Positions 1 through 64,000 of a stretch of DNA of 64,000 nucleotides are shown piece after piece. The stretch covers positions 32,001-96,000 of the forward strand of contig CAVVCZ010000007.1 of assembly GCA_963746845.1 (NCBI GenBank), in the 5' to 3' direction. The notes below the pieces were generated by a model. The model saw nothing but the letters and a program-made list of their open reading frames with translations, was not told the origin of the DNA and made no database searches. A program made the position numbers and the translations under genes. Within the stretch, counting starts at the first letter, position 1. Each line of letters starts with the position of its first letter. The stretch comes from an uncultured Chloroflexia bacterium (GTDB taxonomy: Bacteria; Chloroflexota; Limnocylindria; Limnocylindrales; CSP1-4).

Positions 1-16
1 TCGAAAGGAGGCGCAG

Positions 17-82
17 ATGGCGCTTTGCACGGAGATCCGGCCGTCCCGGATCCATCCGATCGTCGGGGAGGGCTCCCGATGA
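17..82 (+). CDS. Putative 21-aa leader peptide (MALCTEIRPSRIHPIVGEGSR)
   Basis: Strong SD AAAGGAGG at 4-11, ATG at 17; TGA 80-82 overlaps ATG 79 of the next gene (ATGA). Confidence 0.45.
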   Translation: MALCTEIRPSRIHPIVGEGSR

Positions 83-759
83 CTCGGCCTCGGTTCCGCA
101 TCGCCACGGCGGCGATCGCGGCAATCCTCCTCGGGTCGGCGATGGCAAGCGGCGTGGCCGCGCATCGGGGGGACCGCTCGGACTGGTTCGACCTGGTCCG
201 GGCCGCCTTCGCGACCGCCCGGTTCCACTCCCTCGACGTCGCCGGTCGTGCCGGCTACGCCCTGCCGGACGCCCCCGCCCCGCTCCACGAGTGCATCTCG
301 AACGGTGCCGAGGGCGCGATGGGCTTCCACTACATCAAGGGCAGCCTGCTCGACACGACCCTGAATCCCACCCAGCCCGAGGCGCTCGTGTACGCCCCGG
401 ACCGGCACGGCAGGCTCCACCTGGCCGCGCTCGAGTTCGTCGTCTTCCAGGACGCCTGGAACGCCGAGCATCCCGACACGATGCCGGAGCTCTTCGGCCA
501 GATGTTCATGCCGGTGAACGCGGCGCCGGGCCACGGCAGCAACACGGTCTTCGACATCCCACCGTTCTACATGCTCCACGTGTGGCTGTGGGACTTCAAC
601 CCGTCGGGCCTGTTCAACCCGTGGAACCCGCGCGTCTCGTGCGACAACGCCGTGTCCGCTTCGGCCGGCTCGTCGATCGCGACGCTTTCGTCCACGCGCG
701 CCGTCGCGGCCGCGGCCGGCGTCAAGTTCGCCTGCGCCATGAAGCCGCAGACCGCGTAG
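79..759 (+). CDS. Secreted hypothetical protein
   Basis: Signal-peptide-like N-terminus (MTRPRFRIATAAIAAILLG..VAA); motifs GAMGFHY, PEALVY, LHVWLW..NPSGLF..NPRVSC; GC-rich third positions. Confidence 0.8.
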   Translation: MTRPRFRIATAAIAAILLGSAMASGVAAHRGDRSDWFDLVRAAFATARFHSLDVAGRAGYALPDAPAPLHECISNGAEGAMGFHYIKGSLLDTTLNPTQPEALVYAPDRHGRLHLAALEFVVFQDAWNAEHPDTMPELFGQMFMPVNAAPGHGSNTVFDIPPFYMLHVWLWDFNPSGLFNPWNPRVSCDNAVSASAGSSIATLSSTRAVAAAAGVKFACAMKPQTA

Positions 760-780
760 CTGCCGACTTCTCTCGCCGAG

Positions 781-830
781 ATCGCCGCGTCGCCCCGCTG
801 TCTCTCCCGCCAGCGGAACGGCGCGGCGAT
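781..830 (+). terminator. Long GC-rich stem-loop after the secreted protein gene (possible terminator/REP)
   Basis: ATCGCCGCGTCG..CCGCTG pairs with CAGCGG..CGGCGCGGCGAT; no U-tract. Confidence 0.4.
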
Positions 831-919
831 TCCGTGTGTCGCCCGCGGCGCAGGTGTCGCTACGCGGTCAAGGTTCCACCGGAGTGGGTCGCCAGGCCGG
901 CTCCGCGAAATGCGCCGCG

Positions 920-1165
920 TGCCAGATCGACATGGGGCGTCGACTACCTCTCGATCGCGGCTGAATGACTGACAGATCGACACTGGGCGTCGGTTGGGCC
1001 GCGTCGAGGGCCAATTCGAACATCGTCCGGCTCGTTCTCACGCACGTTCGATCCGGATTCGCCTCCGATTGGCCGCCTCCAGCCGACCTCCTCGACACGG
1101 GGTGTCGATCTGGCACCGAATCCGCCGGGTCCGGCCGGTAGTCGACACCGGGCGTCGATCTGGCA
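920..1165. repeat. Four-unit palindromic repeat element 1 (REP/REPIN/MITE-like)
   Basis: G(C/A)CAGATCGAC-N7-GTCG units start at 921 and 971 (+) and at 1114 and 1164 (-); 50-bp period, symmetric about 1042.5. Confidence 0.85.
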
Positions 1166-1281
1166 GGAATCGGTGCGGACGCACGCCGAGCCGCGCCGCG
1201 GGCGAGCCGGCGACGTCGGCCGGTCCCAACGGGTAGCATCCTGCGACCGACCGCGTGCCCAATCCCCGGAGGCGGAACCCC

Positions 1282-2160
1282 GTGAAGCTCGGCATCCAGA
1301 TCCCGTCGTTCACGTGGCCCGGCGGCCCCGAGGCCATCGGGCCCACGCTCGCCCGCGTCGCACGCCAGGCCGACGACATCGGCCTCGACTCGATCTGGGT
1401 CATGGATCACTTCTTCCAGATCCGCGGTGTCGGGCCGGCGGAGGATCCGATGCTCGAGGGCTGGACGGCGCTCGGATTCCTCGCGGCGAACACGACGAAG
1501 GCGCGTCTGGGGCTGATGGTCGGCGGCGTCCATTACCGCCTGCCCGGCCTGTGGGTGAAGGCGGCGACGACGCTCGACGTGCTGTCGGGCGGACGGGCCT
1601 GGCTCGGGATCGGAGCCGCCTGGAACGAGGACGAGTCGCGGAGCCTGGGCTTCCCGTTCCCGCCGCTCGGCGAGCGGTTCGAGATGCTCGACGAGACGCT
1701 CCAGATCGCTCACCAGATGTGGCAGGGGGAACGCGGGACAGAAGGCCGGTTCGACGGCCGCCACTACACGGCGACGCGCCTGATGAACTCGCCCCAGTCG
1801 ATCTCGCGGCCGCGCGTCCCGATCATGATCGGCGGCGGCGGCGAGCGGAAGACGCTTCGGCTGGTCGCCCAGTACGCCGACGCGACGAACGTCTTCGGCG
1901 GGCCCGAGGCGATCCACCACAAGTACGAGGTCCTCCGCGGGCACTGCGAGGAGGTCGGTCGGGACTACGACGAGATCGAGCGGTCGAACCTCCAGACGAT
2001 CAACCTGGGGCGCGACTCGGCGCAGCAGATCGTCGACCGGTTCGGGGAGCTGGCGGACGCCGGAGCCCAGCACATCATCGCGAGCGTGGCCGCGATCCAC
2101 GATCCGGCGCAGCTCGAGGCGATCGGCCGCGACATCGTGCCCCACGTCAAGGCCCTGTAA
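1282..2160 (+). CDS. LLM class F420-dependent oxidoreductase
   Basis: WVMDHFFQI, LEGWTALGFLAA, TTLDVLSGGRAWLGIGAAW, GGGGERKTLRLVAQYAD; GGAGG SD before GTG. Confidence 0.9.
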   Translation: MKLGIQIPSFTWPGGPEAIGPTLARVARQADDIGLDSIWVMDHFFQIRGVGPAEDPMLEGWTALGFLAANTTKARLGLMVGGVHYRLPGLWVKAATTLDVLSGGRAWLGIGAAWNEDESRSLGFPFPPLGERFEMLDETLQIAHQMWQGERGTEGRFDGRHYTATRLMNSPQSISRPRVPIMIGGGGERKTLRLVAQYADATNVFGGPEAIHHKYEVLRGHCEEVGRDYDEIERSNLQTINLGRDSAQQIVDRFGELADAGAQHIIASVAAIHDPAQLEAIGRDIVPHVKAL

Positions 2161-2197
2161 CCGGGCCCCACGACCCGGCCCGTCGAGGCGATCGCCT

Positions 2198-3007
2198 CTA
2201 GCCCGAGACCTCGGCCCGCTCCGTGAACAGTGCCGTCACGAGGAGCGCCCCGATCAGCCACGCCGCCACGACGAGGAGCGCGGTATTGGGGTCAAGCCGC
2301 ACGAGCGTCGCGCCGCCGTCCCCGCCGCCGCCGAAGCTGCCGGACGTCGCCACGACCGCATTCGCCGCGTTGAACGGCAGGTACCGGACGATGTCCGGGA
2401 GGAAGATCGAGGCGAACTGCTCGCCGAAGTAGACGGCGATTCCGACCCCGATCCCCGCGAGCTGGCTCCGGGCCAGTGTGGCGATCGCGAACCCGAGGGC
2501 ACACGCCTCGGTCAGGGCCAGCCAGCCCCGGGCGAGGAGCTCCGGGAAGGTCTTGATCGTGTCCGCGTCGCCGATGCCCGTGGTGGGTACACCGGCCAGG
2601 CCCGCGGCGATGACCGCGACGACGATCCCGATCGCGAAGGCGACGACCAGCCCGATGCCCACGACGACGGCGATCGACGCGAACGAGCCGAGCTGGTACA
2701 GGCTCCGGCTCTCGCCCCGGGCGACAGCCGCCTTCAGCGTGCCCCAGGTCCACTCGGAGCCCGCGATCGCCGCGCCGAAGATCATCGCGAACAGCCCGCC
2801 GAGCCCGAGGATGAACGACAGGAGGAGCGCGTAGGCACCCGGGAACGTGACGAGGAGCAGGGCCTGCCGGCCGCCGTTCGGGCCCTGGCGGGCGGTCGCG
2901 CCGACCGCGATGTAGATCAGGGCGAGCAGGCCGACGAGCAGCCCGAACGTGACCCATGTGGCCGGCCGGCGCGCGAGCTTGCGGAATCCGCCGAGGAAGA
3001 TCCTCAT
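2198..3007 (-). CDS. ABC-2 type exporter permease
   Basis: About 6 TM segments, GSEWTWGTLK motif; overlaps the ATPase stop. Confidence 0.85.
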   Translation of the reverse strand: MRIFLGGFRKLARRPATWVTFGLLVGLLALIYIAVGATARQGPNGGRQALLLVTFPGAYALLLSFILGLGGLFAMIFGAAIAGSEWTWGTLKAAVARGESRSLYQLGSFASIAVVVGIGLVVAFAIGIVVAVIAAGLAGVPTTGIGDADTIKTFPELLARGWLALTEACALGFAIATLARSQLAGIGVGIAVYFGEQFASIFLPDIVRYLPFNAANAVVATSGSFGGGGDGGATLVRLDPNTALLVVAAWLIGALLVTALFTERAEVSG

Positions 3008-3987
3008 GGGGCGTCCGTCTTCTTCACGGACGCGCCGGCAGTCCCGAAGAAGGTCCCCTCGTGGCCGCCGTTCTCGTCACCGGTCAGCTCGAGGAACAGG
3101 GACTCGAGGTCGCTGCCGCTCTCGATCCCGGAGGCGTAGATGCCGGCGGTCGCGAGCGCCCGGTTCAGCTCGGCGGCCCGCTCCGAGCCGATCCGCAGCG
3201 ACAGCCAGCCGTCGGTCCCGTCGGCCGTGGCCGGGGTGCCGGGAACGAGTCCGTCGAGGATCCGCCGGGCGGGCTCCACCTCGCCCGGCTCGACGCGGAC
3301 CCGGACCACGCCCTCGCCGGCGAGCAGGGTCCCGATCGGGCCCTCCCGAACGAGACGGCCCGCGGCGATGATCCCGAGCACGTCGGCGAGCTGCTCCACC
3401 TCACCCAGGATGTGGCTCGACACGAACACGGTCTTGCCGCTCGCGGCGAGCTGCTTGAGGAGCTCGCGCATGGCCACGATCCCCGCGGGGTCGAGGCCGT
3501 TGGCCGGCTCGTCGAGCAGGAGCAGGCGCGGATCGCTGAGGAGCGCGGCCGCGATCCCGAGCCGCTGCTTCATCCCGAGCGAATAGGTCTGCACCCGGTC
3601 GCCGGCCCGGTCGCGCAGCCCGACCAGCTCGAGCAGCTCCTCGATCCGGGTGTTCGACGTCTTCGCCCCGGTGGAGGCGAGCGACCTCAGGTTGTCCCGC
3701 GCCGACAGGTACGGGTAGAACGAGGGCGACTCGATCAGCGCCCCGACCTCGAACAGGTGCCGTCGATCACGCCGACCGAACGGGAGGCCGAGGAGCTCGA
3801 TCGTTCCCGCGTCGGCATGGATCAGCCCGGTCAGGAGCCGCATCGTCGTCGTCTTGCCCGCGCCATTCGGCCCGAGGAACCCGTACACGACGCCGGTCGG
3901 CACGGACAGGTCCAGGCCGGCGAGCGCGGTCCGCGAGCCGTAGCGCTTGTGGAGCCCGCGCGTCGCGAGGGCGAGTCCTTCGGTCAA
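3004..3987 (-). CDS. ABC exporter ATP-binding protein
   Basis: GPNGAGKTT, YSLGMKQRL, LLLLDEP, SSH. Confidence 0.95.
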   Translation of the reverse strand: MTEGLALATRGLHKRYGSRTALAGLDLSVPTGVVYGFLGPNGAGKTTTMRLLTGLIHADAGTIELLGLPFGRRDRRHLFEVGALIESPSFYPYLSARDNLRSLASTGAKTSNTRIEELLELVGLRDRAGDRVQTYSLGMKQRLGIAAALLSDPRLLLLDEPANGLDPAGIVAMRELLKQLAASGKTVFVSSHILGEVEQLADVLGIIAAGRLVREGPIGTLLAGEGVVRVRVEPGEVEPARRILDGLVPGTPATADGTDGWLSLRIGSERAAELNRALATAGIYASGIESGSDLESLFLELTGDENGGHEGTFFGTAGASVKKTDAP

Positions 3988-4091
3988 GGGGATCTCCGGG
4001 GCGGGACCGGCTGGGCTGCCGACCGTCCTCTCGATGCTGGCGGGCCGCGATGCCGGCTGTCAACCCGCACGGGCGAACGCCCGAGTGGACG

Positions 4092-4108
4092 ATACCCCCT
4101 GGGAGTAT
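4092..4108. promoter_or_regulatory. CsoR/RcnR-family-like operator upstream of trxB
   Basis: ATAC-CCCC-T-GGGA-GTAT: C/G tracts flanked by ATAC/GTAT, just upstream of extended -10 TGCTAGGAT. Confidence 0.55.
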
Positions 4109-4132
4109 GCATCCCGTGCTAGGATGACGAGC

Positions 4133-5338
4133 ATGACCGACGAGCCGAAGCAGCCTGTTACGCCTGACGGCGCGACGCCGGAGGACGCAACGGGGGACCC
4201 GGTCGACCCCTTCGCCGGCCTGACGATCGACTTCGGTGGCGGCGCCGGCGGCGCGGGGGATTCGGTCCCGGCGAACGGCAACGGCATCGGTCCGATCTCG
4301 TTCGGTGACCCGATCGTCTTCAACGCCCCCGCCCTGCCCCGGCCCGGCCGCCCGATCAGCGACGTGGACGACGGCACCGCCCGCGACGAGACCCGGACGA
4401 AGCTCCTGATCATCGGGTCGGGACCGGCCGGGCTGACCGCCGCGATCTACGCGTCACGGGCGAACCTCGAGCCGATCGTCCTCGCAGGGATCGTGCCCGG
4501 CGGCCAGCTGATGATCACGAGCGACGTCGAGAACTACCCGGGCTTCCCCGAGGGCATCCTCGGCCCGGACCTGATGGCGAAGTTCCGCGAGCAGGCCGAG
4601 CGGTTCGGAAGCCGGATCTTCGACGTCGACGTCGACCGGGTCGACTTCTCGGAGCGGCCGTTCCGGGTATGGGCCCGTGGCACCGAGTACAAGGCCGACT
4701 CCGTCGTGATCGCGACCGGCGCCTCCGCCCTGTGGCTCGGCCTCGAGAGCGAGACGCGGCTCCGCGGCCGCGGCGTGTCCGCCTGCGCGACGTGCGACGG
4801 GTTCTTCTTCCGGGACAAGGAGATCGCGGTCGTCGGCGGCGGCGACACGGCCCTCGAGGAGGCGACCTACCTGACCCGGTTCGCCTCGAAGGTCCACCTG
4901 CTCCACCGCCGGGACGCGTTCCGGGCGTCGAAGATCATGGTCGACCGGGCCTACGACAACCCGAAGATCGAGGTCCACACGAACACGGCGGTCGACGAGG
5001 TCCTCGGCGGCGCCAAGGTCGAGGGGCTGCGCGTCCGCAACACGACGACCGACGCGGTGACCGACGTCCCGATGGAGGGGCTCTTCGTCGCGATCGGCTA
5101 CCGGCCGAACACCGAGGTCTTCCGGGACTGGCTCGACGTCGACGAGAAGGGCTATCTCGTCGTCCACGACGAGACGGGCTCCAAGATCGACGGCGTGTTC
5201 ATCGCCGGCGACGTCCACGATCACCGCTACCGCCAGGCCGTGACGGCGGCCGCGGACGGGTGCAAGGCGGCGATCGACGCCGAGCGCTGGCTCGAGGCCG
5301 AGGGGATCAGCGAGGCGACGACCGCCACCGCATGGTGA
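4133..5338 (+). CDS. trxB: Thioredoxin-disulfide reductase with ~85-aa N-terminal extension
   Basis: IIGSGPAGLTAA, GGQL, ENYPGF, CATCDG, GGGDTALEEA, HRRD, AGDV; TAGGAT 7 nt before ATG. Confidence 0.95.
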   Translation: MTDEPKQPVTPDGATPEDATGDPVDPFAGLTIDFGGGAGGAGDSVPANGNGIGPISFGDPIVFNAPALPRPGRPISDVDDGTARDETRTKLLIIGSGPAGLTAAIYASRANLEPIVLAGIVPGGQLMITSDVENYPGFPEGILGPDLMAKFREQAERFGSRIFDVDVDRVDFSERPFRVWARGTEYKADSVVIATGASALWLGLESETRLRGRGVSACATCDGFFFRDKEIAVVGGGDTALEEATYLTRFASKVHLLHRRDAFRASKIMVDRAYDNPKIEVHTNTAVDEVLGGAKVEGLRVRNTTTDAVTDVPMEGLFVAIGYRPNTEVFRDWLDVDEKGYLVVHDETGSKIDGVFIAGDVHDHRYRQAVTAAADGCKAAIDAERWLEAEGISEATTATAW

Positions 5339-5410
5339 GACGGGCCGCCCTCACCCGGCCGTCCGCCCACTCGTGACCCCCACCCCACCGTTCCGCGGCG
5401 CCCCTCGTCG

Positions 5411-7618
5411 ATGAGCGGCGTCTCGCCCGAGGAACCGCGGGCCGGCGGCGACTTCCGCCCGGAGCTGGAAGGGCTGCGCGCCGTTGCCGTCGCGCTCGTC
5501 CTCGCCTACCACGCGGGTGTCCCGAAGATCCATGGTGGCTACGTCGGCGTCGACGTCTTCTTCGTCCTGTCCGGGTTCCTGATCACCGGTCTGATCGTCC
5601 GCGAGCTGCGCTCGACCGGCGGGGTCGATCTGCCGGGCTTCTACGCCCGACGGGCACGACGTCTGCTGCCGGCGGCCCTGGTTGTCATCGCGGCGACCCT
5701 CCTCGCGTCCGTCGTCCTGTTGCCGCCGCTCCGGATCCCGGATATCGCCGGCGACGCGGCCGCGTCCGCCCTGTACGTCTCGAACATCCGGTTCGCCGCC
5801 CAGGCCACCGATTACCTCGCGAGCGACCTCCCGCCGTCGCCGTTGCTCCACTTCTGGTCCCTCGGGGTCGAGGAGCAGTTCTACTTGTTCTGGCCCGCCC
5901 TGCTGCTCGTGCTGGTCCGGTTCGGGATCCCGATCCGCCGTCTGGCGGTCGCCCTCGCCGCGGTCGCGCTCGGGTCGTTCGTCCTGTCGCTCGTGCTCAC
6001 GACCGCGTCCCAGCCGTGGGCCTTCTTCTCGCTCCCGACCCGGGCCTGGGAGCTCGCCATGGGCGGGCTCCTCGCGGTCTCGACCGAGCGTCTGGCGCGG
6101 CTGCGACCCGCGGCGGCCGGCGGGCTCATCGGCGCGGGTCTGGCCCTGATCGCGATCGCGGGCGTGGTCCTGGAGTCGTCCACCCCGTTCCCGGGCGTCG
6201 CGGCACTCCTCCCGACCGTCGGGGCGGCCCTCGTGATCGGGGGCGGCGTGGCCGGGGCGGCCACGATCCCGGCGCGGTTCCTCGCCACGAGCCCGATGCG
6301 GTTCCTCGGGCGGATCTCGTACTCGCTGTACCTCTGGCACTGGCCGATCCTCGTCCTGCCGGCGGCCGCGATCGACGGCGAGCTGGCCCTGCCCGTGCGG
6401 CTCGGGCTGGCCGGCATCTCGATCGTCGTGGCGATCGGGAGCCAGCGCTGGATCGAGGACCCGGTCCGGCGCGGCCGGCTCGTCGGCCGGCGGGTCGGGC
6501 GGACCCTGGCCCTCGCGGGTTCGGCCAGCCTCGTCATCGCCCTCCTCGCCGTTGGGGTCGGGTCCGCGGCCACGGCCGCCCTGCCGCAGAGCGCGGCGGC
6601 GATGCCGGACGATCCGACGCTCCTGCCGGCGGACCCGTTCGCCATCCCGTCGGGATCGGCGTCGTCGCCCGCGTCGTCCGGACCGGTGGCACCATCCGGT
6701 TCGCCCGGTTCGCCCGGTTCGCCCGGTTCGCCCGGTTCGCCCGGGTCGAGCGGGTCGCCCGCGTCGCCAGCGCCGTTCGTCCGACCCCCGACGCCGGGCG
6801 GCGCGGTCCCGGCGAACCTCACGCCGTCGCTCGCCGCGGTCCGCGCTGACGCCCCGGTCATCTACGGCGACGGCTGCCATCTCGACCAGCCGTCCACGAC
6901 CCCGAAGACGTGCGTGTTCGGAGACGCGAGCTCCACGACGACAGTCGTCCTGTTCGGCGACTCGCACGCCGCCCAGTGGTTTCCGCCGCTCGTCCGGCTC
7001 GCGAACGTCGAGGGCTGGAAGCTTGTCGTGCTGACGAAGTCCGCCTGCACCCCGGCAGACGTCACGGTCTGGAACCCGACGTTCGACCGCGCGTACAGCG
7101 AGTGCGACGCCTGGCGTGACAAGGCCTTCGCCATCATGGCCGCAGACCATCCGGCGCTCGTGGTGATGGCGATGTCGCGGGGCTACACGATCGTCGACGG
7201 CGGGACGAACCGGACGGTCGCGGAGGCGCCGGGGCTCTGGGATGCTGCGATCGAGCGGAGCCTCACGAAGCTCACCGCGGCCGCGGACCATGTCGCGCTG
7301 ATCGGCGACACGCCCCGCCCAGCCGGGGACGCTCCGGTCTGCGTCTCGAAGCACCTCGACGACGTTCTCGCCTGCGCGCGACCCTCATCGTCGTCCCTGT
7401 CGGCCTCCCGGACGGCGGCCGACCGCCGGGTTGCGGCGACCGCCGGTGTCACGTTCGTCGACCCTTCGCCGTGGGTCTGCCCGACCGAGCCGTGCCCCGT
7501 CGTGATCGGCCAGTACCTCGTCTTCCGGGACAGCCACCACCTGACGACCGCATTCGCGACGGCCCTCTCGCGACGGCTCCTCGACGCGCTCCCAGCCGAC
7601 CTGCCGCGGACCCCCTGA
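5411..7618 (+). CDS. Acyltransferase-3 + SGNH hydrolase (OafA/OatA-like O-acetyltransferase)
   Basis: FRPELEGLRAVAV, GVDVFFVLSGFLIT, HFWSLGVEEQFY, GRISYSLYLWHWP; GDSHA and DSHH in SGNH domain. Confidence 0.92.
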   Translation: MSGVSPEEPRAGGDFRPELEGLRAVAVALVLAYHAGVPKIHGGYVGVDVFFVLSGFLITGLIVRELRSTGGVDLPGFYARRARRLLPAALVVIAATLLASVVLLPPLRIPDIAGDAAASALYVSNIRFAAQATDYLASDLPPSPLLHFWSLGVEEQFYLFWPALLLVLVRFGIPIRRLAVALAAVALGSFVLSLVLTTASQPWAFFSLPTRAWELAMGGLLAVSTERLARLRPAAAGGLIGAGLALIAIAGVVLESSTPFPGVAALLPTVGAALVIGGGVAGAATIPARFLATSPMRFLGRISYSLYLWHWPILVLPAAAIDGELALPVRLGLAGISIVVAIGSQRWIEDPVRRGRLVGRRVGRTLALAGSASLVIALLAVGVGSAATAALPQSAAAMPDDPTLLPADPFAIPSGSASSPASSGPVAPSGSPGSPGSPGSPGSPGSSGSPASPAPFVRPPTPGGAVPANLTPSLAAVRADAPVIYGDGCHLDQPSTTPKTCVFGDASSTTTVVLFGDSHAAQWFPPLVRLANVEGWKLVVLTKSACTPADVTVWNPTFDRAYSECDAWRDKAFAIMAADHPALVVMAMSRGYTIVDGGTNRTVAEAPGLWDAAIERSLTKLTAAADHVALIGDTPRPAGDAPVCVSKHLDDVLACARPSSSSLSASRTAADRRVAATAGVTFVDPSPWVCPTEPCPVVIGQYLVFRDSHHLTTAFATALSRRLLDALPADLPRTP
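6696..6740 (+). repeat. 9-bp tandem repeat (CCGGTTCGC)x5 encoding a GSP linker
   Basis: Five perfect copies plus a degenerate sixth. Confidence 0.95.
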
Positions 7619-7638
7619 CGACCGCTATCCTCGACGAC

Positions 7639-8130
7639 GTGACGCGTCAGCGATCCGCGGTCCTCGTCCATGAAGGCGGGATGCGGTTCCAGGCCACGAC
7701 CGGGACGGGCCGGACGATCCTGTTCGGGGACGACGTCGCGTTCAACGAGCTGTCGCCGGTCGAGACGCTGGCCGCCGCGCTCGGCGCGTGCTCGGCGATG
7801 GACGTGGTCTCGATCCTGACGAAGAAGCGCCAGCGGGTCACGTCCTACCGGATCGAGGTCAGCGGCGAGCAGCGCGACGAGTACCCACAGGTCTACACCC
7901 GGATGGACGTCACGCACGTCGTCGAGGGTACGGTGCTGCTCGAGACCGCCGTCCGGCGTGCGGTCGAGCTGTCCGCGCTGAAGTACTGCCCGGTGAACGC
8001 GATCCTGTCGGCCGGCGCGACCGAGGTCCACCACCACTACCGGATGCGCTGCACGGGGGCCGAGCCGCATGAGGGCGCGGCCGAGGTCACCGTCACCGGA
8101 CCGGAGCGTCGACCGACCGTCGTCGCCTGA
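7639..8130 (+). CDS. OsmC family protein
   Basis: SPVETLAAALGACSAMDVVSIL and KYCPV two-Cys motifs; TATCCT 7 nt before GTG. Confidence 0.9.
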   Translation: MTRQRSAVLVHEGGMRFQATTGTGRTILFGDDVAFNELSPVETLAAALGACSAMDVVSILTKKRQRVTSYRIEVSGEQRDEYPQVYTRMDVTHVVEGTVLLETAVRRAVELSALKYCPVNAILSAGATEVHHHYRMRCTGAEPHEGAAEVTVTGPERRPTVVA

Positions 8131-8156
8131 GGCCCACCGCGCAGGCCACGGTTGCG

Positions 8157-8195
8157 CTTGCATGACTATGCGGTTGCGATGTATAGTCATGCGGT
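8157..8195 (+). promoter_or_regulatory. Tandem ARG boxes overlapping the arg operon promoter
   Basis: TGCATGACTATGCG (8159) and TGTATAGTCATGCG (8180), 21-bp period; -35 TTGCAT 8158, -10 TATAGT 8182. Confidence 0.85.
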
Positions 8196-8252
8196 GATGG
8201 TTGACGTCCGTCGGACCGTGCCTTCGATCGCGTCCCCCGGGAGGGGACCGGC

Positions 8253-9383
8253 GTGCGCGAGCACGTCGCCGCGCCGGTGAGCGCGGGCACCGAGACCGCG
8301 GTCGCGACGGATCGTCGGCCGGCCGATCCCGAGGGCCGGATCCGCGTCGGGATCGTCGGCGCCACCGGCTATGTCGGGGCGGAGCTCATCCGGCTCCTCA
8401 GCAGGCATCCGCGAGTCACGATCGTCGGGCTCCAGGGCCGGGATCGGCACGACGAGCCGATCGGCGCCACCCACGCCCATCTCGCGGGCACGGGCCTGGC
8501 CGTCGACGCGGCGCTGCCGCCGGTCGCCGCGGTGTTCCTGGCCCTCCCCCACGGCACGGCCGCCGACCTCGTGCCCGGCATCGTCGCGGCGGGCACCGCG
8601 GTGATCGACCTCGGCCCCGACTTCCGCCTCCGGTCCGCCGCCGACTACCCGACCTGGTACGGCTTCGAGCATCCGCGACCGGACCTCCTCTCGACGGCGG
8701 TGTACGGGCTGCCGGAGCTCCATCGCGCCGCGCTCGAGGCCCTCCGCCACGCGGAGACCGCGATCGTGGGGAGCCCGGGCTGCTACCCGACGGCGACGCT
8801 GCTCGCCCTCGCGCCGCTCGCGCGCGCCGGGCTCATCGGCGATCTCGTCGTGGACGCGAAGAGCGGCGTCTCGGGCGCGGGCCGCGACGCGAAGCCGGAC
8901 CTGATGTTCGGCGAGGTCAACGAGAGCGTGAAGGCGTACGGGATCGACGGCCACCGCCACGTCGCGGAGATCGAGCAGGAGCTCGGCTCCGTCGGCGCGA
9001 GCGCCGGTGCAGCGAACCCGGGCGCGGCCGGCGTCGACTTCCTCCCGCACCTGATCCCGATGACCCGCGGGATCCTGTCAGCCGCCCACGTCCGCCCGAC
9101 CCGGCCGACCAGCCAGGCGGAGCTGGACGACCTGTTCGCCGCGGCCTACGCGGGCGAGCCGTTCGTGACGGTCGTGGGCGCGGCCCCGGCCACGAAGCAT
9201 GTCCTCGGCAGCAACCACGCCCGGGTCTTCGTCCGCCATGACCCACGGACGGGCCGGGTCCTCGCCATCGGGGTGATCGACAACCTCGTGAAAGGGGCCG
9301 CGGGCCAGGCGATCCAGGCGTTCAACCTCGTCCACGGCCTGCCCGAGACGACCGGTCTCGAGCAGCTGCCCCTCGCGCCGTAG
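8253..9383 (+). CDS. argC: N-acetyl-gamma-glutamyl-phosphate reductase
   Basis: VGATGYVG, ALPHG, YGLPE, PGCYPT, SGVSGAG, DNLVKGAAGQA. Confidence 0.96.
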   Translation: MREHVAAPVSAGTETAVATDRRPADPEGRIRVGIVGATGYVGAELIRLLSRHPRVTIVGLQGRDRHDEPIGATHAHLAGTGLAVDAALPPVAAVFLALPHGTAADLVPGIVAAGTAVIDLGPDFRLRSAADYPTWYGFEHPRPDLLSTAVYGLPELHRAALEALRHAETAIVGSPGCYPTATLLALAPLARAGLIGDLVVDAKSGVSGAGRDAKPDLMFGEVNESVKAYGIDGHRHVAEIEQELGSVGASAGAANPGAAGVDFLPHLIPMTRGILSAAHVRPTRPTSQAELDDLFAAAYAGEPFVTVVGAAPATKHVLGSNHARVFVRHDPRTGRVLAIGVIDNLVKGAAGQAIQAFNLVHGLPETTGLEQLPLAP

Positions 9384-9397
9384 TGGACGAGACACGC

Positions 9398-10798
9398 ATG
9401 GCCATCCAGTCAGCCCCGGCGAACCTCTCCGCGCTCCCGACCGAGCTCCCGCCGGTCGAACAGAGCGCGACCATCCCGGCCGGCTTCGTCGCCGGAGGTG
9501 GCGTCGCCGGGATCAAGGCCTCCGGCCGTCCGGACCTGGCCATCATCGCGACCCAGCCGGGCCCCGACGGCGACCGGGCTCCGGCGGCCGTGGCCGCCGT
9601 CTTCACCCCGAACGCGTTCGCGGCCGCGCCCGTGCGCCTGTCGCAGGCCCATCTCGCGGCCACGGATCCGTCGGGCGGGGGACGGTTCGGCTGGGCGACC
9701 GGTGTGATCTCGACGAGCGGCAGCGCGAACGCAGCGACCGGACCGGCGGGCGACCTCGACCAGGCGGCGGTCGCCGGGTTCCTCGCCCATGCCCTCGGGA
9801 CGAACGAGCGGCTGACCCTCCATCTCTCGACCGGGATCATCGGGACGCGCCTGCCGATCGACATCGTCGAGACCGGGATCGACGCGGTGGCGGCCGGTTT
9901 GGCCCCTACGGACGCCGGACTCGCGGCGGCCGCCGAGGCGCTCCGCACGACCGACACCCGCGCCAAGGCCGCGACGGTGACGATCACGTTGCCGGATCCT
10001 GACGGTCTCGCGGTCCGCGCGATCCGGGTCACGGGCATCGCGAAGGGCGTCGGGATGATCCACCCGCGGATGGCGACGATGCTGTCGGTGATCCTCACAG
10101 ACGCGGCGGCGGATCCGGCGACGCTCCACGGGCTCCTCCGCCCGGCGGCGGCGCGGACGTGGGACCAGCTGAGCGTCGACGGCGACACGTCGACGAACGA
10201 CACGGTGTTCGTGCTGGCATCGGGCGCGGCGGGAGCCGCCACGGTCCAGGCGGGGACCAACGAGGCCTCCTCGTTGGGACGAGCGATCGAGGCGGTGGCG
10301 CGGGACCTCGCCCGCCAGCAGGCCGCCGACGGCGAGGGGGCCTCGACGCTGATCACGTGCCAGGTGTCCGGCGCGACCGACAACGCCGATGCACGGGCCG
10401 TCGCCCGCGCAGTGATCTCGTCGTCGCTCGTCAAGGCGGCCGTCCACGGCCGTGACCCGAACTGGGGTCGGGTCGCGGGTGCGGTGGGCAACGCCGCCCT
10501 CGCCGACGAGGCCGTGCTCCTCGCCGCGGGGCTGGCGCCGGCGGCCGCGCGGGCGCGAGCGGGGACCGCGGCGACGATCGATCCCGCGCGGCTCCGAATC
10601 GCGATCGCGGGCCATCTCGTCTTCGATGGGCCGTCCGGCGGGCCGATCGTCTTCGACCGGGAGGCGGCACGGGCGGCGATGGCCGCCCCGGAGCTGCTGA
10701 TCCGGCTGGACCTGGGGCTCGGCACAGGGACCGGCGAGGCGTTCGGGTGCGATCTCACGGAGGAGTACGTCGTCGAGAACTCGGAGTACACGACGTGA
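9398..10798 (+). CDS. argJ: Bifunctional ornithine acetyltransferase/N-acetylglutamate synthase
   Basis: STGIIG, TTDT, KGVGMIHPRMATML, DGDTSTND, DGEGA, DPNWGR, C-terminal NSEYTT. Confidence 0.96.
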   Translation: MAIQSAPANLSALPTELPPVEQSATIPAGFVAGGGVAGIKASGRPDLAIIATQPGPDGDRAPAAVAAVFTPNAFAAAPVRLSQAHLAATDPSGGGRFGWATGVISTSGSANAATGPAGDLDQAAVAGFLAHALGTNERLTLHLSTGIIGTRLPIDIVETGIDAVAAGLAPTDAGLAAAAEALRTTDTRAKAATVTITLPDPDGLAVRAIRVTGIAKGVGMIHPRMATMLSVILTDAAADPATLHGLLRPAAARTWDQLSVDGDTSTNDTVFVLASGAAGAATVQAGTNEASSLGRAIEAVARDLARQQAADGEGASTLITCQVSGATDNADARAVARAVISSSLVKAAVHGRDPNWGRVAGAVGNAALADEAVLLAAGLAPAAARARAGTAATIDPARLRIAIAGHLVFDGPSGGPIVFDREAARAAMAAPELLIRLDLGLGTGTGEAFGCDLTEEYVVENSEYTT

Positions 10799-10799
10799 G

Positions 10800-10866
10800 C
10801 GAAAAACCTCGGACCGATGGCGTCGCGGAGCTTCGCCTCGGACCTCGGTGGGTTCGGGCCGAGCAG
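10800..10866. repeat. Possible small interspersed repeat in the argJ-argB spacer
   Basis: CCTCGGACC twice (10807, 10836) in an 82-bp gap of an otherwise tightly coupled operon. Confidence 0.35.
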
Positions 10867-10880
10867 ACGGGGAGCCGGAG

Positions 10881-11666
10881 TTGAGCGAGATCCTGATCGT
10901 CAAATTGGGTGGCACGACGATCGCCGAGCAGGCCCAGGTCCTCGACGAGGTGGCCGCGGTTGCGCGTCGTCGGCCCGTGGTCCTCGTCCACGGCGGCGGC
11001 AAGAGGATCACCGAATGGCTGGACCGGATGGGCGTCCCGTCGACGTTCGAGAACGGCCTCCGGGTCACGGACCAGGCCGCCCTCGAAGTGGCGGCGGCGG
11101 TCCTCCGCGGCGTCGTCAACAGCGAGCTCGTCGCCGGTCTGCGCGACCGCGGCGTCGACGCCGTCGGGCTGTCGGGCGTCGACGGCGGCCTGCTCGTCAG
11201 CGAGCGCGTGCCCGGGGTCGGGCTCGTCGCCCATGTCGTGGGCCTGCGCCGCGACCTGCTGGACGCCATCCTCGTCGGCGGCCAGGTTCCGGTCGTCGCG
11301 CCGCTTGCCCGGGACGAGGCGGGCGTCGTCTGCAATGTCAACGCGGACGACGCCGCCGCCGGGATCGCGGCGGGCCTCGGTGCACGCCAGCTCGTCCTCC
11401 TGACCGACGTCGACGGTGTGCGCGACGCGGCCGGCAACCGGCTCGACACGCTCACGAGCGGCGAGGCCGAGACGCTGATCGACAGCGGGGTGATCGCGGG
11501 CGGGATGGTCCCGAAGGTCCGGGCCGCCCTCGCCGCGCTGGCCTGGGAAGGCTCCGAGGCGATCATCGCCGACTCGAGCGCGGACGGCGCCCTGGAGCGG
11601 GCCCTCGTCGACCCCACGTTCGGGACCCGGATCACCGCGGCCCGCTCGGCCGTCGGGGCGGCCTGA
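10881..11666 (+). CDS. argB: Acetylglutamate kinase
   Basis: VKLGG, VHGGG, GLRVTD, NVNADD, LTDVDGV, GGMVPK. Confidence 0.96.
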   Translation: MSEILIVKLGGTTIAEQAQVLDEVAAVARRRPVVLVHGGGKRITEWLDRMGVPSTFENGLRVTDQAALEVAAAVLRGVVNSELVAGLRDRGVDAVGLSGVDGGLLVSERVPGVGLVAHVVGLRRDLLDAILVGGQVPVVAPLARDEAGVVCNVNADDAAAGIAAGLGARQLVLLTDVDGVRDAAGNRLDTLTSGEAETLIDSGVIAGGMVPKVRAALAALAWEGSEAIIADSSADGALERALVDPTFGTRITAARSAVGAA

Positions 11667-11667
11667 C

Positions 11668-12279
11668 ATGCAGGGCCGGCACGCCTCGATGGCCGCGGCC
11701 GCGGCGAACGGCTCCGCCGGCGTCACGATGCCGTCGGCCCCGGGCGCGCGGACGGACGCCAGCGTCGGATCCAAGCGCGACCGCCAGCGCCTGATCCGCG
11801 ACCTCGTCGCCGACGGGTCGATCGGCAGCCAGGGGGAGCTGGTCGACCGCTTGAACGCGCGCGGGTTCGCCGTGACGCAGGCGACGGTCAGCCGGGACAT
11901 CGCCGAGCTCGGTCTCGTCAAGGTCCCGAGCGCCGCGGGCCACGTCTACGTCGCCCCGGAGAGCCTGGCCGGGGCCGGCGCGAGCGGGAGCAGCTCCGGC
12001 GCGGCGGCCCGACCAACCGACGAGCGTCTCCGCCGAATCCTTGCCGACATCCCCGTCACGATCGGGCGAAGCGGCCTCATCCTGCTCGTCACCGGCTCCC
12101 CTGGGACCGCCAGCGTCATCGCCCAGGCGATCGACGAGTCGTCCCTGACCGAGCAGGAGGGGACGCTCGCGGGGGACAACACGCTCCTCGTCCTGTTCGC
12201 CGACGAGCCGCGCCTCCTTGCCTGGCGCGATCGCTTCGATGCCATCCGTTCCGCCGCCGTGGAGGCCCGCATCCCATGA
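11668..12279 (+). CDS. argR: Arginine repressor
   Basis: SQGELV, TQATVSRDIAELGLVKV, GTLAGDNT; start may lie further downstream. Confidence 0.92.
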   Translation: MQGRHASMAAAAANGSAGVTMPSAPGARTDASVGSKRDRQRLIRDLVADGSIGSQGELVDRLNARGFAVTQATVSRDIAELGLVKVPSAAGHVYVAPESLAGAGASGSSSGAAARPTDERLRRILADIPVTIGRSGLILLVTGSPGTASVIAQAIDESSLTEQEGTLAGDNTLLVLFADEPRLLAWRDRFDAIRSAAVEARIP

Positions 12280-13565
12280 AGAAGGTCGTCCTCGCCTACT
12301 CGGGCGGGCTCGATACGTCCGTCGCCGTCGCGTGGCTGCGTTCGAAGTACCGGTGCGACGTCGTGACCCTCACCGTCGACGTCGGCGGTGGGTCGCTCCG
12401 CGAGGGCGTCGAGCGTCGCGCGATCAGCGCGGGCGCGACGCGGGCGTATGTCGTGGATGCCCGCGACCGGTTCGTCCGTGACTTCGTCTGGCCGCACCTC
12501 CAGGCGAACGCCCTGTACCAGGGCGCCTACCCGCTCGCGACGGCCCTCGCCCGGCCGCTGATCGCCCAGCTCCTGGTCGAGGTCGCCCGCAAGGAGGGCG
12601 CCGACGCGGTCGCCCACGGTTGCACCGGTAAGGGCAACGACCAGGTCCGGTTCGACGTCGCCGTCCATGCCCTGGACCCGGGGCTCGAGGTCGTCGCGCC
12701 GATGCGCGTCGGGATGGGCCTCACCCGTGACCAGGAGATCGACTACGCCGAGGAGCGCGGGATCGAGATCCCGATCACGAAGGCGTCGCCGTACTCGATC
12801 GACGTGAACCTGTGGGGCCGCTCGTGCGAGACGGGCATCCTCGAGGACCCGTGGGTCACCCCGCCGCCGGACGCCTACGAGTGGACCGTCGCCGCCTCGG
12901 ACGCGCCGGACCCGGTCGAGGTCGTCATCGAGTTCGAGGGCGGGATCCCGGTCGCCATCGACGGCCAGCGGCTGGCGCCGCTCGAGCTGGTCGAGCGGTT
13001 GCACGAGCTGGGCGGTGCGCACGGCATCGGCCGGATCGACCATGTCGAGGACCGCCTGGTCGGGATCAAGAGCCGCGAGGTCTACGAGACACCCGCGGCG
13101 ACGATCCTCCACGAGGCCCACCGGGCACTCGAGGGCCTGACCCTCACGAAGGACACGCTCCGGTTCAACCGGCTCGTCGCGAACGAGCTGGCGCAGCTGA
13201 CCTACGACGGGCTGTGGTTCTCCGCCCTCCACCGCGACCTGCGCGGCTACGTGGCGTCGTCCCAGCGCGTCGTCAGCGGCGAGGTCCGGGTCCGCCTGGA
13301 CCACGGGTCCGCGGTCGTGTCCGGCCGGCGCTCGCCGCTCTCGCTGTACGACAAGAACCTCGCGACCTACGACAAGGGCGACGCGTTCGACCACGCGGCC
13401 GCCGTCGGGTTCATCGGGATCTTCGGGTTGCCACTCCGCGTGGAGGCGGCACGGCACGGTGCCGTCGGCGCGCGCTACGGCGCGGCCTGGACATGGACGG
13501 ACCCGCTCCTCGAGGGGCTGCCGACCACCGTGACGGATCCTTCGGAGGCGGTCCCGGCGGGCTGA
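12276..13565 (+). CDS. argG: Argininosuccinate synthase
   Basis: LAYSGGLDTS, HGCTGKGNDQVRF, YSIDVNLWGRS, GIKSREVYE. Confidence 0.97.
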   Translation: MKKVVLAYSGGLDTSVAVAWLRSKYRCDVVTLTVDVGGGSLREGVERRAISAGATRAYVVDARDRFVRDFVWPHLQANALYQGAYPLATALARPLIAQLLVEVARKEGADAVAHGCTGKGNDQVRFDVAVHALDPGLEVVAPMRVGMGLTRDQEIDYAEERGIEIPITKASPYSIDVNLWGRSCETGILEDPWVTPPPDAYEWTVAASDAPDPVEVVIEFEGGIPVAIDGQRLAPLELVERLHELGGAHGIGRIDHVEDRLVGIKSREVYETPAATILHEAHRALEGLTLTKDTLRFNRLVANELAQLTYDGLWFSALHRDLRGYVASSQRVVSGEVRVRLDHGSAVVSGRRSPLSLYDKNLATYDKGDAFDHAAAVGFIGIFGLPLRVEAARHGAVGARYGAAWTWTDPLLEGLPTTVTDPSEAVPAG

Positions 13566-13633
13566 TCCGGGGTCCCGCGGCGGCGTCACGGGATCGACAC
13601 GACGCCTCGGCCGGTTGAGGCGTACCGTCCGCC

Positions 13634-14455
13634 GTGATGAGCGATGACGTCCCGCCCGTCGATCCGGATGCCACCTCGGAGATGTGGCGGCAGGTCCTGA
13701 CCGGCGAGGACCCGCACCTGCCGCAGCTCCGCCGGCTGTGGCGGCGGATCCCGTCGTCGCCACGCTGCAAGCTCTGTGCGGCGCCGTTCGCCGGGCTCGG
13801 TGGCATGGCGACGAAGCTCGTCATGCACGGGCCGTCGAACGTCAACCCGCTGCTGTGCAACCTGTGCTTCGGCCAGATCCGCAAGATGCCCGGTGGCGCG
13901 GAGATCGAGATCGGCGTGCTGTTCGCCGACATCCGGGGCTCGACGGGGATCGCCGAACGGAACACGGCTTCCGAGTTCAGTCGGCTGGTCCAGCGCTTCT
14001 ATCGGCGCGCCGCCAAGGCGATCGACGAGCACAACGGGATCATCGACAAGTTCCTCGGCGACGGGATCATGGTCCTGTTCATCCCCGTCGTCGCCGGCGA
14101 CGAGCGAGCGCGGCAGGCGATCGCGGCCGGCGAGGCGCTGCTCGAGGCCGTCGCCGAGCCGGATCTCGTGGCGGGCGGCGTGCGGGTCGGCGCCGGGGTC
14201 CACCTGGGTCCGGCCTATGTCGGGGCGCTGGGCTCGGACGAGCGACTCGACTTCACCGCGCTCGGCGACACGGTCAACGTGGCGGCGCGTCTGGGTGCGG
14301 CGGCGGGCGCCGGCGAGCTGCTCGTGAGCGACGCGGCGTGGCGGGCGGCCGGGCGGGCGGACTCGGCGGAACGGCGCGAGCTGACGCTGACGGGCCGGAC
14401 GGAGCCGCTCGAGGTGGTCGTCCTGGGCTCGACGTCGCAGGTTGCCGTTGCCTGA
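13634..14455 (+). CDS. Class III adenylate/guanylate cyclase with N-terminal CxxC..CxxC domain
   Basis: LFADIRGST, DKFLGDG, DFTALGDTVNVAARL; CKLC and CNLC. Confidence 0.9.
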   Translation: MMSDDVPPVDPDATSEMWRQVLTGEDPHLPQLRRLWRRIPSSPRCKLCAAPFAGLGGMATKLVMHGPSNVNPLLCNLCFGQIRKMPGGAEIEIGVLFADIRGSTGIAERNTASEFSRLVQRFYRRAAKAIDEHNGIIDKFLGDGIMVLFIPVVAGDERARQAIAAGEALLEAVAEPDLVAGGVRVGAGVHLGPAYVGALGSDERLDFTALGDTVNVAARLGAAAGAGELLVSDAAWRAAGRADSAERRELTLTGRTEPLEVVVLGSTSQVAVA

Positions 14456-14466
14456 AAGCGCGCAAC

Positions 14467-14648
14467 TCCCGCCGGATGTGCGTCCGATGCACATGTGCCG
14501 GCGCCGCCTCCATCCGAACCGTGTCGGACGTGCATGGGGTGCTCGTCTGGCATACGTCGCAGTGGCAGATGATCGGGACGTGCACATCTGACAGGAGACG
14601 CTCGCCGGCGCCGGACACCGGGTGCGCCGGGTGCACATCCGGCAGGAA
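14467..14648. repeat. Four-unit palindromic repeat element 2
   Basis: G(C/T)C(A/G)GA(T/C)GTGC-N7-GCAC-like units start at 14471 and 14523 (+) and at 14592 and 14643 (-); 51-52-bp period. Confidence 0.75.
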
Positions 14649-14699
14649 CGGGCTGGCGCGGGCGCGGCGGCGCGGCGCCCGCGGGACGCGGCAGGACCG

Positions 14700-15713
14700 T
14701 CAGGCCGGGCTCGGCGCCCCGACGGGGAGTCCGTGCTGGGTCGCGACGAGCCGTCCCTCGCGCTGGAGCCCGCGCAGGATCTCGACCGTCGCGGCGATCC
14801 CGTCGCGGAACGGCGTCACCGGCACCGGCCCGAGCGCCGCGACCGCGTCGTGGGCGATCTCCGACGGGAAGGGCAGGACCGCCTCGGCCCGGCTGATCGT
14901 GCCGGCGGACTCCGGCACGATCTCCTCGATGGCGGCGATCCACGACCCGATGTCGACCGAGCTCCCGCCGAGGTTGAACACGTGCGCGCCGTCCAGCCGG
15001 CTCCGGCTCGCCGCGAGCAGCGTGGCCGCCACGTCCTCGGCGTACTGGAACAGCGTCGTCCCGGTGAAGCTGATCCGGTACGGCCGGCCGAGCACCGCAG
15101 CGGCGATCGCGGTCGTCGGCGTGCTCGTCAGCCCCTGGTCGCGCCCGACCCCATACACGGTCATCGGCCGGAGCCCGATCGATGCGATCCCATCGTCGAG
15201 AGCGTAGACCCGCGCCGTCCCCTCGTTCGCCCGCTTGTACACGCCGTAGTGGGTGGTCGGGTGGCCGTCCGCGGTCTCCTCGAGCCGGTGCGTGGTCGGA
15301 TCCTCGTCGGCCGCCTCGAACATCCCGATCGAGCTGGTGTAGACGACCGGCGCCGACCGGAGGCCCAGGCGCTTGACCGCCTCGAACAGGTGGACCGTGC
15401 CGACGACGTTGACCAACGCCCCGAGCGGTGGGTCGGCCCGGCAGAACGGGACCTGGAGCGCGGCGAGGTGGATGACGTTCGTGATCCGCCGCTCGTCGAG
15501 CGTCCGCTCGAGGGCCGACAGGTCGGTGATGTCGCCGACGACGAACTCGACCGACGCGAGCTCGTCCGCGGTCATGACCTGAGCGAGTCGGCGCTGGTCG
15601 CGCCCGAGGTCGAAGGCGACGACCGGTGTCCCCTCGCGGGCGAGCGCCCGGACCGTCCACGCGCCGATGCAGCCGAGGGCGCCGGTGACGAGGAACCGCT
15701 CGCTCGAGGTCAT
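14700..15713 (-). CDS. Extended SDR (NAD-dependent epimerase/dehydratase family), copy 1
   Basis: LVTGALGCIG, IHLAA, YTSS, YGVYK. Confidence 0.9.
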   Translation of the reverse strand: MTSSERFLVTGALGCIGAWTVRALAREGTPVVAFDLGRDQRRLAQVMTADELASVEFVVGDITDLSALERTLDERRITNVIHLAALQVPFCRADPPLGALVNVVGTVHLFEAVKRLGLRSAPVVYTSSIGMFEAADEDPTTHRLEETADGHPTTHYGVYKRANEGTARVYALDDGIASIGLRPMTVYGVGRDQGLTSTPTTAIAAAVLGRPYRISFTGTTLFQYAEDVAATLLAASRSRLDGAHVFNLGGSSVDIGSWIAAIEEIVPESAGTISRAEAVLPFPSEIAHDAVAALGPVPVTPFRDGIAATVEILRGLQREGRLVATQHGLPVGAPSPA

Positions 15714-16621
15714 GACGGCGCACCGCTCACGGCTGCGGGAGCGGCGGGGACGTCGGAGACCGCGCGACAGCGGTTCGTCAGCCGCCCGATCCCCTCGATC
15801 TCGACGACGACCGTCGAGCCGTCCCCAAGGAACCGCGGCGGGTCGCGGAACACGCCGACACCGCCCGGCGTTCCCGTGGCGATGACATCACCCGGCTCGA
15901 GGCTGAACGAGCGCGAGCAGTGGCTGATGATCTCGGCGACCCCGAAGAACATCATCGCCGTGGTCGAGGACTGGACGACCTCGCCATCGACGATGCACGA
16001 GATCGCGAGCCGGCCCGGGTCGCCGATCTCGTCGGCGGTCACGATCGCGGGCCCGATCGGGCAGAACGTGTCGAGCGACTTGCCGCGGACCCACTGGCCG
16101 TCCGGGAACTGGATGTCGCGGGCCGAGACGTCGTTCAGGCAGGTGTAGCCGAGGACGTGGTCCAGCGCTTCGTCGACGGACACGTTCCGGGCGGTCGTCC
16201 CGATGACGACGCCGAGCTCGGCCTCCCAGTCGACCTGCTGGGTCAGGGCCGGATCCCAGCGGATCTCGGCCCCGTCGCCGATCACCGCGCTCGGGAACTT
16301 CGCGAAGACGAGCGGAGCCGGCGGTGGGTCGGCCTGCTCCTCCGCGACGTGCTCGCGGTAGTTCCGGCCGATCGCCACGACCTTCCCCGGTCGGGGGACG
16401 GGGGCCAGCAGCTCGAGCCCGTCGACGGACCGTCCTTCGCGCTCGATCCGGCCGGACGCCGCGGCCGATCGAAGCGCGTCGAGCACGAGGTCGCCCCCCG
16501 CCAGGAGCGCGCCGATCGTCGCAGGGCCATCGGGGATCAGCTCCGCGGCCGGGAGCCAGCGCCCACCGGCGACGACGCCGAGCGTCTCTCCGGACCCGGT
16601 GCGACAGCTGATCAGGCGCAC
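15710..16621 (-). CDS. Fumarylacetoacetate hydrolase family; probable 2,4-diketo-3-deoxy-L-fuconate hydrolase
   Basis: IGRNYREH, DWEAELGVVIG, NDVSARD, GKSLDTFCPIGP, GDVIATGTPGGVG; fucose locus context. Confidence 0.88.
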   Translation of the reverse strand: MRLISCRTGSGETLGVVAGGRWLPAAELIPDGPATIGALLAGGDLVLDALRSAAASGRIEREGRSVDGLELLAPVPRPGKVVAIGRNYREHVAEEQADPPPAPLVFAKFPSAVIGDGAEIRWDPALTQQVDWEAELGVVIGTTARNVSVDEALDHVLGYTCLNDVSARDIQFPDGQWVRGKSLDTFCPIGPAIVTADEIGDPGRLAISCIVDGEVVQSSTTAMMFFGVAEIISHCSRSFSLEPGDVIATGTPGGVGVFRDPPRFLGDGSTVVVEIEGIGRLTNRCRAVSDVPAAPAAVSGAPS

Positions 16622-16634
16622 GGACACTCCGAGT

Positions 16635-16697
16635 GTTCAGCATGTTGGTCGATGGACGGTGGACTGGACGATACGATACGCTTGGTGGCGGCGTCAA
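16635..16697 (-). promoter_or_regulatory. Promoter PA (TTGACG-18-TATCGT) with operator GTTCAGCATGTTGGTC (16635-16650)
   Basis: Sigma70-like elements; operator recurs 5 times in the locus. Confidence 0.75.
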
Positions 16698-16726
16698 CCG
16701 GCCGCCCGCACAGGATGGAGGACGCG

Positions 16727-17756
16727 GTGCCGATCGATCCGACGGAGCGCCGGCCGCTCGGGCGCACCGGGCTGTCGGTCACCCGGCTGGGGTTCGGCGG
16801 GGCCCCGATCGGCGGGCTCTATCGCGAGGTCGCGGACGCGGACGCCGTCGCAACCGTCCGCCACGCGTGGGACCTCGGGATCCGCCTCTTCGACGTCGCG
16901 CCGCTGTACGGCTACGGCGCGTCGGAACGGCGGATCGGCATCGGTCTGGCCGGGCGGCCGCGGGACGACTTCGTCCTCTCGACCAAGGTCGGACGGCTCA
17001 TCGTCGATGCGGAGGCGATCCCGGCGGGGGCCGAGATCGACCGTCAGGTGGTCGACGGTCGAGAGGACGGTGCCTACGCCGGCACGGGCGGCCGCAAGGT
17101 CCTGTTCGACTACAGCGCCGACGGCGATCCGCCGGTCGATCGAGGCGAGCCTCGCGCGGCTCGGGGTGGACCGCATCGACATCGCCCTGATCCACGATCC
17201 GGACGACCACTGGGAGGCCGCGATCGGGGAGGCGTGGCCGGCGCTCGCCCGGCTCCGCGAGCAGGGCGTGATCCGCGCCGTCGGGGCCGGGATGAACCAG
17301 TCGGCGATGCTCGCCCGGTTCGCCCGCGAGGGCGACTTCGACGTCTTCCTGCTCGCCGGGCGGTACACGCTCCTGGACCACGAGGCGCTCGGCGAGCTCC
17401 TGCCGTTGTGCGTCGAGAAGGGCATCGGGGTGATGATCGGGGGCGTGATGAACTCCGGGATCCTCGCGGATCCGCGGCCCGGCGGTCGGTTCAACTACGG
17501 CATCGCTCCGGCGGCGGTGGTCGAACGAGCGCAGCGCCTTGCCGCCGTGTGCGCCAGGCACGGCGTGTCATTGAAGGCGGCCGCCGTCCAGTTCCCACTC
17601 GCCCATCCCGCAGTCGCGGCGGTGGTCGCGGGCGTTCGGTCCGTGGACCATCTCGACGAGTACCCGCGCCTGCTCGCCGAGCCGATCCCGGCCGATCTGT
17701 GGGCGGAGCTCCGCCAGGACGGTCTCATCCCGGCCGCCGCGCCGACGCCCGCATGA
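16727..17756 (+). CDS. Aldo/keto reductase, probable L-fucose (D-threo-aldose) 1-dehydrogenase; +1 frameshift near 17126
   Basis: LGFGGAPIGGLY, DVAPLYGYG, LSTKVG, FDYSADG then IRRSIEASLARLG..IHDPD, LAGRYTLL in the next frame. Confidence 0.85.
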
Positions 17757-18623
17757 CGGCAACCGGACGCATCCGCGTCGACGCCCATCAGCACTTCTGG
17801 CCGGAGCCGTCCCTGGCGGACTACCCGTGGATGACCGACGAGCTGGCCGCGATCCGGCGGCCGTTCCAACCCGGCGACCTCGCGCCCGCTTCTCGCCGCG
17901 AACCGGATCGACCGGACGATGGTCGTCCAGGCCCGCCCGAGCGTCGACGAGACGGCGACACTCCTCGCGACGGCGGCCGCCACGCCGTTCATCGCCGGCG
18001 TCGTCGGCTGGGTCGACCTCACGGATCCGGGGGTCGGCGCGGCGATCGACCGGCTTCGAACACTGCCGGGCGGCGATCGCCTGGTCGGGATCCGCCACCA
18101 GGTCCAGGACGAGCCCGATCCGGACTGGCTGCGACGGCCGGACGTCCGCCGCGGGATCGCGGCGGTCGGCGCGGCCGGTCTCGCCTACGACCTGCTCGTC
18201 TGGACCCGGAGCCTGCCCGCCTCCGTCGACACGGTTCGCGCGCTGCCGGACGTCCGCTTCGTCCTCGACCACCTCGCGAAGCCCCAGATCCGCGAGGGGT
18301 CGCTCCGAGCCTGGGCGGCGGCCATGGCGCCACTCGGCGCCCTCCCGAACGTCTCGGCGAAGGTCTCCGGGCTCGTCACCGAGGCGGATCACGACGCGTG
18401 GACGGTCGACGACCTCGTCGAGCCGGTGCGCCACGCGCTCGACCTGTTCGGCCCGGATCGGCTGCTGTTCGGCTCCGACTGGCCGGTCTGCCTGGTGGCG
18501 GCGTCGTACGACCGGGTCGCCGACGCCGCGAGCGACGCTCAGGCCGGGCCGGGCTTCCGCCGGCCGAGCAGGACGGCGTCTTCGGGGCGAATGCGATCGC
18601 GCCTACGGTCTGGCGTCGGCTGA
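17753..18623 (+). CDS. Amidohydrolase, probable L-fucono-lactonase; frameshifts near 17886 and 18540-18600
   Basis: DAHQHFW, VVQA, GVVGWVDL, GIRHQVQDEPD, LDHLAKP, FGSDWPV across frames. Confidence 0.85.
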
Positions 18624-18633
18624 CGCGCCGAGA

Positions 18634-19475
18634 TCAGCCCGCCGGCGCCCGCCGTGTCGAGCCGGTGGAGCGGATCGACCAGCTCGTCGGCGAGCCGGTG
18701 GAGGTCCGCGACCAGCAGCGGCACCCGCTCGTCGGTCGCCCGGACCTTGAGGAGGGTGATGCTCGCGGCATTCGGCCCCTCCCCCGGCTGACGACCCGGG
18801 ATCGCGACACCGAAGCAGACGACGCCCTCCATCGTCTCCTCGTCGTCGATCGAGTACCCGCGGTCGCGGACCCGCTCGAGGTCGGCAAGCAGCGCGTCCA
18901 CGGTCCGGATCGCGTTCGCGGTGCCGCCCGGCAGCTCGGTCACGCCGGCGAGCCGCCGGTCGAGGTCCCGCGGGATCCAGCCAGGCAAGCGCCGCCTTGC
19001 CGGTGGCGGTGCTGGTCGCCGGCAGCCGCCGCCCGATCTGCGAGGTGAGGCGGACCGGCTGACGGCCGTCGTGACGGGCGAGGTACGTCATCTCGAGCCC
19101 GTCGAGGACCGCGAGCTGGACCGTCTCCTCGGAGCCGACCGGCAGCCGCCGCGCCGCGTCGTAGAACTCCTGGACCATGTCGACCGCGACGAGGTAGGCG
19201 CCGCCGAGCTCCGCCAGCCGCCGGCCGAGCGCGAAGCCCGTCCCGACGCGGCGGACCAGCCCGGCGTCGGCCAGCGCCCCGCAGATGTTCGCGATCGACG
19301 ACTTCGGCAGCCCGAGCCGGCGGGCCAGCTCGCTCGGTCCGAGGGCGACGGCCGCGTCCTCCGCGAGCACGTCGAGGATCGACGCGGCACGCGTGACCGC
19401 CGGTGCCAGCGACTCGCCCGAGCCGCCGTCGCGCTCGTCACCGATCGTGGTCGACTGTTGAACCCCGCTGGCCAT
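18634..19475 (-). CDS. IclR family regulator; frameshift near 18968, 3' end uncertain
   Basis: [52 protein letters not shown]. Confidence 0.85.
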
Positions 19476-19544
19476 CTCCGGGCGCTCGTCCTTCCTTCCC
19501 GCCTTGCGCACACGAGCATCGCCCGCGGGCTGGCGTTCGATATC

Positions 19545-19606
19545 TTGACCGCGGACGGCACTGCGTCTACTGTCCAGCCTACCGCCGTCTGTTCAGTATG
19601 TTGGAC
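19545..19606 (+). promoter_or_regulatory. Promoter PB (TTGACC-17-TACTGT) with operator GTTCAGTATGTTGGAC (19591-19606)
   Basis: Between divergent iclR and fucD. Confidence 0.8.
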
Positions 19607-19658
19607 AAGGTTGTCCCTGTCAACGTCGGCGCATGAGGCCAGAGCAAGGGGTGAACGG

Positions 19659-20999
19659 ATGACGCGGATCGTCGCGCTCGAGGTCCTCGACGTCCGCTTC
19701 CCGACCTCGCGCTCGCTCGATGGGTCGGACGCGATGAACCCGGATCCGGACTACTCCGCGGCGTACGTCGTCATGCGAACGGATGCCGCCGACGGCCTCG
19801 AAGGCCACGGGCTGACGTTCACGATCGGGCGTGGGACCGAGGTCGTCGTCGCGGCCGTTCATGCGCTCGAACCGCTCGTCGTCGGACGGTCCGTCGAGGA
19901 CCTCGAGGCGGACCTGGGGGGGTTCTGGCGCGACCTCGTCGGCGACAGCCAGCTGCGCTGGATCGGGCCCGAGAAGGGCGTGATCCACCTGGCGACGGCG
20001 GCAGTTGTCAACGCGGTCTGGGACCTCATCGCGAAGCGCGCCGGCAAGCCACTCTGGAAGCTACTCGTCGACCTGTCACCCGAGGCGCTGATCGACCTTG
20101 TCGACTTCCGGTACCTGACCGATGCGCTGACGTGGGACGAGGCGATGGCGATGATCGCGCCGCTCGCCTCGACCAGGGGCGTGCGTGAAGCGGAGTTGCG
20201 CGCCTCTGGGTATCCGGCGTACACGACCTCCGTCGGCTGGCTGGGCTACGACGACGACAAGATCCGGCGGCTGTGCCGCGAGGCGCTGGCCGAGGGCTGG
20301 ACGCGGTTCAAGATGAAGGTCGGCGCCGATGTCGACGACGACATCCGGCGGGCCGCGTTGATCCGGGCGGAGATCGGGCCGGACCGGATCCTCGCGGTCG
20401 ACGCGAACCAGCGCTGGGATGTCCCCGTTGCGATCTCGTGGATGCGCGCGCTCGCGCCGTTCGACCCGTACTGGATCGAGGAGCCGACGAGCCCGGACGA
20501 CATCCTCGGGCATGCGGCGATTGCCCGGGCCGTCGCGCCGATCCGCGTCGCGACCGGCGAGCACGTCCACAACCGGGTGATGTTCAAGCAGCTCTTCCAG
20601 GCCGAGGCCATCTCCATCTGCCAGATCGACGCCTGCCGGCTGGGCGGGGTCAACGAGGTGATCGCGGTCCTGCTGCTCGCTGCGAAGTTCGGCGTACCGG
20701 TCTGCCCGCACGCCGGAGGGGTCGGGTTGTGCGAGCTCGTCCAGCATCTGTCCGCGGTCGACTACATCGCGATCAGCGGCCGGATCGACGGCCGGATGAT
20801 CGAATACGTCGACCATCTCCATGAGCACTTTCTCGACCCGGTCGTCATCGAGGCGGGCTCGTACCGGCTCCCGACGCTGCCCGGTTACAGCGCCGAGATG
20901 CGGCAGGAGTCGCTGACCCGCTATCGCTTCCCCGATGGCGCGGAGTGGGATGGCGGCGCGGATCTCCGGGCCCGTCTCGAGGCCGAGGCACAGGCGTAG
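19659..20999 (+). CDS. fucD: L-fuconate dehydratase (enolase superfamily)
   Basis: [71 protein letters not shown]. Confidence 0.95.
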
Positions 21000-21001
21000 T
21001 C

Positions 21002-21331
21002 GTGGCGATTCGGCGATTCGGGCAGGTGATCCGGGTCCGGCCCGAGCGGATCGCCGAGTACGAGGCCCTCCACGCGGCGCCGTGGCCCGGCGTCCTCGCG
21101 GCGATCGAGCGCGCCAACATCCGGAACTACACGATCTTCCGCCACGGGACGACGCTCTTCGCCTACTACGAGTACGTCGGAGACGACCATGCCGCGGACA
21201 TGGCGTCGATCGCCGCCGACCCGGAAACGCAGCGCTGGTGGGCGCTCACCGACGCGATGCAGGGGCCGGACCCGAACCGGCCTCCGGGGACGTGGTGGCT
21301 GGACATCCCCGAGGTGTTCCACGCCGACTGA
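21002..21331 (+). CDS. L-rhamnose/L-fucose mutarotase
   Basis: EYEALHAAPWP, IRNYTIF, LFAYYEY, TQRWW, EVFH. Confidence 0.9.
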   Translation: MAIRRFGQVIRVRPERIAEYEALHAAPWPGVLAAIERANIRNYTIFRHGTTLFAYYEYVGDDHAADMASIAADPETQRWWALTDAMQGPDPNRPPGTWWLDIPEVFHAD

Positions 21332-21373
21332 GCGCTCGGCCCGCTCGCCCAAGGAACCAGAGTTCGACAGGGA

Positions 21374-22339
21374 TCAGAGATGAACAAGCGACCCCGACGC
21401 GGCCGACGCGTAGAGCGCCTCGATCGCGCGCGCCTGGCCGAGCGCGTCGGCACGACCCAGCCGCGGCGGCGGTCCGCCCCGGATCGCCAGCGAGACCTCG
21501 TCGATCTCGCACTGGTACGGGTCGACGATCGGGACGTCGATCCGATCCATCCCGTCGCGGAGGAGCCACCCGTCCCCGTCGTGCCATGGGTGGGCGTTCG
21601 TCGCGATCGAGCCCTCGCTGCCGATCGCCTCGATCGACTGGTGGGAGCTCCCGAACCCGGCGGTGAACTCGGCGACGACGCCGGACGGGAACCGGAGCAG
21701 GCCGCTGAACCGGACGTCGACCTCCGTCGGGCCGATCTTCTGGACCGCCAGCACCTCAGCGGGCTCCTCCCCCGCCAGCAACCGAGCCGCGCTCACGCAG
21801 TAGCAGCCGACGTCCATGAGGCAGCCGCCTTCGACCTCAGGCCGGAGCCGGATGTTCGTCGCGTCGTCCAGGACGAAGCTGAACGTCGAGCGGATCGTCC
21901 GCAGCGCTCCGATCCGGCCCGCCTCCTCTGCGAGCCGCTCCGTCTGGGGCGTGTACCGCCACATGAAGCCCTCGACGAGGACGAGACCGGCCCGCTCGGC
22001 TGCGTCGAATGCCTCGTCGACCTCGGCCGGCCGGCGCGTATACGGCTTCTCGCACAGGACGTGCTTGCCGACCGCGAGGGCGGCCATCGTCCACGGGTGG
22101 TGGAGGCTGTTTGGCAGGGACACGTAGACGGCCTCGACACGGGGGTCCGCGAGGAGCGCCTCGTACGACCCGTGCGAGCGCTCGATCCCGTTGGCAGCCG
22201 CGTACGACGCCGCGCGATCGGCGTCGCGGCTGGCGACCGCGACCACATTCCCGTGCTCGGCCAGCGACGCGCCGCCAAGGAACCGCCGGTTGATCCCACC
22301 GGTGCCGAGGATCCCCCAGGCCACGGACCGTTCCGTCAT
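21374..22339 (-). CDS. Gfo/Idh/MocA family sugar dehydrogenase
   Basis: WGILGTGGI, VYVSLPNSLH, HVLCEKP, GGCLMDVGCY. Confidence 0.9.
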   Translation of the reverse strand: MTERSVAWGILGTGGINRRFLGGASLAEHGNVVAVASRDADRAASYAAANGIERSHGSYEALLADPRVEAVYVSLPNSLHHPWTMAALAVGKHVLCEKPYTRRPAEVDEAFDAAERAGLVLVEGFMWRYTPQTERLAEEAGRIGALRTIRSTFSFVLDDATNIRLRPEVEGGCLMDVGCYCVSAARLLAGEEPAEVLAVQKIGPTEVDVRFSGLLRFPSGVVAEFTAGFGSSHQSIEAIGSEGSIATNAHPWHDGDGWLLRDGMDRIDVPIVDPYQCEIDEVSLAIRGGPPPRLGRADALGQARAIEALYASAASGSLVHL

Positions 22340-22404
22340 CGCCCCACCTCCCCGGCGATCATCGCATCCGCGGAGCCGCGACAACCAGGGCAGATCGTCG
22401 CCGA

Positions 22405-23316
22405 TTACACCAGCTTGATCCCGCTCGTCAGGACGTACACGGCATACACGGCACCGGTGGCACAGATGAACAGGCGATTGCGCGCAGGGCCGCCGAAGCA
22501 CACGTTGGCAACCACATTCGGAACGCGGATGATGCCGATCAAGGTCTTATCAGGCGAATAGCAGCGAACGCCGTCGCCCGCGCTGGTCCATACGTTGTCG
22601 GCCTCGTCCAGGCGAAATCCGTCGAAGAACCCCGCTGGGCATTCGGCGAAGACATGGCCACCCGACAGGCGCCCCGCATCGACGTCAAAGACCCGGATAT
22701 GGGCCGGGCCACCCTCGACGTGGGTTCGACCGGTGTCCGAGACATACAGTCGCCGCTCGTCAGCCGAGAGCGCAAGGCCGTTGGGTTGGACGAAGTCGTC
22801 CGCGGCTACGCGGACTGGGCCGCCGGACGGGTCGATGCGGTAGAGGCGCGACCGCCCGATCTCCGAGGTGGCGCGACGTCCCTCGTAGTCGCTGTCGATG
22901 CCGTAGGTCGGATCGGTAAACCAGATCGCGCCGTCTGACGCGACAACGACGTCGTTGGGACTGTTGAATCGCTTCCCCTCGAACCGATCGGCGAGGACGG
23001 TGATCGAACCGTCATGCTCGGTCCGCGTCACCGATCGGGTCAGTTGCTCGCAGGTGACGAGGCGGCCCTGGCGATCGAGAGTGTTGCCGTTCGCGTTCCG
23101 CGACGGGGACCGAAACTCGGAGACGTGCCCGGAGGATTCGTCCCAACGCAAGATCCGATCGTCCGGGATGTCACTCCAGAGGAGATAGCGGCCCGCTGGC
23201 ACATAGACGGGCCCTTCCGCCCAGCGGGACGTGTCGTCCAGGAGGTCGAGTCGCGCGGTCGTGTTCACAAGGCTCGCGAAGCGCCGATCGAGGATCTCGT
23301 ACGTCTCCCCGCTCAT
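22405..23316 (-). CDS. SMP-30/gluconolactonase family lactonase
   Basis: WAEGPV, WSDIP, NGNT, FNSPNDVV, FTDPTYG, PNGLA, DGFR. Confidence 0.92.
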   Translation of the reverse strand: MSGETYEILDRRFASLVNTTARLDLLDDTSRWAEGPVYVPAGRYLLWSDIPDDRILRWDESSGHVSEFRSPSRNANGNTLDRQGRLVTCEQLTRSVTRTEHDGSITVLADRFEGKRFNSPNDVVVASDGAIWFTDPTYGIDSDYEGRRATSEIGRSRLYRIDPSGGPVRVAADDFVQPNGLALSADERRLYVSDTGRTHVEGGPAHIRVFDVDAGRLSGGHVFAECPAGFFDGFRLDEADNVWTSAGDGVRCYSPDKTLIGIIRVPNVVANVCFGGPARNRLFICATGAVYAVYVLTSGIKLV

Positions 23317-23377
23317 GCATCTTCCTCCGGTGCGCGATCGCCGGTCGCGAACGCACTGGGGGTTGCGATGACCGTGA

Positions 23378-24682
23378 TCACGCTCCGGGCGCGAGGAACA
23401 GTTCCACGACCGGGACCGCAAGGTCTGGGCGTTGCACCGGCAGCTTGAGCGTCAGCGTGCCTGCCGGCTGTCCGCCAGGATGGATGGTGCCGGCCTGCGC
23501 GCCCGGCGGCAGCGAGATGACGCCGACCTCCGACCCATCGTTAAGTAGTTGGGCGTAGTCGACCTTGCCGGCCAAGCCGGGCAGATGAACATGCTGGAAC
23601 GGCCAAGCGAACAGGTGGAGGTACAGACGGTCGCCGCGCTGCGTGTAGCGGGCGTCGGCTGGGGCTGTGAACGTGGACGGACCAGCGCCGTAGATCGAGC
23701 GGCCGTGGAGTCGGGTCCACTCGCCAAGGCCGCGGAGCGATGCGATCGCCCGCGGATCGAATTCGCCGCGTGCGGTGGGACCGACGTTCAGCAGCATGTT
23801 CCCGTCCTTGGAGACTCCGTCCACCAGCATCCGAACCAACAGGTCGACCGGCTTGTAATCCAGGTTGTCGCGGTCGTAGCCCCAGCTGCCATTGAGGGTT
23901 TGACACGCCTCCCAGACGATGGGCTTGCCGTCAGCCGACATGGGCCCAGCCGGCTGGTACTGCTCAGGGGTGATGAAGTCGCCGGGGATGCCAAGGCGAT
24001 CGTTGACGATGATCCCGGGCTGTAGCCCCCGCACCATCGCCAAGAGCTCGGTCGACCCCCAGAAGGCCGGACCCTTTCCTGGCAGGACCGTCGATTCAGG
24101 GATCGTGCCGTCTTCGTAGGAAAAGTCAAAGAAGAGATAGTCGATCTTGCCGTATCGGGTGAGCAACTCCCTGACCTGGCCATGGAGGTACTCGCGATAC
24201 TGGGTCCCGTCCTTCCCAGCGTTCAGCGTGGCGACGTCGCTGCGCGATCGCAGCGGATGGAAGTCGTCGATCGCGAAGTCGGGATGGTGCCAATCGAGCA
24301 GGGAGTGATAGAAGCCGACCTTCAGGCCGGCCGCGCGCACCGCTTCGACGAACGGCCCGACCAGATCCCGACCGTACGGGGTAGCCGTCACCGAGTAGTC
24401 GGTCAACGCCGAATCCCAAAGGCAGAAGCCCTCGTGATGCTTCGTCGTCAGCACGACGTACCGCATCCCCGCGTCCGCGGCGGCCCTTGCCCACTCATTC
24501 GGATCGTAGAGGTCGGGGTCGAAGTGCTGGAGGTACCGTTCGTATGCCTCGGGTGCCGTCTCCTCTCTGCTCATCACCCACTCGTGCCGGGCTGGCAAGG
24601 CGTACAGGCCCCAATGGATGAACATCCCGAACCGGGCCTCGAAGAACCAGCCCAAGTCCGCGCCGTTTCTGCCGTGGGTCAT
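23378..24682 (-). CDS. Alpha-L-fucosidase (GH29), cytoplasmic
   Basis: WFFEARFGMFIHWGLY, TTKHHEGFCLW, YHSLLDWHHP, FFDFS, NDR, LLNVGP; no signal peptide. Confidence 0.95.
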   Translation of the reverse strand: MTHGRNGADLGWFFEARFGMFIHWGLYALPARHEWVMSREETAPEAYERYLQHFDPDLYDPNEWARAAADAGMRYVVLTTKHHEGFCLWDSALTDYSVTATPYGRDLVGPFVEAVRAAGLKVGFYHSLLDWHHPDFAIDDFHPLRSRSDVATLNAGKDGTQYREYLHGQVRELLTRYGKIDYLFFDFSYEDGTIPESTVLPGKGPAFWGSTELLAMVRGLQPGIIVNDRLGIPGDFITPEQYQPAGPMSADGKPIVWEACQTLNGSWGYDRDNLDYKPVDLLVRMLVDGVSKDGNMLLNVGPTARGEFDPRAIASLRGLGEWTRLHGRSIYGAGPSTFTAPADARYTQRGDRLYLHLFAWPFQHVHLPGLAGKVDYAQLLNDGSEVGVISLPPGAQAGTIHPGGQPAGTLTLKLPVQRPDLAVPVVELFLAPGA

Positions 24683-24687
24683 GGGTC

Positions 24688-25548
24688 TCAGCGCCCGCCG
24701 AACCCGGTCGTGAGGAGGCCGCGTACGAGATTCTTCTGCAGCAGGATGACCAGAATCACCGAGGGCACCATGGCCATGATGGACGCGGCCATCATCAGGT
24801 TCCACTGCGTGCCCTGCTTGCCGATGAACTGCGCCAGGCCGAGCGGCACCGTTCCCTTGGAGTCGACCGTGTCGATGATGATCAGGGGCCACAGGTAGCT
24901 ACCCCAGTAGGCGATAAAGGTGAACATCGCCAGCACCGCAAGCGCCGGGCGCGCGAGCGGCAACATGATGCGGAAGAAGGTCGTGAACTGACCTGCCCCG
25001 TCGACCCGCGCCGAGTCCACGATTTCGCCCGGCACCGTGAGAAAGAACTGGCGAAGGAGGAACGTCCCGAACGCCGTGAATGCCCATGGGAGGATCAGTG
25101 CCTGGTAGCTGTTCACCCAGCCCAGCGTCTGCATGAGCCAATACATCGGGACGATCAGCACCTCCTGCGGCACCATCAGCGTGCCGAGGAAGAGAACGAA
25201 CACCAGCTCGCGTCCTCGGAACCGCAGCCGGGCGAAGGCGTAGGCGGACAGGCTCGACGCGGCAACCACCACGGCCGTCCCGATGACCGCCACCAGAAGG
25301 CTGTTGAGGAAGTACTGGCCGAACGGGGCGAACTGGAATGCCTCGACGTAGTTGTCCCAGTCCACCTCCGTGCCCACGAGCGTCGGGGGGACGGTGAACA
25401 CCTCGTTGTCCGGCTTGAGGGAGGTCGCCACCGCGAAGACGAGTGGGGCGACGAACAGTAGCGCGACGACCACAAGAAGGGCGTGGGAGATGACGGGGCG
25501 CAGTCTGACCGGGCGACCGCGAGACAGCGTGCGGCCTTCAGCCGTCAT
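24688..25548 (-). CDS. Carbohydrate ABC transporter permease (MalG-like)
   Basis: AYAFARLRFRG, FLLRQFF, DSARVDGA (EAA loop). Confidence 0.93.
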   Translation of the reverse strand: MTAEGRTLSRGRPVRLRPVISHALLVVVALLFVAPLVFAVATSLKPDNEVFTVPPTLVGTEVDWDNYVEAFQFAPFGQYFLNSLLVAVIGTAVVVAASSLSAYAFARLRFRGRELVFVLFLGTLMVPQEVLIVPMYWLMQTLGWVNSYQALILPWAFTAFGTFLLRQFFLTVPGEIVDSARVDGAGQFTTFFRIMLPLARPALAVLAMFTFIAYWGSYLWPLIIIDTVDSKGTVPLGLAQFIGKQGTQWNLMMAASIMAMVPSVILVILLQKNLVRGLLTTGFGGR

Positions 25549-26470
25549 AGTGCACCCACCGCTTCTGGCCGAGAAACTGGATCGCCGTGATCCCCATGAT
25601 GATGACGAACAGGACCCATCCGGCCGCCGCAGCGAGTCCCATGTGCAGGAACCGCCAGCCCTCGTTGTAGACGTACATCACCAGCGTTTGGGTGGCATTG
25701 CCCGGACCGCCCTGGGTAAGCAGGAAGGGCTGCGCGAACACCTGGAACGACGTGATCAGGGTCAACGTGGTGGCGAAGAAGATCGACGGCGTGATCAGCG
25801 GCAGGGTCACGTGCCAGAACCGCTGCCGCCCGCTTGCACCGTCGATCGCGGCGGCCTCCAGTTGCTCCTGCGGCACCTGATCCATCGCCGTCGAAAACAC
25901 CAGGAAGTTGTAGCCGAAGCCCTGCCAGACTGACATGGCGACGATCGCCGGCATCGCCCACGCCGAAGACGCCAGGAAGATCGGCGCGCTGACGCCAAAC
26001 AGGCTCTGTGACGCGGAGTCCAGCAGTCCGCCCGGCTGGTACATCAGTCGCCACACCATGATGTTCGCGACCATCGGCGCCATGACCGGGATGAAGAACA
26101 GGATTCGGAACGCCCCGCGCCCCTTGATCTTTGGGGATACCCACGCCGCGAGGCCCAACGAGACGACGACGTTGAGTGGGACGTAGAGCACGACGAACAG
26201 GCACGTGTTGAGCACGACCTGGCGGAAGACGGCGTTTCCGAGAAGGCGCGAGTAGTTGTCGAGTCCGCGAAAGGTGGGGTCCCCGAAGACCGGCCAGTCG
26301 AACAGGCTCATGACCAGCGCCATCACCGTCGGGAACAACGTGAACAGGGCGAGGCCGAACAAGCTGGGCGCGAGGAAGATCAGGGCATAGCGACGGTCAC
26401 TCCGCAGGGGGTGTCGGACGTGCGCTCGTTCCGCGACCCCGGGCGGCGAAGCGGTGGTATCGATCGCCAA
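25538..26470 (-). CDS. Carbohydrate ABC transporter permease (MalF-like)
   Basis: EAAAIDGA, VTLPLITP, TQGGPGNAT. Confidence 0.93.
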   Translation of the reverse strand: MAIDTTASPPGVAERAHVRHPLRSDRRYALIFLAPSLFGLALFTLFPTVMALVMSLFDWPVFGDPTFRGLDNYSRLLGNAVFRQVVLNTCLFVVLYVPLNVVVSLGLAAWVSPKIKGRGAFRILFFIPVMAPMVANIMVWRLMYQPGGLLDSASQSLFGVSAPIFLASSAWAMPAIVAMSVWQGFGYNFLVFSTAMDQVPQEQLEAAAIDGASGRQRFWHVTLPLITPSIFFATTLTLITSFQVFAQPFLLTQGGPGNATQTLVMYVYNEGWRFLHMGLAAAAGWVLFVIIMGITAIQFLGQKRWVHYDG

Positions 26471-26537
26471 TGGAGACGGCCTCGCATGCGATGTGGCGGC
26501 GACGCCACGAAGCGCCGCCGCCCCATCTTGCCTGAGC

Positions 26538-27851
26538 TCAGGATCCGGCCTGGTCCTGAACCGCCTGCAGGGCCGCTTCCGGCGTGATCTCGCCGCTCAG
26601 CGCTTGCACGCCGTACCGGTCGAACACGTCACCTGCCTGAACCCAGTTGTTCGGGGTGACCAACGGCACCGAATGCGCAGAGGCGTAGTCGAGCGTGTCG
26701 CGGGCGCCCTCGACGTTCGCGGCACCGTACCAGGAGTCCTGCACGGACGGTCGTGCCGGGAATGCGCGCCCGGCGGCGCCAAGCTCGGCCAGCGTCTTGT
26801 CGCCGGTCATCGAGGCGATGGCCTGGAATGCCGCGTCGGGATCCTTGCACTGCTTCGAGATCCCGAAGCCCGAACCAGCCGTGTAGGTCTTCGAGCCGCC
26901 CGCACCGGCCGGCATCGGAGCCACGCCTACGGGAAACTTCGACTGGCCCTTCACGCTGATCACCGACCAGGGCCCCTCGACCATCATCGCGGCCTGGCCA
27001 GAGGTGAATTGGTCGATCATCGTGGTCCAGCCAGCGCCGCCCGCACCGGGGCCCGGTGCTGCGACCTTGGGGTCTCGCATCAGATTGACGTACTGCGTAT
27101 AGCCATCAACGAATGCGGGCGAGGTGACGGCCAGCTTGCCGTTCTCGACCACCGGGGCGCCCGTGAGCGTCTGAACCCAGGCCAGGTAGGTCAGGTCCGC
27201 GGAAGCGGTGGCAAAACCGTACTTGCCGCCCGTGGTCAGCTTGTTCGCAGCCGCTTTGAAGTCGTCGACCGTCCAGCCGGCCTTCGGCTCCGCCACGCCG
27301 GCGGCTTTGAAGAGGTCGCGATTGTAGTAGAGGATCATTGGCCCGAAGTCGTACGGCAGGGCGATCTGCTTGCCGTCGTGCTTCAGCCCGTCGAGGATCG
27401 ACTGGTCGAAGTCCCCGGCCTTCACCCCGTATTTCGCCATGAGATCGTCCAGTGGCACCAGGCCGTCGCCATAGGCTGACTGGCGCAGGCTCTGCATCCC
27501 AACGATGCACGGCCCACTGGCACTGGTTAGCTGGGCACCGATCTTGGACCAGTAGTCGCCCCAAGGGCTGCCCTGCAGAGTCACCTTGATGCCTGGATGG
27601 TCGGCAGTTACCTGGGCGCCCACTTTCTCCCAGGCCGCCTGATCCTCTGTTCCACCGATCCAGAACTGCCACGTCAGGTCAGCACTCAGTTCTGAGGCTT
27701 GCGGAGCTGACGCCTGTGGGGTGGAGGCCTGTGGGGTGGAGGCCTGTGGGGCCGAAGGCTGGGGCGTACTGGTGGAGCTGCCGCACGCCGTGGCAAATAG
27801 CCCGACGGCGACGATGCCCACCACCACCCTCCATCTACCGAGAGGACGCAT
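26538..27851 (-). CDS. Sugar ABC transporter solute-binding lipoprotein
   Basis: Lipobox FATAC, LYYNRDLFKAAGV, GQAAMMVEGPW; GGAGG SD. Confidence 0.92.
   Translation of the reverse strand: MRPLGRWRVVVGIVAVGLFATACGSSTSTPQPSAPQASTPQASTPQASAPQASELSADLTWQFWIGGTEDQAAWEKVGAQVTADHPGIKVTLQGSPWGDYWSKIGAQLTSASGPCIVGMQSLRQSAYGDGLVPLDDLMAKYGVKAGDFDQSILDGLKHDGKQIALPYDFGPMILYYNRDLFKAAGVAEPKAGWTVDDFKAAANKLTTGGKYGFATASADLTYLAWVQTLTGAPVVENGKLAVTSPAFVDGYTQYVNLMRDPKVAAPGPGAGGAGWTTMIDQFTSGQAAMMVEGPWSVISVKGQSKFPVGVAPMPAGAGGSKTYTAGSGFGISKQCKDPDAAFQAIASMTGDKTLAELGAAGRAFPARPSVQDSWYGAANVEGARDTLDYASAHSVPLVTPNNWVQAGDVFDRYGVQALSGEITPEAALQAVQDQAGS
27694..27765 (-). repeat. 15-bp imperfect tandem repeat encoding (PQAST/A)x5 tether
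   Basis: PQPSA PQAST PQAST PQASA PQASE after the lipidated Cys. Confidence 0.85.
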
Positions 27852-27883
27852 GGCAATGACTCCTCCGTTCGATCGCCTCGGCC

Positions 27884-27975
27884 GTCCAGCATATTGGACA
27901 GGGGGCGGTAGGCTGGACATTATGGCATCGGGACGGGCCGAGTCAAGATACGGCACACCGGACAGCATGTTGAAC
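27884..27975 (-). promoter_or_regulatory. Promoter PB' (homolog of PB) with operators at 27884-27899 and 27960-27975
   Basis: TATCTTGAC and TGTCCAGCCTACCGCC identical to the fucD promoter; operators GTCCAGCATATTGGAC and GGACAGCATGTTGAAC. Confidence 0.8.
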
Positions 27976-28030
27976 GACGTCGAGGGCGAGTGACGTCGGC
28001 GATCGAGCCACAGGCCCCCGCCCGCGCCAG

Positions 28031-28093
28031 TTGACGCTGCGGTCGAGCGTGTCGTATCGTTCAGTCCTCGGGCTACTGGACAGCATGCTGAAC
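28031..28093 (+). promoter_or_regulatory. Promoter PA' (homolog of PA) with operator GGACAGCATGCTGAAC (28078-28093)
   Basis: TTGACG-18-TATCGT; aligns along its length with 16697-16635. Confidence 0.8.
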
Positions 28094-28118
28094 GGCACAC
28101 TTGGAGCCACCTCGCCAA

Positions 28119-28265
28119 ATGATGCCCCGCAGGTCCGCGGCACAAGCTACCGCGTGCACGGCACGCAGTTCGCTCCCGGACGGTCAACGCGTCCGGGTCG
28201 AGAGCGAGCGGATCGGCCTCGGTGACGCTTGCCGCGTCAATGCCAGAGTGGGATCCACATCGTGA
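28119..28265 (+). pseudogene. Remnant of the 3' end of an FAH-family gene
   Basis: LPDGQRVRVESERIGLGDACRV aligns with FAH C-terminus LGDGSTVVVEIEGIGRLTNRCRA; its stop overlaps the SDR start as in copy 1. Confidence 0.6.
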
Positions 28266-29293
28266 ACGAGACATCGGGTTCGCGCGACGAGCGCTTCCTT
28301 GTCACGGGGGCTCTGGGGTGCATTGGCGCATGGACGGTGCGGGCCCTCATTCGCGAAGGGGTTCCGGTCGTCGCGTTCGATCTTGGCCGGGACCTCCGGC
28401 GCGTCGCGATGATCGTCGAACCGGACGAGCTGGCCCGCATTGATTTCGTCACGGGTGACATCACGGATCTCGGCGCGATTGAACGCGCGCTCGCGGACCA
28501 CGACATCACAAACGTGATCCATCTCGCCGCGCTGCAGGTTCCGTCCTGCCGCGCCGACCCACCGCTTGGGGCACGCGTCAACGTTGCCGGCACCGTCAAC
28601 GTGTTCGAGGCCGTCCGGCGCCGTGGGCCGGGCATGGCCCCAGTCGTCTACACCGGATCCATCGGCATGTACTCGCTGTCGGACGTCAACCCGGTATCCG
28701 GTCGTCTCGAGGAGGACGCCGACGCACATCCCGGAAACCACTACGGCGTCTACAAGCGGGCGAACGAAGGCACAGCCAGGATCTATTGGGCCAATTCGGC
28801 CGTGCCGAGCGTGGGGATCCGACCGATGACCGTCTACGGTGCGGGGCGAGACCAAGGGTTGACGAGCAGCCCAACAGCGGCGATCGCCGCCGCGGTGCTC
28901 GGGACGCCGTTCCGGATCTCGTTCGGCGGGCGGACCCTGTTCCAGTACGCGGGGGATGTCGCGCGCACGCTCATCCTGGCGAGTCGGAGCGCCCCATCAG
29001 GGGCCACGGTCTTCAACCTCGGTGGAAACGCCGTCCACATGGACAACTGGGTCCGGGCGATCGAAGACGCGGTTCCCGAGGCGGCCGGGCTCATCAGCGT
29101 CGCCTCGACCGAGCTACCGTTTCCAGCCGACATTGCACACGATCGGCTGGCACAGCTCGGTGAGGTGCCGGTCACGTCATATGACAAGGCCATCGCAGAG
29201 ACGGCTGCGATCTACCGCCGACTTGCCCGCCAGGGTCGACTCGTCGGTGCCGAACACGGGGTCGCCCAAACCCCGGTGCCCGTCGGCAAGTGA
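28262..29293 (+). CDS. Extended SDR (NAD-dependent epimerase/dehydratase family), copy 2
   Basis: Close paralog of 14700-15713 (ERFLVTGALGCIGAWTVRAL, HYGVYKRANEGTAR, GRDQGLTS). Confidence 0.9.
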   Translation: MNETSGSRDERFLVTGALGCIGAWTVRALIREGVPVVAFDLGRDLRRVAMIVEPDELARIDFVTGDITDLGAIERALADHDITNVIHLAALQVPSCRADPPLGARVNVAGTVNVFEAVRRRGPGMAPVVYTGSIGMYSLSDVNPVSGRLEEDADAHPGNHYGVYKRANEGTARIYWANSAVPSVGIRPMTVYGAGRDQGLTSSPTAAIAAAVLGTPFRISFGGRTLFQYAGDVARTLILASRSAPSGATVFNLGGNAVHMDNWVRAIEDAVPEAAGLISVASTELPFPADIAHDRLAQLGEVPVTSYDKAIAETAAIYRRLARQGRLVGAEHGVAQTPVPVGK

Positions 29294-29327
29294 TCCGCGC
29301 GCTCTTGACCCGTCGACAGCCTCGCCG

Positions 29328-29364
29328 TCCCGGCCGGCCTCCTCCAGGTCTGGGCGGCGAGGCT
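29328..29364. terminator. Stem-loop between convergent genes (second one at 29550-29576)
   Basis: AGCCTCGCCG...CGGCGAGGCT; GGGCAGGCG...CGCCTGCCC. Confidence 0.45.
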
Positions 29365-29609
29365 CGTTGATCGGCCGGGGCGCCGCGGACATGCCCATTT
29401 GAGGCCTCGTCAGGTTTGTTGGTCTGCCGGTCCGGCCTGCCGGATGCGGCGCGGGCGTGCCGCCGCCTCTCAGCACCATGGTCGGTCGCAGATTTGAGCT
29501 CACGGTCCGCGTCGTGACGACTGCGTCGATGCAGGAGCTGCGAGCCTGGGGGCAGGCGACGACCGACCGCCTGCCCGACGTCCCGGCGGGCGTGCCCTCG
29601 CGGCCGGGC

Positions 29610-30710
29610 TCACCCGACCGCGACCCGGCTCTGCTCGGCCCGGAGCCGCGCGTAGCCCGGCTTGACGATCTCGTTGATCAGGCGGAGGCGCTCGTCGAAC
29701 GGGGCGAACGCGCTCTTGAGCGCGTTGATCGTCAGCCACTCCATCTCGCCGAGCCCGATCCTGAACGCCTCGTCGAGCGCGGCGAACTCCGACGTGAGCG
29801 ATACACCGCTCATCAGCCGGTTGTCCGTGTTGACCGTGACCCGGAACCGCAGCCGGCGAAGGAGATCGATCGGATGGTCGGCGATCGTCGCGGCGGCGCC
29901 CGTGTGGACGTTCGATGTCGGGCACATCTCCAGGGGCACCCGACGATCGCGGACGAACGCGGCCAGCCGGCCGAGATGGACCGAGCCATCGTCGGCGATC
30001 GTGATGTCGTCGACGATCCGGACCCCGTGGCCGAGCCGCTCGGCGCCGGCGAACTGGAGCGCCTCCCAGATCGACGGCAGCCCGAACGACTCGCCCGCGT
30101 GGATCGTGATGTGGAAGTTCTCCCGGCGGACGAGGTCGAACGCGTCGAGGTAGCGCGTCGGCGGGTAGCCCTTCTCCGGCCCCGCGACGTCGAACCCGAC
30201 GACCCCCTCGTCGCGGTGGCGGACGGCGCACTCGGCCACCTCCACGGACCGCGCCGCCTGGCGCATCGCGGTGACGAGCATCTTCATCACGATCGGCCGA
30301 CCCGCCTCCGCCGCGCGCGCCGCGCCGATGCGGAACCCCTCCAGGTTGGCCACGACCACTTCGTCGAGGGTCAGCCCGTGCTCGGTCGAGAGCTCCGGGG
30401 CGTAGCGGACCTCGGCGTAGACCACGCCGTCAGCCGCCAGATCCTCCGCGCACTCCGCGGCGACCCGGATGATCGCGTCGCGCTCCTGCATGACCCCGAA
30501 CGTGTGCTGAAACGTCTCGAGATACAGCTCGAGCGACTTGCGGTCGGCGCCCCGCCGGAACCAGGTCGTCAGCTCGTCGACGTTCATCGTCGGCAGCTCG
30601 TGTCCGTACTCCCGGGCGAGGTCGACGATCGTCGCCGGGCGCAGGCCGCCGTCGAGATGGTCGTGGAGGAGCGCCTTCGGGGCGGTGCGGATCGTGTCCT
30701 GGGTGAGCAT
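29610..30710 (-). CDS. add: Adenosine deaminase
   Basis: PKALLHDHLDGGLRP, YAEVRYAPE, GFDVAGPE, HAGE, RLGHG, CPTSN, NTDN. Confidence 0.95.
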   Translation of the reverse strand: MLTQDTIRTAPKALLHDHLDGGLRPATIVDLAREYGHELPTMNVDELTTWFRRGADRKSLELYLETFQHTFGVMQERDAIIRVAAECAEDLAADGVVYAEVRYAPELSTEHGLTLDEVVVANLEGFRIGAARAAEAGRPIVMKMLVTAMRQAARSVEVAECAVRHRDEGVVGFDVAGPEKGYPPTRYLDAFDLVRRENFHITIHAGESFGLPSIWEALQFAGAERLGHGVRIVDDITIADDGSVHLGRLAAFVRDRRVPLEMCPTSNVHTGAAATIADHPIDLLRRLRFRVTVNTDNRLMSGVSLTSEFAALDEAFRIGLGEMEWLTINALKSAFAPFDERLRLINEIVKPGYARLRAEQSRVAVG

Positions 30711-30791
30711 GCGTCCTCGACCGCTGCGCGGGTTTGCGGGGATGGTACGACCGCCGCGGCTGGTCGGAGCCATCGTTGACCACGGACACCC

Positions 30792-30811
30792 CATCGGTTG
30801 AACGACCGATG
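30792..30811. promoter_or_regulatory. Palindrome CATCGG-N8-CCGATG upstream of the LAL regulator
   Basis: 16/20 identical to 34228-34247; ends 22 bp before -10 TACACT. Confidence 0.6.
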
Positions 30812-30846
30812 ACGCAGCCCATCCCACCGGGCCTACACTGCGCGCC

Positions 30847-33768
30847 ATGAAGCGCGCCGGTTCGATGCTCTGTCCCGTCATCCTCGGACGCGACGACTTG
30901 CTCGACCTGTTGGACGACTCGATCGCGGAGACACGCCAGGGTCGTGGCAGCACCCTGTTCCTGTCCGCTCCAGCAGGCCTCGGCAAGACCCGCCTGATCC
31001 GGGCCACCATCAGGAAGGCGGAGGCCGCCGGGCTCCGGGTTGACGGTGGCTCCGTCGCGCCGCAGGACCACCAGGTGCCGCTGGCGTCGATCCGCGAGAT
31101 GGCCGTCGGGATGCGCGGCAACGCCGCGTGGGGCACGCTGTCCGAGGACCTCCTCGCCATCGATGGCCACCACGACGGCGATGCGCTCGGGGCGCGACGG
31201 CTGATCGTCCGGGCGGCGGCGGACCGGATCCTCGCGGCGATCGACCGCCCGACGCTGCTCATCTTCGACGACCTCCACTGGACCGACGAGATGAGCCTGG
31301 AGGTCATCGGCGAGCTCGCGCGCCACAGCGCGGAGCGCGCGCTGTTCCTGCTGGCCGGCTATCGGGCCGACGAGTTCCGGCCGGACACGATCCACCGCGA
31401 GTGGCGTGCGCGGCTCTTGAGCCAGCGCCATGCGGAGGAGGTCCGCCTCCGGCCACTCACCCGCGAGGAGACCGGAACCGCGACCACGCTCATCCTCGGC
31501 GGCGAGCTGCCGGCGCCGCGTGAGGTCGTCGACGCGGTCCACGACCGGACAAACGGGATTCCGCTCCACATCGAGGAGCTCCTCGCCGCGCTGGGCGACG
31601 ACGAGCGGCGCGACGGTCGGCGCATCCGCGACGCCCATGTGCCGGACACCATCGGCGATGCAGTCCTGGCCCGGCTGGCCCGGCTGTCCGGCAATGCCCA
31701 GCTGGTCGCGCGAGCGGGCGCCGTCATCGGGCGCTGCTTCAGCCCGGACGTGATCGCCGGCCTGCTCGATCGCCCGCTGGTGGAGCTCGAACCAACGATC
31801 GCCGAACTCGTTGACGCCTCGATCCTTTACCCGTTCGACTACATCGACCAGGGCTACTACGACTTCCGTCACCAGCTCCTGCGCGACGCGATCTACGGCG
31901 CCGTCCCGCCGTCGCAGCTGCGGAAGTTCCACGCCCAGGCCGCCGAGTTCGTGATGACGCTCGAGGGGTCCAGCGTGGTCCACGCATCGCGTCATTACGA
32001 GCGGGCCGGGCTCCGACCACAGGCCTTCCGCGCGTCGATGACGGCCGCCCAGGCGGCCAGTCGGATCTCCGCGCGGCAGGAGGCCTACGAGCTGTACCGG
32101 AGGGCCGTCGACAACATGCCGCCGGACCTGCCGATCACCGAACAGGCCCAGCTGTACTCATCGGTCGCCGGAGCCGCGGGGGCGATCGAGCTGAACCAGG
32201 AGTGCTACGACGCCGCGGCCATGGCGCGCGCGCTGTGGCTGGAGGCGGGACGCCCGCTCGAGGCAGCGGAGATGCTTGGCTCGATGTCCGTTCTCACCGC
32301 GCGCGACGGCTCGCCCGCCGATCAGCTCCGCGCGATGGCCGAGCAGGCGCTGGCCGAGATCCAGGACTTGCCCGTGACGCGCGAGCGGGAGGTCGTGCGG
32401 GGATCCCTCCTGAGCTCGGTGGCCGCGAACTTCCTGTGGGCCTCGGATCTCGAGTCTGCCCGGACGACCGCCATGTCCGCGCGCGAGCTGTCGGACTCGG
32501 TCGGCGACCGCGAGACCGCCCTCGAAGCGGAGCTGTGCCTGGCCCGGATCGACATCGCTGCCGGTCGGATCGAGCAGGGCCTGTCGGACGGGATGCGCGC
32601 GGCTCGGGAGGCGCGCGATGCCGGCTACGAGAGCGTCGGGGTGACCGGCTACCGAAACCTGGCGATCATGGCCGCCCGGGTCATGGACCACGGCTCGGCG
32701 AAGGTCGCAATCGGAGAGGGCCTCCAGTACGCCGACGCGATCGAGCAATCCCATTGCCGCCAGATGATCGCGACGACATTGGCGATCCTCGACTGGGCGG
32801 CAGGAAACTGGGAAGACGCGGACGCGCGTGCCCGCCAGGAGCTCGTCGACCGCGGCTGCCGTCGGGGGGTCATCGGGGCGCTCGATGCGATCGGCCTGGT
32901 GGCGCTCGGGCACGGCCGATTGGATGAGGCCCGCCGCTGGCTGGACGAGTCGCTGGACACGGGCAAGGGGATCGGCGAGGCGCAGCTGATCCTCACGCCG
33001 TTGTGGGGCCTGGCCGAGGTGGACCTCGCGGCCGGCAGTCCGGCCGACGCCGTCGCCCGCTGCGGGCAGGCGCTCGACATCGTCGGGCGCGCGGACGAGC
33101 GGGCGCTCCTCATCCCATTCGTGGTGACCGGGACCCGGGCGTTGCTCGCCGCCCGGCGGCCGGACGACGCGGAGCGCTGGCTGGCGACGATGCGGGACGA
33201 GCTGGTGGGCTGGGAGGCCGTGGCGGAGCCGGCCCTCGCCCACGCCGATGGGCTCGTGAAGCTGGCGGCCGGTTCGCTGTCCGCAGGGCGTGAGGCGTTC
33301 GAGATCGCGATCCGCGGCTGGGACGAGCGACGCCGCTTCTGGGAGGCGTCCTGGGCGCGGCTCGACCTGGCCCACGCGCTCATTCGTTCGAACCGCTACG
33401 GCGAGGCGTCGACGCTCGTGGTCCAGGTCCGGACGCGGGCCGAGATCGTCGAGAGCCCCGCCCTCATGGCCCGGGCCGACGAGCTGGCCCGGATCGGGCG
33501 CGGGCGGGGCACGACCGAGGAGCCGTGGCATCCGCTGACCGCCCGCGAATTCGAGGTCGCCCGGCTGATCGCGGAGGGTCTCACGAACGGCGAGATCGCC
33601 GAACAGCTCGACATCGCGCCGAAGACGGCCAGCTCGCACGTCGAGCACATCCTCGCGAAGCTCGGGGTCACGCGCCGGGCGGAGATCGCAGCCTGGACGG
33701 CGACGGTCAATCGGCCGGTCGCGGCAGACCGCACCGGCGGCGGCACGGCCGTCGCCACCCGCCGCTAG
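30847..33768 (+). CDS. Large ATP-binding LuxR-family (LAL) transcriptional regulator
   Basis: APAGLGKT, LIFDDLHW, TNGIPLHIEEL, FRHQLLRDAIY, C-terminal LTAREFEVARLIAEGLTNGEIA. Confidence 0.93.
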   Translation: MKRAGSMLCPVILGRDDLLDLLDDSIAETRQGRGSTLFLSAPAGLGKTRLIRATIRKAEAAGLRVDGGSVAPQDHQVPLASIREMAVGMRGNAAWGTLSEDLLAIDGHHDGDALGARRLIVRAAADRILAAIDRPTLLIFDDLHWTDEMSLEVIGELARHSAERALFLLAGYRADEFRPDTIHREWRARLLSQRHAEEVRLRPLTREETGTATTLILGGELPAPREVVDAVHDRTNGIPLHIEELLAALGDDERRDGRRIRDAHVPDTIGDAVLARLARLSGNAQLVARAGAVIGRCFSPDVIAGLLDRPLVELEPTIAELVDASILYPFDYIDQGYYDFRHQLLRDAIYGAVPPSQLRKFHAQAAEFVMTLEGSSVVHASRHYERAGLRPQAFRASMTAAQAASRISARQEAYELYRRAVDNMPPDLPITEQAQLYSSVAGAAGAIELNQECYDAAAMARALWLEAGRPLEAAEMLGSMSVLTARDGSPADQLRAMAEQALAEIQDLPVTREREVVRGSLLSSVAANFLWASDLESARTTAMSARELSDSVGDRETALEAELCLARIDIAAGRIEQGLSDGMRAAREARDAGYESVGVTGYRNLAIMAARVMDHGSAKVAIGEGLQYADAIEQSHCRQMIATTLAILDWAAGNWEDADARARQELVDRGCRRGVIGALDAIGLVALGHGRLDEARRWLDESLDTGKGIGEAQLILTPLWGLAEVDLAAGSPADAVARCGQALDIVGRADERALLIPFVVTGTRALLAARRPDDAERWLATMRDELVGWEAVAEPALAHADGLVKLAAGSLSAGREAFEIAIRGWDERRRFWEASWARLDLAHALIRSNRYGEASTLVVQVRTRAEIVESPALMARADELARIGRGRGTTEEPWHPLTAREFEVARLIAEGLTNGEIAEQLDIAPKTASSHVEHILAKLGVTRRAEIAAWTATVNRPVAADRTGGGTAVATRR

Positions 33769-33843
33769 GGACGACCCGCTCCGCCTCTCGCCGCGACTCG
33801 GAATCCGTCGTCCCGAAGACTCCCGCTGCCCGCCCGGAATCGA

Positions 33844-33881
33844 GATCGGGTGGCGACACCGATGCGCGTCACCACCCGATC
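33844..33881. terminator. Stem-loop between convergent genes
   Basis: GATCGGGTGG...CCACCCGATC. Confidence 0.5.
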
Positions 33882-33899
33882 CGGACCCCCCGTCCCCGA

Positions 33900-34148
33900 T
33901 CAGACCTCGATCGGGAGCTCGTAGATCTCGGGCGTCGGATGGCCGGCCCGCTCGTGGACGCGCATCACGGCTTCCCTGGACGGGCCGGTCGCGAGGCAGA
34001 ACACCTTGCCGGACTCCGGATCGAGCCAGGCTCGCTCGTAGTGCACGCCTTCCTCGCCCTCGAGCTCGAGGTCGCGCTGATGCGCCTCCAGCAGCTGCTG
34101 TCGGGTGACGCCGACAAAGCCGTTGTGGATGTCCATGAACGTCGCCAC
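33900..34148 (-). CDS. DUF4242 (SCO4226-like nickel-binding) small protein
   Basis: FMDIH, AHQRDL, W.D..SGKVFCL, VHERAGH; GGAGG SD. Confidence 0.85.
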   Translation of the reverse strand: MATFMDIHNGFVGVTRQQLLEAHQRDLELEGEEGVHYERAWLDPESGKVFCLATGPSREAVMRVHERAGHPTPEIYELPIEV

Positions 34149-34227
34149 CGCGGATCCTCCGTTCGGTTCAGGCTGATCGACGACCGTCGATCGATGCCCT
34201 GACGATCGCGTCCACCGGGACGTCGGT

Positions 34228-34247
34228 CATCGGTCAATCGCCCGATG
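34228..34247. promoter_or_regulatory. Palindrome CATCGG-N8-CCGATG upstream of the DUF4242 gene
   Basis: Matches 30792-30811. Confidence 0.6.
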
Positions 34248-34306
34248 AGCGGTGGGATTCACGCGACCGACGGATGACCGACCGGCGGGGCCGGTCGCCG
34301 TCGGCC

Positions 34307-35749
34307 CTACCCGGCGTCGAGGCGCGCCCGCGCGGCCGCGATCGCCGCCGCCACCCGTCCCGGGGCCGTCCCGCCGGTGATGTCGGCCGCGGCGAGCGAT
34401 CCCTCGACGGTCGCCGCGGACAGGAGGCTCGCCCCGATCCCGGGCTCCGCGGCAAGCGTGCGCGCCGTCGCGTCGTCGGAGGCCCCCAGCAGCGTCTCGA
34501 GGGCGGCCGGCGGCAGGTCCGCGAGCCGGCTCACGCCGTCCCGCTCGGCCCCCGCGACCAGCGCCCCCACGACGTGGTGGGCGGCACGGAACGGCACGCC
34601 GCGCCGGACGAGCGCGTCGGCCAGGGTTGTCGCCGTCGTATAGCCCTCGGCCGCCGCGGACGCCATCGCGGCCCGATCGATCGCGAGCGTCGTCACAAGC
34701 CCGGCCATGACCGCGAGCGATGCCTCCGCCGTCGCGACCGCGGCGAAGAGCGGCGGCTTGTCCTCCTGGAGGTCGCGCTGGTAGCCGAGCGGCAGGCCCT
34801 TGAGCAGGGTCAGGACACCCGCGACGGCAGCGATCGTTGCCGCCGTCCGGCCGCGGACGAGCTCGGCCGGGTCCGGGTTCCGCTTGTTCGGCATCATCGA
34901 GCTCCCCGTCGAGTACGCCTCTGCGACCCGGATGAACCCGAAGCGCGGGTTCGACCACCAGGCGATCTCCTCGGCGAGCCGGCTCAGGTGGACCATCGCC
35001 AACGCGATCGCCGCCAGCGTCTCGACGACGAAGTCGCGGTCCCCGACTGCATCGAGCGAATTCGCGGTGACCCCGTCGAACCCGAGCTCCGCGGCCGTGG
35101 CCTCGCGGTCGATCGGGTAGCCCGCACCGGCCAGCGCCCCGCTGCCGAGCGGGCTCACGTTCAGCCGGCGCCGCGCGTCCGCCAGGCGTCCGCGATCGCG
35201 CTCGGCCATCTCGACGTAGGCGAGCAGGTGGTGGCCGAACAGCACCGGCTGGGCCGGCTGGGTGTGGGTCGATCCGGGCAGGACCGCGTCCCCGTCGCGC
35301 TCGGCGAGCCCGACGAGGGCGTCCTCGAACGCAAGGAGCCCGGCATCGAGCCGGTCGATCGCCCGGCGCGTCCAGAGCCGGAGATCCGTTGCGACCTGGT
35401 CATTGCGCGACCGACCGGTGTGGAGCCGACCGGCGACGGGTCCGATCCGCTCGGTCAGCGCCGCCTCGAGGTTCAGGTGGACGTCCTCGAGGGCCGGATC
35501 CCAGCGCAGCTCGCCGCCGACGACGTCGCGCCGGAGGTCCTGGAGCCCGGCAACGAGCGTCGCCACGTCCGCATCGTCGAGGATCCCGGCGCGGCCGAGA
35601 CCGCGGACATGGGCGATCGACCCGTCGAGGTCGTCGAGGGCGAGCTCCGCGTCGACGTGAATCGAGCGTCCGAACGCGGCCGCCCGCTCGGCGGCGTCGT
35701 CGTCGATGCCGTCGCCCCCAGCCGTGAACCGCCCGCCCCACAGTCGCAT
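34307..35749 (-). CDS. argH: Argininosuccinate lyase
   Basis: MRLWGGRF, EDVH, HTGRSRNDQ, STGSSMMPNKRNPD, DLQEDK. Confidence 0.96.
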   Translation of the reverse strand: MRLWGGRFTAGGDGIDDDAAERAAAFGRSIHVDAELALDDLDGSIAHVRGLGRAGILDDADVATLVAGLQDLRRDVVGGELRWDPALEDVHLNLEAALTERIGPVAGRLHTGRSRNDQVATDLRLWTRRAIDRLDAGLLAFEDALVGLAERDGDAVLPGSTHTQPAQPVLFGHHLLAYVEMAERDRGRLADARRRLNVSPLGSGALAGAGYPIDREATAAELGFDGVTANSLDAVGDRDFVVETLAAIALAMVHLSRLAEEIAWWSNPRFGFIRVAEAYSTGSSMMPNKRNPDPAELVRGRTAATIAAVAGVLTLLKGLPLGYQRDLQEDKPPLFAAVATAEASLAVMAGLVTTLAIDRAAMASAAAEGYTTATTLADALVRRGVPFRAAHHVVGALVAGAERDGVSRLADLPPAALETLLGASDDATARTLAAEPGIGASLLSAATVEGSLAAADITGGTAPGRVAAAIAAARARLDAG

Positions 35750-35921
35750 GGCGGCAATCATGCCGCGATCCGACAGGGTTGGGCGGGATGATCGCGTCGA
35801 GCCGGTACCGCCGACCTGCAACGGCGGTGCCGGCCGGTGTGTTCCGACGGGTAGAGCGGCCCCTTCCCCTCCGCAGGTTGGATCAGTAGACTAGGCCAAC
35901 CGCATCGCGAACCGAGGAACC

Positions 35922-36887
35922 ATGACCACGCGCAGCTCCCGGATCGACTGGCTGATCTTCATCGCCCTTGGCTTCTTCTGGGGCAGCAGCTACCTGTTCA
36001 TCAAGATCGGGGTCGACCACGGTCTCGAGCCGTTCACGCTGATCATGTTCCGGCTGCTGATCGGGTTCATCCTGCTCGCCTCGGTCGTCGCGATCGCCCG
36101 CCAGCCGCTCCCCCGCGACCCGCGGACGTACGGTCACCTGCTGGTCATGGGCACGATCAACATCGCGATCCCGTTCGCCCTGATCACCTTTGCCGAGCAG
36201 ACGGTCGACTCGTCGCTCGCGTCCGTCATCAACAGCGCCGTGCCGCTGTTCGTGATCGTCCTGGCGGCGATCTTCCTGCCCGGCGAGACGATCACCGTCA
36301 ACCGCCTGGCCGGGCTCGGGATCGGGTTCGTCGGCGTCGCGATCCTCGTCGGGTTCGACGTGTCGGCGCTCGGCGGCTCCAACGTCACGGGTGAGCTCGC
36401 CCTCATCCTCGCGACGATCTCGTATGCCGCCGGCAACGTCTACGCGAAGCGCAACATCCACGGTCTGCGCCCGATGATCCCGGCCGTCTTCCAGGTGTTC
36501 TTCGGGCTGCTCGTGACGAGCTCCCTCGCCTTCACGACCGAGCGCCCGCTCGCGGTCGACTGGTCGCCCGAGGCCGTCCTCGCCGTCGTCTGGCTCGGGC
36601 TGCTCGGCTCCGGACTCGCCTATCTGTGCTACTTCCGGATCCTCCAGCGATGGGGCGCGACGCGAACCTCGCTCGTCGCCTACCTCCTGCCGGTCTGGGG
36701 GATCGCTCTCGGCTCGATCGTCCTGAGCGAGCCGATCGCCGCGACGACGCTCGTGGGGACGGCGCTGATCATCGGCGGGATCGCGCTGGTGAACTCCCGG
36801 TACGGCACGCGGGCACTCTACGTCCGGGGTGGCCCGGCCGTGCCGGCGACGGCCGTCCACGCTCCGCAGCCGGAGGCGCGGCCCTAG
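35922..36887 (+). CDS. EamA/DMT transporter
   Basis: WGSSYLFIKI, ~10 TM, GATRTSLVAYLLPV. Confidence 0.92.
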   Translation: MTTRSSRIDWLIFIALGFFWGSSYLFIKIGVDHGLEPFTLIMFRLLIGFILLASVVAIARQPLPRDPRTYGHLLVMGTINIAIPFALITFAEQTVDSSLASVINSAVPLFVIVLAAIFLPGETITVNRLAGLGIGFVGVAILVGFDVSALGGSNVTGELALILATISYAAGNVYAKRNIHGLRPMIPAVFQVFFGLLVTSSLAFTTERPLAVDWSPEAVLAVVWLGLLGSGLAYLCYFRILQRWGATRTSLVAYLLPVWGIALGSIVLSEPIAATTLVGTALIIGGIALVNSRYGTRALYVRGGPAVPATAVHAPQPEARP

Positions 36888-36896
36888 CCCGGCCGG

Positions 36897-38039
36897 TCAT
36901 CCGACCCTGACGATCTCGACGGCCGGTGATTCCCCGCGATCCTCGACCGGGATCGCGCCGAGCGTGGCTCCGCTCGCCTCGGGGATCGTGTCGTTGATGA
37001 ACAGCCCGGTCGCGGTCTCGACCGACGCCCGGACCTTCAGGAGGTCGGCGGTCCGGTGGGGCGGGGAGAACTCGATCGAGAGGTGCCAGTCGTCGGCGCC
37101 GTTCGGGGCCTCCTGGACGACCATCAGGTACGGCAGCTCGAACCCGAACAGGCCGTCGTAGCGGAGGACGAGGCGGCGCAGGATCCGGGCGAGCTCCACG
37201 CGCTCGCCGGGGTCCAGGTCGCCGAGCCGGCGGGCGCCGTGCCGGCGGGCCCGGACGTGGACCTCGAACGGCCAGCGCGGGGCGAACGGGACGCCCACCG
37301 CGAACGCCCCCGAGGCCTCGATCGTCCGGGCTCCGGCGGCCGCGACGTCCGCCTCCGTCTCGCCGGCCGGGCCCGGCTCCGTGAGCGAACATCCGAGACA
37401 GCCGCCCGTCCGCGCCCGGTGACCCGCGAGCGCCTCCACCCGGGCGGCGATGAGCGACGGCACCCGGTCGAACGCGTAGATCTGGCCGTGCGGGTGCGAC
37501 AGGGTCGCCCCGACGGCGGCGCCGCGGTTCTCGAAGATCAGGACGAACGCGTGACGCGGATCCGACCAGAGATCGCGCGAGCGGTCGGCCCAGATCGCGA
37601 CGAGCCGGGCCAGCGCGTCAGGGTCGAGGGTCGCGAGGGAGCCCTCGTGGCGGTCCGTGTACAGGACGACCTCGCAGCGACCGAACGACGGGGCGACGCC
37701 GGTCAGGTCCGGCGGCGGCGGCGGGTCCGGCTCGAGCGACGGGAACCGGTTCTCGAAGACCGCGGCGTCGTAGGCGAACGGGACCTCCGGGCCGCCCGGG
37801 CAGAGCGGACAGGCCGGTCCGGAGCCGCCCGGGGCCGCTGAGGCGTCGGGCCGGGTGTTGCGCGCCGGCGAGATCGCGACCCAGCCGTCCGTCAGCGCGT
37901 CGTGGCGCAGGTGGAGGCCGGTCGGGCCCTCCGCTGCGGGCGCGGCCGCCTGGCTCTCGTCGAGCGTGCCGCGAAGGGGGCCGTACACGTAGAGGCGGCG
38001 TCCGTCCGCATGCCGCAGGAGGTGTCGCTCGACGGTCAC
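36897..38039 (-). CDS. galT: Galactose-1-phosphate uridylyltransferase
   Basis: RNTRP, CPLCPG, FENRFPSL, FENRG..VGATLSHPHGQIY. Confidence 0.93.
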   Translation of the reverse strand: MTVERHLLRHADGRRLYVYGPLRGTLDESQAAAPAAEGPTGLHLRHDALTDGWVAISPARNTRPDASAAPGGSGPACPLCPGGPEVPFAYDAAVFENRFPSLEPDPPPPPDLTGVAPSFGRCEVVLYTDRHEGSLATLDPDALARLVAIWADRSRDLWSDPRHAFVLIFENRGAAVGATLSHPHGQIYAFDRVPSLIAARVEALAGHRARTGGCLGCSLTEPGPAGETEADVAAAGARTIEASGAFAVGVPFAPRWPFEVHVRARRHGARRLGDLDPGERVELARILRRLVLRYDGLFGFELPYLMVVQEAPNGADDWHLSIEFSPPHRTADLLKVRASVETATGLFINDTIPEASGATLGAIPVEDRGESPAVEIVRVG

Positions 38040-39250
38040 GTCCCCACCCCGGCCCCGACGGGATCGACGGCGCCCGCCCCACCGGCCGCGGCCACCACGA
38101 AGACTCGCGGGTGCAGCCCGGTCCGCCGCTCGTAGTCGCGCTCGACCGCCTCACGCAGGTCGGCGACCGCGGCGGGCCGCACCAGGTTGATCGTGCAGCC
38201 CCCGAACCCGGCACCGGTCAGCCGGGCCGCGACGACCCCGGGCGTCTCGGTCGCGATCTCGACGAGCGTGTCGAGCGGGATGGACGACACCTCGTACAGT
38301 CGCCGGAGCGAGTCGTGGCTCTCGGCGAACAGGCGGCCGACCGTCTCCAGGTCGCCGGTGACGAGCGCCGCGCACGTCGCATCGACCCGCGCGATCTCCC
38401 GGACCACGTGCTCCGCCCGGCGCGCGGCCACCCGGTCCGCGGCGGTCAGCTCCGGCAGGACCGCCTCGAGCAGCCCCGGATCGACGTCCCGGAGCGATGT
38501 GATCGCCCGCCCCGTGCCCGCCAGCGCCGCGATCGCCGTCACGGCACGGGCGCACTCCGCCCGGCGATCGTTGTAGGCGGAGCCCGTGAGGGCACGTGGG
38601 GCCCCGGTGTGGCACACGACGAGGACGAGGTCCGCGGGAAGCGGCACCGGGCGCCAGTCCAGCGACCGGCAGTCGAGACGCAGCGCCGCGCCGGCCACGC
38701 CGAACGTGACGGCGAACTGGTCCATCAGCCCGCATTGGACCCCGACGTGCTCGTTCTCGCCGCGCTGCGCGATCCGGGCGAGGGTCATCGGGTCCGTCGC
38801 CGGCGCCTCCCCGCCGGACAGCGCCCAGGCCGATGCCAGCTCGAGCGCCGCCGACGACGACAGGCCGGCCTGCGCCGGCAGGTCGCTGCCCACCACGCCA
38901 ACGAAGCCTCCGACAGGCAGTCCCGCCGCGTCCATCGCCCAGGCGGTGCCCGCCACGTAGTCGATCCAGTGGCCGCGCGCCGGGCCGAGGTCGTCGAGGT
39001 CGATCTCGGCCGTGTCGCCCGCGTCGAGCGAGGTGAGGCGGACGGTCCGCGACACGGTCGGGAGGAGCGCGATCCGGACCTCTCGGTCGATCGCGGCGGG
39101 CAGGACGAGCCCGTCGTTGTAGTCGGTGTGCTCTCCGATCAGGTTGACCCGGCCGGGCGCCCGAACGACCCGGATCGCGTCGCGGCGCCGGGCCGCGTCG
39201 GGCTCGCCGGCGACCAGGGCCCCGATCAACGACCCCGCGAACGCGCTCAT
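38036..39250 (-). CDS. galK: Galactokinase
   Basis: APGRVNLIGEHTDYN, GLSSSAALE, CGLMDQ, RLTGAGFGGC. Confidence 0.96.
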   Translation of the reverse strand: MSAFAGSLIGALVAGEPDAARRRDAIRVVRAPGRVNLIGEHTDYNDGLVLPAAIDREVRIALLPTVSRTVRLTSLDAGDTAEIDLDDLGPARGHWIDYVAGTAWAMDAAGLPVGGFVGVVGSDLPAQAGLSSSAALELASAWALSGGEAPATDPMTLARIAQRGENEHVGVQCGLMDQFAVTFGVAGAALRLDCRSLDWRPVPLPADLVLVVCHTGAPRALTGSAYNDRRAECARAVTAIAALAGTGRAITSLRDVDPGLLEAVLPELTAADRVAARRAEHVVREIARVDATCAALVTGDLETVGRLFAESHDSLRRLYEVSSIPLDTLVEIATETPGVVAARLTGAGFGGCTINLVRPAAVADLREAVERDYERRTGLHPRVFVVAAAGGAGAVDPVGAGVGT

Positions 39251-40638
39251 CCGCGAGCGCCCTGCCCGTCGGCCACCCCGTCCGCGACGGAGGCGATGAA
39301 GGGCTCGATCGGAGACGCGGCGAGGAGCCGGCGGGTGGTGGTCAGCCCCCAGTCGTCGAGGTCGGCGAGGCGATCGGAGGAGCCGCGAAGCCCGCCGTAG
39401 CGCTCCACGTGCGCCGCCAGGGCTTCACGGTGCTCGACGGCGGGCCGGGCAACGATGCAGTCCGGGTCGTTGACCCAGAACCGGCCATGCTGGAACGCCC
39501 GCCCGGCGCCTGTCACGACCGCGGACCGGCCCCCCGGCTTCGAGAGGTCGCCGTCGTCCGGCTCCCAGTGCGGACCGGTGTCGGGGCTGATCCGCATCGC
39601 GTCGACGAGCCCGACGCTCGGCAGGATCGGTGCCCCGCAGCCGAGCAGGTACGCGTCACCGATCGCGCCGCGGATCAGCTCCATTCCGCTCCGGTACGCC
39701 TGGATCTCGGTGAGGGACCGATCCTGCCGCCGCCCGGGCATCGCGCCCGCGTACAGGAAGTCGATCTTGAAGTAGTCGAACCCGAGACCGCACAGCGTCT
39801 CGAACACGCCGGCGAGCCACGCCCGCGCATCCGCGTGGGTGGTGTCGAGAACCAGCAATCGCTGGTCCCAGTTGTGGCCGGCGTCGACGGGCGCATCGGT
39901 CGCGAGGTCGCGGACCAGCCAGTCGGGATGGAGCCGGGCCGTCTCGGATCGCTCGCCGACGAGGAAGGGCGCCACCCAGATCCCCGCCCGCCGACCGGCC
40001 CCATGGATGCGCCGGACCAGGCCCTCGAGGGACACGAACCGCCCGGACAGCGCCAGCCAGTCGCCGATCTCCGCCTGGTAGCCGTCGTCCAGCTGGACGA
40101 CGTCGATCGGCAGGTCCAGCCGGTCCATCGAGGCCAGGTTCTCGTCCATGTCGGCCTCGGTCACGTCCGTGAAGTAGTGGTACCAGGAGCACCAGACCGT
40201 CGGCGCGCGCCGGATCCCCTTCACTCCGGCCCGGACCGCGAACCAGCCGGCCCAGGCGGCCAGGGCGCGATCGATCCCGCCTTCGGCCGGATGCTGATCG
40301 TGGGTCACGTCGCCGTCGGCCCAGACCTGGATCACGTCCCCGTTCTGCTCCAATCGGATCGATGGCACGATCCGGTCCGCGCGCGCGGCATGGAAGACGT
40401 GGATCTGCTCGGAGGGCGTCGGCTGGACCGCGAGCAGGCCCTCGCCCTGGAACACGCCGGGCGGCACGGCGTCCCCCGGTCGGTAGCCCATGACCCGGCT
40501 CACGGCGTGCCTCGGTCGGGGTGGTTGATCCGTGACGGCCCAGGTCGCCGACGGGCTCCACGACTGCCAGCCATGCTCGAACACGCGCGACGACGCCGGA
40601 TCCACGTGCAGCTCGGCGATCCGTTCGAAGGCACCCAT
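39247..40638 (-). CDS. Alpha-galactosidase (GH36)
   Basis: HGWQSWS, WCSWYHYF, QLDDGYQ, GIWVAPF, FKIDF, LGCGAP, MRISPD, NDPD. Confidence 0.92.
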   Translation of the reverse strand: MGAFERIAELHVDPASSRVFEHGWQSWSPSATWAVTDQPPRPRHAVSRVMGYRPGDAVPPGVFQGEGLLAVQPTPSEQIHVFHAARADRIVPSIRLEQNGDVIQVWADGDVTHDQHPAEGGIDRALAAWAGWFAVRAGVKGIRRAPTVWCSWYHYFTDVTEADMDENLASMDRLDLPIDVVQLDDGYQAEIGDWLALSGRFVSLEGLVRRIHGAGRRAGIWVAPFLVGERSETARLHPDWLVRDLATDAPVDAGHNWDQRLLVLDTTHADARAWLAGVFETLCGLGFDYFKIDFLYAGAMPGRRQDRSLTEIQAYRSGMELIRGAIGDAYLLGCGAPILPSVGLVDAMRISPDTGPHWEPDDGDLSKPGGRSAVVTGAGRAFQHGRFWVNDPDCIVARPAVEHREALAAHVERYGGLRGSSDRLADLDDWGLTTTRRLLAASPIEPFIASVADGVADGQGARG

Positions 40639-40648
40639 CCCGGCCACG

Positions 40649-41571
40649 CTATCCGAACGCCAGGAGCAGCGCACCGACCAGGACGAGCACGGCCGCGCCG
40701 ATCCGGCGCGCGGCGTCCGCGTTCCCCGTCGCCTCGCGGAGGCGCAACGCACCCCAGCCCGACGCGAGGACGATGGCCGACTCCCGGAGGGGGACGACCG
40801 CCGTCAACGGGGCCACGCCGTAGGCGATCAGGATCAGCAGGTAGGCCGCGAGCGTGATCAGGCCACCGACGGCCGCCCGCGGGACCGAGAACGCGGGGTC
40901 GGGTGGGTCGGGGTCGAGGGCCGGCGTTGCCACGCCGGCCGCCACGCGCGACGCCGCCCATCGGCGATAGATCCACACGTAGCTCCACAGGAACGCGACG
41001 CAGCTGGCCCAGATCAGCGCGGCGTAGGTCCACGCCTCCGTGCCCCTGACCGCCACCGAGTCCACCGCCGAGTAGCACGCGATCGTGACGCCGGTGAGGA
41101 GCGCGAAGCCGGCAGCGCCGGAGCCCGCGCGCCCGTCGGCGTGCAGGTACTGCCACGGCCGCTGGAGCGCGAGCATCCCGACGAGCAGGCACGCGACGCC
41201 GAGGAACCCAACGGTGCCGAGACGCTCGCCGAGAATGACGACGCCGATCGCGACGGCCAGCAATGGCGCCGTGCCGCGGGCGATCGGGTACACGATGGAC
41301 AGGTCGCCGCGTCGGTAGGCGGACGCGAGGAACGCGAAGTACATCGCCTCGAGCAGGCCCGAGACGACCGACAGCCCGAGCGTCTCCGCGGGGATCGCGG
41401 GCCGGCCGATGACCAGCCAGGCGACGAGCGCCGTCGGACACAGGAGCACGGCGGCGGCCGTCATGCCGACCGCGGCCGCCCGGAGCGGATCGCCCGCGGT
41501 CTTGAGCAGAACGTTCCACGTCACGTGGAGTACGGCCGCGCCCGCGACCAGGACGAAGACGACGGGTCCAC
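40649..41571 (-). CDS. EamA/DMT transporter; apparent one-base deletion just after the GTG start
   Basis: AAVLHVTWNVLLK, AYRRGDLSIVYPIARGTAP, PLRES; TAGCAT 6 nt before GTG GAC CC- GTC. Confidence 0.85.
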
Positions 41572-41685
41572 GGCCGGATGCTAGCCCGGCCGACGATCGT
41601 GGGACGCGTCCCCGGTCGCAGCTCGTCGCCGGCGCCGGACTCGAAACAGCGGGTGCCGGACGATCCGGCGCCCGCTTCACGTTCG

Positions 41686-43377
41686 TCAGCGGGCGATGTC
41701 GCGCCGGCTGACCCCCCAGGCGCCGATCGCGATGCCACCGATGGCGATCACCACACAGAGCACCACGCCGACCGGATCCCACTGGCCGATCATCGGCTGC
41801 CCGACATGGGCGGTCAGCGCGAGCTGGTGGACCCAGTCCGGCAGGCCGAGCGGCGGAGCCAGCAGGTCGAGCAGGAACGTCGCGACGACGAACAGCGCCG
41901 CGATCTCGGCCGCGAGTGAGGTCCGCCACAGCCCGCCGATCGCGACACCGATCCCGACGATGGCGGCGGCATAGAGACCGAGCGATGCCGAGCCGAGGAG
42001 CGCGTCTCCCGCCGTGGAACCGCCGGCTGCGGCGCCGAGGCTGATCCCCAGCGCGAACAGCACGGTCATCAGCGCGACTCCGATGATCGCCGCGACACCG
42101 CCGGCGACGACCCAGCGCGAGCGAGTCAACGGCGTCGTCAGCACCTCCTCGAGCCGGCCTTCGGTCTCGTCGGACGCCCACTTCGACACGAACGTCGTGG
42201 CCGCGAAGCCGGCCGCGATGAAGAACAGCTCGGCGTACAGCTGGAGCCAGCCGCCCGCGGTCGAGAAGTCGTACCCAGGGAAGAGCTTGCCGAACACGTT
42301 CCCCATGTCGGGCGTCTTCGCGATCAGGTCGGAGAACGAGCCCACGAGCGAGCCGAGGAGCGCTCCCCAGAAGGCCATGCCGATGCCCCAGGACAGCGAC
42401 CGAGGAAGCTGATCGCCGAACGCCCGCGTGATCGGGCCGCGGACCCCGAGCACGTCCTGCGGGAGCGACGGGAAGGAGAGTCCGGCCGTCACGCCGAGGT
42501 CGCGCCGGTCGAAGACCACGACCCCGAGGGCGAGGAGGACGACGCCGACGATGCCGACGAGCGCGAGGCCGGGCCAGTCGTAGAAACCGGCGAGCGGCAC
42601 GTGGTCGACCGTCCAGTGGAACGGGCTCAAGGCGATCAGCGGTCCCCCGACATCCAGGCCGCTCATCACCCAGAGCGCGATCATCACCACACCGGCAACG
42701 GCCGCCGAGCCGGCGCGGCCGAGAACCGGAGCCAGCACGAATGCGACGCCGCCGAAGAACATCGCGATGAACCCGACCCACAGCCCGAATCCGATCGCCG
42801 AGCCGAGCGGGATCTGGTCACCCAGCGATGCGTCGCCGAAGGCGTACGAGCTGATCGTGAGCATGATCGCGAGGATGGCCACCGCCAGCCAGAGCATCGT
42901 CAGGTGAGCGGCGAGCTTCTCGACCGCGATCCGGCGCTTGCCGAAGGGCGACGTGGCAACGAGGTCGAGGCTGCCACGGGCCGCTTCGCCCGCGAGCGTC
43001 CCCGACAGCGCGAGGATCGACCACAAGGCCGTCCCGAGGGCAAACGTCGCCCCGTACTTCCAGGTCACATACCCGCCGAGCGTCCCGAGCTTGGCGCCCA
43101 TCAGGGTCGTGTTGCCGAAGAGGTTGACCATCTGGGCGGGCATGCTTCCCACGAGGGCGTTCAGGTCGAGTCGGGTCTGCGAGGTCGGAAACACGGTTCC
43201 GATGGCCGCACCCAGGACGAGGGACAGGCCGGCGAGCATGCCGGCCGCGATGATGAAGGCAAGCCGGGAATCGCGGATCGTCTTGCCGTAGATGCTCCCG
43301 AACCCGTAGATCCGGCGCCGGAGCGGGATTGACGGATAGACCGCCGCCCCCTGCGGCGCCTGTGCGCCGGCGCTCAT
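41686..43377 (-). CDS. ABC-2 exporter permease (two internal halves)
   Basis: About 12 TM; AGEAARGSLDL / SDETEGRLEE and RRDL / RRDI repeated motifs. Confidence 0.88.
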   Translation of the reverse strand: MSAGAQAPQGAAVYPSIPLRRRIYGFGSIYGKTIRDSRLAFIIAAGMLAGLSLVLGAAIGTVFPTSQTRLDLNALVGSMPAQMVNLFGNTTLMGAKLGTLGGYVTWKYGATFALGTALWSILALSGTLAGEAARGSLDLVATSPFGKRRIAVEKLAAHLTMLWLAVAILAIMLTISSYAFGDASLGDQIPLGSAIGFGLWVGFIAMFFGGVAFVLAPVLGRAGSAAVAGVVMIALWVMSGLDVGGPLIALSPFHWTVDHVPLAGFYDWPGLALVGIVGVVLLALGVVVFDRRDLGVTAGLSFPSLPQDVLGVRGPITRAFGDQLPRSLSWGIGMAFWGALLGSLVGSFSDLIAKTPDMGNVFGKLFPGYDFSTAGGWLQLYAELFFIAAGFAATTFVSKWASDETEGRLEEVLTTPLTRSRWVVAGGVAAIIGVALMTVLFALGISLGAAAGGSTAGDALLGSASLGLYAAAIVGIGVAIGGLWRTSLAAEIAALFVVATFLLDLLAPPLGLPDWVHQLALTAHVGQPMIGQWDPVGVVLCVVIAIGGIAIGAWGVSRRDIAR

Positions 43378-44285
43378 GACTTCACCTCGACCGCTTGCTG
43401 GCCGTACTGCGCCAGGAACGTCTCCTCGAGGCTCGGCTCGCGGCTGACGAAGTCGGAGAGCTCGTAGGCCGCGGCGGCGCGGACGACCGGGGTGATCGAG
43501 CCGAAGACCCGCATCCGGAGCGTGTGATCCTCGACGGCCACGTCCGAGACGCCGGGGAGGGATCGGAACGCGTCGACAGGCACGTTCGCACCATCGACGA
43601 AGCGAAGCTCGACCTGGTGGTGGGCCAGGTCACGAAGGGCCTCGGTCCGATCGACCTTGACGAGCACGCCGTCGCGGATGATCGCGACCCGATCGCAGGT
43701 CCGCTCCACCTCGGAGAGGATATGGCTGGAGAGGAAGACGGTGCGGCCTTCCTCCCGCGCTTCACGAACGAGCGCGTAGAACGACTGCTGCACCAGCGGA
43801 TCGAGACCCGACGTCGGCTCGTCGAGGATCAGGAGATCCGGACGATGCTGGAGCGCGACGACCAAGCCGATCTTCTGCTTGTTGCCCTTCGAGTACTCCT
43901 TGAACCGGCGGGTCGGGTCGATGTCGAAGCGCTCGATCAGGCTCTGGCGATAGCCGGGGTCCACGCCGCCCCGCAGGTTGCCGAAGTACTCGAGCGTCTG
44001 GCCGCCCGTGAGGCGGTCGTAGAGCGTGAACTCGCCCGGGATGTAACCGATCCGGCGGTGGATGGCGACCGGGTCGACCGTCGACTCGATGCCGAAGACG
44101 AGGACCCTGCCGGAGGTCGGCCGGATGAGGTCGAGCAAGGTCCGGATGGTCGTGGTCTTGCCGGCACCGTTCGGCCCGAGAAAGCCGAAGACCTCGCCCT
44201 GCTCGACCGACAGGTCGACGTCGATGACGCCGCGATGCTCACCGTAGGACTTGGTCAGCTTCTCGATCTCGATGATGGCGGTCAT
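43374..44285 (-). CDS. ABC exporter ATP-binding protein
   Basis: GPNGAGKTT, YSKGNKQK, LILDEPTSGLDP, SSH. Confidence 0.95.
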   Translation of the reverse strand: MTAIIEIEKLTKSYGEHRGVIDVDLSVEQGEVFGFLGPNGAGKTTTIRTLLDLIRPTSGRVLVFGIESTVDPVAIHRRIGYIPGEFTLYDRLTGGQTLEYFGNLRGGVDPGYRQSLIERFDIDPTRRFKEYSKGNKQKIGLVVALQHRPDLLILDEPTSGLDPLVQQSFYALVREAREEGRTVFLSSHILSEVERTCDRVAIIRDGVLVKVDRTEALRDLAHHQVELRFVDGANVPVDAFRSLPGVSDVAVEDHTLRMRVFGSITPVVRAAAAYELSDFVSREPSLEETFLAQYGQQAVEVKS

Positions 44286-44334
44286 GCCTGTCCTTTCGCC
44301 GGTTCCGTGCCGGCATCGCGTTCGTGCCGCGTCG

Positions 44335-44823
44335 TCACGCCGACGCTTCGTTGGTGGGGGCGCCGCGCTCGCCGAGGAACCGGTCGATCACGCGGGGCAC
44401 CTCGACCTCGATGAAGGCCATGACGTCGTGGAACTCCTGCATCCGGGCGCGCGCGCTCGGCGAGTCATCCACCGCCTCGAGCCCGTGCTCCGCGATGATC
44501 CGGAGCTGGCGATAGATGACGCTCGCGCTCGACAGCATCGAGTCGAGCGCCTCCGGCGGCGAGCTGAAGTACTCGCGCCGGTCGCCCCGGCGGGTCGTCC
44601 GGCGGATGAAGCCGGCCGTCGTCAGGATCCGGGCGGCACCGCTCACCGCGCCACGGCTCGCCTGGAGCGCCTCGGCGATGTCCGTGGCCGACTGCTCCGG
44701 TGGGTCGCACAGGAGGAGCCAGCCCCACATCCGGCCGGCCATCGGGGTCATCCCGTAGCCACCGAGGAACTGGCCCATCTCCTCGATGAACCGGCTCTGC
44801 TCGGGGGTCAGGGTCGTCGCCAT
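44335..44823 (-). CDS. GbsR/MarR family regulator
   Basis: GMTPMAGRMWGWLLLCDPPEQSA.DIA..LQASRGAVS, GDRREYF. Confidence 0.88.
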   Translation of the reverse strand: MATTLTPEQSRFIEEMGQFLGGYGMTPMAGRMWGWLLLCDPPEQSATDIAEALQASRGAVSGAARILTTAGFIRRTTRRGDRREYFSSPPEALDSMLSSASVIYRQLRIIAEHGLEAVDDSPSARARMQEFHDVMAFIEVEVPRVIDRFLGERGAPTNEASA

Positions 44824-44829
44824 GCGCCG

Positions 44830-44865
44830 ATGCTAGTCCGTTCCGAAGTTTCAGTCAATGCTGAA
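44830..44865 (-). promoter_or_regulatory. Leaderless promoter TTGACT-17-TAGCAT with palindrome TTCAG-N6-CTGAA (44850-44865) over the -35
   Basis: Seen directly; likely autoregulatory site. Confidence 0.75.
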
Positions 44866-44952
44866 TCGGCGTGACGGTCCGCGGCGGTCGCAGGCGGGTC
44901 GATCGGGTGGGCGTGCGCGGCTACGGGCCGCGCAAGAACGGTCGCGCGGCCG

Positions 44953-45843
44953 TCAGACCCCGATGGGGTGCCAGACGGTCTTCATCTCCAGCCAGGCCGC
45001 GATCCATTCCGGGCGCTCGGCGGCGCGGTCGTCCAGCCAGTCGAAGCGAGCGTCGGTCACGCCGGCCGGCCGGCGCGCGATCCGCTTGATGTCCTCGGCG
45101 GCGAGAAGCTCGGTGTCGCGTCGCAGATCCGGGGGAACGCCCCAGACGTCCAGCGCATCGACGTCCTCGTGGGCCGCGAGGACCGGCACCAGCTCCGGCT
45201 TCCGCCCCGTGAGGATGTTCACGACCCCACCCGGCACGTCGGACGTCGCGAGCACCTCGGAGAGGGTCACCGCGGGCAATGGCCGCGTCTCGGACGAGAG
45301 CACCACGACCGAGTTGCCCGCGACGAGCGGCGGCGCCAGCCGGGAGACCAGGCCGAGGAGCGACGAGGTCTCGGGCGCGACGATCCCGACGACGCCGGTC
45401 GGCTCGGGGATCGTGAAGTTGAAGTACGGCGCCGCGACCGGGTTCGACGAGCCGAGGACCTGGGCGATCTTGTCGGCCCACCCCGCGTACCAGACCCAGC
45501 GGTCGATCGCCCGATCGACGATCGTCTCGGCCTTCTCGGCGCGCAGCCCCTCGGCCGCCGCGACCTCCGCGACGAACTGCTCGCGCCGGCCCTCCATCAG
45601 CTCGGCCACCCGGTACAGCACCTGGCCGCGGTTCATCGCGGTCTTGTCGGCCCAGGGCTGGAACGCCTTGCGAGCGGCGCGGACGGCCTCGCGGACGTCC
45701 TTGCGCGACGCCCGGACGGCATTCGCGATCGGGTCGCCGGAGGCGGACGACACGACGTACGACCGGCCGCTCTCGGAGCGCGGGAAGGCGCCCCCGATGT
45801 AGAGCTTGTACGTCTTGCGGACGTCGAGGCGGTCCGGCGCCAT
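44953..45843 (-). CDS. Short aldehyde dehydrogenase-like protein lacking the catalytic domain
   Basis: KTYKLYIGGAFPRSESGR, WYAGWADK, EPTGVV, GVVNILTG, KTVWHP; no ELGG/Cys region. Confidence 0.88.
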   Translation of the reverse strand: MAPDRLDVRKTYKLYIGGAFPRSESGRSYVVSSASGDPIANAVRASRKDVREAVRAARKAFQPWADKTAMNRGQVLYRVAELMEGRREQFVAEVAAAEGLRAEKAETIVDRAIDRWVWYAGWADKIAQVLGSSNPVAAPYFNFTIPEPTGVVGIVAPETSSLLGLVSRLAPPLVAGNSVVVLSSETRPLPAVTLSEVLATSDVPGGVVNILTGRKPELVPVLAAHEDVDALDVWGVPPDLRRDTELLAAEDIKRIARRPAGVTDARFDWLDDRAAERPEWIAAWLEMKTVWHPIGV

Positions 45844-45855
45844 CAGCGGGCCACC

Positions 45856-47399
45856 TCAGCGGTCATCGAGCCGGACATAGGCATGCAGGCCGTGCATCCC
45901 GCCCTCGCGGCCGAACCCGGACTCCTTGTAGCCGCCGAACGGCGAGGTCGGATCGAACCGATTGAACGTGTTCGCCCAGACGACGCCGGCCTTCATCCGC
46001 TTGACCATCTGGAGAATCCGGCTGCCCTTGTCGGTCCAGATGCCCGCGGACAGCCCGTACGGCGTGTTGTTCGCCTTCTCTACGGCCTCCTCGGGTGTCC
46101 GGAACGTCAGGACGGACAGCACCGGTCCGAAGATCTCCTCCCGAGCGATCCGGTGGCTCTGGGCCACGTTCGTGAAGAGCGTTGGCCGGAAGAAGCAGCC
46201 GCGATCGGGCAGATCGCAGGCCGGCTGGTACATCTCCGCGCCCTCGGCCCGTCCGGCTGCGACCAGCTCCGTGATCTTCTCGAGCTGGGCCCGGGAGTTG
46301 ATCGCGCCGACGTCCGTGTTCTTGTCGAGCGGGTCGCCGACCCGGATCGTCGCCAGGCGGTCCTTCAGCTTCTCGATCAGCGGCTCGACGATCGACTCCT
46401 GGGCGAGCAGCCGCGACCCGGCACAGCAGACCTCGCCCTGGTTGAAGTAGATCCCGTTGACGATCCCCTCGACCGCCTGGTCGAGCGGGGCGTCGTCGAA
46501 CACGATGTTCGCGGCCTTGCCGCCGAGCTCCAGGGTCAGCGCCTTGTCGGTGCCGGCGACCCCCTGGAAGATCTTCCGCCCGATCTCGGTCGATCCCGTG
46601 AAGGCGACCTTGTCGACGCCCGGGTGGGTGATCAGGGCCATCCCGATCTCGCCGGGGCCCGGGACGATGTTGACGACCCCCGGCGGGAGGTCGGCCTGGC
46701 GGCAGACGTCGGCGAAGAGCAGGGCGCTGAGCGGGGTCGTCGACGCCGGCTTCAGGACGACGGTGTTGCCGGCGGCGAGGGCCGGGGCGATCTTCCACGC
46801 GAGCATCAGGAGCGGGAAGTTCCACGGGATCACCTGGGCGGCGACGCCGAGCGGCCGGGCGACCCGTCCGGGGAACGCGTAGTCGAGCTTGTCCGCCCAG
46901 CCGGCGTAGTACCAGAAGTGGGCCGCGGCGAGCGGCACGTCGACGTCGCGCGACTCCTTGATCGGCTTGCCCGAGTCCATCGATTCGAGGACCGCGAACT
47001 CGCGCGACCGCTCCTGCAGGATCCGGGCGATCCGGAAGAGGTACTTCGCCCGCTCCTTGCCGGAGAGGGTCCCCCAGCGCCGGCGCTGGGCCGTCCGCGC
47101 CGCCCGGACGGCCGTGTCGACGTCCTTCGCCGCCGCCTTGGCGACGAGCGCGAGCGGCTCCTCGGTCGCGGGGTTGACGGTCGTGAACGTCTCGCCGCCG
47201 GTCGCCTGGACCTCGCGGCCGTTGATGAACAGCCCATAGCGGTCCTTGATCGTGACGACGTCGCGCGACTCCGGCGCGGGCGCGTACTCCCACGGGATCG
47301 CGGCACCGTCGCCGAGCCCCCAGCTCGACGGGTGCCCCCTCGACGCGGGTGACCGCGCCGTTCGTCGCCGCCGGATCGGCCGGGCGTCTTCGTGGCCAT
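45856..47399 (-). CDS. Aldehyde dehydrogenase; two +1 frameshifts near the 5' end (~47383, ~47319)
   Basis: WEYAPAPES, YGLFING, IPWNFP, FTGST, LELGGK, NQGEVCCAGS, EEIFGP, PFGGYKESG. Confidence 0.92.
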
Positions 47400-47409
47400 C
47401 GCGGCCATG

Positions 47410-48688
47410 CTACGCGAAGAGCGACTGACCGAGGTACCGGGCGGGATCGGGCACGCCAGGCAGGGTGTAGAAAAAGCCACCGCCGACGGGGCGGATGTAC
47501 TCCTCCAGCGGTTCGCCGGCGAGCCGCGCCTGGACGGCCAGGAACCCCGCCGCCAGATCGCGCTGGTAGCAGACGAAGACGAGGCCCTGGTCGAGGAGCC
47601 CGGCTGCGTCGAAGCCCCGGCTGTACGAGTAGCCGCGGCGGAGGATCCGGTTGCGTTCCGTCGCCGGCGTCCGCGGATTCGCGAGCCGGATGTGGGCGTC
47701 GAGCGGGACGACCTTGCCGTCCGGATCGCGTCGCGTAGTCCGGGATCGACTCCTCGCGCGGGCTGCCGAGAACCGCACCGGTGCGCTTCGTCCGCCCGAT
47801 GATCCCTTCCTGCTCGCCGAGCGCGGTCCGGTCCCAGCGCTCGACGAACATCCGGATCGGCCGGACGACGAGGTAGCTGCCGCCCACGGCCCAGTCCGGC
47901 TCGCCGTCCCGAGGCCCGACCCACACCAGCTCGTCGGCCACGGCGTCGTCTCCGACGGGCGGATTGGCCGTCCCGTCCTTGAACCCCAGCAGGTTGCGCG
48001 TCGTCGTGTGGCCCGGGGTCGCGGCCGGGTCCGGGCGCAGGAACCCGTCGATCAGCCAGCGCAGCCGGAGCGCGTCACGGACGCCCATCTGGAGGTAGCG
48101 CAGGGCGTGGATGCACGCCTCCTGGTCGACCGCGCAGATCTGGATCAGCAGGTCGCCGTGGCTCAGGGCGGGGTCGATGACGTCCTTCGGGAAGACCGGC
48201 ATCGGGGCGAGCTGCCGGGGCTTCCGATCGCCGAGACCGAACCGACCGTCGAACAGCGACGCCCCGACGGACACCGTCACGGTCAGGTCGGCCGGGCCTG
48301 TCGTCGCGCCGAGAATGCCGCTCTCCGGCGGCGGATAGAGCGGATCGCCGCCCTCCGGCGACCAGCCTGCGGCGAGGGTCCGGATCCGCGTCGTGAGGTC
48401 GGTCATCGCCCCGGCGAGGGTCGGACGATCCGGCGCCACGACGTCGAATGCGGCGAAGAGCGAGGCGGCCTGCGGCACGGCCGGGCGGACGATCCCGGCC
48501 TGGTGTGCGCCCTCGAAGGCCACGTGCGAGGCCTCGGCGGGGCGTGCCGCCGCGCCGCCCTGGGACGGGTCGACGGTGCCCGAGACGAGCACGCCGCCGA
48601 CGCCACCGGCGACGGCCGCCGCGCCTGCTCCCGCCGCCGCAACGAGGAACCGGCGCCGGCTGAGCGCGGGCGTGGTGATCTCGGTCAT
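47410..48688 (-). CDS. efeB: Tat-exported DyP peroxidase/deferrochelatase; frameshift near 47728
   Basis: SRRRFL Tat motif, [39 protein letters not shown]. Confidence 0.9.
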
Positions 48689-48699
48689 GGCCGGGGCGA

Positions 48700-49863
48700 T
48701 CAGGCGAACAGGCCGAGCTTGCCGGGGAGCTCGGCGAGGACCTCGGACAGCTTCGCCATCCGGGCCTGGAGCGCGCCCAGGTCGGCCTTCGTGATCGCCG
48801 AGAACGGCTGGTAGCCCGACCCGTCCGCGTAGCGGCCGATGATCTCGTCGACCGCGCCATACGCCGCGTCGACGCCCGAGAGGTACGTCGGATCGACGGT
48901 CTGGATCGTCGGCCGCATGATGTCGACGATCTTCTTCGAGCCGGCCACGTTCCCGGCGATCGACCACAGGTCGGCCCCGGAGTAGCGGTCCTCCTCCCCG
49001 GTCAGCTTCGACTGGGCGACCTCCTCGATCAGCTCGCCGGCGCCGCGGGCCATGACCCGGGGCTCGATGTCCAGGGTCGCGAGCCGCTTGCCCAGCTCGG
49101 TCGCGTCGGCGCCGAGGCCCGCGGCGATCGGTGCGAGCCCGTTCGTCGTGCCGTCCTTCCACAGCCCCTTCTCCAGGCGGTGCCAGCCGAGGAACGCCGG
49201 ATCGTCGACGCCGCCCGCGAAGTCCTCCTCGCGGGCGTCCATCCGCGTGTCGAGGTCCGAGAACAGCTCCGCGACCGGCTCGATCCGCTCCCAGGCCGGG
49301 CGCGACGGCGCGTAGGCGGCCTTCGCCGCATCGAGCTTGCCGTCCTCCACGGCGGTGACGAACGGCGCGAGGTTCTGCGTCAGCTCGGCGGCCTGCTCGC
49401 GGACGTACGTCTCGTATGCGGTCCGATAGCCCGCCAGGGTCGCAGCGTCGATGACCGCGCTGGACGGCCGGGGGGCCGAGCCGCCGGTCACGGCCAGCTG
49501 GCCGCGCGGTGCCTGGAGCGAGTAGCAGATCAGGGCGTAGGTGCCACCGTCGAGGCGGGTCGCGAAGTTGATCACGAACCCGGGGACGATGTTCTCGACC
49601 TCGTCGACGACACGGGTGCCGGACAGGACCTCGAATTCGGCCGCATCCGGGCCGCCGTTCGTCACCTCGAACACGACCCGGCCCGCCGTGGCGTTGAGGC
49701 TGCCGGGCGTACAGCCGCTCGCCGTCAGCGTCACGGGGATCCGCGCCTCGGCATCACCGGCCGCCGTGCCGGATCCCGCCGGTGACGCGCTGCACGCGCC
49801 GACGACGACGGCGACCAGGGCCGAGGCGGCGAGGCGCGTGGAGCGGCGAGAACGGGTCGTCAT
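48700..49863 (-). CDS. efeO: Iron uptake lipoprotein (cupredoxin + M75/imelysin)
   Basis: Lipobox VGAC, EVENIVPG, ERIEPVAE, DAREED, GWHRLE, KLTGEEDRYS. Confidence 0.92.
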   Translation of the reverse strand: MTTRSRRSTRLAASALVAVVVGACSASPAGSGTAAGDAEARIPVTLTASGCTPGSLNATAGRVVFEVTNGGPDAAEFEVLSGTRVVDEVENIVPGFVINFATRLDGGTYALICYSLQAPRGQLAVTGGSAPRPSSAVIDAATLAGYRTAYETYVREQAAELTQNLAPFVTAVEDGKLDAAKAAYAPSRPAWERIEPVAELFSDLDTRMDAREEDFAGGVDDPAFLGWHRLEKGLWKDGTTNGLAPIAAGLGADATELGKRLATLDIEPRVMARGAGELIEEVAQSKLTGEEDRYSGADLWSIAGNVAGSKKIVDIMRPTIQTVDPTYLSGVDAAYGAVDEIIGRYADGSGYQPFSAITKADLGALQARMAKLSEVLAELPGKLGLFA

Positions 49864-50035
49864 GTCGGCGAGCGTGCCTCCGTGGTTGGTCGCGATCGGG
49901 CGGCACTCCGCGCCGCGCCGCGTCGCTCCGGCGGGCGGAATGGTAAGCCAACCTGCCTCAGCAGGGCAAGGGCACTTGCGTTACGATACCAAGTATGCTT
50001 GCTGACCAGCCACCAGCCGGCCCGGGACTCCGGGC

Positions 50036-50872
50036 GTGATCCCGGCCTTCCTGATCACCCTCCGCGAGGGGCTCGAGGCGGCCCTGATCGTCGGGATCGT
50101 CGCCGCGTATGTCGTCCGCGTCGGCCGGCGCGACGCGCTGCCGAAGGTCTGGTTCGGCGTGGCAGCGGCCGTCGGCCTGTCGATCGGGATCGGGCTCGTC
50201 GTCGTCGCCACGATCGAACGCCTGCCGCTCGTCGTCCAGGAGTCGATCGAGGGCGCGACCGCACTGCTCGCCGTCGCGATCCTGACCTGGATGCTCTTCT
50301 GGATGCGCCGCCAGGGCCGAGCGATGAAGGGCGAGCTCGAGCACGGCGTCGATCTGGCCCTCGCGAAGGGCTCGGTCGCGGCGCTCGTCGGCCTCGCGTT
50401 CGTGGCCGTCTTCCGCGAGGGCATCGAGACGGTCCTGTTCATGGCCGTGGTCTTCTCGGCGACGCAGGTGGGTCCCGGCCCAGCGTTCGGGGCCATCGCC
50501 GGTCTCGCGGTCGCGGTGCTGATCGGCTGGGCGATCTTCGTCGCCGGCGTCCGGATCGACCTGCGCCGCTTCTTCTCGATCACCGGGGTGCTCCTGATCT
50601 TCGTGGCGGCGGGCCTGTGCGCCTTCGCCGTCGGCGAATTCGGCGAGGCGGGGCTGATCTCGAACACCGGCGCCGTCTTCGACCTGAGCGGGGTCCTGCC
50701 GGTGACCAGCGCGCTCGGGAGCGTGCTCGCGGGGCTCTTCGGCTATCGAGCGTCCCCCACCCCGCTCGAGCTGATCGCGTACTTCGCCTACCTGATCCCG
50801 GTCCTGACGCTGTTCCTCCTCGGGGATCGCCGGTCGGCACCGCGGGCGAAGCCGGTCGACGCCGGGGCCTGA
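50036..50872 (+). CDS. efeU: FTR1 family iron permease
   Basis: LREGLEA and FREGIET motifs, WMLFWM. Confidence 0.93.
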   Translation: MIPAFLITLREGLEAALIVGIVAAYVVRVGRRDALPKVWFGVAAAVGLSIGIGLVVVATIERLPLVVQESIEGATALLAVAILTWMLFWMRRQGRAMKGELEHGVDLALAKGSVAALVGLAFVAVFREGIETVLFMAVVFSATQVGPGPAFGAIAGLAVAVLIGWAIFVAGVRIDLRRFFSITGVLLIFVAAGLCAFAVGEFGEAGLISNTGAVFDLSGVLPVTSALGSVLAGLFGYRASPTPLELIAYFAYLIPVLTLFLLGDRRSAPRAKPVDAGA

Positions 50873-50882
50873 TCCGGCTCCG

Positions 50883-51818
50883 TCAACCGCGCGTCGAGAG
50901 GTCGGCGAGGGTCGGCGGGTCGGCGCCCGCCCGGCCGACCGTCCAGGACGCGACGCGCACCGCGAACCGGACGGCGTCGAGGACGGCGTCCGCGTCATGG
51001 AGGTCCTCCCGTCCCCGTCCCGAGTGCGTCCAGGCCGCCAGGAACCCGGCCGCGAACGCGTCGCCCGCGCCGACGGTGTCGACGAGCGGGACCCGCGGGA
51101 CCGGGATCTCGACCGTGCCCGCGGGGCGGACGATCCGGATCGGCGCCGGGCCGTCCGTCAGCAGGACGATCGCCGGCCCCGCTGCGACGAGCCCGCGCGC
51201 GGCGGCGATCGCGTCGGCGCCGGGGGCGAGCCAGCGGAGGTCGTCGACGCTGACCTTGACGACGTCGGCACGGCGCACGACCGCCTTCAGCCGCGCCCGG
51301 TAGACCGTCTCGTCGAGGATCGCCGCCGGGCGGATGTTCGGGTCGAGCATCACCAGGACGGCCGAGTCGGCCGCCGCGACCAGATCGGCGATCGTCGTCG
51401 CCGTCGGCTCCAGCACGAGGCCGAGCGTGCCCACGTGGAACACCGCCGCGGTCGGCGGCAGCCCGTCCGGAAGGTCGTCAGAGCGGAGCCCCGCCGCCGC
51501 GGAGCCCGGCGGCTCGAACCGGTAGGTCGCCGCGCCATGGGCGTCGAGCGAGGCGATCGCCTGGAGGGTCGGCTCGTCCGTGTCCCGGGTCAGCGACAGG
51601 TCGACGCCGTCGTCTTCGAGGAGTCCGCGGAGAACACGCCCGTCGGGGTCGGTCGAGAGGCGGCCGAGGAACGCCACCCGGCAGCCGAGCCGGCCCAGGG
51701 CACGCGCGGTCGTGAACGGTCCGCCGCCGGGCACGGCATCGACCCGCCCGTCGGTCCGCGCGATCCGGTCGATCAGGCTCTCCCCGGCGACGACGATCAG
51801 GGGTCGGTCATCGGACAT
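50883..51818 (-). CDS. PfkB family carbohydrate kinase (fructokinase-like)
   Basis: GESLID, PGGGPF, LDPNIRP, KVSVDDL, DTVGAGDAF. Confidence 0.92.
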   Translation of the reverse strand: MSDDRPLIVVAGESLIDRIARTDGRVDAVPGGGPFTTARALGRLGCRVAFLGRLSTDPDGRVLRGLLEDDGVDLSLTRDTDEPTLQAIASLDAHGAATYRFEPPGSAAAGLRSDDLPDGLPPTAAVFHVGTLGLVLEPTATTIADLVAAADSAVLVMLDPNIRPAAILDETVYRARLKAVVRRADVVKVSVDDLRWLAPGADAIAAARGLVAAGPAIVLLTDGPAPIRIVRPAGTVEIPVPRVPLVDTVGAGDAFAAGFLAAWTHSGRGREDLHDADAVLDAVRFAVRVASWTVGRAGADPPTLADLSTRG

Positions 51819-51872
51819 CGCCGAAGCGTAGGGCGGCCGCCGAGCCGGCGTCCGTGCCGGTAGGCTGCCGCG

Positions 51873-52577
51873 ATGGACCGGCTGACGAGCGTTGCGGAGC
51901 TGCTGGACGGGCCACTCGACGACGAGCGCGCGCTGGTCGGCAACCTGCGCGACCTCGCCCGGCTCAACCGGCTGACCGGTGGAGCCCGCCTGTCTCAGCG
52001 GGCCATCGCGTCGTTGGCGCCAGACCGAGGAGCGCCGATCGCGACGCTGCTGGACGTCGGCACGGGCGCCGCCGACATCCCGATGACGCTGCTGGCCGCC
52101 GCCCGGCGCGCGGGCACGACCCTCACGATCACCGCGACCGACAGCCGGCCCGAGGTGATCGCCGCGGCGCGCACCGCCCGCCCGGCGATCGACCGGGTCG
52201 ACGGGCTGGAGCTCGCGATCGCCGACGGACGCGGCCTGCCCTGGCCGGATGCCGCGTTCGACGTCGCGCACGCGTCGATGGTGCTGCACCACCTCGAGCC
52301 GGACGACGCGGTCGCCTTCCTCCGGGAGCTGCGGCGGGTGGCCCGGATCGGGATCGTCGCGAACGACCTGGCCCGCGGGCGGCTCAACTGGGTCGGGGCA
52401 TGGGTGCTGATCCACGCCACTGCGACGAGCCGGTTCACCCGCCACGATGGCCCCCTGTCGGTACGGCGCGCGTACACGCGCCGGGAGCTGGACGAGCTCA
52501 TCGCGGCGGCGGGTCTGACGCCCATGCGCACGGTCGTGGGCTTCGCCGGGCATCGGGTCGCGATCGCCGCTCGGTGA
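51873..52577 (+). CDS. SAM-dependent methyltransferase (type usually found beside type III PKS)
   Basis: ELLD..NLRDLARLNRLTGG, LLDVGTGAADIP, LHH, NDLAR, TRHDGPLSVRRAYT. Confidence 0.9.
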   Translation: MDRLTSVAELLDGPLDDERALVGNLRDLARLNRLTGGARLSQRAIASLAPDRGAPIATLLDVGTGAADIPMTLLAAARRAGTTLTITATDSRPEVIAAARTARPAIDRVDGLELAIADGRGLPWPDAAFDVAHASMVLHHLEPDDAVAFLRELRRVARIGIVANDLARGRLNWVGAWVLIHATATSRFTRHDGPLSVRRAYTRRELDELIAAAGLTPMRTVVGFAGHRVAIAAR

Positions 52578-52610
52578 GCCGGCCGCGTTCCAGCGACTAC
52601 GCTCCGCGCG

Positions 52611-53801
52611 ATGGAGCGACGCGAGGTCCTGATCGTCGGCGGGGGTCCGGCCGGCGCCGCAACGGCGATCGGGCTGGCGCGGCGCGGCCGCGACGTGCTC
52701 CTCGTCGAGCGCGCTCCCGTGTGGCGCTGGCGGGCGTGCGGCGTGTTCACGTCGCCTGCGACGGTTCGTGCGCTGCGGCGTATCGGCGTCGCGGACGAGG
52801 ACCTGGCGCGGGTCGCGCGGCGGGTGCCAGCGATGCGCGTCGAGACGCCGGCGGGGACGATGTTCCGCCTGACCTACGGAGACGACGGCTCACTCGGCTC
52901 GGCGGCGGTCGGGCTCGATCGGTCGACGCTGGATCCGTGGCTCCTCGGCCTTGCCCGGGCGGCGGGTGCCGAGGTCCGCGAGGGCGTGTCTGTCCGTTCC
53001 GTCCGGGAGGGCGGGGCGGTGGCGGCGGACGGAGCGGAGATCGAGGCCCGGGTCGTCGTCGGGGCGGACGGGCTGCGATCCGTCGTCGCGCGGGACGCGG
53101 GCGTCGTTCGAAGGCCGCCACTCGGCGATCGTCCGGCGCTCACCTTCCACGTCGAGGATCCCGGGCCGGACGTCGCACGGGACGCACGAATGGTCGTCTT
53201 CGACGGCGGCTACGTCGGTCTGGCACCCGTTCCTGGTGGCCGGGTGAACGTCGGGATCGTCCTCGCGACCCGGAGCTGGCGCGATCGACTGCGGGCGGAG
53301 GGCGCCGCCGCCGTCGCGGCCGCGGTCCTGGCGGCGATCCCGCCGGCCGACGACGACCCGGTCCCGTGGGCGGCGCCGCGGATCCGCGATGGGTTCGAGG
53401 GCGCGTCGCCGGTCGGGACACGCGTCGTGACCCGGGCCGGGGCTCGGTGGCTCCTCGTCGGGGACGCGGCGGGCTTCCTCGATCCGTTCACGGGCGAGGG
53501 CCTCCACCGGGCCCTGCGATCGGCGGAGCTCGCGACGGCCGCCACGGACCGATTCCTGACCGGTGACCCGGCCGCGCTCGGCGCGTACGACCGGGCGCTC
53601 GCCCGTCGCACGCGATCGAAGGATGCTGTCAGCCTGATCGTCCAGGCGTTCCTCGAGGTCCCCGCGCTCTTCGACTACGCGGCCCGCCGGCTCGCGGCGC
53701 GGTCGACGGTCCGTGAGACGATGGGCCTCGTGATGGGCGACCTCGTCCCGGCGTCGACGGCCTTCGACCCGCGCTTCCTCGTCGGGCTCCTCCGCCCGTG
53801 A
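52611..53801 (+). CDS. FAD-dependent oxidoreductase (geranylgeranyl reductase/monooxygenase-like)
   Basis: IVGGGPAG, RACG, GADG, VGDAAGFLDPFTGEG. Confidence 0.9.
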   Translation: MERREVLIVGGGPAGAATAIGLARRGRDVLLVERAPVWRWRACGVFTSPATVRALRRIGVADEDLARVARRVPAMRVETPAGTMFRLTYGDDGSLGSAAVGLDRSTLDPWLLGLARAAGAEVREGVSVRSVREGGAVAADGAEIEARVVVGADGLRSVVARDAGVVRRPPLGDRPALTFHVEDPGPDVARDARMVVFDGGYVGLAPVPGGRVNVGIVLATRSWRDRLRAEGAAAVAAAVLAAIPPADDDPVPWAAPRIRDGFEGASPVGTRVVTRAGARWLLVGDAAGFLDPFTGEGLHRALRSAELATAATDRFLTGDPAALGAYDRALARRTRSKDAVSLIVQAFLEVPALFDYAARRLAARSTVRETMGLVMGDLVPASTAFDPRFLVGLLRP

Positions 53802-54286
53802 CCGAGCCCGGTCATGTGCCGCCGGACGAGGCGAAGCTCCCGCGGCGGACACGCCTGGGCGGCTACGCGCTCTGCACGGACGAGCAGGACCGGATCCTGC
53901 TCGCCCGCCTGTCCGCGATCGAGGTCGACGTGGGCGCGTGGACCCTGCCCGGCGGCGGCGTCGACTTCGGCGAGCACCCGGACCACGCGGTGATCCGCGA
54001 GCTCGAGGAGGAGACCGGCCTGATCGGGGAGATCGACGGCGTCGCGGGCGTGTTCTCGCACGTCTACCGCCAGTCGCGCGCCGTCGCGGGCGCCGATCTC
54101 CACTTCCTCGGGATCCTGTACGTCGTCCGGGTCGTGGGCGGGCAGCTCCGCGACGAGGTCGACGGGACGACCGACGCCGCCCGCTGGTTCCGCCGGGACG
54201 AGCTGGCCGCGGTTCGCCTCGTCGAGATCGCGCGGTTCGGGGTGGATCTGGCGTTCGAGCGCCTGGCGGACCGGGCCGGGGCATGA
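53798..54286 (+). CDS. NUDIX hydrolase
   Basis: WTLPGGGVDFGEHPDHAVIRELEEETGL Nudix box. Confidence 0.92.
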   Translation: MTEPGHVPPDEAKLPRRTRLGGYALCTDEQDRILLARLSAIEVDVGAWTLPGGGVDFGEHPDHAVIRELEEETGLIGEIDGVAGVFSHVYRQSRAVAGADLHFLGILYVVRVVGGQLRDEVDGTTDAARWFRRDELAAVRLVEIARFGVDLAFERLADRAGA

Positions 54287-54792
54287 GGAGCACGATCGGG
54301 ATCGATGTCGCGGCTCCCGCCGAGCTGGTCTTCCGGCTGGCGCACGACGTGGAGCGCTGGCCGCGGCTCCTCCCCCACTACGTCGCCGCCACCCGCCTCG
54401 CGCCCGAGGACGTCGCAGGTCGGCTCGACGTGCGGTTCGTGGCCCGGCGGGCGTTCGTCCCGGTCCTCGGGCTCGGCATCCCGGTCGCCTGGCGTTCGCT
54501 GACCTGGTCCGAGCCGGAGGCCTGCCGGCTGCGGTTCGTCCATCGCGGCGGGGCGACGAACGGGATGGACGTGACCTGGCGGATCGAGACCCGCGAGGGC
54601 GGCGCCAGCCGGGTCGAGATCGACCACGACTTCCGGCCGCGGGTGCCGGGCTGGGCGTGGGCGATCGACCGGTTCTTCACGCGGCCGATCGCCGGCCGAA
54701 CGCTCGCGACCTTCCGGGCGCTGGCCGAGGCGATGGCCGAAACCACGACCGGGACGTCCGAACGGCCCGCCACGACGAACCCATCCTCGTGA
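54283..54792 (+). CDS. SRPBCC family polyketide cyclase/aromatase
   Basis: IDVAAPAELVFRLAHDVERWPRLLPHY, W.S, GMDVTW, IAGRTL. Confidence 0.85.
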   Translation: MRSTIGIDVAAPAELVFRLAHDVERWPRLLPHYVAATRLAPEDVAGRLDVRFVARRAFVPVLGLGIPVAWRSLTWSEPEACRLRFVHRGGATNGMDVTWRIETREGGASRVEIDHDFRPRVPGWAWAIDRFFTRPIAGRTLATFRALAEAMAETTTGTSERPATTNPSS

Positions 54793-56054
54793 GCGATCGT
54801 CGACGCGTCTGGATCACCGGGATCGGGCTGATCACCGCGATCGGGACCGGCGTCGACGCCTTCCGGGCAGGCCTGCGCGCCGGCTGCTCGCCGATCAAGC
54901 GGATCGACCGGTTCGATCCGTCGCCGTTCCGGAGCCAGGTCGCCGCCCAGATCGACGACTTCGACCCGGCCGCCTGGATGCCCCCGAAGACCGCCCGCCA
55001 GCTCGACCGGTTCAGCCAGTTCGGGCTGGTGGCCGGTCAGCTCGCGCTCGAGGACGCCGGGCTGCGGCCGGGCGAAGGCGGTGCGGCCGCCCGCGAGCGG
55101 ATCGGCATCTTCCTCGGCAGCGCGCTCGGCGGGATCGCCTACGCCGAGGGCCAGCACGAGCGCTATCTCGAGCGCGGGATCAAGGCCGTCGCACCGAACC
55201 TCGCGCTCGCGGTCTTCGGTGGTGCGGCGCCCGCCAATCTCGGCATCGCGCTCGACGTCCGCGGGCCGATCCTGTCGACCGCGAACTCGTGCGCGTCGGG
55301 GGCCGTCGCGCTCGGCGAGGCGCTGAACGCGATCCGGGACGGCGAGGTCGACGCCGCGGTCGCGGGCGGGGCGGAAGTGCCGCTGAGCGCGCTCGCGTTC
55401 GGGGCGTTCGACATCATCCGGGCCCTGTCCGACGGCCGGAACGACGACCCGGCCCGGGCCTGCCGCCCGTTCGACGCCGGCCGCGACGGCTTCGTCATGG
55501 GCGAGGGCGTCGCGCTGCTCGTGCTCGAGGCGGAGGAGATCGCTCGGGCGCGGGGCGCGGAGCCGTACGCCGAGCTCCTCGGCTACGGCGCGACGTCGGA
55601 CGCGTTCCACATGGTCCAGCCGCGGGCGGACGGATCGGAGGCCGGCCGCGCGGCGACGATCGCGCTGCGGGACGCAGGCGTCGCGCCGGACGAGATCGAC
55701 TGGGTGAGCGCCCACGCGTCGTCGACGCCGCTCGGCGACATCGCGGAGGCGCGGGCGATCCGGCTCGCCCTCGGGGAGCGGGCCGCGACCGTTCCCGTCA
55801 GTGGCACGAAAGCGCTCTACGGCCACCCGCTCGGTGCGTCCGGGGCAATCGAGGCCGCGATCTGCGCCCTCGCGATCCGGGACGGCTGGGTCCCTGCGTC
55901 GGCGAACCTGACGGCGCCCGAGCCCGAGATCGACGCCCTGCTGCCGGGTCTGCTCCACGCCGGTCGCGACGGCACGTATCGGCGGATCCTGTCGACCTCG
56001 TTCGGGTTCGGCGGCCTCAACGGGGCTGTGGTGATCGGCGCAACCGGCGGATAA
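54789..56054 (+). CDS. FabF/KS-alpha-like beta-ketoacyl synthase
   Basis: VWITGIG, DRFSQF, NSCASG (Cys), RPFD..RDGFVMGEG, AHASST, GHPLGASG, SFGFGG. Confidence 0.93.
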   Translation: MSDRRRVWITGIGLITAIGTGVDAFRAGLRAGCSPIKRIDRFDPSPFRSQVAAQIDDFDPAAWMPPKTARQLDRFSQFGLVAGQLALEDAGLRPGEGGAAARERIGIFLGSALGGIAYAEGQHERYLERGIKAVAPNLALAVFGGAAPANLGIALDVRGPILSTANSCASGAVALGEALNAIRDGEVDAAVAGGAEVPLSALAFGAFDIIRALSDGRNDDPARACRPFDAGRDGFVMGEGVALLVLEAEEIARARGAEPYAELLGYGATSDAFHMVQPRADGSEAGRAATIALRDAGVAPDEIDWVSAHASSTPLGDIAEARAIRLALGERAATVPVSGTKALYGHPLGASGAIEAAICALAIRDGWVPASANLTAPEPEIDALLPGLLHAGRDGTYRRILSTSFGFGGLNGAVVIGATGG

Positions 56055-56102
56055 GCGGTTCGGCGTAGAGTCGGGTCGAACGACAGCACCGGAGAACCCG
56101 CC

Positions 56103-56831
56103 ATGGCCGTTGCCTCACCCAGCTTCGCCGGCTTCCGACCGGAGGCCATCCAGTTCCTCGCGGACCTCGCCGAGAACAACGACCGGGCGTGGTTCCAGCC
56201 GCGCAAGGCGGAGTTCGAGCGGCTCCTCAAGACGCCGATGGAGGAGCTCTGCGTCGCCCTCGAGGCGGAGTTCCGCGCCCGCGATCTGCCGCTCCACGCA
56301 GACCCGGCCCGGTCTCCGTTCCGGATCTACCGCGACACGCGCTTCTCCAAGGACAAGTCGCCGTACAAGACTCACGTCTCCGCGAGCTTCGGCTGGGCCG
56401 GCGACGGCGTCGGGGCGGCCGAAGGGCGGTCGCACACGGACAACGTCCATGCGAGCGGCGGGTACTTCCACCTCCAGCCCGGCGAGATCTACGTCGGCGG
56501 CGGGGTCTGGCACCCGGATTCGGCCTGGCTGGCCGGCTTCCGCCGGCGTGTGGCGGGCGATCTCGATGGCTTCAGGGCGATCGCCGAGGCGCCGGCGTTC
56601 ACCAAGGCATTCGGGCGGGTCAGCGACGACGGCGAGTCGCTGAAGCGCGTCCCGCCCGGCTATCCCGCCGATCACCCGGCGGCGGACATCCTCCGCCTCA
56701 AGAACGTGACCTTCGGTCGACGGCTGTCGGACGACGAGGCGCTCTCCCCGAAGCTCCCGACCGTGATCGTCGACACGTTCGCCCTCGGGACGCCGCTCAT
56801 GCGCTACCTCGCGACGATCGGCGCCGGCTGA
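56103..56831 (+). CDS. DUF2461 family protein
   Basis: FLADLAENNDRAWF, FRIYRDTRFSKDKSPYKT, LKRVPPGY..DHP. Confidence 0.9.
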   Translation: MAVASPSFAGFRPEAIQFLADLAENNDRAWFQPRKAEFERLLKTPMEELCVALEAEFRARDLPLHADPARSPFRIYRDTRFSKDKSPYKTHVSASFGWAGDGVGAAEGRSHTDNVHASGGYFHLQPGEIYVGGGVWHPDSAWLAGFRRRVAGDLDGFRAIAEAPAFTKAFGRVSDDGESLKRVPPGYPADHPAADILRLKNVTFGRRLSDDEALSPKLPTVIVDTFALGTPLMRYLATIGAG

Positions 56832-56839
56832 GCCGTCGG

Positions 56840-58315
56840 TCAAGCGAGGACGGCCTGGCCGATCTCGTCCTCCTCGACCTGGTGACCGCCGCGCATGGCC
56901 GACACGCCGGCCCCGATCAGGCTGAACACGACGCCCACCGCGAACGCGAGCTGGAGCGCCTCAATGAACGGACCGAGGTCGATCCCGGCCGAGCCGGTCT
57001 GCGCGCCGGAGAACACCGCGAGGAGCACCTCGGGATTCACAACGCTCGTCACGAGGCCCAGCGCCAGGGCGATGCTCACCATGAACCCGACCTGCGTGAG
57101 CATCATCCTTGCGCCCGCACCCATCCCGCGTTTGTCGGCCGGGATCGCGCCCATGACGGCACTGGTGTTCGGTGAGGCAAAGAGGCCCGAGCCGGCGCCC
57201 ACGATGAGCTGCCACAGGACGAGCTGCCAGATCGGCGTGTCGACGGCGATCGTGAGCGCCAGCCCGGCGAGCCCGACCGCGGTGACCAGCATGCCCGCCG
57301 TGGCGAGCATCCGCGATCCGGAGCGGTCGGCGAGCGCCCCGCTGATCGGCGACAGCACGAGCAGCCCGATCGCCAGCGGGCTCAGGAGGATCCCGGCCGT
57401 GACCGGATCGAACCCGCGCACGCCCTGGAGGTAGAAGACGAGCAGGAACAGGACGCCGTTCCGGGCGATCCCGTTGAGCAGGCTCGTCAGGTTGCCCATC
57501 GAGAAGAGCCGATTTCGGAAGAGCCCGAGGTCGAGGAGCGGATCCCGGCGGTTCCGCTCGACGAGCAGGAACACCGGGAGCGCGACGAGGAACGTCACGA
57601 AGCCGCCGACGATCCACCACGTCGTCCAGCCGTAGATCCCGCCGAACCCGAGCGCCGCCATCAGCCCGGTGAGCCCCGCGATGCACAGGACGGTGCCGGG
57701 GACGTCGAACCGGCGGCGGGTCTGCGGCCGGACCTGCTCGACCAGGAGGCCCGCCGCGGCGAGCGACCCGACGATCCCGATCGGCACGTTGAACCAGAAG
57801 ATCGTCCGCCAGCCGTAGGTCGTCAGCCAGCCGCCGAGGATCGGCCCGAGAATCTGCCCCGCCCCGATGACCATCGCGTTGATCCCGAGGGCCCGGCCCA
57901 GCTCGCGGCGCGGGAACGCGTCGGTGACCAGCGCGGCGGAGTTCGCCATCAGGAGCGCCCCGCCGACGCCCTGGAGCACCCGGCCGCCGATCAGCAACAG
58001 ATCGGTCGGCGCGAGCGCACACCCGATCGAGGCGATCGTGAACACGACGAAGCCCGTCGTGTACGAGCGGGCCCGGCCGATCTGGTCGGCGATGGTGCCG
58101 GCGTTCAGGACGAGGACGGTCGCGACGAGCGTGTAGCCGATGACGATCCAGAGCAGCGCGAACAGGGTCGTCTGGAGGTCCCGGAGGATGTCCGGCAGGG
58201 CGATGATCAACGTCCCGGAGGTCAGCGAGGCGAGCAGCGCGCCCAGGCTCGTGACCGCGAGAACGACCCAGCGGTAGTTGTCGCGGGTCTCGCCCGCCGC
58301 ATGCCTAACCTTCAC
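56840..58315 (-). CDS. MFS drug:H+ antiporter (DHA2, EmrB/QacA-like)
   Basis: About 14 TM, IALPDI, GTIADQIGR, RVLQGVG, GPILGG, WRTIFWFNVPIG. Confidence 0.93.
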   Translation of the reverse strand: MKVRHAAGETRDNYRWVVLAVTSLGALLASLTSGTLIIALPDILRDLQTTLFALLWIVIGYTLVATVLVLNAGTIADQIGRARSYTTGFVVFTIASIGCALAPTDLLLIGGRVLQGVGGALLMANSAALVTDAFPRRELGRALGINAMVIGAGQILGPILGGWLTTYGWRTIFWFNVPIGIVGSLAAAGLLVEQVRPQTRRRFDVPGTVLCIAGLTGLMAALGFGGIYGWTTWWIVGGFVTFLVALPVFLLVERNRRDPLLDLGLFRNRLFSMGNLTSLLNGIARNGVLFLLVFYLQGVRGFDPVTAGILLSPLAIGLLVLSPISGALADRSGSRMLATAGMLVTAVGLAGLALTIAVDTPIWQLVLWQLIVGAGSGLFASPNTSAVMGAIPADKRGMGAGARMMLTQVGFMVSIALALGLVTSVVNPEVLLAVFSGAQTGSAGIDLGPFIEALQLAFAVGVVFSLIGAGVSAMRGGHQVEEDEIGQAVLA

Positions 58316-58328
58316 GTTGACGTGAAGG
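58309..58328. promoter_or_regulatory. Palindrome CCTTCACGT-TG-ACGTGAAGG with perfect 9-bp arms over the MFS start
   Basis: Seen directly; adjacent to TATCCT on the minus strand. Confidence 0.75.
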
Positions 58329-58363
58329 ATAATCCGACGTCTCGATCCGTGCTGTCGATGGCC

Positions 58364-59359
58364 TCAGTCGATCGGCTTGCGGAAGGTCGCGCTCCGGCCG
58401 ACGACACGGAACCCGCAGCCCTCGTAGACCCGGAACGCGCCCGACTCGTTCTCCGAGTCCACGTTGAGCGCGGCCTCGGTCATCCCGCGGGCCCGGAGCA
58501 GGGGGAAGCTCGCGGCGATCAGCGCACGCGCCAGGCCGCGTCGGCGCCACGGCGCGCGGACGCTGATGTTCTCGACGTAGCCGCGCTTGCGGCGAAACTG
58601 CTCGTTCTGCTCGTCGTGGATGAACGAGCGGACCTGGCCCGCGACCTCGTCACCGTCCCAGGCGATCCGCCACAGGGTGGTGTCGCTCGTGACCGGATCC
58701 GTCCGGAACCGCTCGAAGTCCGCCTCGTCGCCGGGCTCGTTGCCCCACGTCCCCGCGAACGCCTCCTGTCCCGCGTCCCAGATCGCGCGGAGGTGCTCCG
58801 GCTGGACCTCGCGGATCTCGAGACCGTCGGGCAGCGGCGCGTCGGGCAGGTCGTCGACCGACGGCCGGACCATCGCGAACCAGTACCGGATCGGGGTGTA
58901 GCCGCGCTCGAGCAGGATCGCGCTCCGCTCGGGCGCCTCGTCGCCGCCGAACGTATCGAGCACGTTCCGCCCGGGCTCCCGCTCGGCCGCGATCTCCCGC
59001 GCCCGCGACTCGAGTGTCTCGATCAGCCCCCGGAGGACGGCACCACCCGCCTCGTCGGCGGACGCGAACGGGTTGAGCTCGTACCGCCCCAGCCCGTCCG
59101 GATCGCGACGGAACCCGACCCGGCCGTACGCGACAAGCCTGCCGTCCCGCTCGGCGACGTACACGTCGCGCGCAGGGTCGGAGTCCGGCAGGTGGTCGTA
59201 GAACGCCGCGAACTGCTCGTCGGTGGTCGTGAAGTTGTGGCCCTCGGCCCGCCGGATCGCGTTCGCGATCGCGTTCATCGCCGGGTAGTCCTCCGGGGCC
59301 CGAAGCCGACGAAGCACGACACCGACCGCAGGGTCGTTCGTGGCCGACGGGCTCGTCAC
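58364..59359 (-). CDS. Tandem GNAT acetyltransferase
   Basis: VRAPWRRRGLARAL, LNVDSENESGAFRVYEGCGF. Confidence 0.88.
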   Translation of the reverse strand: MTSPSATNDPAVGVVLRRLRAPEDYPAMNAIANAIRRAEGHNFTTTDEQFAAFYDHLPDSDPARDVYVAERDGRLVAYGRVGFRRDPDGLGRYELNPFASADEAGGAVLRGLIETLESRAREIAAEREPGRNVLDTFGGDEAPERSAILLERGYTPIRYWFAMVRPSVDDLPDAPLPDGLEIREVQPEHLRAIWDAGQEAFAGTWGNEPGDEADFERFRTDPVTSDTTLWRIAWDGDEVAGQVRSFIHDEQNEQFRRKRGYVENISVRAPWRRRGLARALIAASFPLLRARGMTEAALNVDSENESGAFRVYEGCGFRVVGRSATFRKPID

Positions 59360-59360
59360 G

Positions 59361-60341
59361 TCAGTCGATCGTGAAGTGGTCCGGGCCCTGGTAGCGGCCG
59401 GTCCGCTCCTTCTCGATCTGCATGAGGACGTCGTTGAGCAGCGATGACGCCCCGAACCGGAACCAGTCCGGGCTCATCCAGCGCGGCCCGAGGGTCTCGT
59501 ACAGGACGACGAGGTACTGGATCGCCTCCTTGGCGACACGGATCCCGCCCGCGGGCTTCATCCCGACCTGGCGGCCCGTCTGGCGCTCGAAGTCCCGGAT
59601 CGCCTCGAGCATCACCAGCGTCACGGGGAGCGTCGCGGCGGGTACGACCTTGCCGGTCGAGGTCTTGATGAAGTCGGCGCCGGCGGCCATCGCCAGCACG
59701 GAGGCCCGGCGGACGTTGTCATAGGTCTCGAGCTCGCCCGTCTCGAGGATCACCTTCAGGTGGGCCTCGCCGCAGGCGTCCTTGACGTCGACGATCTCCT
59801 CGAACACGGTCAGGTAGTCGCCCCGGAGGAACGCCCCGCGGTCGATGACCATGTCGATCTCGTCGGCGCCCGCCTCGGAGGCCGCCCGGGTCTCGGCGAT
59901 CTTGATGTCGCGGAAGGTCTGGCCGGACGGAAAGCCCGTCGCGACCGAGGCGACCTTGACGGTCGAGCCCTTCAGGGCGTCCTTCGCGTCCTCGATCATC
60001 GTCGGGTAGACGCAGATCGCCGCGACCGAGGGGATCGTCGGGTCACCCGGCTGGGGGTGGATGCCCTTTGCGCAGAGCGCGCGAACCTTGCCCGGGGTGT
60101 CCTTCCCCTCGAGGGTCGTCAGGTCGATCATCCGGATCGCGAGGTCCAGCGCCCACAGCTTCGAGGCCTTCTTGATCGAGCGCTTCTTTAGGCTGTCGAC
60201 CCGCTCCTCGACGCCGACCTGGTCGACGCTGCTGACCCGTCCGAGGAGGCTGCCGAGCGCGCCCGGCCGGCCGTCCCACGAGCGGACGAGCTCATGGGCG
60301 CGTTCGCGGGCGAGCGTGTCCGGGCGATGGACCGTGGCCAT
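59361..60341 (-). CDS. deoC: Deoxyribose-phosphate aldolase
   Basis: IDLTTLEG.DT, AAICVYP, VATGFPSGQ, EIDMVI, KVILETGEL, FIKTSTGK, KPAGG, RFGASSL. Confidence 0.96.
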   Translation of the reverse strand: MATVHRPDTLARERAHELVRSWDGRPGALGSLLGRVSSVDQVGVEERVDSLKKRSIKKASKLWALDLAIRMIDLTTLEGKDTPGKVRALCAKGIHPQPGDPTIPSVAAICVYPTMIEDAKDALKGSTVKVASVATGFPSGQTFRDIKIAETRAASEAGADEIDMVIDRGAFLRGDYLTVFEEIVDVKDACGEAHLKVILETGELETYDNVRRASVLAMAAGADFIKTSTGKVVPAATLPVTLVMLEAIRDFERQTGRQVGMKPAGGIRVAKEAIQYLVVLYETLGPRWMSPDWFRFGASSLLNDVLMQIEKERTGRYQGPDHFTID

Positions 60342-60394
60342 GGGACGGTGAGGATACACCGGCCCCGACGAGCCTCAGGGACGGGCCCGCGCCC

Positions 60395-62569
60395 TCAGCG
60401 GCCGGCCCGGATCTTCGGCAGCGGCGGCAGGGCGCGCTTGCCCTCGACCAGGAAGTGCCGGAACCAGTCCCGGACGACCTTCAGGTTCTCGGCCCGACGG
60501 AACGGCGTGCCGGAGCGCGTCAGCTCGTGGGTCTCCTCGGGAACCCGGAGCAGGCGGACCGGCCGCTTGTGTGAGCGGAGGACCGTGAACAGCTCCTCGG
60601 CCTGGCCGATGGTCGTCCGGATGTCGTTCTCGCTGTGCTGGATGAGAAGCGGCGTCGTGATCCCGTCGGCATGCGTGATCGGCGAGATCTCGCGGAAGTA
60701 CGCCGCGTCGTCCCATGGCACGGCCTTGAACTCGTAGCGCGGCCAGAACCCGCTGCTGATGTCGCCGGTCAGGAACAGGAGCGACATGTCGCTCACCGAT
60801 CGGCAGGTCATCGCCGCGGCGAACCGGCCGTCCTGACCGAGGATCCAGTTCGTCAGGTAGCCGCCGTACGAGCCGCCGGTCAATCCGAGCCGGGCCGGGT
60901 CGGCCAGACCGTCGGCGACCAGCGAATCGATCCCGGCGAGGACGTCTCGCATTGGTCCGGGGCCCCAGTCGCGGATGTTCGCCTCGTTGAACGCGCGACC
61001 GTAGCCCTCGGAGCCGCGTGGGTTGCAGAAGAAGACCCCGATCCCGGTCGCGGCGAGCAGCTGGAACTCGAGCATCGGCGACCAGCCGTACAGGGTGTGC
61101 GGCCCGCCGTGGATCTCGGTGACGAGCGGCGCGGGTGCGGGGCGACGCCGACCGGTCCCCTTCGAGCCGTCGGTCGTCGCCGGGGCCGGCGCGAGGTACC
61201 ACCCCTGGATCCGCCGGCCGTCGACGGTGACCCAACGCTCGACGGGCTCGCGCAGCTCGACCTCCGCGTGGAACTCGTGGTTCAGGTCCGTGACCCGGCG
61301 CGGCTCGCCCCGGGCGCCGTCGCGGACCCACACGTCGCTCAGCTCCGTCGGCGACGACTGGAGCCAGGCCGTTCGAGTGCTCCCGGACCCGGTCGACTGA
61401 TCGAACGCGCTGATCCCGTGGTGGCCGGTCGTCAGCCGCTCGACGCGGCCGTCCGCGGCCGACACGCGATACAGCTCCTGGCTCCCCTCGGCGGGTGCGA
61501 GGAACGTGATCCAGGCCCCGTCGGCGGAGGCGACCAGCCGCGCCGGCTCACCGGGGACGATGTCGCTGTTGAGGGTCGACGCCGGCATCAGGTCGTGGGC
61601 GCCGGTCAGGTTGCGCCCGCCGCGTGGCACGGCGGCATCCGACCCGTCGGCGGCGATCAGCCAGACATCACTGCGGTAGAAGTTCCCGGGCAGGTACCCG
61701 CCGAGCGCCGCGACCGCCGAGCCGTCGGGCAGCCAGGTCGGGTTGAACAGGATCGCGGGGTCGCCGGTCAGCCGGGTGCGCCGGCCGTCCGCGATGTCCA
61801 GGGCCACGAGATGCGAGCGGGTCTCGAGATCGTGGTCGCGGCGGAGGTTCGTTGCGTAGACGATGCGGCGGCTGTCGGGCGACCAGGCCGCGCCCCCGAC
61901 GCCCGCGTGCTCGGACGTGAGACGGCGCGCCTCGCCCGTTCGCGCGTCCACAAGCCACAGCTGGGCGATCGTGTGGTAGACGAAGCCCGCCCCGTTGAAC
62001 AAGTAGCCGAGTCGGTCGACGAAGTGGTAGTCGGACTCGGGCTCGTCACCCGGCTTCGGCGTCGGGGTCGTGCCGCGCAACCGGCGGTCCTCGACGCGCG
62101 TCGAGCCGCGGGACGAGCTCGACGCCAGGAGCCAGCGACCGTCCGGCGACCACTCGAAGCTGTCGACGCCGCGCGGCAGGTCCGTGAGCCGGCGCGCCTC
62201 GCCGCCGTCGAGCGACAGCAGGTGCACCTGCTGGGCATCCTCGCGCGTCTTCGGGTCGCCGGCCGTCGGCTCCTCCTCGACCTGGAGCCGTCGATCCGAC
62301 AGGAACGCGAGCGTCCTCCCGTCGGGCGAGAAGCGGGGCGACCGATCGTGCCGGGATCCGATCGTCAGACGACGCGGCTCGCTCGCCCCGTCCGCCTCGA
62401 CGGCCCACAGCGCGTGGCGGTAGCCGTCCATCGTCGGGGCGACGGTCTGGACCGTGAAGACCGCCAGCCGGCCGTCCGGCGAGAGACGCGGCTCGGTCGC
62501 GATCCGGAAGCGGTACAGGTCCTCCGGCCGGAACGAACGCCGTACGGGCTTCGAGGTTCGGGTGGACAC
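60395..62569 (-). CDS. S9 family peptidase (acylaminoacyl/dipeptidyl aminopeptidase)
   Basis: SPDG propeller repeats, IHGGP, NPRGS, GGSYGG, HSEND, EETH. Confidence 0.94.
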   Translation of the reverse strand: MSTRTSKPVRRSFRPEDLYRFRIATEPRLSPDGRLAVFTVQTVAPTMDGYRHALWAVEADGASEPRRLTIGSRHDRSPRFSPDGRTLAFLSDRRLQVEEEPTAGDPKTREDAQQVHLLSLDGGEARRLTDLPRGVDSFEWSPDGRWLLASSSSRGSTRVEDRRLRGTTPTPKPGDEPESDYHFVDRLGYLFNGAGFVYHTIAQLWLVDARTGEARRLTSEHAGVGGAAWSPDSRRIVYATNLRRDHDLETRSHLVALDIADGRRTRLTGDPAILFNPTWLPDGSAVAALGGYLPGNFYRSDVWLIAADGSDAAVPRGGRNLTGAHDLMPASTLNSDIVPGEPARLVASADGAWITFLAPAEGSQELYRVSAADGRVERLTTGHHGISAFDQSTGSGSTRTAWLQSSPTELSDVWVRDGARGEPRRVTDLNHEFHAEVELREPVERWVTVDGRRIQGWYLAPAPATTDGSKGTGRRRPAPAPLVTEIHGGPHTLYGWSPMLEFQLLAATGIGVFFCNPRGSEGYGRAFNEANIRDWGPGPMRDVLAGIDSLVADGLADPARLGLTGGSYGGYLTNWILGQDGRFAAAMTCRSVSDMSLLFLTGDISSGFWPRYEFKAVPWDDAAYFREISPITHADGITTPLLIQHSENDIRTTIGQAEELFTVLRSHKRPVRLLRVPEETHELTRSGTPFRRAENLKVVRDWFRHFLVEGKRALPPLPKIRAGR

Positions 62570-62604
62570 GACGGCGACGAGTCTAGCGCTACCATCCCTC
62601 GACG

Positions 62605-63375
62605 ATGCGCGACCAGCTGTCGCTGCCGCTGGAGCCCGACGTCCAGCCGCTGCCGAACCTTCCCGACGGGCTGCGGCCGATGCTCCCCCGGATGATCGCC
62701 GAGCCCTTCGACTCCGCGGTCCACCTGTTCGAGCCGGCCTGGGGCGGGACCCGGGCGCTGGCGTTCATCGGGCCGGCCGAGGACCCGGGCGCCGGCGAGG
62801 TCCGGATCCTCGACGGCGAGGGTCGCGACCTGGGCCCCGCCCTGCCGGAGCTCGCGGGGATGGCGGTGCGCGTCGACGCGCGGTCCGCGGTGCTCGACGG
62901 GGAGCTCGTTGCGGTCGACGAGGCGGGCCGCGCGGACCCGGCCGAGCTGGCACGCCGGATCGGCGGAGGCGCCGGCCGGCCGGTGGCGTTCCTGGCATTC
63001 GACCTCCTCCACATCGATGGGCGGTCGCTGCTCTCGACGCCGCTCCACAAGCGACGCAACCTCCTGCGCCGGATCCTGCACCCGGGCGACGAGGTCCTCG
63101 CGGTGCCCGCGATCGCCACCGAGGGCCGGGCCCTCCACGCCGCGGCCGCGGCGCAGGGGATCGCCGGGGTGATGGCGCGCCAACGGACGAGCCCGTACCT
63201 CCCGGGCACGATCTCGCGGCTGTGGCGGTTCATCGCAACGGAGCCCAACCCGACCCCGGCGGCCGCGGCGAACCCGGATCTGGGCCTGGGGCTGGAGCTG
63301 ACCGAGCCGAGCGCGACGGCCGCGGCCCCGGTGGTCGCCTTGATCCGGAGACTCCCCCTGCTCTTCGACGAGTAG
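62605..63375 (+). CDS. ATP-dependent DNA ligase adenylation-domain homolog lacking catalytic residues and OB domain
   Basis: LRPML, FEPAWGGTRA (cf. EPKWDG.R), LDGEL, AFDLL..DG, PL..RR..L, AGVMAR...SPYLPG...W; N-terminal QLSLPL. Confidence 0.85.
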   Translation: MRDQLSLPLEPDVQPLPNLPDGLRPMLPRMIAEPFDSAVHLFEPAWGGTRALAFIGPAEDPGAGEVRILDGEGRDLGPALPELAGMAVRVDARSAVLDGELVAVDEAGRADPAELARRIGGGAGRPVAFLAFDLLHIDGRSLLSTPLHKRRNLLRRILHPGDEVLAVPAIATEGRALHAAAAAQGIAGVMARQRTSPYLPGTISRLWRFIATEPNPTPAAAANPDLGLGLELTEPSATAAAPVVALIRRLPLLFDE

Positions 63376-63451
63376 CCCGTTTCGCACTCGACTGCGTTCG
63401 TCGCGCATGGGCGTCGCTGGCAAGGCGGCGGGGAGGACAGAGCGAGCGCCT

Positions 63452-64000
63452 TCAGGGTGCGTGAGCGAGGACCGCAGCCGCCAACGCAGTCCAGCGGCGT
63501 TCAGGCGCGACAGCGCTATCCCCGGCGGGCGCCGTCACGTAGGCGCGGATCCCGGGGCGCTGGCCGTAGAGGAGCACGCCGGCGCCGTAGATCCGGACCG
63601 CGATGACCGCGGTCACGAGGATCGTCAGGACGAGGATCGAGATCGAGACGACGAGCTCCATCGGATCGACCCGCCCGACGGCCAGCCGGGTGAGCATCAC
63701 GAACGGGCTCCAGAACGGGATGTACGAGGCGAGGCGGATGAACCAGGTGATCCCGCCGGTCAGGGCGAGGATCGCCTGGAGGTAGCCGAGGATCGCGATC
63801 AGGCTGAGCGGCAGGGCGATGATCTGGAGGTCCTCGGGCCGGCTCACGAGGGACCCGGCCGCCGCGTAGATCAGCGAGTACAGCGCGAAGCCCAGGACGT
63901 AGTAGACGGCAAACGCGGCGAGGAGTGTCGGCGTCAGGGCCGCGAGCGACGGCGCGATGCCGGCCGACGGACCGAGGACGGCGTTCGCGATCCGATCCTC
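63452..64000 (-). CDS. ABC-2 permease (NatB-like), 5' end outside the window
   Basis: GFALYSLIYAAAGSLVSRPEDLQ, IPFWSPFVMLTR, RIYGAGVLLYGQ. Confidence 0.88.
   Translation of the reverse strand, partial: EDRIANAVLGPSAGIAPSLAALTPTLLAAFAVYYVLGFALYSLIYAAAGSLVSRPEDLQIIALPLSLIAILGYLQAILALTGGITWFIRLASYIPFWSPFVMLTRLAVGRVDPMELVVSISILVLTILVTAVIAVRIYGAGVLLYGQRPGIRAYVTAPAGDSAVAPERRWTALAAAVLAHAP

What the first reader, a model, noticed from the sequence alone, without database searches (positions are those of the whole stretch)
62605..63375. Apparently dead DNA-ligase domain with an N-terminal beta-clamp motif (QLSLPL)
Seen: an intact ORF with normal codon usage. Motif I KxDG reads AWGG (the adenylated Lys is gone), SR.G reads DGEG, motif IV EG...K reads AG...R, motif V W.K.K reads WRFIA and the OB domain is absent, while structural motifs (PML, LDGE, AFDLL, SPY.PG) remain. 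Residues 4-9 are QLSLPL, and a linker ends in RRLPLLFDE. Established: QLSLPL is the sliding-clamp-binding hexapeptide of E. coli Hda; ImuB is a precedent for a dead enzyme acting as a clamp adaptor. Inference: a pseudoenzyme scaffold that links LigC/LigD-type repair or other partners to the clamp. Selective loss of all the catalytic residues argues against random decay.
Basis: partly seen in the sequence, partly recalled or inferred. Interest (0 to 1): 0.82.

Follow-up and report, generated by a model that had tools for sequence, protein, structure and literature searches.

The report
Lysine-free ligase-like clamp adaptor protein
A soil Chloroflexota bacterium keeps a small, conserved copy of a DNA-ligase domain that cannot ligate but carries a sliding-clamp docking peptide, so it probably acts as a tethered helper in DNA repair, not as an enzyme.

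Summary
ORF 62605-63375 (+, 256 aa) is a LigD-type nucleotidyltransferase (NTase) domain that lacks the motif I lysine, the motif IV Glu/Lys and the motif V lysines, and has no OB domain. It is not decaying. 81 distinct orthologous coding sequences give dN/dS of 0.23 for the core and 0.82 for the linker, and 11 of 23 diverse members contain no lysine at all.

Two terminal peptides are conserved on disordered tails: N-terminal DQL[ST][LF]xL, and C-terminal P-V-L-A-L-I-x-R-L-P-L.

A complex model places residues 3-11 in the DnaN peptide pocket (ipSAE 0.65, best control 0.00). That is a model, and it may reflect likeness to solved clamp-peptide complexes.

New context: the family nests among stand-alone ligases encoded directly downstream of Ku. 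This holds in 19 of 20 related Chloroflexota loci, including a sister K-less short clade and a catalytically intact clade with the same terminal motifs. In this genome the gene sits alone, away from Ku-LigD.

Best reading: a clamp-tethered, non-catalytic repair adaptor or regulator. The C-terminal partner is unknown.

The parts
62579..62595 (.). Conserved 17-nt intergenic block GAGTCTAGCGCTACCAT. I read it as two back-to-back divergent -10 boxes: TACCAT for the + strand gene and TAGACT for the - strand S9 peptidase gene. Each lies 9-10 nt from its start codon, so both mRNAs are probably leaderless.
   Evidence: The block is 80-100% conserved per column in an alignment of the upstream 90 nt of 81 orthologous loci, while the flanking intergenic sequence does not align. 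The full 17-mer is unique in the genome. The strict sigma-70 scan found nothing. The promoter reading is inference.
62605..63375 (+). Whole ORF, 256 aa plus stop: a lysine-poor, catalytically dead LigD-type ligase NTase protein.
   Evidence: dN/dS is 0.23 for the core.
62611..62637 (+). Residues 3-11 (DQLSLPLEP): a beta-clamp-binding motif. The hexapeptide Q4-L9 is at 62614-62631.
   Evidence: D3, Q4, L5 and L9 are invariant in 81 of 81 orthologs. pLDDT is below 50 for residues 4-15. In the complex model residues 3-11 contact DnaN residues 151, 154, 171-176, 243-248, 323, 347 and 363-369, with ipSAE 0.65 against a best control of 0.00.
62662..63240 (+). Residues 20-212: NTase fold with degenerate motifs. 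Motif I is A45-W-G47-G-T-R50, motif III is L97-D-G-E100, motif IIIa is F132-D133-L-L, motif IV is A187...R192, and motif V is W207-R208-F-I210.
63241..63324 (+). Residues 213-240: variable, low-complexity, disordered linker.
   Evidence: dN/dS is 0.82. pLDDT is below 50 for 216-239. Length and sequence vary between members.
63325..63372 (+). Residues 241-256 (APVVALIRRLPLLFDE): conserved C-terminal helix plus an LPL motif. The partner is unknown.
   Evidence: P242, R249, L250 and P251 are invariant in 81 of 81 orthologs with synonymous codon variation, and dN/dS is 0.31. The motif is present in 25 of 28 representatives with the C-terminus covered; the other 3 look like frameshifted gene calls. 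Helix 242-249 has pLDDT of about 75.

Best explanation
The gene encodes a non-catalytic descendant of a Ku-operon, LigD-type ATP-dependent ligase. It is a 'pseudoligase' that keeps the NTase fold but has lost every residue needed for lysine adenylylation, and it has lost the OB domain.

Two conserved short peptides sit on disordered tails. The N-terminal peptide DQLSLPL is a beta-clamp-binding motif that inserts into the peptide pocket of DnaN. The protein would therefore ride on or be recruited by sliding clamps left on DNA. Its NTase-like body and its C-terminal helix-LPL motif would engage a nick or DNA end and/or a second repair protein.

It would then act as an adaptor or regulator of nick or end repair, in the way ImuB is a dead polymerase used as a clamp adaptor.

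Shown here: the fold, the loss of catalytic residues, purifying selection, motif conservation, and descent from Ku-linked ligases.
Supported only by a model: docking to DnaN.
Inferred: what is recruited, and the pathway.
For: Fold and loss of catalysis:
- PF01068 E 1e-14.
- Mtb LigD LIG is the best solved relative, and the alignment shows K to A and D to G in motif I.
- Structural Z is 24 over 185-190 residues, NTase domain only.
- All 12 NCBIfam ligase models score far below their cut-offs.
- No alignment column holds Lys in more than 20% of 23 diverse members, and 11 of those 23 have zero Lys.

Selection:
- dN/dS is 0.23 (core), 0.35 (N-terminal 2-11), 0.31 (C-terminal) and 0.82 (linker) across 81 distinct coding sequences.
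- Full-length orthologs were found in 20 of 24 same-genus genomes, plus 3 that are cut by contig ends, and in 51 of 81 genomes of the taxonomic family.

Clamp motif:
- It matches QLxLxL / QL[SD]LF (PMC12309361 passages).
- This genome's own Pol IV has DQLALFD and its ImuB-like protein has QQLPLF.
- The complex model scored ipSAE 0.64, 0.65 and 0.65 against a best of 3 controls of 0.00. That mark was reached by 58 of 80 solved complexes and 2 of 110 mismatched pairs. The runs share at least 40% of contacts. Partner pLDDT was 45-46.
- The DnaN residues contacted (N323, M365, P366, L367 and others) correspond by position to E. coli N320, M362, P363 and M364 of subsite 2 (passages of PMC6511837; alignment ranges). 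The mapping itself is inference.

Ancestry:
- In a quick IQ-TREE of 90 rows, the K-less short forms make a clade (SH-aLRT 98). That clade sits inside a group of stand-alone ligases that is sister to LigD LIG domains.
- Ku lies immediately upstream on the same strand in 19 of 20 related loci. These include a sister K-less short clade with the same N- and C-terminal motifs, and an intact-K clade with N-terminal DQLQIEL.

Ku contact surface:
- In Mtb LigD the Ku C-terminus contacts LIG-domain residues D522, K579 and L580 (PMC13717202 abstract and section 25).
- By the alignment these map to A92, N152 and L153. N152 and L153 lie on the conserved helix 147-157; A92 lies upstream, next to motif III.
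Against: - No binding has been measured. The complex tool warns that clamp-peptide pairs resemble solved complexes and may pass from memory. It also notes that my own alignments and a two-copy clamp differ from its calibration.
- Only residues 1-40 were tested. The full-length protein and the C-terminal motif were not.
- In this genome and in 91 of 91 loci of its own clade, no Ku lies within the fetched flanks of 1.5-6 kb. The neighbours are an S9 peptidase and an ABC-2 transporter, so there is no local functional context.
- Of 81 family genomes, 4 have the protein but no Ku hit, and each has only one Prim-Pol hit, meaning no LigD was detected. All 4 keep both terminal motifs. If those absences are real, the partner is not Ku or LigD. 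The genomes are 85-92% complete, so this is inconclusive.
- In the sister clade B the ribose-contacting Glu of motif III and the aromatic residue of motif IIIa are also lost, so nucleotide binding is not a conserved property of this architecture.
- No RNA run holding the stretch was listed, so expression is untested.
Confidence: 0.6

Rival explanations
1. It is a clamp-independent accessory of Ku/LigD end joining. On this reading the terminal peptides, including the N-terminal QLxLxL-like motif, are docking motifs for Ku or LigD inherited from Ku-operon ligases, and the dead NTase body acts as a structural end-bridging or Ku-arm-binding module.
For: - Ku lies directly upstream in 19 of 20 related loci, including the sister K-less short clade.
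- The same N- and C-terminal motif types occur in catalytically intact Ku-operon ligases.
- 14 of 15 Chloroflexota LigD proteins end in a similar Q.LP.[LIV] tail.
- The Mtb Ku C-terminus contacts the LigD LIG domain (PMC13717202).
- Co-occurrence: the protein was found in 47 of 66 genomes with Ku and in 4 of 15 without. These genomes are related, so this is not an independent test.
Against: - The N-terminal motif matches the clamp consensus and the clamp motifs of this genome's own Pol IV and ImuB-like protein.
- It docks in the DnaN pocket with zero-scoring controls.
- Four genomes keep the protein and both motifs with no Ku or LigD detected.
- The gene is unlinked from Ku in all 91 loci of its own clade.
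Confidence: 0.15
2. It is a negative regulator rather than a recruiter. A tethered dead ligase would occupy clamp pockets or cap 5'-phosphate nicks or ends, so that real ligases or polymerases are kept away (a dominant-negative 'anti-ligase').
For: The evidence for clamp docking and for loss of catalysis is the same as above. The body keeps the NTase fold and the Arg residues at the motif I, IV and V positions (R50, R192, R208), which could still hold a phosphate. That last point is inference.
Against: Nothing here separates blocking from recruiting. The conserved C-terminal motif argues for a second specific partner, which a simple blocker would not need. DNA binding was not tested.
Confidence: 0.12
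3. It is a cryptic enzyme. The NTase fold would still bind a nucleotide and catalyse a reaction that needs no lysine-AMP intermediate, or it would act as a nucleotide sensor.
For: In this clade the motif III Glu (E100), the motif IIIa Phe (F132) and the motif I Arg (R50) are retained.
Against: - 11 of 23 members have no lysine at all.
- The motif I Asp, the motif IV Glu and both motif V Lys residues are replaced.
- The sister clade with the same architecture has also lost the motif III Glu and the motif IIIa aromatic residue.
- The OB domain, which carries motif VI, is absent.
Confidence: 0.05
4. It is a decaying pseudogene or a gene-call artefact in GC-rich DNA.
For: High-GC DNA gives many spurious ORFs. 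JGI pipelines label relatives as LigD.
Against: - dN/dS is 0.23 in the core while the linker evolves almost freely at 0.82.
- Orthologs are intact, with no internal stops, in 20 of 24 same-genus genomes and in 51 of 81 family genomes.
- The AF2 model is confident, with pLDDT above 90 over 169 residues.
- The start region is conserved.
Confidence: 0.01

Closest known systems
Ligase (LIG) domain of bacterial LigD, e.g. M. tuberculosis LigD residues 453-639 (PDB 1VS0, 6NHX, 6NHZ)
   Same: The NTase fold is the same: Z 23-24, rmsd about 2 A, 31-32% identity over 185 residues. The structural motifs PML, LDGE, FDLL and SPY.PG are shared. The family groups beside LigD LIG domains in the tree.
   Different: It has no motif I Lys or Asp, no motif IV Glu or Lys, no motif V Lys residues and no OB domain or motif VI. 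It has no POL or PE domains. It adds a conserved N-terminal clamp motif and a conserved C-terminal motif.
ImuB (catalytically dead Y-family polymerase that binds the beta clamp in the ImuA'-ImuB-DnaE2 mutasome)
   Same: The logic is the same: an enzyme fold that has lost its catalytic residues, kept under selection, carrying a clamp-binding motif. This genome's own ImuB-like protein has QQLPLF. The role of ImuB is taken from the abstracts of PMC10421592 and PMC11791113 as listed.
   Different: The fold is unrelated (ligase NTase versus Y-family polymerase). The clamp motif is N-terminal, not internal. No mutasome genes lie nearby. The partner is unknown.
E. coli Hda N-terminal clamp-binding hexapeptide QLSLPL
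   Same: The hexapeptide is identical in this protein, and it lies near the N-terminus. QLSLPL is a tight-binding clamp motif (PMC12309361 passages).
   Different: Hda is an AAA+ protein that regulates DnaA, and the two proteins are not homologous. In most orthologs the motif reads QLSLRL: position 8 is R in 67 and P in 9 of 81.
Eukaryotic and archaeal DNA ligase I with an N-terminal PCNA-binding (PIP) motif; T4 ligase-clamp interaction
   Same: An ATP-dependent ligase fold is tethered to the sliding clamp by a terminal peptide. The PIP box is recalled, not tested here. Lig1-PCNA and archaeal ligase-PCNA entries appear among the fold matches (7qnz, 7rpo). The T4 ligase-clamp paper was seen as a listing only (PMC6212786).
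   Different: Those proteins are active ligases and bind PCNA or gp45, not the bacterial beta clamp. This protein is catalytically dead.
Non-catalytic structural role of DNA ligase IV in eukaryotic NHEJ
   Same: A ligase body contributes to end joining without catalysis, and the lineage is linked to Ku.
   Different: Ligase IV is still an enzyme. Here the loss of catalysis is hard-wired, and a Ku link is seen only in related clades.

Membership tests
ATP-dependent DNA ligase, LigD/LigC type (PF01068 NTase + PF04679 OB) | Nucleotidyltransferase fold | tested here: met
   PF01068 E 1e-14, above its cut-off. Z 24 and rmsd 1.8-2.0 A over 185-190 residues to archaeal ligases and Mtb LigD LIG.
ATP-dependent DNA ligase, LigD/LigC type (PF01068 NTase + PF04679 OB) | Motif I KxDG with the adenylylated lysine | tested here: not met
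   The motif reads A45-W-G47-G. The family signature is EPxWGG with no Lys. 11 of 23 diverse members have no lysine anywhere.
ATP-dependent DNA ligase, LigD/LigC type (PF01068 NTase + PF04679 OB) | Motif IV (EGxxxK) and motif V (WxKxK) catalytic residues | tested here: not met
   AGVMAR and WRFIA here, against LEGI.AK and WLKIK in intact relatives.
ATP-dependent DNA ligase, LigD/LigC type (PF01068 NTase + PF04679 OB) | C-terminal OB-fold domain with motif VI | tested here: not met
   No OB family was hit at E up to 1. The protein ends 44 residues after the NTase core, and those residues are a disordered linker plus one short helix. Structural matches stop at residue 213-216.
ATP-dependent DNA ligase, LigD/LigC type (PF01068 NTase + PF04679 OB) | NCBIfam equivalog score for an NHEJ ligase | tested here: not met
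   TIGR02779 scores 101.6 bits against a cut-off of 227.75. All 12 listed models are below their cut-offs.
Beta-clamp-binding proteins (linear clamp-binding motif) | Peptide matching QL[SD]LF or QLxLxL | tested here: met
   Q4-L-S-L-P-L9. The consensus is taken from PMC12309361 passages.
Beta-clamp-binding proteins (linear clamp-binding motif) | Motif lies in an exposed, disordered segment and is conserved among orthologs | tested here: met
   pLDDT is below 50 for residues 4-15. Q4, L5 and L9 are invariant in 81 of 81 orthologs. The motif is present in 30 of 30 representatives and also in the sister clade.
Beta-clamp-binding proteins (linear clamp-binding motif) | Docks in the hydrophobic pocket of DnaN between domains II and III | tested here: met
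   This is an in silico result only. ipSAE was 0.65 against a best control of 0.00. The mark was reached by 58 of 80 solved and 2 of 110 mismatched pairs. The runs share at least 40% of contacts, and partner pLDDT was 45-46. Contacts were with DnaN residues 151, 154, 171-176, 243-248, 323, 347 and 363-369. The pass may reflect likeness to solved clamp-peptide complexes.
Beta-clamp-binding proteins (linear clamp-binding motif) | Measured physical binding to the clamp | not testable with these tools
   This needs FP, ITC, pull-down or a co-crystal with the cognate DnaN.
Bacterial NHEJ module (Ku with its ligase) | Gene adjacent to ku | tested here: not met
   0 of 91 loci of this clade have Ku within the fetched flanks. 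In this genome Ku sits beside LigD on another contig. The feature is met in related clades, in 19 of 20 loci.
Bacterial NHEJ module (Ku with its ligase) | Occurs only where Ku is present | tested here: inconclusive
   Among 81 family genomes: protein and Ku both found in 47; protein found but no Ku in 4; Ku found but no protein in 19; neither found in 11. The four exceptions are 85-92% complete.
ImuB-type mutasome adaptor | Y-family polymerase fold and an imuA'/dnaE2 context | tested here: not met
   The fold is ligase NTase, and the neighbours are a peptidase and an ABC transporter. The resemblance is functional logic only.

The most novel reading that the evidence does not exclude
Chloroflexota carry a whole radiation of Ku-operon stand-alone ligases that are coupled to the beta sliding clamp by an N-terminal clamp-binding motif. 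Several of these lineages, including this one, would have turned into lysine-free pseudoligases that work as permanent, non-catalytic clamp-to-repair adaptors.

That would be a bacterial counterpart of two eukaryotic arrangements: the PCNA-ligase I tether, and the structural, catalysis-independent role of ligase IV in end joining. It would make bacterial NHEJ or nick repair clamp-coupled, which has not been described in the literature I searched.
Probability: 0.3. Interest if true: 0.8.

Novelty: new variant of a known kind. Interest (0 to 1): 0.66.

Why it matters
Dead enzymes reused as scaffolds are known for polymerases (ImuB). I found no description of a DNA-ligase pseudoenzyme, of a clamp-binding motif on a LigD/LigC-type ligase, or of any link between Ku-type end joining and the beta clamp. 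The library searches behind this were made; their listings were read, and only the papers named in this report were opened.

If the clamp tether is real, this family and its catalytically intact, Ku-adjacent cousins give a direct handle on how bacterial end joining or nick repair is positioned on DNA.

The family is abundant in soil Limnocylindria. It is currently annotated as 'hypothetical protein' or mislabelled as LigD. Pipelines that count ligase domains therefore overestimate ligase and NHEJ capacity in these organisms.

Tried and rejected
Operon partner. None exists. The gene is flanked by opposite-strand genes for an S9 peptidase and an ABC-2 transporter. That synteny holds in most of the 80 related loci, but these are close relatives and the neighbours are unrelated to DNA repair.

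Fused forms. The 'longer' search scored 8000 candidates and 190 reached E up to 1e-3. Only one close long form appeared, P0271 (662 aa). Its first ~380 residues are R/G/A/P-rich, and its ligase part shifts frame, so I judge it an over-extended gene call. The rest are true LigD proteins.

Regulon. I found no LexA-like GAAC-N4-GTTC box in the 90 nt upstream of 81 orthologs. The conserved block is unique in the genome as a 17-mer. Its 9-mer GAGTCTAGC occurs 25 times, close to my rough chance estimate of about 19. It contains CTAG, which I recall to be rare in coding sequence (not measured here). I therefore dropped the regulon idea in favour of two divergent -10 boxes.

C-terminal motif elsewhere in the proteome. 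A six-frame scan for [RKQ]LP[LFMI] near the C-terminus of frames of at least 120 aa gave 12 hits. None shared the helix-LPL motif.

Likeness of the C-terminal motif to the Ku C-terminal arm. None was seen.

Co-occurrence with stand-alone Prim-Pol. This was uninformative, because Prim-Pol is present in 78 of 81 genomes.

Expression. No RNA holder was listed for the stretch, only 5 soil DNA runs with small word shares.

Protein atlas. It gave only generic 'ATP dependent DNA ligase domain-containing protein' clusters, mostly from Chloroflexota.

Not done. The second structure job was not used. Supplementary files of the papers were not opened. Supplementary Fig. S1 of PMC6511837, which defines the clamp subsites, may bear on my residue mapping.

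Unpublished genomes. These enter only as single rows in tallies: G010, G078, G212 and G310, and G465. No sequence from them is quoted. Their loci L012 and L034 were left out of the dN/dS set and the DnaN alignment.
Full report
**What is there**

The window holds an intact ORF at 62605-63375 on the + strand (256 aa, ATG). Only six in-frame codons lie upstream before a stop. The window is contig C7:32001-96000 of a 3.56-Mb, 92%-complete genome. Close homologs carry names such as 'Candidatus Limnocylindrales bacterium', and related contigs are Chloroflexota metagenome-assembled genomes (MAGs).

Pfam finds only the ATP-dependent ligase NTase domain (PF01068, E 1e-14, residues 66-207). It finds no OB domain. 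All 12 NCBIfam ligase models that match do so far below their curated cut-offs.

The best solved relative is the ligase domain of M. tuberculosis LigD (E 3.2e-17).
- FEGKWDGYR becomes FEPAWGGTR.
- LRSRSGRD becomes ILDGEGRD.
- EGVIAKR becomes AGVMARQ.
- LDGE, FDLL and S.Y.PG are kept.

An AF2 model built on 23 diverse family members has mean pLDDT 83. It is confident over about residues 20-212. It is disordered at 4-15 and 216-239, and it has a short C-terminal helix at 242-249 with pLDDT of about 75. The ordered part superposes on ligase NTase domains, and only on those: Z 23-24.5, rmsd 1.8-2.1 A, 185-191 residues, including Mtb LigD 453-639.

**It is a selected pseudoenzyme, not decay**

The word-indexed search returned 2822 relatives at E up to 1e-3 among 8000 scored. 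The best 120 are 222-269 aa long and 72-100% identical.

Full-length orthologs occur in 20 of 24 genomes of the same genus. Three more are cut by contig ends, and in one no ortholog was found. They occur in 51 of 81 genomes of the taxonomic family.

From 91 loci I extracted 81 distinct orthologous coding sequences; 80 of the 81 start with ATG. Pooled Nei-Gojobori-type estimates give these dN/dS values:
- 0.23 for the core
- 0.35 for residues 2-11
- 0.31 for residues 241-256
- 0.82 for the linker 213-240

D3, Q4, L5, L9, P242, R249, L250 and P251 are invariant in 81 of 81 while their codons vary synonymously.

The exhaustive search of 50%-identity representatives gave 9911 hits at E up to 1e-3 and 53 at E up to 1e-30. 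Among the 150 listed, the family signature is:
- motif I EPxWGGxR (x = A, S, W, R, T and others, never K)
- motif IV AGVxAR
- motif V SRLWRxI

Intact relatives instead read E.KWDG, LEGI.AK and WLKIK.

No alignment column of 23 diverse members holds Lys in more than 20% of sequences. Eleven of the 23 proteins contain no lysine at all. A lysyl-AMP intermediate is therefore impossible for the family as a whole.

**The two terminal peptides**

In the 23-member alignment (down to 38% identity), the invariant residues outside the fold core are Q4 and L5 at the N-terminus and P242, L250 and L252 at the C-terminus. The linker between core and C-terminus varies in length and composition.

Among the listed representatives that belong to the family:
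- 30 of 30 with a covered N-terminus have Q[LP]x[LFMI]x[LIMVF].
- 25 of 28 with a covered C-terminus have L[PR][LFMI]. The three exceptions continue in what looks like a shifted frame.

The N-terminal consensus M-x-D-Q-L-[ST]-[LF]-x-L-[ED] fits the clamp-binding consensus QL[S/D]LF / QxxLF. In this protein it is identical to the tight-binding Hda hexapeptide QLSLPL (passages of PMC12309361). In most orthologs it reads QLSLRL. This genome's own Pol IV carries DQLALFD, and its ImuB-like paralog carries QQLPLF. The lineage therefore uses canonical clamp motifs.

**Clamp docking model**

I identified the single dnaN gene of the genome and aligned it with 14 relatives. I then asked for a controlled complex of two DnaN copies with residues 1-40.

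- Three runs gave ipSAE 0.64, 0.65 and 0.65. The best of three controls gave 0.00.
- The tool's mark was reached by 58 of 80 solved complexes and by 2 of 110 mismatched pairs.
- The runs share at least 40% of contacts. Partner pLDDT was 45-46.
- The confident contacts are residues 3-11 of the peptide with DnaN residues 151, 154, 171-176, 243-245, 247-248, 323, 347, 363 and 365-369.

By position, N323, M365, P366 and L367 correspond to E. coli N320, M362, P363 and M364. PMC6511837 describes those residues as lining subsite 2, and it describes the hydrophobic subsite 1 beside them (passages). E. coli beta aligns 1-365 to residues 1-368 of this DnaN. The residue mapping is my inference.

This is model support, not a measurement. 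Clamp-peptide complexes are well represented among solved structures, so the pass may partly be memory. My own alignments and the two-copy design also differ from the tool's calibration.

**Where the family comes from**

An HMM search of 401 genomes of the phylum found full-length, high-scoring (over 280 bits) matches only in the window's own taxonomic family: G000 plus 18 of 23 other family genomes. A second tier of hits scored 140-200 bits. Cutting out 20 of those second-tier loci revealed three related groups.

- (B) In sister families of the same class: proteins of 225-233 aa with N-terminal [GEN]QL[SPD]L[PS][LIV], motif I EPWWPG, DGTLL in place of DGE, and C-terminal RPTLALILRLPL. This is the same architecture at 33-40% identity.
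- (C) Catalytically intact ligases of 341-345 aa (EVKWDG, OB domain present) with N-terminal DQLQIELESFP and C-terminal ...LTRFPF.
- (D) K-less forms that still have the OB domain (FEVAWGG, EVRWDG, ETRWNG), with C-termini such as QLPRLPL or ELPQLPF.

In 19 of these 20 loci a Ku gene (PF02735, E 1e-40 to 1e-45 for the five tested by Pfam) lies immediately upstream on the same strand. In 0 of 91 loci of the window's own clade is Ku within the fetched flanks.

A quick IQ-TREE of 90 rows gave these groupings:
- The K-less short forms, A plus B, form one clade (SH-aLRT 98).
- That clade sits inside a wholly K-less group of 34 rows (support 86).
- Groups C and D join in a clade with support 99.
- All of these lie in a 57-row group (support 94) next to LigD LIG domains.
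- This genome's own LigC was the outgroup.

The tree is a short search and its root is assumed, so the number and order of lysine losses remain open.

The genome itself has Ku next to a PE-LIG-POL LigD on contig C4, an intact LigC-like ligase without any QL motif, and a stand-alone Prim-Pol.

**How it probably works**

The combination points to a non-catalytic, clamp-tethered adaptor or regulator:
- a dead but selected NTase body
- an N-terminal clamp motif on a flexible tail
- a second conserved C-terminal motif beyond a free-evolving linker
- descent from Ku-operon ligases

What it brings to the clamp is not established. Ku or LigD are candidates for three reasons:
- The operon ancestry.
- 14 of 15 Chloroflexota LigD proteins end in a comparable Q.LP.[LIV] tail.
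- In M. tuberculosis the Ku C-terminal arm contacts LIG-domain residues D522, K579 and L580, and L580E weakens Ku binding (PMC13717202 abstract and section 25). By the alignment these map to A92, N152 and L153. N152 and L153 lie on the conserved helix 147-157, where R150 and L154 are invariant; A92 lies upstream of that helix, next to motif III.

Against a strict Ku/LigD dependence:
- The gene is unlinked from Ku in its own clade.
- Among 81 family genomes the protein was found in 47 of 66 with Ku and in 4 of 15 without.
- Those four genomes also have only one Prim-Pol hit, so no LigD was detected, yet they keep both terminal motifs.
- With 85-92% completeness, and Ku and LigD being one locus, about five such cases are expected from gaps alone. 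This is inconclusive.

Nucleotide binding is unlikely to be the conserved function, because clade B has also lost the motif III Glu and the motif IIIa aromatic residue.

**Start site**

A 17-nt block (62579-62595) is nearly invariant upstream of 81 orthologs while the rest of the spacer is not alignable. I read it as TACCAT on the + strand, 9 nt before the ATG, and TAGACT on the - strand, 10 nt before the GTG of the S9 peptidase. That makes two divergent -10 boxes for leaderless mRNAs. This fits translation from the first ATG, and therefore a translated clamp motif. The strict consensus scan finds no promoter, and no RNA data were available, so this remains inference.

**Comparison and novelty**

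By fold and ancestry the protein belongs with LigD-type ligase domains. It fails every catalytic membership feature. By logic it works like ImuB (a dead enzyme with a clamp motif), and like the N-terminal clamp tether of ligase I in eukaryotes and archaea (the latter recalled).

Searches of the paper library returned nothing on a DNA-ligase pseudoenzyme or on a clamp-coupled LigD/LigC/Ku system in the listings I read. The searches covered inactive ATP-dependent ligases with sliding clamps, LigD/LigC lacking the catalytic lysine, 'pseudoligase', LigD with DnaN or clamp-binding, and recent Ku-LigD structures. 'Pseudoligase' hits were all ubiquitin E3 papers.

I therefore rate it a new variant of a known kind. 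The pseudoenzyme status and motif conservation are solid. The clamp tether is plausible and model-supported. The biological role is open.

Noticed in passing
window 62579-62595: A 17-nt block is nearly invariant in the spacer between the divergent S9 peptidase gene and the pseudoligase gene. It reads as two back-to-back -10 boxes (TACCAT on + and TAGACT on -), each 9-10 nt from its start codon. This suggests two leaderless transcripts from a 35-bp spacer.
   Followed up: partly
G000 contig C2:144185-144880 (-), locus L162:185-880: This is a second small (232 aa) ligase-like ORF without a motif I lysine (EPLWTGPR). PF01068 scores E 1.1e-6, just above its cut-off. It belongs to a different lineage from the finding. 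Its conservation was not examined.
   Followed up: partly
L127-L134, L143 (genomes of another Chloroflexota family): These loci hold catalytically intact stand-alone ligases of 341-345 aa, encoded directly downstream of Ku. They have a conserved extreme N-terminal DQLQIELESFP, which is clamp-motif-like, and a conserved C-terminal ...LTRFPF. They may be clamp-coupled NHEJ ligases.
   Followed up: partly
L147-L161 and G000 C4 (LigD): 14 of 15 Chloroflexota PE-LIG-POL LigD proteins end in a conserved tail, ...GDLF.(4-9 residues)Q.LP.[LIV], at or next to the C-terminus. It may be a docking peptide related to the LPL tails of the ligase-like proteins.
   Followed up: partly
L144, L145: A K-less ligase paralog that still has an OB domain (EVRWDG) sits between Ku and a PE-LIG LigD-like gene. 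This gives a Ku, dead ligase, LigD arrangement.
   Followed up: no
G000 contig C6:313569-313979 (-), locus L126: An ImuB-like Y-family paralog (PF00817 E 2.4e-9) carries QQLPLF. The genome therefore probably also has a mutasome-type clamp adaptor.
   Followed up: no
proteins P0160 and P0272: P0160 (246 aa) looks like a chimera. Its first half is a Lig1/LigB-type N-terminal part with an intact EDKYDG, and its second half is the pseudoligase C-terminal part including RRLPFDDE. P0272 (1301 aa) joins Exo_endo_phos, 5'-3' exonuclease, Prim-Pol and ligase domains.
   Followed up: no
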